A stretch of DNA of 27,694 bases from Nitrososphaerota archaeon (lineage in GTDB: Archaea; Thermoproteota; Nitrososphaeria; Nitrososphaerales; Nitrosopumilaceae), in contig JAQBBT010000100.1 of assembly GCA_032125915.1 (NCBI GenBank), forward strand, positions 1 through 27,694, read 5' to 3'. Position 1 is the stretch's first letter. The number at the start of each line of letters is the position of its first letter. This document shows, in pieces, positions 1-27,694 of this stretch. The translations under genes and the position numbers were made by a program. Under the pieces are notes generated by a model that saw only the letters and a list, made by a program, of their open reading frames with translations, ran no database searches and was not told where the DNA came from.

Positions 1-102
1 CGCGTAGCTCAGCGCATGCAGGAAGCGCGCGATCACGGCAAGGCCCTCATCGAATGCACAGCGAAACACGTCGGAGAAGTGTGCCGCAGCGAAGCGGTGC
101 AG
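1..102. other. GC-rich segment foreign to the rest of the window (probable chimeric or contaminant contig end)
   Basis: Hand count: 64 G+C in nt 1-100 versus 43 in nt 101-200, with an AT-rich remainder. It replaces the expected C-terminal half of rpl18e. Confidence 0.75.
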
Positions 103-252
103 AAGCTGACCAATCCTATACAAATTGATATCACTCCTAGCAATAGATGGCTTTAGGGCATATTCGGCTAATTTGGCCCAAATCGGGGCGTTGTTTTTCG
201 TAGATGCCCTCTTTAGCTCCTTTGCCATTTGTATTACTACTTGACTAGTCAT
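103..252 (-). CDS. rpl18e: 50S ribosomal protein L18e (eL18), N-terminal 50 codons only
   Basis: Not in the ORF track. Hand translation from ATG 252: MTSQVVIQMAKELKRASTKNNAPIWAKLAEYALKPSIARSDINLYRIGQL, which has the eL18 'APIW..LA..L.KP....IN..RI' pattern. It lies directly downstream of rpoD, the canonical archaeal order. Confidence 0.9.
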
Positions 253-297
253 GTGAATAATTCGTTTTAAGACCCAAATATAATGTGTATGCTTGGA

Positions 298-939
298 TTA
301 CTCTACTTTTAATTGCTCAACCATATCTTTGAAATCTCCTATCCCATTTCGAAGTTCTTCTACTCCTGCGAGAATTATTTCTTCAGGGTTTAAGGCACCT
401 GTTGACTCTACTGTGAGAACTCTCTCGTTATCTTTACCTGTTTCAACTAGGGTTGCAATGTTAGAAGAATTCCATTTAGCATGTTCTCGTCCACGTCCAA
501 GTCGTGCATAACATTCAACTTTCACTCTTTGCCCTGGGGCTAGTTGAACAATGGGGATTTTATCCGAAACTGGCTTGATAGCGTCATCTTCTGATGTTAA
601 TTCATCTGTTAGGATAGTTTTAGTTACGTCTGTGTCTCCAGTATCTAAAACAAGCATTACTTTACAATTTGAACATCCTGTTTCACTTTGGCAGTCACAT
701 TTTGATGGTTCATTAAATCGTGTCAAGTCTGTCTTTATTGGTATCAAACCTAATCTATGTGCTAGGCCTTCATCAGGTAAAACTGATGAGTTTTCTATAA
801 CATCAACTGTATCTATTGCAAAAACAGGAACTCCATTTAGACACAATCGCCTAAGGGCATTTGCATACTGCAATGGAACGTCTTTTAGCTTTATCGACAT
901 TTTACTCTTATCTTTTGAAATAATCTCTAAAGAAGACAA
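298..939 (-). CDS. rpoD: DNA-directed RNA polymerase subunit D (Rpo3)
   Basis: ANALRR..L..VP, N(S)SVLPDE.LAHRLGLIP, Cys cluster CDC...CSNC, ARLGRGREHAKW; TTG start. Confidence 0.97.
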   Translation of the reverse strand: MSSLEIISKDKSKMSIKLKDVPLQYANALRRLCLNGVPVFAIDTVDVIENSSVLPDEGLAHRLGLIPIKTDLTRFNEPSKCDCQSETGCSNCKVMLVLDTGDTDVTKTILTDELTSEDDAIKPVSDKIPIVQLAPGQRVKVECYARLGRGREHAKWNSSNIATLVETGKDNERVLTVESTGALNPEEIILAGVEELRNGIGDFKDMVEQLKVE

Positions 940-946
940 ACCTTAA

Positions 947-960
947 TTGAAAATTTTCAA
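947..960. promoter_or_regulatory. Perfect 14-bp palindrome TTGAAAATTTTCAA between the rpoD TATA-like element and its start codon
   Basis: Self-complementary in the sequence. It lies 8-21 nt upstream of the rpoD TTG in the divergent rpoD/sdo1 intergenic region. Confidence 0.4.
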
Positions 961-1028
961 AGTCCAAATAAAAATCTAGCTAGTTTCACGCATAGATAAA
1001 TACCTACTTGGCTTATCTAATTTCATAA

Positions 1029-1715
1029 ATGGTCGATGTTACTGTAGTAAAGTATTCCTATGAAGGGGAAAAATTTGAGATTTTGGTAAAGCCTGACCCT
1101 GCATTAGAGTACAAACTGGGAAAGAAAAAAGACATATCTTCAGTATTGGTTTCTGATGATATCTATACGGATTCTAGTAAAGGTACAAAACCTTCCATAG
1201 AGAAATTACTGAAAGCCTTCAAAACAGAGGATACAACAGAGATTGCTCAAATAATCCTTCAAAAAGGTGATCTTAATCTCACAACTGAACAAAGGAGAAA
1301 AATGGTAGAAGAAAAAAGAAGGCAACTTGTTGAATTTATTTCAAAAACCTATGTTGATCCTAGAACTCATTTGCCTCATCCTCCCTTAAGAATAGAACAA
1401 GCAATGAAGGATGCAAGAATTTCTGTAGAACCTCAAAAAAATATAGATGTGCAAGTTAAAGACATTGTAGAAAAATTACGTTCTATAATTCCTTTAAAAT
1501 CTGAAAATTTATCTCTTGAAATAATAATCCCTGCACAATTTGCATCCCAATCTTATGCCGTTTTAAAATCAGTAGGTTCTTTGAAAAATGAAGAATGGCA
1601 AAATAATGGTTCATTAAAAGCAATACTTGAAATACCCGCCGCAGCAAGGCCAAACGTGATTGATAGATTAGGTTCTATAACCAAAGGCTCTGCTTCAGTT
1701 GAGGTAATGAAGTAA
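1029..1715 (+). CDS. sdo1: Ribosome maturation factor SBDS/Sdo1
   Basis: GEKFEILV.PD.A, DPRT.LPHPP.RIE.AM motifs; first gene of the archaeal exosome superoperon. Confidence 0.96.
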   Translation: MVDVTVVKYSYEGEKFEILVKPDPALEYKLGKKKDISSVLVSDDIYTDSSKGTKPSIEKLLKAFKTEDTTEIAQIILQKGDLNLTTEQRRKMVEEKRRQLVEFISKTYVDPRTHLPHPPLRIEQAMKDARISVEPQKNIDVQVKDIVEKLRSIIPLKSENLSLEIIIPAQFASQSYAVLKSVGSLKNEEWQNNGSLKAILEIPAAARPNVIDRLGSITKGSASVEVMK

Positions 1716-2395
1716 TGGATAATAAAAGAAAACACGTTATACCTGGCGATGTAATTACAACTGGCCCTTTTAGACCAGAGCAAAATGTAATTCTTGAAGG
1801 AAATAAGATAATTTCAACCATGATTGGTATTTCTGAAATATATGATGATGCTGTAAAGGTAATTTCTCTAACTGGAAAATACCTTCCGAAAATTGATGAT
1901 TTAGTAATAGGCAAAGTTATTTCCCATTCTTCTTTATCATGGGAACTTGATATCAACTCCTGCTATGTTGGATTTTTACCTGCTCAGGATGTTTTTGGTC
2001 GGGATTTTTCAGCTCATGCAGATGAATTAACTTCAAAATTAAAATCAGGAGATCTAGTGGCAGCTAGAATTGCAAATTCAGATAGAACACGTGATCCATT
2101 AATTACAATTGCTGACAGGGATCTTGGAAAAATAGATTCCGGAGACTTGGTTGAAATCTCTCCAAGCAAAGTTCCAAGATTAATTGGAAAAAAAGGAACA
2201 ATGATTCAGATGATTGAATCTGCGACTAATGCTGCAATCACAATTGGGCAAAATGGGTGGGTAGTAGTTTCATGTGAAACTCCCGAGGGATTATTAAAGG
2301 CTAAAAAAGCAATACAAATGGTTAATGAGCAGGCACATGTTGCAAATTTGACTGATCAAGTGAAAGAAATGTTAGAATCAAAAGGTGAATCATAA
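1715..2395 (+). CDS. rrp4: Exosome RNA-binding cap protein Rrp4 (S1+KH)
   Basis: YLPKIDDLVIGKV (S1), KVPRLIGKKG (KH GxxG), GQNGWV; 1-nt overlaps with neighbours. Confidence 0.96.
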   Translation: MDNKRKHVIPGDVITTGPFRPEQNVILEGNKIISTMIGISEIYDDAVKVISLTGKYLPKIDDLVIGKVISHSSLSWELDINSCYVGFLPAQDVFGRDFSAHADELTSKLKSGDLVAARIANSDRTRDPLITIADRDLGKIDSGDLVEISPSKVPRLIGKKGTMIQMIESATNAAITIGQNGWVVVSCETPEGLLKAKKAIQMVNEQAHVANLTDQVKEMLESKGES

Positions 2396-3132
2396 TGGGT
2401 GGACGAGAAAGTACTCTGGTATTGTTAGATGAAAATGGAATTCGCTGTGATGGTAGGAAAATTGACGAACCAAGACGAATAATGATTAAAGCAGGTGGTT
2501 TGAAAAATGCTGATGGATCAGCATATATAGAATTTGGAGATAACAAAATTCTTGTTGGAGTTTTTGGTCCAAGAGACGTTCATCCAAAACATATGTCTAA
2601 TACAGATACTGGAATTTTACGAGTAAGATATCATATGGAGCCATTCTCTGTAAGTGACAGAAAAAACCCTGCTCCTTCCAGAAGAGAAATTGAAATTTCT
2701 AAGGTAATAAAAGAAGCTCTATTGCCTGCAGTAATACTAGACAAATTTCCCAGGACAGCAGTAGATGTTTTCATTGAAGTTCTTCAAGCAGACGGCGGAA
2801 CTCGTTGTGCTGCTCTATCTGCTGCATCTGTAGCATTAGCTGATGCTGGGATTCCAATGAGGGATATGGTAGCTTCTTGTGCTGCTGGTAAAGCTGCTGA
2901 TACCATTATTCTTGATGTAAATAATGAAGAAGATCAAGCAGGTCAGGCTGATATGCCAATTGGCTATATGCCTAATCTTAAAAAAATAACTCTTTTACAA
3001 TTAGATGGCGTTTTAAATCCTGAGGAATTTAAGAAATGTGTCGAAGTAGGAATTGAGGGATGCAAGATAGTTTATGAATTACAAAAGAAAGCTCTAAAGG
3101 AAAAATATTTTCAAAATGGAGGAGATCAATAA
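2395..3132 (+). CDS. rrp41: Exosome catalytic subunit Rrp41 (RNase PH family)
   Basis: DGRK.DE.R, ADGSAYIEFG, PSRREIEIS, VLQADGGTRCA phosphate-binding motif. Confidence 0.97.
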   Translation: MGGRESTLVLLDENGIRCDGRKIDEPRRIMIKAGGLKNADGSAYIEFGDNKILVGVFGPRDVHPKHMSNTDTGILRVRYHMEPFSVSDRKNPAPSRREIEISKVIKEALLPAVILDKFPRTAVDVFIEVLQADGGTRCAALSAASVALADAGIPMRDMVASCAAGKAADTIILDVNNEEDQAGQADMPIGYMPNLKKITLLQLDGVLNPEEFKKCVEVGIEGCKIVYELQKKALKEKYFQNGGDQ

Positions 3133-3948
3133 ATGGCTCAGCGCAGTGTTATTGACGATCTAAAAAAATCACAAATTTTAGAATTACTTGATCAGGGAAA
3201 AAGAATAGATGGTCGAGCATTAGATGAACCAAGAAAATTAGTAGTTGAGGTAGATGCAATTCCTAAAGCTAATGGCTCAGCAAGAGTAAGACTAGGAGAT
3301 ACTGAAGCAATTTGCGGAGTAAAAATTCAACCTGATAGGCCTTTTCCAGATATGGGGGATAAGGGAATTTTTATTTGTACTGCAGAACTTTTACCTTTAT
3401 CTCACCCAAGTGTTGAAACTGGTCCTCCTAATCCAGATGTTATAGAATTAGCTAGGGTTGTAGATCGAGGTGTTAGAGAAAGTCACATGGTTGATGTATC
3501 TAAATTAGTAATTGAGAAAAACAAATCTGTTGTAGGTGTTTTTGCTGATATTGTTGTCGTAGATTATGATGGCAATCTTTTTGATGCCTGCTCTTATGCT
3601 GCAACGACTGCTCTTCTTAACTCGAAAATGCCAAAATGGGAAATGACAGATGATGGCCCAACACTTGTAGAAGGGGCAGAATCTGATTTACCAACATCAA
3701 CAATTCCTGTTTCCATCACAATGGCAAAAATTGGAAATCACATTATTGTTGATCCTAACTCTGATGAATGGGCTAGCATGGATTGTAGAATCACAATCAC
3801 TACTGACTCAGATGGGAACATAGTTGCAATGCAAAAAGGTGGTAGTGATGGATTTACTCTTGACGAAATTATCAAATGTGGTGATCTTTCAATTAAAGTT
3901 GGAGCACAAATTAGAGAAACTTTAAAAAATGCAGTAAAAAGCAGTTGA
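3133..3948 (+). CDS. rrp42: Exosome subunit Rrp42
   Basis: RIDGR...E.R, ANGSARVRLG.T, IELARVVDRG.RES, DGNLFDA, QKGG. Confidence 0.96.
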   Translation: MAQRSVIDDLKKSQILELLDQGKRIDGRALDEPRKLVVEVDAIPKANGSARVRLGDTEAICGVKIQPDRPFPDMGDKGIFICTAELLPLSHPSVETGPPNPDVIELARVVDRGVRESHMVDVSKLVIEKNKSVVGVFADIVVVDYDGNLFDACSYAATTALLNSKMPKWEMTDDGPTLVEGAESDLPTSTIPVSITMAKIGNHIIVDPNSDEWASMDCRITITTDSDGNIVAMQKGGSDGFTLDEIIKCGDLSIKVGAQIRETLKNAVKSS

Positions 3949-3952
3949 TAAA

Positions 3953-4162
3953 ATGGCCAAGAAAAAATCTCTAAAAGGACTGGGAGCTCGATATGGAATT
4001 AAACCTAGAAAGCAGTATACTAAGATACATCTTCAACTAAAACAAAAGAGAACATGTCCTGATTGTGGCTCTAAACAATTTGGCAGAGATGCCGTAGGGA
4101 TTTGGTCATGCAAAAAATGTACTTTCAAGGTTGCCGGATTAGCATATGACGTCAAACTTTAG
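3953..4162 (+). CDS. rpl37ae: 50S ribosomal protein L37ae (eL43)
   Basis: G(A)RYG, CPDC...GIWSCKKC zinc ribbon; syntenic position. Confidence 0.95.
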   Translation: MAKKKSLKGLGARYGIKPRKQYTKIHLQLKQKRTCPDCGSKQFGRDAVGIWSCKKCTFKVAGLAYDVKL

Positions 4163-4391
4163 CGCAAAAATTATTGTTGATGCTAAAGAAAAAACAAAGG
4201 CGATATTTGATTCAATAAACACTGACAATAAATTTTATCCAGAAAATCCCACAAACACAAATATGAAATTTACTGGCAAAATTGTAATATCCATTGAGTC
4301 AGATCACATTCCTCATCTTCGAGCTAATCTTAATTCTAGCTTGCGATTAATTCAAGCAAGTTATGATGCTATTGAATCTGTTAATACATAA
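4146..4391 (+). CDS. pcc1: KEOPS complex subunit Pcc1
   Basis: 81 aa with LRANLNS.LRLI (Pcc1 'LRA..NS.LR.I'); canonical position after rpl37ae. Confidence 0.85.
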   Translation: MTSNFSAKIIVDAKEKTKAIFDSINTDNKFYPENPTNTNMKFTGKIVISIESDHIPHLRANLNSSLRLIQASYDAIESVNT

Positions 4392-4459
4392 TTTTTGAAT
4401 AATAATTTTAGAAATTTTTCAAAATACTATTATCTAAAAGAAATTAAGGGAGATAATCC

Positions 4460-5119
4460 ATGGCTAAATTCAATCATGTTCCTGTAAATTTTACACAATC
4501 AGAACTTATCGAAAAAGATGGTGGGCACTATTATCAAACACCAAGTGGGGTAATCTACCCATCAATTACAACAATGTTGCAAAAAACACAAACTCCTGAA
4601 AAACAACAAGGCTTACAAAATTGGAGAGAACAAGAAATTGCTTCGGATTACATAACTCAGCAGGCAGCTATTATTGGTTCTGAAACCCACAAATTAATTG
4701 AGAATTATTTAAACGGTGACGAAATTCTTGAGCCATTCAAGCTCTTCTCTGAGGCTCATTTTAACAATTTACTTCCATTCGTAGATAAAATTAATGATAT
4801 TCGTGGTATTGAATTAAGACTTTATAGCGACAAAATGAAATTAGCTGGAACTTCTGACTGTATTGCTGAATATGGTGGAAAATTATCTATAATTGATTAC
4901 AAAACCAAACGAAGTAATCAACGAGAAGAATGGCTTACGGATCATTTTATTCAGGCTACATCGTACGGGGTCATGTTTAAGGAACTTACGGGGATAAAGG
5001 TGGAGCAAATTGTAATTCTTGTTTCAAGCGAAAAAAATACTCGTATGGAGTTTATTAAAAATCCTGATGATTATCTGAGTTTACTTGAGCAACGAATAGA
5101 CCAATTTTATTCCACATAA
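4460..5119 (+). CDS. PD-(D/E)XK exonuclease of the RecB/Cas4/MGME1-like type, resembling T4-like phage exonucleases
   Basis: YQTPSG..YPSITT.L, G.ETH..IE.YL, E..LYS....LAGTSDCIAEYGGKLSIIDYKT, and a Q...Y motif (FIQATSY). No Cas4 Fe-S cysteine set. Confidence 0.85.
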   Translation: MAKFNHVPVNFTQSELIEKDGGHYYQTPSGVIYPSITTMLQKTQTPEKQQGLQNWREQEIASDYITQQAAIIGSETHKLIENYLNGDEILEPFKLFSEAHFNNLLPFVDKINDIRGIELRLYSDKMKLAGTSDCIAEYGGKLSIIDYKTKRSNQREEWLTDHFIQATSYGVMFKELTGIKVEQIVILVSSEKNTRMEFIKNPDDYLSLLEQRIDQFYST

Positions 5120-5170
5120 TCAATTTTACATCCGGTAAAGATATAATGAAATTCAAATATCTCAAATAAC

Positions 5171-5578
5171 ATGTCAACTGGACAAATGCCTCCATGGCTT
5201 CAGGAGCAATTAATGAAAATGCAGCAATCTCAACAAAATCTTCAAGCTATAATGCAACAGAAACAACAAATTGAAATGGAGCGAATTGAGACTGATAAAT
5301 CCCTTGAAGAACTAAAAAAAGCATTAGATGAGGATATGGTGTATAAACATGCAGGTTCTATTTTGATAAAATCTACAAAAAAAGAACTCATTGAAGAACT
5401 TGAAGAAAAAAAAGAACTGACTAAAACCCGTTCTGTAGTTCTTGAAAAACAAGAAGGTAGACTAAAAGAGACTTTAAAAGAACAAGAGACTAAAATCACA
5501 GAAATGATGAAAAGTGAAACTCCTTCAGGAGCGTCAATGTCAGAAGGAAGATCACCCCCTGATAATCCTAGAAAGTAA
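5171..5578 (+). CDS. pfdB: Prefoldin beta subunit
   Basis: Coiled coil, then VYK.AGSILIK beta-hairpin, then coiled coil; syntenic with the exosome operon. Confidence 0.93.
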   Translation: MSTGQMPPWLQEQLMKMQQSQQNLQAIMQQKQQIEMERIETDKSLEELKKALDEDMVYKHAGSILIKSTKKELIEELEEKKELTKTRSVVLEKQEGRLKETLKEQETKITEMMKSETPSGASMSEGRSPPDNPRK

Positions 5579-5626
5579 GAGTCAAATAATTTCAAATAAG
5601 ATATTAACAAATTACTGGAATAAGAT

Positions 5627-6316
5627 TTGGTGAAATTAGAAAATTTACGAATAGTTGTAGATGAACGAGAAAGAAAAAGTGGCATACCTGATCTTCTCAA
5701 ATCAATTGGCCTGAATGTAGAGATGAAGACTCTTCCAGTTGGTGATTATATTGTAGCTCCTGAGACTATAGTGGAAAGAAAAAGTATTCGAGACCTACTG
5801 TCTTCTATTTTTGATGGCCGATTGTTTGATCAATGCACAAGACTGAAGGAAAATTTTGAATTTCCTATAGTTTTGATGGAAGGAAACGTTGATGAAATTG
5901 AAGAGATAGCCGAAAACCCTCTAGTGTTTTATGGTGCTTTATCTACTGTTGCCATTGATTTTAAAATTCCAATTATTCCCACTCCTAGTGCTGCTCATAC
6001 GGCAAAATTACTTGTATCAATGTGTTCTAGAAAAGAGTCTCAGAAAGGTCCATTTTTGAAAAAAATTAGAAAATCCAATGATTTAGAAAAACAACAGCTA
6101 TCTTCTCTTTGTAGTCTTCCAGGAGTGGGAGAAAAATTTGCTACTAGAATGTTGGAAAAATTTGGCTCTCCAATAAAGGCACTTAATGCTTCAACCTCCG
6201 AACTTGCTAAAGTTGAGGGCCTTGGTGAAGCTCGTTCAAAAAAAATAAAGAAAATGTTGGAATCTGAAAGTAAATTTTTAAAAAAATCAAACCAAAAAAC
6301 ATTACACGACTCCTGA
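5627..6316 (+). CDS. xpf: ERCC4/XPF-family structure-specific endonuclease (short form, nuclease + HhH2)
   Basis: IVVDERE, GDY, VERKS..DL (ERKx3D), and two HhH motifs LPGVG and VEGLG; GTG start. Confidence 0.93.
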   Translation: MVKLENLRIVVDERERKSGIPDLLKSIGLNVEMKTLPVGDYIVAPETIVERKSIRDLLSSIFDGRLFDQCTRLKENFEFPIVLMEGNVDEIEEIAENPLVFYGALSTVAIDFKIPIIPTPSAAHTAKLLVSMCSRKESQKGPFLKKIRKSNDLEKQQLSSLCSLPGVGEKFATRMLEKFGSPIKALNASTSELAKVEGLGEARSKKIKKMLESESKFLKKSNQKTLHDS

Positions 6317-6350
6317 TACCGTTAAATAAATTAAAAAATCTGAATCAATA

Positions 6351-7109
6351 GTGTTAGTTTCAATTGAATGGCTAAAAAATAATCTATCTGATCAAAATCT
6401 TGTCATTTTAGATACAAGACCAAAGACAATGTTTCTTTATGGACACCTGCCAAATTCTCAATCATTAACAATAGAACAAGTAATCAAATTTGATCAATAC
6501 GGTTCAAATTTAATTGGCGATGAGAAAACACTATCCTCTCTTTTTGGCTCTCTTGGAATTGATGATACAAAAACTGTGTTGATTCTTGGAGATTCAATGG
6601 ATCCCTCTGCTGCCAGAATTGCATGGACTCTTCTATATTTTGGTCATGCAAATACTCATCTTCTTGATGCAAATGTTTCTGAATTGCAGACAAAAGGATT
6701 TGAATTTACAAAAAAAATATCGTCTACACTGTCTTTGTCTTTTAATCCTAAAGTTACCTCTAACATTAGAATAGAATCTGATGATCTAAATAAAAATATA
6801 AACAATTTTGTAATGTTGGATGCTCGGACACCACAAGAATTTATGATGGGACACCTGCCTAATTCAAAATTAATCCCATTTACAGAAGGTATCAGTTATG
6901 ATGGAAAATTGTTTCGAGATAAAGATTTTTTGGAAAATATATTTTCTCAAAATAGCATCTCCAAAGACTCTGAAATTGTTTGTTATTGCATGCATGGGCA
7001 TAGGGCGTCCAGTCTTTTTTTTCAGCTACTCATTGCAGGATATGACCATGTTAAACTCTATGATGGCTCATTCGTTGAATGGCACGGCAAAGGTTTCCCT
7101 CTTGAGTAA
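6351..7109 (+). CDS. Tandem-domain rhodanese / sulfurtransferase
   Basis: ILDTRP....GHLP, LDART..EF..GHLP, active-site loop YCMHGHRA, C-terminal YDGSFVEW signature. Confidence 0.92.
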   Translation: MLVSIEWLKNNLSDQNLVILDTRPKTMFLYGHLPNSQSLTIEQVIKFDQYGSNLIGDEKTLSSLFGSLGIDDTKTVLILGDSMDPSAARIAWTLLYFGHANTHLLDANVSELQTKGFEFTKKISSTLSLSFNPKVTSNIRIESDDLNKNINNFVMLDARTPQEFMMGHLPNSKLIPFTEGISYDGKLFRDKDFLENIFSQNSISKDSEIVCYCMHGHRASSLFFQLLIAGYDHVKLYDGSFVEWHGKGFPLE

Positions 7110-7574
7110 TTTCCTCTTGAGAGGGGTTGCGCACACAGGGCATTCTCTACCACTTTTATGATTAGAGCGGCAACCGGGACAATAATGTACCCATGTGCCT
7201 ACATCTTTAATACCGCTGGTCATAACGGGTGAAATTTTTAACCCTAAATTTTTTGCAACATTGGAAATTGCAAAATCATCTGTAATTATTTCGCCCTTAA
7301 GATCAATGCATAATGCAATAATTGATAAATCCTGTTTTGACATCTGTTGATAATCTCCAGTATTCTTGGCGACTTTGATGGCTGTCTCTGTGTATTTTTT
7401 ATCTGGATCTCTGATTTTTAATCTATTAGTCTCTAGTAGTGTTTCTAAAACTTCCTGATTTTTCTTGATATGTTTTATTTCGTCGTATACTAGAGATGTT
7501 GTGTAACAATCATTAGAACTCCCAAATGGAATTCCAGCATAAAATGCGCTAGCATCTAAAATTCTAAAATCCAA
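7068..7574 (-). CDS. nob1: Nob1-like PIN endonuclease with C-terminal Zn ribbon
   Basis: ILDASAF PIN motif, S..DLS.IAL, TDDFAI.NVA, CPGC...CPVC. Confidence 0.92.
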   Translation of the reverse strand: MDFRILDASAFYAGIPFGSSNDCYTTSLVYDEIKHIKKNQEVLETLLETNRLKIRDPDKKYTETAIKVAKNTGDYQQMSKQDLSIIALCIDLKGEIITDDFAISNVAKNLGLKISPVMTSGIKDVGTWVHYCPGCRSNHKSGRECPVCATPLKRKLLKRETFAVPFNE

Positions 7575-8379
7575 GTTTACTCATCTGTCTCAGTCCTCGT
7601 TTCTTTAATCTTACAAAGACTGCGGGTTTTTTGTATTTTTTAATAATGATTGGTTCTTCATATCCTGCAGATTTTACAACTTGTGCATCCATAACTATGC
7701 TGCAATCATGAGAAGATATTATTTCTATTTGATCATCTGGTACTACAATTGATTCTAATCTATACACTGGGGCAACGGGAGTGATGATTAAAACATTAAG
7801 ACTTTCGTGGAGTATGGGGCCGCCTAATGAAAATGAATGACCTGTTGAGCCACTTGGAGTTGCGATAATCACTCCATCCATTTTCTGTTTAACTGTGTCA
7901 TTTTGGAATTTAATTTCAATTTCGGCTGTTTTAGTAAGATTTGTTCTATTGATATAAATTTCATTTAAAGCTGGAGGAAATTCTTTGCCTCCACAAGAGG
8001 CCACAACTCTAATTCTCTTATCTAAAAAGATATTATCTTTTAAAATTTGATTTATTGCTTCGTCTATTTCTTCAATCGTAATTTCGGCAAGTATTCCTCT
8101 GTTTCCTCCTACATTTATTGTAAGGATGGGTGTATCATTATCTAAATGTCGGAAGACTCTAAGAGTTGTTCCATCCCCTCCAAGTGTTACCACGAGATCT
8201 AATTTTTCTTTTTTCAACTCTTCCAATGACTCGATCTTTTTAGCACCTTCTACTTCAATTGGGGCAATGGTGTAAACTATGGATTTTATTGCAAGAAATT
8301 TCTTTGCAACGTCTTTGGCGGTTTCTTCAGATTCCTTTGAACCTACCTTACTGACAATTGCAACTTTGTTTAGTTTCAA
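7564..8379 (-). CDS. nadK: NAD(+) kinase
   Basis: LGGDGT, ALNE, DGVIIATPSGSTG.S.SLGGPI. Confidence 0.96.
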   Translation of the reverse strand: MKLNKVAIVSKVGSKESEETAKDVAKKFLAIKSIVYTIAPIEVEGAKKIESLEELKKEKLDLVVTLGGDGTTLRVFRHLDNDTPILTINVGGNRGILAEITIEEIDEAINQILKDNIFLDKRIRVVASCGGKEFPPALNEIYINRTNLTKTAEIEIKFQNDTVKQKMDGVIIATPSGSTGHSFSLGGPILHESLNVLIITPVAPVYRLESIVVPDDQIEIISSHDCSIVMDAQVVKSAGYEEPIIIKKYKKPAVFVRLKKRGLRQMSKLGF

Positions 8380-8473
8380 TCAGTTCTTCTGATTTTTATT
8401 TACTTAAAAATGATATTTTTGAGGTATCTTTTTGGAAAAACAAATAAGTATGAAACCAAGTTCATGAAATAAT

Positions 8474-9319
8474 ATGAGTTACGCACACCCTGAGGTCTTA
8501 GTTGATACAGAATGGATGTTTCAAAATCCTCCAAACGAAAATAGAAAATTAGTTGAAGTTGATTATGATCCAGTAAATGGATATCAAAAAGGACATATCA
8601 AAGGTGCTAGCTTAATCTGGTGGAAACGAGATATCAATGATCCTATAACAAGAGACATTATCAATAAAAGACAATTTGAGGCATTAATGTCAAAAAATGG
8701 TATTACTGCAGATACTGAAGTGATTCTTTATGGTGATTTTAATAATTGGTTTGCAGCATTTGTTTTTTGGATTTTTAAAATCTACGGACATGAAAATCTC
8801 AAAATCATGGATGGCGGAAGAAAAAAATGGGAATTGGAAAATAAAGAATATACTTCTGAGGAGCCCCAACTTCAATCAACCAAATACGTAGCACAACCTC
8901 CTGATGAGGGACTTCGCGCTTACTTGTTTGATGTGAGCAGAGCTTTAGGTAAAGAGGACACTGTTATGGTTGATGTACGATCTCCTGCAGAATTCACAGG
9001 AGAAATAACTGCGCCACCTGAATATCCAATGGAGCATGCTCAACGAGGTGGGCATATTCCTGGAGCAAATAACATTCCATGGGCAACTGCGGTCAATGAT
9101 GCGGATGGAACTTTCAAATCTGTAGATGAACTTAGACAAAATTATGAACCAAAAGGGGTCACACCAGATAAAGACGTTATATGTTATTGCAGAATTGGAG
9201 AGAGGTCATCTCACAGTTGGTTTGTTCTAAAATACTTACTTGGTTATTCCAAAGTTCGAAACTATGATGGTTCATGGACTGAGTGGGGTAACATGATAGG
9301 AAACCCTGTGGAAAAATAA
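8474..9319 (+). CDS. Thiosulfate sulfurtransferase (TssA/CysA2-type rhodanese)
   Basis: MSYAHPEVLV.TEW N-terminus, GHIPGA.NIPW, active-site CRIGERS, YDGSWTEWGN. Confidence 0.95.
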   Translation: MSYAHPEVLVDTEWMFQNPPNENRKLVEVDYDPVNGYQKGHIKGASLIWWKRDINDPITRDIINKRQFEALMSKNGITADTEVILYGDFNNWFAAFVFWIFKIYGHENLKIMDGGRKKWELENKEYTSEEPQLQSTKYVAQPPDEGLRAYLFDVSRALGKEDTVMVDVRSPAEFTGEITAPPEYPMEHAQRGGHIPGANNIPWATAVNDADGTFKSVDELRQNYEPKGVTPDKDVICYCRIGERSSHSWFVLKYLLGYSKVRNYDGSWTEWGNMIGNPVEK

Positions 9320-9320
9320 A

Positions 9321-9629
9321 TTGCTTTTAGACCTTCCAATTTTAAAGAAAGGTTCCTTTTACTACATTAAAGACGGTGACTCAGATATCATAATGGAGGA
9401 TAAAACCAAAAGAGGTCTTACTGTAAAGGAAACATCAATTGATGAAAAACTAAACGTCAAGGCAGATAAAGGAATGATTCATGATATGGATGGCATAGGT
9501 CATTGGGTTCCAATTCGTTGGTATTTCTCAAAAAATCAATTTGATCTAAATCAAGTTTCAGGACATGCTGAGGCTATGGATAAAAAGTACACTGAACTCC
9601 GTGAACTTACCTGTCCTGACGATGACTAG
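9321..9629 (+). CDS. Hypothetical protein, 102 aa, translationally coupled to the sulfurtransferase
   Basis: TTG start 1 nt after the upstream stop. Its only Cys is in the acidic C-terminal tail (TCPDDD). Confidence 0.75.
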   Translation: MLLDLPILKKGSFYYIKDGDSDIIMEDKTKRGLTVKETSIDEKLNVKADKGMIHDMDGIGHWVPIRWYFSKNQFDLNQVSGHAEAMDKKYTELRELTCPDDD

Positions 9630-9666
9630 ATAACCTTTTTAAATAAATCCGATGTACTGAAACCAA

Positions 9667-10614
9667 ATGTCGTTACTTCTAAAAGATCGAGTTTGGTCAA
9701 TGGAGGCACCAACTGCAAAGCGCGGAGTGTACCCTCTACATGGTTTCAAATTAGGACTTTATAGATTACCAATTACTCTAGAAGATCCAGTAGAGATTAA
9801 ATCTGTTCATGATGGCTTGAAAAAGGCATTTGAAATGGATGCTTATGCAGATAGAGTTTTCGCTACATATCGCTGGAAGGAACAAAATATGACTGATCCT
9901 GATGCCAAGGGCTATGAAGAAGTTGAACTATCTGTTACAGTAGAAATTGTTACAGGAGAAGTTGTTGATATTATCTATCAAATATTCCCAATAGAAAAAT
10001 TTGGAGATCCTCAATGGGTTAAAGATTATAGGAAAAAAGCAGATCATTTTGCAAAAATGATTATTGATACTATTTTACGAAATACAATTTTGGCAGATAA
10101 GATGATTGATTCTATAATCAAAGATGAAAAGATGTCTGAACTACAAGCGACTCAAAAGTTAGAAGAGATGACTCCCTTGGCAAAAATAGTTCTTGATGCC
10201 AAGCCAAAGCCAAAACCTGTAGAAGAGATTAGTGGAGATGATAGTGGACCTGCCATTCCTGAACTTGATGGTCCAAAATCAGGCCCAATTGATGTTGAGT
10301 TTAAATCTAAAATGAGGGCAACATCTGCATTTAGTGCATCAGGATATGCCATCAAAACATGGGGAAGACGTGGTGCAGACAATAAGCAAATGGGAGTATG
10401 GGGCGAATTTGTATCCGTAGATTATGATATTTGTATTGCAGATGGTGCATGCATTGAAGCATGTCCTGTTGGGGTTTACGAGTGGTTTGACACTCCTGGT
10501 AACGTTGCATCTGATAAAAAACCTCTAATGTCAAAAGAACCAGATTGTATTTTCTGTCTTGCTTGTGAAGGTGTATGTCCACCGTCGGCAATTAAAATAT
10601 TTGAACAGAAATAA
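9667..10614 (+). CDS. Ferredoxin fusion protein: unknown ~200-aa N-terminal domain plus a C-terminal 7Fe ([3Fe-4S][4Fe-4S]) Zfx-like ferredoxin
   Basis: CIADGACIEACP (Asp replaces the second Cys, the 3Fe-4S type) and CIFCLACEGVCP. A Pro/Lys/acidic linker (AKPKPKPVEE) separates the domains. TATA-like TTTAAATA at about 9638-9645. Confidence 0.88.
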   Translation: MSLLLKDRVWSMEAPTAKRGVYPLHGFKLGLYRLPITLEDPVEIKSVHDGLKKAFEMDAYADRVFATYRWKEQNMTDPDAKGYEEVELSVTVEIVTGEVVDIIYQIFPIEKFGDPQWVKDYRKKADHFAKMIIDTILRNTILADKMIDSIIKDEKMSELQATQKLEEMTPLAKIVLDAKPKPKPVEEISGDDSGPAIPELDGPKSGPIDVEFKSKMRATSAFSASGYAIKTWGRRGADNKQMGVWGEFVSVDYDICIADGACIEACPVGVYEWFDTPGNVASDKKPLMSKEPDCIFCLACEGVCPPSAIKIFEQK

Positions 10615-10667
10615 ATCGTAAAGTTTGCAAGTATAAATAGCCAACAAGCAGATTGGAAATCTAGGCA

Positions 10668-12743
10668 ATGGCAATTAACCCTTTCAGCCAATTTGTATTT
10701 GATCTATTTATCATCTCTGCTATTATCATCTCTGCTTATACACTCAACTTTTACTATCTGACTTTTCTTTCTGTACGAAGAAAAGAAGTTTTGACTACTA
10801 TAGATCTGGGGACTCCCTCTGTTACCATTCAACTTCCAATTTATAATGAAAAATATGTCGCAAGGCGCTTAGTTGATGCTGTATGCGGATTGGATTATCC
10901 TAAAGAAAAAATGAAGATTATGATTTTAGATGATTCTGATGATGACACTGTTGAACTTTTAGCTAATGCCGTAAGTGATTACAAAAAACAAGGATTTCAA
11001 ATTGAACACGTAAGACGAGGTACTAGAAAGGGGTACAAGGCAGGAGCACTTAAGCATGCAATGCAAACCACCGATACGGAATTTGTTGCAATCTTTGATG
11101 CAGACTTTATCCCTCCAGAGTGGTTTCTAAAACGAGCAATTCCACACTTTTCCAAACCAAATATTGGTCTAATCCAATGCAGATGGGGACATGTAAATGA
11201 AAACTATTCATCAATTACTAGGGCTCAAGCCTTGAGTCTTGACTTTCATTTTCTAATTGAGCAAAAGGCAAAAAGCAATTCTCATTTATTTATGAACTTT
11301 AATGGGACAGCTGGAATTTGGAAACGCAGCTGTATTGAAGATGCCGGTGGGTGGCATACTGCAACATTGGTAGAGGATTTAGACTTGAGCTATAGGGCCC
11401 AAATGAAAGGATGGAAATGTGTTTTCTTACCTGATATCGTAGTTGATGCAGAACTTCCAGTTCAAATGAATGCAGCTAAACGACAACAATTTCGATGGGC
11501 TAAAGGATCAATACAATGTGCAATCAAACTTCTTGGAGGACTTGCAATTCAAAGAAAAGTTGCAATTGAGGCAAAAATTCAGGCCTTTATTCAATTAACA
11601 CGTCATATAGTTTATCCATTAATGCTAATTCAATTTCTAGCATTACCTATTCTTTTAGCTGGGAACATCAATCTCTATGTTGTTAGCTTTATTCCTGCCT
11701 TAACTATTGCAACATATCTTGCGATGGGTCCTGGAGCATATCTTATGATAATTCAAAAAATGTATAACAAATCTTGGAAATCCAAAGCCAAAATTTTACC
11801 ATCATTACTTGTTTATAATGCTGGAATGTCAGTAAACAACACTGTCGCAGTATTTGATGCCATATTTGGAAAAAAGAATGAATTTTTGAGAACTCCAAAA
11901 TATGGAATTATAAACAAACAAGATAATTGGCGAGATAAAGCATACAATTTACCATTTACGAAAACCACTTTACTTGAAATCTTTTTCGGCGTTTACGGGA
12001 TTATGGGAATTTTAATTTCTATATTTTCAAACAATCCTATTTTTGTACCAATTATAGGACTTCAAACAGTGGGCTTTTTCTTCATCGCATTCATGAGTTT
12101 CTCTCATACTAGATTTAAAAGAAATAAATCCATCCCAATACGAGCTTTAACCAAGGACGAAAAAATGGCAAATAAGATTTACAAACTTTCCATGATTGGA
12201 ATGGCTGCAATTATTGTCTTTGGGGGTTTTATGGCGATTTATGGTTACAATGCTGATATTTACCCACTTGACCGAATGCGAGGTCATATGGATGGAATAG
12301 TTGGATCCTCAGATACTGTGGCAATTCAGGCTCATTTAGTTGAAATAAAACAAGATTTGGCATTAGTAATGGAAAATAATAATATGGCAGAAACACAAAA
12401 CGCTGCCGGCGAACTTGTCGGAAAAAACCCAGTTTGGATATTTCCAACAGAGTCGACAAATTTTCTTAGAATCGAGCACGCCGTAGATTCCATGAGTGTA
12501 AGCATTGAAAAAATTTCAGTTATTCCTAAAGACAGCTCCGCTTATCATACAGGAATTTTAGATATCAACGCTCAAGCTACAATTCTTAAAGAAAACATTA
12601 TGGATGCGACTCCTTACATGTACGTAAGCGTATCAAATATTGTTTTTAGTACAATGTGGATTGCTGTGATAATTGGAATATTTGCAGCCCTTAAACGAAA
12701 GAAAGATCAATTAACTACCTTTGATGAAACATCTGGAATTTAG
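10668..12743 (+). CDS. Processive GT2 glycosyltransferase (cellulose-synthase-like, CslA/CslC-type) with C-terminal membrane extension
   Basis: QLPIYNE, DDSDD, GYKAGAL, DADF, EDLD and QQFRW (D,D,D,QxxRW), followed by multiple TM helices. Confidence 0.92.
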   Translation: MAINPFSQFVFDLFIISAIIISAYTLNFYYLTFLSVRRKEVLTTIDLGTPSVTIQLPIYNEKYVARRLVDAVCGLDYPKEKMKIMILDDSDDDTVELLANAVSDYKKQGFQIEHVRRGTRKGYKAGALKHAMQTTDTEFVAIFDADFIPPEWFLKRAIPHFSKPNIGLIQCRWGHVNENYSSITRAQALSLDFHFLIEQKAKSNSHLFMNFNGTAGIWKRSCIEDAGGWHTATLVEDLDLSYRAQMKGWKCVFLPDIVVDAELPVQMNAAKRQQFRWAKGSIQCAIKLLGGLAIQRKVAIEAKIQAFIQLTRHIVYPLMLIQFLALPILLAGNINLYVVSFIPALTIATYLAMGPGAYLMIIQKMYNKSWKSKAKILPSLLVYNAGMSVNNTVAVFDAIFGKKNEFLRTPKYGIINKQDNWRDKAYNLPFTKTTLLEIFFGVYGIMGILISIFSNNPIFVPIIGLQTVGFFFIAFMSFSHTRFKRNKSIPIRALTKDEKMANKIYKLSMIGMAAIIVFGGFMAIYGYNADIYPLDRMRGHMDGIVGSSDTVAIQAHLVEIKQDLALVMENNNMAETQNAAGELVGKNPVWIFPTESTNFLRIEHAVDSMSVSIEKISVIPKDSSAYHTGILDINAQATILKENIMDATPYMYVSVSNIVFSTMWIAVIIGIFAALKRKKDQLTTFDETSGI

Positions 12744-14332
12744 GATATATTTAGATCCTTTCTAATTTCATCTACTGCTCTAATGCCATAGATATCTCTT
12801 ATTTGCTGAATTCTGATTGATTCTTTTAACAGATCTCGTCCTATAGAATCAGTCAAAATTGAAAATACATCGCTAAATCTAATTTCCCATTTATCTGCAC
12901 AATCAAGAATCTTACTTACGGCCCACTGTCTTACTTCATGCGGTAATGGGATGTTGCTACTTGCTTCTATTGATAATCTATCAAATAGATTTACAATGTT
13001 GGCTGTCTGAGACGCCATACTTTCAAGATCTTTTACTTCCCCATACTTTGATTCTGCTATCATTCTTATGTTTGATTGATATTCTGAGAGTTTCAGTAAT
13101 GCCATCATCTCTTTTGATGTATCTGTGGATACCTTGTTTGTGACATTTTTGACTGATTGTAATTCTTGAAATACCTTGTCTGTTTTTTTATGAAACTCTG
13201 CTGATAATGCATCTTGTGTTTTTAGCATTTCATTAATTGATGATACCTTTTGTTCAATCGTGTTTGTTTTTTCAAACACATTATTTTTAAAATCTACAAA
13301 GTCTTCTTGAACTGATTTTAGTCCTTCGCCCACAAATGCAGTAGAATCTGCTCTATGTGATAGGGTGCCAACTTCAGTCTCAATTTTATCTATTTTTCCA
13401 CCAAAATCAGAAATGATCTGAGTTTTTCCTGCAAGGGAGTTTATTTCATTTTTGATGGATTCTAGTTCAGAACTTAAACTAATTACAGAATCCGTTTTAG
13501 CAGCCACGGTATCAAATTGTTGTTTTAGGCCATCAATTACACCTCCAAGCGAATCTATTTTCTCGGCTTTTCCTGAAATTGAATTAATGGTTGTTTTTAT
13601 GGTATCAAGCTCAGAACTCAAATTGGAAAAAGATTCTGTTCTCTCTATAATCCGACTTAGTTCTTTTTTTAGATCTGAGATTGTATGTGATGATGATTCA
13701 ATACTATCAGTTTTTCCAGAAATTATTTGAATAGTGTTTTTTAGACCTTCAATCTCTTGGCTGATATTTAATACTGAATCTGTCTTACCTGAAATGTTAC
13801 GTAAATCATCTCTTACCTCGTCAATTCTTTGGGCAATTTTGATAATCATTTGAGAATTATTGCGGATTGAATTCATGCTTTCTTCAACTTGCTGAGATAA
13901 TTCTTCTGGCCTGGGGGCTGACGTTTGTATTTGATTTATTTTGTTTACTTCTTCTTGAAGTTTAGATGTTTGATCATTAATTTTTGTAATTAAATTTGAT
14001 TGTGTTCTTACTTGATTTAATCCTGCATAGAGTTTCTGAGAATCGTCTTCAACTATGTTCAATCGATTGGACTGTTTTTGTATATTTTCTAGTGTAGAGG
14101 TAAGAGCATCAATCATTCCTTTCATAGACACCAAAATTTTTTGATTGTCACCAAAAATCTTAGACATTGCTTTGATCTCTTTTTGTAGTGCTTTGGTGGA
14201 ATCTGAAACAGTTGCCACTTTTTTTAAAATAGCCATTGGGGATGGCTCTCTTTTTACAATTTTTGATTTGATAGGCATTTTTGTTTTTTGACTAGATGTT
14301 TTTACAATCTTCTTTGATGGTTTGTTTACCAT
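12740..14332 (-). CDS. Long coiled-coil protein with internal 24-aa repeats and a globular C-terminus; function unknown
   Basis: Basic N-terminal tail, heptad-type periodicity over about 400 aa, no TM segment, C-terminal 'EVRQWAVSKILDCADKWEIRF' domain. Confidence 0.85.
   Translation of the reverse strand: MVNKPSKKIVKTSSQKTKMPIKSKIVKREPSPMAILKKVATVSDSTKALQKEIKAMSKIFGDNQKILVSMKGMIDALTSTLENIQKQSNRLNIVEDDSQKLYAGLNQVRTQSNLITKINDQTSKLQEEVNKINQIQTSAPRPEELSQQVEESMNSIRNNSQMIIKIAQRIDEVRDDLRNISGKTDSVLNISQEIEGLKNTIQIISGKTDSIESSSHTISDLKKELSRIIERTESFSNLSSELDTIKTTINSISGKAEKIDSLGGVIDGLKQQFDTVAAKTDSVISLSSELESIKNEINSLAGKTQIISDFGGKIDKIETEVGTLSHRADSTAFVGEGLKSVQEDFVDFKNNVFEKTNTIEQKVSSINEMLKTQDALSAEFHKKTDKVFQELQSVKNVTNKVSTDTSKEMMALLKLSEYQSNIRMIAESKYGEVKDLESMASQTANIVNLFDRLSIEASSNIPLPHEVRQWAVSKILDCADKWEIRFSDVFSILTDSIGRDLLKESIRIQQIRDIYGIRAVDEIRKDLNIS
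13292..13795 (-). repeat. Seven tandem degenerate 24-aa (72-nt) repeats inside the coiled-coil gene
   Basis: Residues 180-347. Units start ISGKTDSV / ISGKTDSI / IIERTESF / ISGKAEKI / VAAKTDSV / LAGKTQII / LSHRADST, each exactly 24 aa (counted by hand). Confidence 0.85.
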
Positions 14333-14393
14333 GTCTTTTGAAATGAAAATATTATGATAAAAAAGTTGGGTCTAAAATAAAAAATGTAAAGAG

Positions 14394-14501
14394 TTACTTA
14401 TTGACAACATTTGGCGCATGTAGTAACTCATGAAAGGTCTTTTCGACAAGACCGTTTGCCGTTTCAATAAATCCCATGGGACAATATTCACATTGAATCA
14501 T
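14394..14501 (-). CDS. 35-aa C2H2-type zinc-finger microprotein
   Basis: Not in the ORF track. Hand translation MIQCEYCPMGFIETANGLVEKTFHELLHAPNVVNK*, pattern C-x2-C-x3-F-x12-H-x3-H. TATA-like TATTAATA (14524-14531) lies 23-30 nt upstream of the ATG, consistent with a leaderless start. Confidence 0.75.
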   Translation of the reverse strand: MIQCEYCPMGFIETANGLVEKTFHELLHAPNVVNK

Positions 14502-14503
14502 AC

Positions 14504-14524
14504 AGTACGGTATAGTACCGTACT
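14504..14524. promoter_or_regulatory. Perfect inverted repeat AGTACGGTA-tag-TACCGTACT (operator or hairpin) upstream of the microprotein
   Basis: 9-bp arms with a 3-nt spacer, not AT-only. It fills the space between the TATA-like element and the ATG. Confidence 0.6.
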
Positions 14525-14558
14525 ATTAATACTCAGGTAATCTTACAATTACCGATTA

Positions 14559-14622
14559 CGCAGTCAGATACCCCAGGTCATTTTTCTACATTGTTTTCAG
14601 CTGACCTACTCATCATTCTGCG
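14559..14622 (-). ncRNA. Box C/D methylation-guide sRNA (64 nt)
   Basis: Minus strand: CGCAG-A-[AUGAUGA box C]-GUAGGUCAG-[CUGA D']-12 nt-[AAAAUGA degenerate C']-CCUGGGGUAU-[CUGA box D]-CUGCG. The 5-bp terminal stem CGCAG/CUGCG abuts boxes C and D. Intergenic location and typical archaeal size. Confidence 0.82.
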
Positions 14623-14767
14623 ATTAAACCACGATTACTGGGCATAAAGACCTTCAAAATATAATAGAATTTTAAAAACATAAACTGCTCTGTTTGATTG
14701 ACTTTTCACATTTACAAATCATTCTAGCCTAAACTATACAATCGTTTTAGAAGCACAACTGTTTTTA

Positions 14768-14779
14768 AACAAATTTGTT
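14768..14779. promoter_or_regulatory. 12-bp palindrome AACAAATTTGTT immediately after the antiporter TATA-like box (TTTTTAAA, 14762-14769)
   Basis: Self-complementary. The spacing also supports ATG 14790 as the true antiporter start. Confidence 0.4.
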
Positions 14780-14789
14780 CATTGATATC

Positions 14790-16115
14790 ATGCAAAATTA
14801 TGCTTTGCAGATTGATTCTGGTGGAATTCAACAATCATTGAATCAAACTGTTTCAAGTGTGATTGAGCAAATTACTCCAGAACTCTCACATACTACATTT
14901 GTAACTGATCTAGCTTTTATCATGATAATAGGTGCAATAGTAACGCTTGCCTTTTTTAAAATTAAACAACCTCTGATTATTGGTTATCTCTTTGCAGGAA
15001 TGCTGATAGGTCCGTTATCTCCTTTATGGTCTTGGATACTTCCTGATGGTGGTCCTTCGTCTAATACTGTTGGTGGTGTGGGAATTTTATCTGATATTGA
15101 TGCTTTGAACTTGTTTGCTGAAATTGGTGTGATTTTACTACTTTTTGTAATCGGAATAGAGTTTCCATATGCTAAAATCAAAAGTATTGGCAGAGTGGCA
15201 ATTGGTGTGGGTACTATTGGATTAGTCTCTACATTGGGGGTGGTGTTTTATTCTGCAACTGCACTTGGCTTGAACTTTATGGATGCGTTATTCATATCTG
15301 CTGCACTCTCAATTTCTAGTACTGCAATTATTGTGAAAATCTTTGAGGATATGGGCCGAATCAAAAAAGAATCCTCAATTCTTGTTTTAGGTATTTTGAT
15401 TGTAGAAGACGTCATTGCTGTAATTCTAATTTCATCGTTACAATCTATTGCTTTAGTGGGGTCTGTTTCAATAGAGTCAGTTTTGGTTGTAGTTTTAGTG
15501 GCAACGGGATTAATTGTGGGTACATTTACTGTTGGGATCAGAATAATTCCGCCCTTAATTGATAGAGTGGCAGCAACAGAACATCGTGAAATTCTTCTTT
15601 TGAGTGTTCTAGGAGTTTGCTTTGGCTATGCCCTTTTAGCCAATATAGTGGGCTTGTCAGTAGCAATTGGAGCATTTTTGGCAGGAGTGCTTGTCGCAGA
15701 TTCCAAATCTTCTGAGGTGGCTAAAATTTTATCCAGTCCAATCAAAGACATGTTTGTTGCAATTTTCTTTATCTCTGTGGGTGCTTTGATGGATGTTTCT
15801 CAACTTGGAAATTATATCTACATTGCCATAGCATTAATTGCCGTTGCAACTGGAATGAAGTTTGGCGGAAATATGATTGGAAATTTCCTGTTCAGACAAA
15901 AACGTGGGAAATCACTTCGCTCTGCCTTTGCACTGGCTGCCCCACGAGGTGAATTTTCTATTGTAATTATTAAAACTGGAGTAGACATTGGAGCGGTTAG
16001 CGCATTTTTATTCCCTTTAATTGGTGTCATTTCTATAGTAACTGCTTTTCTTTCGCCATTTTTGGTAAAAGCAAGTGACAAAATAGTTCCAGCTTTGCAA
16101 GAAAAAGATGTCTGA
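14790..16115 (+). CDS. Monovalent cation:proton antiporter, CPA2 (KefB/NapA-like), without RCK domain
   Basis: About 13 hydrophobic segments; QP.IIGYL.AGMLIGP, AEIGVILLLF.IGIE, SISSTAIIVK, LIVEDV, GAFLAG, PRGEFS. The ORF track starts at TTG 14775, but ATG 14790 fits the TATA spacing better. Confidence 0.92.
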   Translation: MQNYALQIDSGGIQQSLNQTVSSVIEQITPELSHTTFVTDLAFIMIIGAIVTLAFFKIKQPLIIGYLFAGMLIGPLSPLWSWILPDGGPSSNTVGGVGILSDIDALNLFAEIGVILLLFVIGIEFPYAKIKSIGRVAIGVGTIGLVSTLGVVFYSATALGLNFMDALFISAALSISSTAIIVKIFEDMGRIKKESSILVLGILIVEDVIAVILISSLQSIALVGSVSIESVLVVVLVATGLIVGTFTVGIRIIPPLIDRVAATEHREILLLSVLGVCFGYALLANIVGLSVAIGAFLAGVLVADSKSSEVAKILSSPIKDMFVAIFFISVGALMDVSQLGNYIYIAIALIAVATGMKFGGNMIGNFLFRQKRGKSLRSAFALAAPRGEFSIVIIKTGVDIGAVSAFLFPLIGVISIVTAFLSPFLVKASDKIVPALQEKDV

Positions 16116-16539
16116 AGAACTCAGGAAATTACTCCAGCAAGTTCATGAGGGAATTACTATTTTTGATTTTGATGGTAAACCGGTCCCTTGTATTATTTTT
16201 GAGGAAAAAAAATACGATGAAATCCTCTCAAAAGTTGCAGGAAAAGCGCTTTCGATAAACACAGATCTTAATATATTACAAGACGGAGTTGGTCATGTTT
16301 TTGTTGAAATTGCATTGACGTTTTCTCAAGGTGGATTTGTAGAAAAAATACTAGTAAATGCAAATAAGGATATTTTATTTTTTGAATCTCTTGCAAAAAC
16401 ATCCATGTTAGCTTTATCATCTCCAAAATCTTCATATGGAAAGGATAATGTGTTTATGATTCAATTACCTAAACCTGAAAAGGCAGAAGATGCGCTTGAA
16501 ATCATCGAAAGAGGATTGAAACAATCTGATGGTAGATGA
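16108..16539 (+). CDS. Hypothetical cytoplasmic protein, 143 aa
   Basis: Clean ORF overlapping the antiporter stop by 8 nt, which suggests an operon. No motif recognised. Confidence 0.8.
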   Translation: MSEELRKLLQQVHEGITIFDFDGKPVPCIIFEEKKYDEILSKVAGKALSINTDLNILQDGVGHVFVEIALTFSQGGFVEKILVNANKDILFFESLAKTSMLALSSPKSSYGKDNVFMIQLPKPEKAEDALEIIERGLKQSDGR

Positions 16540-16540
16540 G

Positions 16541-16617
16541 TGGTGCAGTTACCGGGATTTGAACCCGGGTCACGTACTTGGCAAGCACGAGTACTAACCA
16601 GACTGTACTATAACTGC
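16541..16617 (-). tRNA. tRNA-Gly(GCC), intronless, CCA encoded
   Basis: Cloverleaf: acceptor GCAGTTA/TAACTGC + A + CCA, D-arm GTAC/GTAC, anticodon arm CGTGC-TT[GCC]AA-GTACG, T-arm CCGGG-TTCAAAT-CCCGG. Confidence 0.98.
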
Positions 16618-16641
16618 AACGATCATGAGAAACGAATTTGG

Positions 16642-16649
16642 CTATTAAA
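16642..16649 (-). promoter_or_regulatory. TATA box of tRNA-Gly
   Basis: TTTAATAG lies 25-32 nt upstream of the mature 5' end. Confidence 0.55.
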
Positions 16650-16680
16650 CTGTTTTTAACTATTTCATACCATAAAAGTC

Positions 16681-16944
16681 ATGGATAAAATTCTAAAAAA
16701 TAAAATCGAAGAAAAAATTCAAGAAACTATTTCCAACAAAAATGAAATTAAACAAATTATTTTTTCCCTTTCAAGTATAGATAATTCAAAATCATTTGTT
16801 CTTGGAATCATTGTAGGTAGAATTTACAATGCATTTTACTATCAATCAAAAAGAATTCTAAATCGTGAACCCACAGAAAAAGAATTTCAAGAATTTGTTG
16901 AATTGGTAAAGAGTAAGAAATCTAGTTTTGAAAATTTATGGTGA
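16681..16944 (+). CDS. Small helical hypothetical protein, 87 aa
   Basis: Clean ORF with upstream TTTTTAAC. 'GRIYNAFYYQSKRILNREPT..EF.EF' core. Its 3' end overlaps rpl10e convergently. Confidence 0.75.
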   Translation: MDKILKNKIEEKIQETISNKNEIKQIIFSLSSIDNSKSFVLGIIVGRIYNAFYYQSKRILNREPTEKEFQEFVELVKSKKSSFENLW

Positions 16945-17442
16945 TAATTTTCCGTGTTCAAGTACTATGATCTTTGGTGTTCCTGGTAATTTTACACTTG
17001 CACCTTTTAGTGCTTTTTTTGCAGCCTCTACATGTGGGGCATTTACATATAATTCCATAATACATTGCCCTTGACGGACTCTGGCTCCTAGGCTAGTTGC
17101 TTTTCCCCATGATCTTCTCATTCCTTCTGAAACTCTATCTGCACCTGCAGTTGCAATCTGTTTGTTTTCTCTAAGAAGGTTGTGTGGGTAAATTCGTAAT
17201 CTAGTATAATATCCCTGTTCTCCTGTGGTTTTTTCTAATGTTTTATTTGCTGATAATCTGCATGATTCAATGGCCATGTGTCTAATTTGGATTTTTTCAT
17301 TTGAGAGCAATTGAACACAATATTCATAAATCGCTTTTTTTCCACCTTGGAATTTTGCAATTTTTATCTGTGGTTTACCTTTGATGTATTCTTTTCTTGT
17401 AAATACTTGACCTTTTCCATCTCGATAATTGGCACCATGCAT
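16936..17442 (-). CDS. rpl10e: 50S ribosomal protein L10e (uL16)
   Basis: YTR/FTRKEYI.G.P, QIRH.A.ES.R.SAN, R.YPH..LRENK, GADRVSEGMR.SWGK. Confidence 0.97.
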   Translation of the reverse strand: MHGANYRDGKGQVFTRKEYIKGKPQIKIAKFQGGKKAIYEYCVQLLSNEKIQIRHMAIESCRLSANKTLEKTTGEQGYYTRLRIYPHNLLRENKQIATAGADRVSEGMRRSWGKATSLGARVRQGQCIMELYVNAPHVEAAKKALKGASVKLPGTPKIIVLEHGKLSP

Positions 17443-17587
17443 GATATCCTAAAACAAAAATGCCCATATTTTAACGGTTAGACAACCATAATCACAAAGA
17501 TTTTGTGGAAATTAGGACTTGAACTATCTTTTTGTATCTGCAAATATATTGACATTATGGCAGTTATAGTAAGGGCGATGAGTCAAC

Positions 17588-17863
17588 ATGAAAGATGACA
17601 TTTGTGACTTTTGTAAAGGAGAGGGAAAATCTTCATCTTACGTATGTGTCTATTGCAATGGAACGGGTGAGTGGAATCCTGCTGCACAGGCTTATATGAA
17701 AAATCATATTTGTCAATGTATAGTACTGGATAGAAAATTTTGCCCAATATGCAACAAATTATGTCATCATGATACGACGTTGAATCCAAAACAAAAGATA
17801 GATCCTGGGAATGGCGGTTTGCCATCACAAGAATCGTACAAACCTGAGATTATTGTGGTATAA
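17588..17863 (+). CDS. Small double zinc-finger protein (DnaJ-type CxxCxGxG pair plus a second Cys/His cluster)
   Basis: CDFCKGEG...CVYCNGTG, then HICQC...CPICNKLCHH; no J domain. Confidence 0.8.
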   Translation: MKDDICDFCKGEGKSSSYVCVYCNGTGEWNPAAQAYMKNHICQCIVLDRKFCPICNKLCHHDTTLNPKQKIDPGNGGLPSQESYKPEIIVV

Positions 17864-17968
17864 TTTTATCAAAATTAATTAAATCTAGGTCTTTTGTCTA
17901 TAGCCCCATTTGGAGAACCATCGACTTTGTCAACATAAATATGGAAATCATGTAATTTTATCTTCATT

Positions 17969-18532
17969 ATGGAAGAAACTCCTCTAGTTGAAGGTGAATT
18001 GATTTTCGATCAAACTCTAATTTCTAATAAGGATATGATTCATGAACTTGAACTCAAAGGATATGGGGAAATTGAAAATGGTAAATTACTTTTAAAATTT
18101 TTTGAATCCTTGTATCTGCTTTATTCTGATAGATTAATTCTAAAGAAAGGCAAGAAAAAAATTAATTTTGATGATCTTCTGAATATCTGTCAGAAGCAAG
18201 ATCCAGAAGCACTTACTAAATTTTTGATATATAGGGATTTGAGGAATCGAGGTTATGTGGTAAAAGATGGATTTGGGTTTGGTTCTGACTTTCGAGTTTA
18301 CGAAAGAGGACACTTCGGTGAAAAGGGAGCAAAGTTCTTAATATTTGGTCTCAATGAAGGTCAACAAGAAAAGATGGGAAATCTTCAGAAAAAAGTTGAA
18401 CAAATTACTCAAATGGGAAAAGAACCAATTATTGCAGTAATAGAAAGAAGAGGGGAAGTAATCTATTACAAAATTAACAGAATGAATTTTTACGAAAACA
18501 AAGCCCGCGTGGAAGAGTCCTTCAAGATTTAA
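17969..18532 (+). CDS. endA: tRNA-splicing endonuclease subunit, probably the structural (beta) subunit
   Basis: FLIYRDLRNRGYVVK.G.GFGSDFRVYERG is EndA-like. The catalytic His position ('HS.YLV') reads GAKFLI. Confidence 0.85.
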   Translation: MEETPLVEGELIFDQTLISNKDMIHELELKGYGEIENGKLLLKFFESLYLLYSDRLILKKGKKKINFDDLLNICQKQDPEALTKFLIYRDLRNRGYVVKDGFGFGSDFRVYERGHFGEKGAKFLIFGLNEGQQEKMGNLQKKVEQITQMGKEPIIAVIERRGEVIYYKINRMNFYENKARVEESFKI

Positions 18533-19185
18533 ACATTGTAAGCCCATTCAGATGAGAATTTTAGCAAGCTATTTTCTTCTGCATACAAAAAATCATAAAC
18601 ATCGACATACTTTGTTTTGTTTTCCCACAATTCTTGAAAATCCTTTCTTTTCCTATCTACTCTTGATTTATCGTTCCAAGAAGTAAAAACGTCTACGGAC
18701 TCAAAATCACGGGTTTGATTTGAAAATGATTCTTTTGATGTTCCTGTAAATGCAACCATTTGATCATGCTCATCCAAAAACAGTCCAATTCTCTCGGAAA
18801 ATGAATTTGTAATTTGCTCTGAGTTTGGAATGGCAACTTTTAGCTCAATTTGGCCATTATTTACAATATCTTGGAGTTTTTGGATTTTTGTGTCTTTGAT
18901 TAGACTCCCATCAAATCTTTTGGTATATTTTTCAGAAAAAAGTTTGGTCAAAATATTAAGATCTAAGTTCTTAAACCTGTGTCCCGTCACCATTCGTACT
19001 TTTGCTTTTCCTGAAGAGAAATTATCAAACGCCATCGCAATGGTAGCCAATGTTTGAATTGATAAAAAATCCACACATCTATCATATTCTATACAATGAC
19101 TAAGACACGGAAAGAAAAATTCTGCTACAATATCGTCTTTATCTGAACGATATTCCTCTTTTAATCCGATATCTCTAAGGCCCAA
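18529..19185 (-). CDS. Stand-alone PLD-like domain homologous to the N-terminus of PLD-SF2 helicase fusions; catalytic motif degenerate
   Basis: EYRS..DDIV.EFF.P.L....YDR.V.F.S and FESVDVF.SW match that family. The usual HEK.G...FSGS.N reads SERIG...FTGTSK. Confidence 0.7.
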   Translation of the reverse strand: MGLRDIGLKEEYRSDKDDIVAEFFFPCLSHCIEYDRCVDFLSIQTLATIAMAFDNFSSGKAKVRMVTGHRFKNLDLNILTKLFSEKYTKRFDGSLIKDTKIQKLQDIVNNGQIELKVAIPNSEQITNSFSERIGLFLDEHDQMVAFTGTSKESFSNQTRDFESVDVFTSWNDKSRVDRKRKDFQELWENKTKYVDVYDFLYAEENSLLKFSSEWAYNV

Positions 19186-19292
19186 TGTTAGTTGATTATG
19201 ATTTTGTTATTTAAATAAACAATTTTTTAATAATTCAAAAATTCTAATAATCATTACGCATTTCATAAATACTCATTTTTAATCATATACTT

Positions 19293-20075
19293 ATGAACAA
19301 ACAAGTAGTAATTTCAACACTTGCAGGAATAATTATTGTTCTGGCATTTATTGTAGCTACAACACTTGCAGAAAATCAAGCAGCAGCAGAAACAACTCCT
19401 TTCCCTTCCCGTGAAAAGGTAATCTCCGTGGTAGGTGTTGCTACTACTTCTGTAGAGCCTGATTTACTTGTGATCACCTTTGGAGTTGAAAATCAAGAAA
19501 AATTAGCAAGGGATGCATTGTTTGCAAATTCTGAATCAATGACATCAATTGTAGATGCCATACAATCTTTAGGAATTTCTGAAGATGAAATCAGTACCTC
19601 GAGAATCAGCATCTATCCAATTTATGACAACTACCGAGATCCTGTCACTGAAAAATACACTCAAGAGCTAATTGGGTATCGTGTGACTAATACCATTTCT
19701 GTAGAAACTAGTCAACTTGACAAAGCAGCAGACATTATTGATGGTGCAGTTTCCTCTGGAGCAAATAGGGTGGATAACGTATCTTTTACTCTCTCTCCAC
19801 AAAAACAACTTGATGTAAAAGATGATCTTTTAGGTAAAGCAGTTCTTAATGCAAAAAAGAAAGCAGAAAATGCACTATCTCCTCTAGATCATAAAATTAT
19901 TGGAGTAAAGGCAGTTACTTTGTCTGAATTTGGAATGCCTCCACCCATGCCTGTATTTAGTGCATCAGGGGCATTTGCAGAAGATGCAGTATTCAAATCC
20001 TCTACACCTGTATTCTCTTCAGACCAAGATATCACTACCACTGCAAGTGTAATATTTCTCATTGGAAGCAACTAG
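19293..20075 (+). CDS. SIMPL (DUF541) domain secreted protein
   Basis: N-terminal signal/TM, ISV.G.A...VEPD, GYRVTNTISV, GANRVDNVSF, AVLNAKKKA..L. Confidence 0.92.
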   Translation: MNKQVVISTLAGIIIVLAFIVATTLAENQAAAETTPFPSREKVISVVGVATTSVEPDLLVITFGVENQEKLARDALFANSESMTSIVDAIQSLGISEDEISTSRISIYPIYDNYRDPVTEKYTQELIGYRVTNTISVETSQLDKAADIIDGAVSSGANRVDNVSFTLSPQKQLDVKDDLLGKAVLNAKKKAENALSPLDHKIIGVKAVTLSEFGMPPPMPVFSASGAFAEDAVFKSSTPVFSSDQDITTTASVIFLIGSN

Positions 20076-20076
20076 C

Positions 20077-20091
20077 TTCTTTTTTTATTTT
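20077..20091 (+). terminator. Oligo-T archaeal terminator after the SIMPL gene
   Basis: TTCTTTTTTTATTTT immediately after the stop codon. Confidence 0.5.
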
Positions 20092-20185
20092 CAAAATATT
20101 TTAACACGTACAATTACTTTGAGTGCTAAAAACAGAAAAAATTAACAAAACTGATTTTAATCTAGTTTTCTTAAAAAAAATCAAA

Positions 20186-20941
20186 ATGGAATCAGGTCTG
20201 AATACAAATAAGGAGAGAAACCTCTTAATTGACTCTATCCAGTATAGACTATTTTATGCTGAAATAAATTTGGATAAAATACCCACTTCGATTCCATTAG
20301 ATATTTTCCCCAAAGATAAAATCGCCACTGAGATTGCCATGGATGGATTTTTGTTTTATGCAAATGGATCCTTGGACTTGGTTTTTGCCGAAATTAATAA
20401 AAAACTCAATTTGGGGTTGCTTCCTAATCAAATCCATCCATTAGATATTCTCAAGGCACTTGAGGAGAAGCATACAGATGAAGCAAAGGCAATGATTGAA
20501 GAATTTCAAAAATATTTTCAAAAACCCATCCATGAAGAAAAAATAATTTCTGATCAAGAATTTAATGATGGTCTTAACCGATACGGCTATGACATAATTG
20601 GATTTCATGCTGAATACGAAAGTAGAGGTCAAGTGAAATACCAACATTTTTGGAATCGGGTAAGTAGTAGATTGTGGGAGATTAGAAATCAACAAAATTT
20701 GGAATCTTATGACTCTCTTTTAAAAAATGCAGGAAAACGAGGTAAAGACAAACCACGAAATTATTTGCGAGTAAAAATTTCAGATGATGATCACCCTTCT
20801 GTTTTTTGGGACTCTGCTCATTATGAAAACCCAAAAAGATACTATACAAACATCTTATCTCTTGTTAAACAATTCATTGATAGAATGCTTGAAGTTTTAA
20901 AGTCACAATATCCTCCAGATTCTAATCTTGAACAAAAATAG
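20186..20941 (+). CDS. Hypothetical alpha-helical protein, possibly HEPN-like (Cthe_2314-type)
   Basis: DGFLFYANGSLDLVFAEINKKLNLGL resembles the N-terminal block of that family, and EIRN sits at the Rx4-6H position but without the His. The ORF track starts at GTG 20123; ATG 20186 is more likely. Confidence 0.5.
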   Translation: MESGLNTNKERNLLIDSIQYRLFYAEINLDKIPTSIPLDIFPKDKIATEIAMDGFLFYANGSLDLVFAEINKKLNLGLLPNQIHPLDILKALEEKHTDEAKAMIEEFQKYFQKPIHEEKIISDQEFNDGLNRYGYDIIGFHAEYESRGQVKYQHFWNRVSSRLWEIRNQQNLESYDSLLKNAGKRGKDKPRNYLRVKISDDDHPSVFWDSAHYENPKRYYTNILSLVKQFIDRMLEVLKSQYPPDSNLEQK

Positions 20942-21090
20942 GGAACTTGAATTTTAATTAGATTTGAATGGATCATGTGTTTTATTCCTAGAATGAAGCC
21001 AAAAATTGGAACCATTATTGATTTTATGCTTAACTCTGCTTAAATTTTGATAGTAAATGTTAAAAGATAAAATAAGCACCAGATTATCTA

Positions 21091-21429
21091 ATGAGGAAAC
21101 TTGTTTTCTTACTTCCATTGTTTATGTTTAGCGTGGGGATGGCATATGCTGACCCCCTAGAAAACATTCAAACATCTGTTTTGGATTATGCCAATAACAC
21201 GGCCACAGTTCAAATTACTTGGAACGTGGATGAAAATATTTCTTCTTACAAAATAGGATGCGTCAGTTGTTTTCCAAATACTGTGGAATCTACTTCTGAA
21301 AATAGTGTCACTATCAACAATGTCACTACATTTCCAAATAGCTCCACTGCGATGCTTTATGCCTTAGCTTATGATTTGGAAAATAATCTTATTGCTGCAA
21401 AACAAATTTTTGTCAATTTAACTCAGTAA
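21091..21429 (+). CDS. Secreted beta-rich hypothetical protein with a CxxC motif
   Basis: Signal peptide MRKLVFLLPLFMFSVGMAYA-D; YKIGCVSCFP; alternating beta-strand pattern. Confidence 0.8.
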   Translation: MRKLVFLLPLFMFSVGMAYADPLENIQTSVLDYANNTATVQITWNVDENISSYKIGCVSCFPNTVESTSENSVTINNVTTFPNSSTAMLYALAYDLENNLIAAKQIFVNLTQ

Positions 21430-21440
21430 TTTAGAAAAAA

Positions 21441-21890
21441 ATGACACAAAATGAAATCAAACAAGAAATTGAGATAGATGCTTCACAAGAGATAGTATTT
21501 AATGCAATTTCAGATCCAAAAAAGCTTACCAATTGGTTTCCAGATGTTGCGATATTGGAACCAAAAGTTGGTGGTAAATTCAAGATTTCATTTTTAAAAG
21601 ATTCAAAAAAGCCTAAAATGAAAATGGACAGAGATTTTATCAATGAAGGGCGAGTTCTTGAGATTGTTCTGAATAAAAAACTTGTACATACTTGGCAATG
21701 GGCTATGTTTTTTGACTTTCCTGAAACTATTGTGACATGGGAATTGAAACCTGTAAGTAATAATAAAACTAGATTAATGTTAACACATACAGGATTTACG
21801 GGTAAGGAAGAAGGTCCAGCAAGCTTAGAGGAACACAACAAGGGATGGTCATTCTTTCTTAATGAGTTAATTTTGTATTGCCAGAAATAG
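21441..21890 (+). CDS. SRPBCC/AHSA1 (START-like) domain protein
   Basis: IEIDASQEIVFNAISDP..L..WF, GG.F, LVHTW, T.VT.EL....NKTRL.LTHTGF, H.KGW..FL..L. Confidence 0.93.
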   Translation: MTQNEIKQEIEIDASQEIVFNAISDPKKLTNWFPDVAILEPKVGGKFKISFLKDSKKPKMKMDRDFINEGRVLEIVLNKKLVHTWQWAMFFDFPETIVTWELKPVSNNKTRLMLTHTGFTGKEEGPASLEEHNKGWSFFLNELILYCQK

Positions 21891-21964
21891 TGTTTTTCTG
21901 ATTAAAATATGTTAAAGCATCAAAGAAACGCATTAGTTATTTACGAAAGAAAAAAACAAAACTT

Positions 21965-23023
21965 GTGAAAAATAATCCTCCATCTTCTGAGATCTCATCA
22001 TCTGAATGGTTATCACTAAACCGATTCCTCCATGAGGTAAAACAGATTGACTCTGCATGCGTATCTGTCTATTATCCTTATGGCAAGGGAGGCGACACCA
22101 TATCTTTACTAGAGGAAACAAAGAGGAAAGAGCCATTTGAGAAAATAGAATCAGAAATTGAAAAAAGAATTAGATATCTTAAAGAGAATCCCTCTTCTGC
22201 AGGCAAGTTTACAAAAACTCTATGTATTTTTGGATGGATAAAAAATGGTAAAGTAAGCATAAAAGAAATTGGAACCTCAAAAAAACTACCTTACATCTAC
22301 ATGGTAGATAAAAGACCATACATTAAGCCATTTTGTGACGTTCTCAAAACTAATTATGATGTTTTGTTAGTTACACTGGATCAAAAATCTGCAAAAATAC
22401 AGAAATTTCATGGAAGTCAGATAATTCAAGAAGCTAAACTCCGAATTGATTTACAAGGACGACATAGAAAAGGGGGACAGAGTCAAGGAAGGTTCCTAAG
22501 AGCAAGACAAACCAAAATTCATGTTTTCTTTAAAAAAGTTGCAAACAAAGTAAAAACTATGGATTCAAATTCTGATCTAATATTGTTGGGAGGAAATGGT
22601 CCTGCCAAAACAGAATTTTATGGCGAACTTGATTCAGAATTGGTAAAAAAATGTCGATTTGTAGAGAATTTGTCTTTTTCTACTCCGTTAAATAAGGTTC
22701 ATGAGAAATTAATCCATCATCTGTATCAGCATAGAAGAAAATATGTTACAGAAATTATTGAAAAATACGAAAAACTAGTTAAAGAAGGACTAACTGCAAA
22801 AAGAAACGATGTTATTTACAATGCCTTGGAAATTGGAGCAGTAGATACGCTAATAGTTTCAGCAGACTATCACACCAATTTTCAATTCAAGAAAATAATG
22901 AAAATGTTGGAGATTGCAGAACATACATCATCTAAAATAGAGTTTGCAGTTTCTCCAAAAATCATCAAAAAACTAGATCTTGATAATTCAGTTTTAGCCA
23001 TACTTCGATACAGAATAAAATAA
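21965..23023 (+). CDS. aRF1/eRF1 paralogue (bacterial-archaeal eRF1-like) with intact GGQ and degenerate codon-recognition domain
   Basis: HRKGGQSQGRF at 22472-22480; eRF1 domains 2 and 3 recognisable (LILLGG.GP.K..F, ALE.GAVDTLIVS, AILRY). No NIKS motif; YxCxxxF reads YMVDKRP. Confidence 0.85.
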   Translation: MKNNPPSSEISSSEWLSLNRFLHEVKQIDSACVSVYYPYGKGGDTISLLEETKRKEPFEKIESEIEKRIRYLKENPSSAGKFTKTLCIFGWIKNGKVSIKEIGTSKKLPYIYMVDKRPYIKPFCDVLKTNYDVLLVTLDQKSAKIQKFHGSQIIQEAKLRIDLQGRHRKGGQSQGRFLRARQTKIHVFFKKVANKVKTMDSNSDLILLGGNGPAKTEFYGELDSELVKKCRFVENLSFSTPLNKVHEKLIHHLYQHRRKYVTEIIEKYEKLVKEGLTAKRNDVIYNALEIGAVDTLIVSADYHTNFQFKKIMKMLEIAEHTSSKIEFAVSPKIIKKLDLDNSVLAILRYRIK

Positions 23024-23229
23024 TTCCAAATATTGTTGAGATCTAAACTAAATACAATACTCGTATCGGGATTTACCAAATTGGTTTAATATTACAACAT
23101 CATTTGTGCCTAGGTTTTAACAATATTGTAAATTGTCAGTAAAAAGTGATCCATTCTTTTACAGATGATTTTTTGAATGGTTAATAGATTTCAAAAAGGC
23201 TGGTTTTCATTTTCTCTTTACCCTGAATT

Positions 23230-23649
23230 TCAAGTCACTGTGAAAGTCTTTTCTTCTTGAAACTTTTTGCCCTCCTTATTTGAAAATTCACCTGTTACAA
23301 TATACTCCCCAGATTCGGTTAGAATTAATTCCAAGGTTGTAATGTCGATATTAATAAATTCAAAATCTTTGCTGATCTCTTCGGTGCAACCAATATCTAT
23401 TGATCTACCATCAATTTGTTTATTTTCTTTTTTAACTTGTACCTCATAAGACCCGCATTCACTTCCATATCCATTAAGAAACAGTGAAAATGTTAATTCT
23501 TCACCAACTACATATTGCTCTTCAATTCCGGATAATCCTAATTTGTAATATGGTTCTTTTTCTGCTTCTTTACGCTGGTCAGATGCAAAGAGGGACAAAA
23601 TAATTATGACTGGAATTACAATGAGAAGGATTTTTGAAATATTTTTCAA
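23230..23649 (-). CDS. Membrane-anchored or secreted Ig-like hypothetical protein
   Basis: N-terminal hydrophobic helix, beta-strand pattern with Y.VGE.L.F and GEY.V.G.F, two Cys. Confidence 0.75.
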   Translation of the reverse strand: MKNISKILLIVIPVIIILSLFASDQRKEAEKEPYYKLGLSGIEEQYVVGEELTFSLFLNGYGSECGSYEVQVKKENKQIDGRSIDIGCTEEISKDFEFINIDITTLELILTESGEYIVTGEFSNKEGKKFQEEKTFTVT

Positions 23650-23794
23650 CCTATCTTAAAAAACAAATCATTTGTAAATAAAATATACGGAGGATAAAAA
23701 TAATTTCTTAAATCAAATTTAGTATGAAAAAAATCCAACTGACATGAAACTAAATATTCTAAGTTCATTCTAGTTTTATGAGGGGGTTTAATGA

Positions 23795-23920
23795 ATGCCC
23801 AAACTGTGTACAAAACAGATCGAGTGTTCCATTAAGATAGATGATACTTCTAGAATCTGCCCATTATGTGAATTAATTTATCGGATGAAACATCATCTTG
23901 ATACTTTTCGAAAAATGTAA
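23795..23920 (+). CDS. 41-aa Cys-rich microprotein (putative Zn-binding)
   Basis: Not in the ORF track. MPKLCTKQIECSIKIDDTSRICPLCELIYRMKHHLDTFRKM*, with SD-like GAGGGGG 8 nt upstream. Confidence 0.5.
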   Translation: MPKLCTKQIECSIKIDDTSRICPLCELIYRMKHHLDTFRKM

Positions 23921-24002
23921 ACATGTGATATCTGCTATTTTTTTAAAATTTTCATTCTCCAAAAATGAACCTACTTTATCTAACAAGAGTAAAAAAATCT
24001 AG

Positions 24003-24800
24003 TTAGATAGTGATATTATCTCCAGAATAATTTGGCGTCTTTTTTGGAATATCAAAAATTTCCAACGATTTCAAATATGTCAGATGCTTTGAGATTGACT
24101 CAGCATCACCAAAAGATATCAGTATTCGGTCATTATCCTCAATCACATATTGGGATATGTCTGAAAAATATTCCTCTTCATTAACATAAAACACCAAAGA
24201 TTGGTCTTGCCCTGCACAGAATCTTCCAGTTTTAATGTCGTCAAATTCATTAAAATTCAATATTATGCAGTCTGATGTAATCTTCATTCCAAATGATGCA
24301 AATAACATCTCCAATGGAACACTAGTTGCATGTTTGTGAATGATGTATGGGTTGTGATTCTCAAAGTGAATATATCTACTTGAAAGCTGAAATTGTTGCA
24401 GGCCAAAGTTTAGTTGCTCGCCATCCACAAAAACTACGATTGCAGCATGCGCATGATCACTTCCAAATTCACCTACCCCGTATTGACTTAGTAGCTTTTT
24501 TTCAGGATCCACATTGATGGTATTTTTAATTATTCGTGAATCAATCTCATTTTGATTCATAAAATAATATGAAAAGAATCCTGATGAGACAATCACAAAA
24601 GCCACTGCAATTACCAAAATTGTCCTGTTTTTTGGTTTAGGCTTAATTGATTCACCATCAAAATTCTCCAAATAGCTTTCCTCATAGCGACCAGGTAGGC
24701 TATAATCTGAATCCAAGTCTTTAGGAAGTGTTTTTTCATTGTCTTCAGGCAATCTATAATCCCTCTCCTTTGATTCTATAAATTTCCTAGAGTCAACCAA
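24003..24800 (-). CDS. Single-pass membrane protein with a His-rich extracellular domain
   Basis: Acidic N-terminal tail, TM helix TILVIAVAFVIVSSGFFSYYF, then SDHAHAA / YIHFENH / IIHKH and two Cys. TTG start is uncertain. Confidence 0.8.
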   Translation of the reverse strand: MVDSRKFIESKERDYRLPEDNEKTLPKDLDSDYSLPGRYEESYLENFDGESIKPKPKNRTILVIAVAFVIVSSGFFSYYFMNQNEIDSRIIKNTINVDPEKKLLSQYGVGEFGSDHAHAAIVVFVDGEQLNFGLQQFQLSSRYIHFENHNPYIIHKHATSVPLEMLFASFGMKITSDCIILNFNEFDDIKTGRFCAGQDQSLVFYVNEEEYFSDISQYVIEDNDRILISFGDAESISKHLTYLKSLEIFDIPKKTPNYSGDNITI

Positions 24801-25088
24801 TATGAAAAAAACATTGTGACTTTACTTTTTTTATGATTCTAATTATTCTCAAAAATCCAGTTTAGTGTGTCTCGTAAGGGAAATGGATTTTTGGCTCAAA
24901 TCTTTGACTTCTAATTTTTTGTCGTTCAACTAGGCGTGGACATACCAAATTGGGCAATAACTATCAAGTTGATGTGATTATGACTAAGAAATTAAATTTC
25001 AATAATTTACGCCATATTTGTTAGACACAACTAGTACACACATGGCCTTAAGAATAATTTGTTTATAATTTTCCTATTGGACTCAAAA

Positions 25089-25523
25089 ATGATGATGATT
25101 CTAGCTACCGTAGCAGCTCTTACAAGCATTATGATGCTAACCATACAAACTGATCCTGCATATGCTGCCTCATCTGAAAAGATTTCTCTTGTTCAAAATT
25201 ATGAGCAATTCCCTGGACAAGAAATAACTGGATTTTGTAATGTAAAATTTGATGTTGAAGGAAATCTGCATTGGCAAATCAAAGTAAACGGTCTTGTATC
25301 TGGAACTCAAGGGCAATTTGATTTGGGTCACTGGACAGGTGATGTTGACGTATCATATACCGTTGATGAAGAAGGCATGGCAGATTCTGGTGTTCAGATC
25401 GTGCCTTCATCAAAAATTCCTCATCCTATATTTACTCAATTTGCCGCATGCCATGTTTATGCCGCAGGTGATAGCCATTATAATTTTCCAGGCATCGCCT
25501 CAGCAAAAATAGATATTCTCTAA
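25089..25523 (+). CDS. Secreted beta-sandwich hypothetical protein
   Basis: Signal peptide ending PAYA-A; two Cys. TATA-like TTTATAAT at 25062-25069 favours ATG 25089 over the track's TTG 25059. Confidence 0.75.
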   Translation: MMMILATVAALTSIMMLTIQTDPAYAASSEKISLVQNYEQFPGQEITGFCNVKFDVEGNLHWQIKVNGLVSGTQGQFDLGHWTGDVDVSYTVDEEGMADSGVQIVPSSKIPHPIFTQFAACHVYAAGDSHYNFPGIASAKIDIL

Positions 25524-25526
25524 ACC

Positions 25527-25572
25527 TTTTTTTTCTTTCCCAAAAAATTCATAATCACTCACATGATTATGA
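25527..25572. terminator. T-tract plus 9-bp inverted repeat (TCATAATCA-6nt-TGATTATGA, 25549-25572) between convergent genes
   Basis: Seen directly between the stops at 25523 (+) and 25628 (-). Confidence 0.45.
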
Positions 25573-25627
25573 TTTTTGACAATATTCAATGTAGATGCCA
25601 AAATATTCTTTTAAAATGAATGTGTTA

Positions 25628-27190
25628 TTATTCACTAGCTTCTTTAATCAATTCAGAAAGTTGTCTACCTTTTCCTTGAGGAAGTTCTGTTATTCCCCCG
25701 ATTAAACTCTCAGTTACAACACCTTGGCCTGCAAGTACTTTAACACCCATCAACGAAGTATTTCCAGCCATACAAACTAACAATGATTTACCTTTAGACC
25801 CTTGCAAATCTTTACTTAGATCCTCTGGAATTTGGCGTGTTGCTAATAGTTGCTCTACTGTTTTTGCCTTTGGTACAGAGATTTTTGTTTTATCTACTCC
25901 CAGTGATTTTGCAATTAACTCTATTCCTTCTTCACGTGGAGTGTACTGAGTATGAATCCAGATTATTCTATCATAATCATCAATATTTGATATTGCTTCT
26001 TGCAGGGAGACTTGAGTCTGGGTTTGTTTCTTTGCCATGTCTTTTAGATTCTTTTTGTACTTTTGTATTCCATCGGCAACAATTACAACGAACTTTCCAC
26101 CCCCACCAAAGTTTGCCATTTGTATTACTGCATAAAGTGCAAGAGCGCTACTTTCTCCAATATCATGACCTTTATCCACAAAAAATTTTAGAAGAAGTTT
26201 TGCCTGCTCAAAATCTACTTCATGTTGTCCTGCATATGTCTCAGGTTCGTATAATGTTAAACCAGATGCCTTGTCTTTTGTCCTAATTCCTGCAACATCT
26301 TGGCCCGCAGGTGGGAATACTATATGCAGTGATTTTTTGCCATATTTTTTAGATACGTATCTGCTCAAACCACCTGACGTACCTCCAGTGCCAAAGGTGC
26401 AGACGATTTTATAGTCTGCTAGCGAATTTCCTTTTTCATGTAATTGTTGATCTATCTCAGGTGCGGTAACCGTTCTATGAACATCAATGTTCAATTCGTT
26501 GTCATACTGCTGTGGACAGAAACAATCGTAAATCTTTGCAAGAAACTTTGCCAAGTTTATGATGTCTTGGCTTGCTAAAAGTGATTGTATCTCATCGCTT
26601 GCTTTATCAAAAATGGCAGGATCAAAACCAAGCTCAGATAATTGTGAGCGAATATTTGCAGCAGTTGCTTTTGCAGCTAAAATATTTGGACTGTCTTTCA
26701 TTCCTGGAGCAGGGCAGACATCCATGTCAAGGTCCATGATGCGTATGTTCTCATTTCGCAATTCCTCAAATACCCCCTCTTGTAGCCTTCTTGAGACAAG
26801 TGCAACTACACTTAATCCTAGTTTAGATAACTGTCCAAGGGCTATCCCAAAGTTCCCAGAGGTTGCTTCAATTATTGTTTGCCCACTTCTAAGTTTCCCT
26901 GTGATAATGGCATCATGTATTATGTGGACTGCCGGTCTGACTTTAATTGAACCTGTTAATAATTTGGAATCAAACTTGCCAAAGACTTTTAGATCTACAT
27001 CGGCAAAATTCAGGTTATACACATTTTTTGCACATTCTTTCAAATCTTCAGTAATATCAATCAGCGGTGTGGTGTTGACCACCTTTGTTTCTCCTTGTTT
27101 CTCTTCTAGATGAGGAACCTTACTCCATATTTCTTGTTGAAACTTCCCTAACAGAATACTGTCAATGTTGCTTCCTTTAGTTACTTCCAA
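25628..27190 (-). CDS. PLP-dependent cysteine synthase/CBS-family enzyme (fold type II) fused to a C-terminal rhodanese-like domain
   Basis: TPL..I, TGSIKVRP (PLP Lys), EATSGNFG, GTGGTSGG, GESS, VVIVADG..KY. The C-terminal ~120 aa carry LLVCMAGNTS...SLIGGI. SD-like GAGGGGG precedes the TTG. Confidence 0.88.
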   Translation of the reverse strand: MEVTKGSNIDSILLGKFQQEIWSKVPHLEEKQGETKVVNTTPLIDITEDLKECAKNVYNLNFADVDLKVFGKFDSKLLTGSIKVRPAVHIIHDAIITGKLRSGQTIIEATSGNFGIALGQLSKLGLSVVALVSRRLQEGVFEELRNENIRIMDLDMDVCPAPGMKDSPNILAAKATAANIRSQLSELGFDPAIFDKASDEIQSLLASQDIINLAKFLAKIYDCFCPQQYDNELNIDVHRTVTAPEIDQQLHEKGNSLADYKIVCTFGTGGTSGGLSRYVSKKYGKKSLHIVFPPAGQDVAGIRTKDKASGLTLYEPETYAGQHEVDFEQAKLLLKFFVDKGHDIGESSALALYAVIQMANFGGGGKFVVIVADGIQKYKKNLKDMAKKQTQTQVSLQEAISNIDDYDRIIWIHTQYTPREEGIELIAKSLGVDKTKISVPKAKTVEQLLATRQIPEDLSKDLQGSKGKSLLVCMAGNTSLMGVKVLAGQGVVTESLIGGITELPQGKGRQLSELIKEASE

Positions 27191-27616
27191 AACTTTTCCC
27201 CCTCGGCATAATTATCTGGAACAATCTCCTATAAAATATCTTATGGGCTCTATTGGAATTACTTTATTTTTCAATTCTAATTCTTTGTCAAAAAATAATT
27301 TAGAATCATCTCCACCAGATTTTTGGTTTGAATTTGGATAGTCTGCTTTAATTCAATTTTGTTGGATGTTGTTATAGAAGGTTATTGAAAAGATCTTGAT
27401 TTACCAAAGAATGACTTGCATCTGGTTACAAAATCTATTATATTATTTTCAAAATTTTCCCATTCTTCTGAGATTTCTTCAAAAGTATAGTTTTCTGGTT
27501 TTGACACGTCTTCCGCTTTTTTGATATCTATATAAGGTGTGGGATTAGAAACCCCTGAATACCAACAATTACCAGTCATTACCAATAGTTATATACTGGT
27601 ATTATTATGATAAAGT

Positions 27617-27694
27617 ATGAGTACACAAACTCCATCAAGCGATGTATATTCAATGACCAAGCAAAATGTTCAAAAATATTTTGAAAATATCTCA
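27617..27694 (+). CDS. Hypothetical protein, N-terminus only (runs off the window)
   Basis: Not in the ORF track. MSTQTPSSDVYSMTKQNVQKYFENIS..., open to the edge, with TATA-like TTATATA at 27589-27595. Confidence 0.65.
   Translation, partial: MSTQTPSSDVYSMTKQNVQKYFENIS

Follow-up and report, generated by a model that had tools for sequence, protein, structure and literature searches.

A probable box C/D sRNA gene of ammonia-oxidising archaea with a predicted 23S rRNA methylation target beside the peptidyl-transferase ring

Yeast snR38 guides Gm2815 in 25S rRNA. This eukaryotic snoRNA presumably acts on the same strand of helix 74 as the archaeal RNA considered here, beside the GAUAAC of the peptidyl-transferase ring, and we take its site to be the G directly before GAUAAC, which lies some five nucleotides 3' of our predicted cytidine. 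In archaea, the canonical dual-guide box C/D sRNAs (110 families in Pyrobaculum, PMC6009581; sR9 and sR3 in Rfam) have a C/D kink-turn, a terminal stem and internal D'/C' boxes, are about 55-65 nt long, guide on rRNA by the N+5 rule, and have fibrillarin, Nop5 and L7Ae as partners. The described RNAs closest to that reported here with respect to their guides are three C/D sRNAs listed in the supplement of Dennis et al. 2015 (PMC4644070), i.e. Sac-sR128 of Sulfolobus acidocaldarius (...CCCUGGGGUAA before CUGA), MKAsR16 of Methanopyrus kandleri (...CCCCUGGGGUAC before UUGA) and IHOsR425 of Ignicoccus hospitalis (...CUCCGGGGUAG before CCGA). The 23S rRNA at the site reads UACCCCGG in both Sulfolobus and Methanopyrus, with the labels S128, K16 and I425 (with N14) placed at the start of the block (PMC4644070). 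By our own reading of these sequences and of the alignment, the N+5 rule would lead all three sRNAs to the same cytidine of UACCCC, 5' of GAUAACAG. Our literature search found neither a description of C/D sRNAs in ammonia-oxidising archaea, Thaumarchaeota or Nitrosopumilus, nor a usable RiboMeth-seq confirmation of the site equivalent to Escherichia coli 2441 in other archaea; ammonia-oxidising archaea are abundant mesophiles whose guide RNAs are essentially undescribed.

The DNA analysed here, a stretch of 27,694 nucleotides (the window), belongs to an assembly of 208 contigs (33.7% G+C, 82% complete) that encodes an archaeal AmoA, which identifies the host as an ammonia-oxidising archaeon. 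The same assembly encodes fibrillarin (PF01269, 287.8 bits) and Nop5 (PF01798, 234.6 bits) side by side on contig C24, and L7Ae (PF01248, 92.5 bits) on contig C26. On the minus strand of the window, at 14622-14559, lies a box C/D sRNA-like element of about 64 nt, which is crossed by no long ORF in the ORF list for the window. The first-pass annotation had described a terminal stem and boxes C, D', C' and D on this strand, and reading of the sequence places every one of these parts as follows, with a single A separating the 5' stem strand CGCAG from box C:

14643-14657, minus strand: promoter-like element (BRE/TATA-like), UUGAAGG + UCUUUAUG, centred about 24-26 nt before the 5' end of the sRNA
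14618-14622, minus strand: 5' strand of the terminal stem, CGCAG, pairing with 14559-14563
14610-14616, minus strand: box C, AUGAUGA; RUGAUGA in 33 of 33 distinct family homologues
14601-14609, minus strand: D' spacer, GUAGGUCAG, 9 nt; residues 14602-14608 pair with 14574-14580; no target found
14597-14600, minus strand: box D', CUGA, at least 90% conserved
Between the D' CUGA and box C', minus strand: loop AAACA
14585-14591, minus strand: box C', AUGUAGA, degenerate, with U at position 4 where A is expected
14568-14584, minus strand: D spacer, AAAAUGACCUGGGGUAU, 17 nt; guide at positions 2-10, invariant in the family
14569-14577, minus strand: D-guide positions 2-10, ACCUGGGGUA (5'-3' reading CCUGGGGUA), pairing with 23S UACCCCAGG
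14572, minus strand: D-guide position 5; the opposite nucleotide is predicted to be methylated
14564-14567, minus strand: box D, CUGA, invariant
14559-14563, minus strand: 3' strand of the terminal stem, CUGCG, partner of 14618-14622

The element resembles the canonical dual-guide sRNAs in its boxes C and D, terminal stem, length, predicted mode of guiding and encoded protein partners, but differs from them in its spacer lengths (9/17 nt, compared with about 12/12 nt), in having a single targeted guide, in a C' box that is degenerate in its clade and in the pairing of its two spacers with each other. The usual spacer length of about 12 nt is found neither here nor in relatives, in which the spacers are of 8-9 and 14-17 nt; given that a D spacer of 17 nt is also found in the published Sac-sR128, we regard these lengths as a variation within the C/D class rather than as grounds for exclusion from it. 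Boxes C and D are present in all intact homologues. Of the two internal boxes, which might form a K-loop, box D' is a perfect CUGA, and in the C' box AUGUAGA the A of the sheared G-A pair is replaced by U; the aligned C' box is a canonical AUGAUGA in deeper relatives (L049, L051, L052 and L056).

A strict scan of the 1.31-Mb assembly for box C, box D and a stem of at least 4 bp returned 8 sites, compared with 1-4 when box C was scrambled, and the further requirement of a D' CUGA left 3 sites genome-wide, compared with 0; because these counts exceed those for scrambled box C, the element is not a chance arrangement of boxes. The terminal stem, moreover, has undergone compensatory two-sided changes in 4 of its 5 pairs across relatives, the variants including GCAG/CUGC, CACAG/CUGUG, GUAG/CUAC, CUGG/CCAG, CGAGG/CCUCG and UUGGG/CCCAG. 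Among 33 distinct sequences, pairing is maintained in 93.8% of cells, compared with 37% or less after sliding of the partners; six pairs are changed on both sides, and none of 500 shuffles reaches the observed covariation. The minus-strand segment 14622-14559 is very probably a genuine box C/D sRNA gene.

Comparison with Rfam was a check proposed by the first-pass annotation. A permissive search produced matches to five C/D snoRNA/sRNA families (snoR160, snR60/Z15, SNORD102, sR9 and sR3) with exactly the ends of the sRNA, but none of these attains its threshold, the best scoring 20.6 bits against 42; since no gathering threshold is reached, the sRNA falls in no described Rfam family. At gathering thresholds the window contains only a tRNA. 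This sole above-threshold Rfam match is a tRNA-Gly(GCC) gene at 16544-16617 on the minus strand.

The host assembly contains no assembled rRNA, and we therefore took the 23S sequences from the 23S genes of three genomes of the same genus. All three read UUACCCCAGG followed by GAUAACAGG. Positions 2-10 of the D guide form nine Watson-Crick base pairs with UACCCCAGG, which lies immediately 5' of GAUAACAG, with mismatches at guide positions 1 and 11; the predicted energy of the duplex is -18.7 kcal/mol. A match of at least 9 bp just before this conserved segment had been proposed from the guide alone, with two of its nine pairs, against the E. coli sequence, being G-U wobbles; the nine pairs hold, the match being perfect in all three congeners, but the wobbles are not needed, as the congener target is Watson-Crick throughout. 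Alignment with rrlH places GAUAACAGG at E. coli 2447 and confirms the site that had been predicted by counting from box D, the N+5 nucleotide being the equivalent of E. coli 2441 (position 2533 of the congener 23S).

Taken alone, a 9-bp match is only suggestive, being equalled by shuffled guides in 15 of 200 trials. The comparison with the sister family is more informative. In four 23S genes from two genomes of that family the target reads UACCCUAGG within UUACCCUAGG, and the sister-family sRNAs end ...CUAGGGUAU before box D, compared with ...CCUGGGGUAU in the family of the window, such that a C-to-U change in 23S at the E. coli-2443 equivalent has its counterpart in a G-to-A change at guide position 7. 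For two genomes, G138 and G100, guide and 23S come from the same genome, and duplex energies indicate that each guide binds its own 23S best. Counted from box D, pairing always starts at position 2 in both families, and the N+5 pair is invariant. We consider this covariation of guide and target to be the decisive evidence for the predicted target.

These observations are consistent with a mechanism of the established type, in which boxes C and D and the terminal stem would form a kink-turn on which L7Ae, Nop5 and fibrillarin would assemble, guide positions 2-10 would pair with UACCCCAGG, which forms the 3' strand of helix 74 and immediately precedes the peptidyl-transferase-ring sequence GAUAACAG, and fibrillarin would 2'-O-methylate the cytidine opposite guide position 5 (the second C in UACCCCAGG). 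That the gene is transcribed, that the RNP assembles and that the cytidine is methylated are steps that we infer from sequence comparisons. To the reading as a whole, i.e. that of a stand-alone gene for an archaeal box C/D sRNA of about 64 nt that guides 23S methylation by this mechanism, we assign a probability of roughly 0.78.

The same guide sequence could, in principle, serve a different end. It appears to be that of the natural partner strand of helix 74, so that its binding would compete with rRNA folding, and a real C/D sRNA might act mainly as a folding chaperone in large-subunit assembly, keeping the 3' strand of helix 74 transiently bound, with little or no methylation. Catalytic efficiency could be lowered by the degenerate C' box and by the departure of the spacers from standard length, and chaperone roles for archaeal sRNAs have been discussed (PMC4644070, PMC6009581). 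An antisense role, however, needs neither a register that is exact from position 2 in both families nor an invariant box D and N+5 pair, and for these reasons we judge a predominantly chaperone function to be improbable, and methylation guiding to be the better account of the conserved features.

With respect to its neighbours, the sRNA lies head-to-tail with a small ORF of 35 aa, across a gap of 58 nt, and this ORF is followed on the same strand by a 530-aa coiled-coil gene, a head-to-tail order that had been noted in the first description of the locus; on the other side of the sRNA is a divergent Na+/H+ exchanger gene (14775-16115, plus strand). This position upstream of the ORF, together with a conserved hairpin and a palindrome in the intervening DNA, raises the question of whether the element is a leader or attenuator acting in cis on the microprotein and coiled-coil genes. 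In an alignment of 19 relatives, however, a block TTGAAG-GTCTTTAT upstream of the sRNA is conserved while its flanks vary; in view of archaeal promoter geometry, UUGAAGG-UCUUUAU may be a BRE/TATA-like promoter that would place the start at the terminal stem. The sRNA thus has a conserved promoter-like block of its own at the right distance, a separate TATA-like box precedes the ORF, and a cis-acting role would leave the covariation with 23S rRNA unexplained. Such a role, and likewise a fortuitous set of boxes, the expectation for which is low in the genome-wide scan, therefore has very little to commend it compared with a stand-alone sRNA gene.

The DNA between the sRNA and the ORF has features of its own. 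A few nucleotides past the sRNA 3' end, the hairpin GGUAAU-UGUAAG-AUUACC (14536-14553, minus strand) persists in relatives, one genus having it in compensated form (GGUUAU/AUAACC); it may serve in 3' processing or termination, or may insulate the sRNA from the promoter that follows. The block GUAUUAAUAGUACGGUAC(C/U)AUAC, at about 14508-14531 (minus strand) before the ORF at 14501-14394, is invariant across the whole family and contains a TATA-like box and the dyad AUAGUAC-G-GUACUAU. The 35-aa product of the ORF is Cys2-His2-like and has no Pfam match.

BLAST searches located the locus in 15 of 18 genomes of the same genus and in three other genera. A covariance model (R1), built from the alignment of same-genus and related sequences, matched 20 of 23 genomes of the family and 4 of 23 genomes of one other family. 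A second, broader model (R2), applied to genomes that are at least 90% complete, matched 104 of 108 genomes of the family and all 10 of those from the sister family, but none of 32 genomes from other sampled families of the class. The element is thereby conserved across more than 110 genomes, nearly always with one strong match per genome. Within the alignment, boxes C, D' and D hardly vary, and neither do the two spacers, while the D'-C' loop and the flanks do; conservation of the boxes in relatives, on which the original proposal depended, is accordingly borne out, with RUGAUGA in each of the 33 homologues and an unchanging box D.

An exception within the genus is instructive. The copy in genome G016 (L015:1537-1605, minus strand) carries seven substitutions, all at otherwise invariant positions, which alter box C to GCGAUAA and box D to CAGA, along with the guide, C' and stem. 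From its sequence this copy looks like a decayed gene in one species, and its decay implies, by contrast, that these positions are under selection elsewhere. The covariance models detected no sRNA in three complete genomes of the family (G024, G081 and G255), and a box-plus-guide pattern did not find it in two of the three; when five complete genomes lacking a model match were searched by pattern for an analogous guide, again nothing was returned. These three genomes are possible natural losses of the sRNA. Their 23S genes (L098, L099 and L100) retain an identical target, UUACCCCAGGGAUAAC, from which it follows that in these organisms the modification, if it exists, is dispensable or is otherwise guided, and the occurrence of complete genomes without a detectable sRNA implies that the guide is not indispensable. 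The decayed copy and the three genomes without a detected copy offer natural comparisons.

The second spacer presents a different picture. The first-pass annotation could name no target for the D' guide, and we found none either, there being no match of at least 9 bp in 16S rRNA, 23S rRNA or 31 tRNAs. A design in which the two guides address the two strands of one rRNA helix was considered and rejected, as the natural partner strand lacks complementarity to the D' spacer. Exact complements of the D' spacer occur elsewhere in the genome once, compared with 4.3 times expected by chance. The complementarity AGGUCA/UGACCU within the sRNA, raised previously as a possible alternative fold, is real, but it is better read as a conserved helix than as an alternative. 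Within the family, the register in which the D' spacer pairs with D-spacer positions 7-13 is constant; 95% of positions are paired in it, compared with at most 68% in other registers, to give an internal helix of 6-7 bp whose pair 7/12 occurs as C-G, A-U, G-C and U-G. A formal covariation count gives 97% pairing for this helix, and RNAalifold predicts it unaided, from an alignment made without regard to the helix. Within the genus the D' spacer is almost unchanging; in the sister family it is not conserved. From these sequence comparisons we take the D' spacer most likely to be one strand of a conserved internal helix and not a guide.

The near-invariance of the D' spacer in the genus would also be expected of a true second guide for an RNA outside our target set (an mRNA, another non-coding RNA or a product of an unassembled region), to which the internal complementarity would be incidental. 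Orphan guides are common, amounting to 28% in Pyrobaculum (PMC6009581), and the host genome is only 82% complete. Set against this are the lack of a 9-bp match in 16S, 23S and 31 tRNAs, the deficit of exact genomic complements, the shortness of the spacer (just 8-9 nt), its lack of conservation in the sister family and, in particular, its co-change with D-spacer positions 10-12, which are taken as lying outside the rRNA contact. A second guide is accordingly unlikely in our view. The lack of a D' target, the covarying D'/D-spacer helix and the degeneracy of C' in this clade together suggest a single-guide sRNA whose second half has turned structural.

In the free RNA, the 9-nt D' spacer and the 5' extension of the long D spacer would form a helix between the two box motifs, which the rRNA duplex would open. 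As a hairpin the internal helix amounts to about -7 kcal/mol, i.e. it is far weaker than the rRNA duplex, so the rRNA target can displace it. Whether the helix has a function beyond structure is more speculative. Because it occupies positions 2-8 of the D' guide, the place of a substrate, it might act as a built-in pseudo-substrate for the half of the symmetric RNP that is not used, as well as a mask, in a self-gated single-guide C/D design, an idea that we hold only tentatively and regard as doubtful. If gating occurs, the helix would mask positions 7-10 of the active guide, and 23S would enter via a 5-nt toehold (positions 2-6) and displace it, with better specificity or timing of methylation as a potential benefit in mesophilic archaea with few guides. 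Cytidine 14577 (minus strand) lies opposite D' spacer position 5 in the internal helix, i.e. at N+5 of the intramolecular 'substrate', and its self-methylation is conceivable.

Returning to the published sRNAs, the D guides of Sac-sR128, MKAsR16 and IHOsR425 end ...C(U/C)GGGGUA(N) directly before box D, the same core as in the sRNA of the window, with which Sac-sR128 also shares the 17-nt length of its D spacer. They derive from hyperthermophiles of other phyla, the rest of their sequences, including the D' guides, is unrelated, and no D'/D-spacer helix has been reported for them; nor could a relationship to any of the three be detected by the covariance models used here. The existence of published sRNAs with the same guide core means that the target site had already been predicted and is apparently widespread in archaea. 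Prediction of the same site in Sulfolobus, Methanopyrus and Ignicoccus points to an old and widely kept archaeal rRNA modification. The present sRNA is thus a further case of a known class, with a mildly unusual, single-guide and self-paired architecture. What it adds is a nearly universal single-copy guide in two families of ammonia-oxidising archaea, together with a testable prediction, namely that the cytidine of helix 74 equivalent to E. coli 2441, next to the peptidyl-transferase ring, is 2'-O-methylated. With the covariance model, the gene can be annotated in hundreds of genomes.

The strict scan also returned further box C/D-like candidates on other contigs of the host, at C122:2768-2810 (minus strand), C189:752-813 (plus strand) and C47:5499-5551 (plus strand), whose D guides match congener 23S over 8-9 bp at positions 1395, 396 and 202, respectively. 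In the C122 candidate the D' spacer is likewise short, and it is rich in U, a hint that single-guide designs may recur in this genome.
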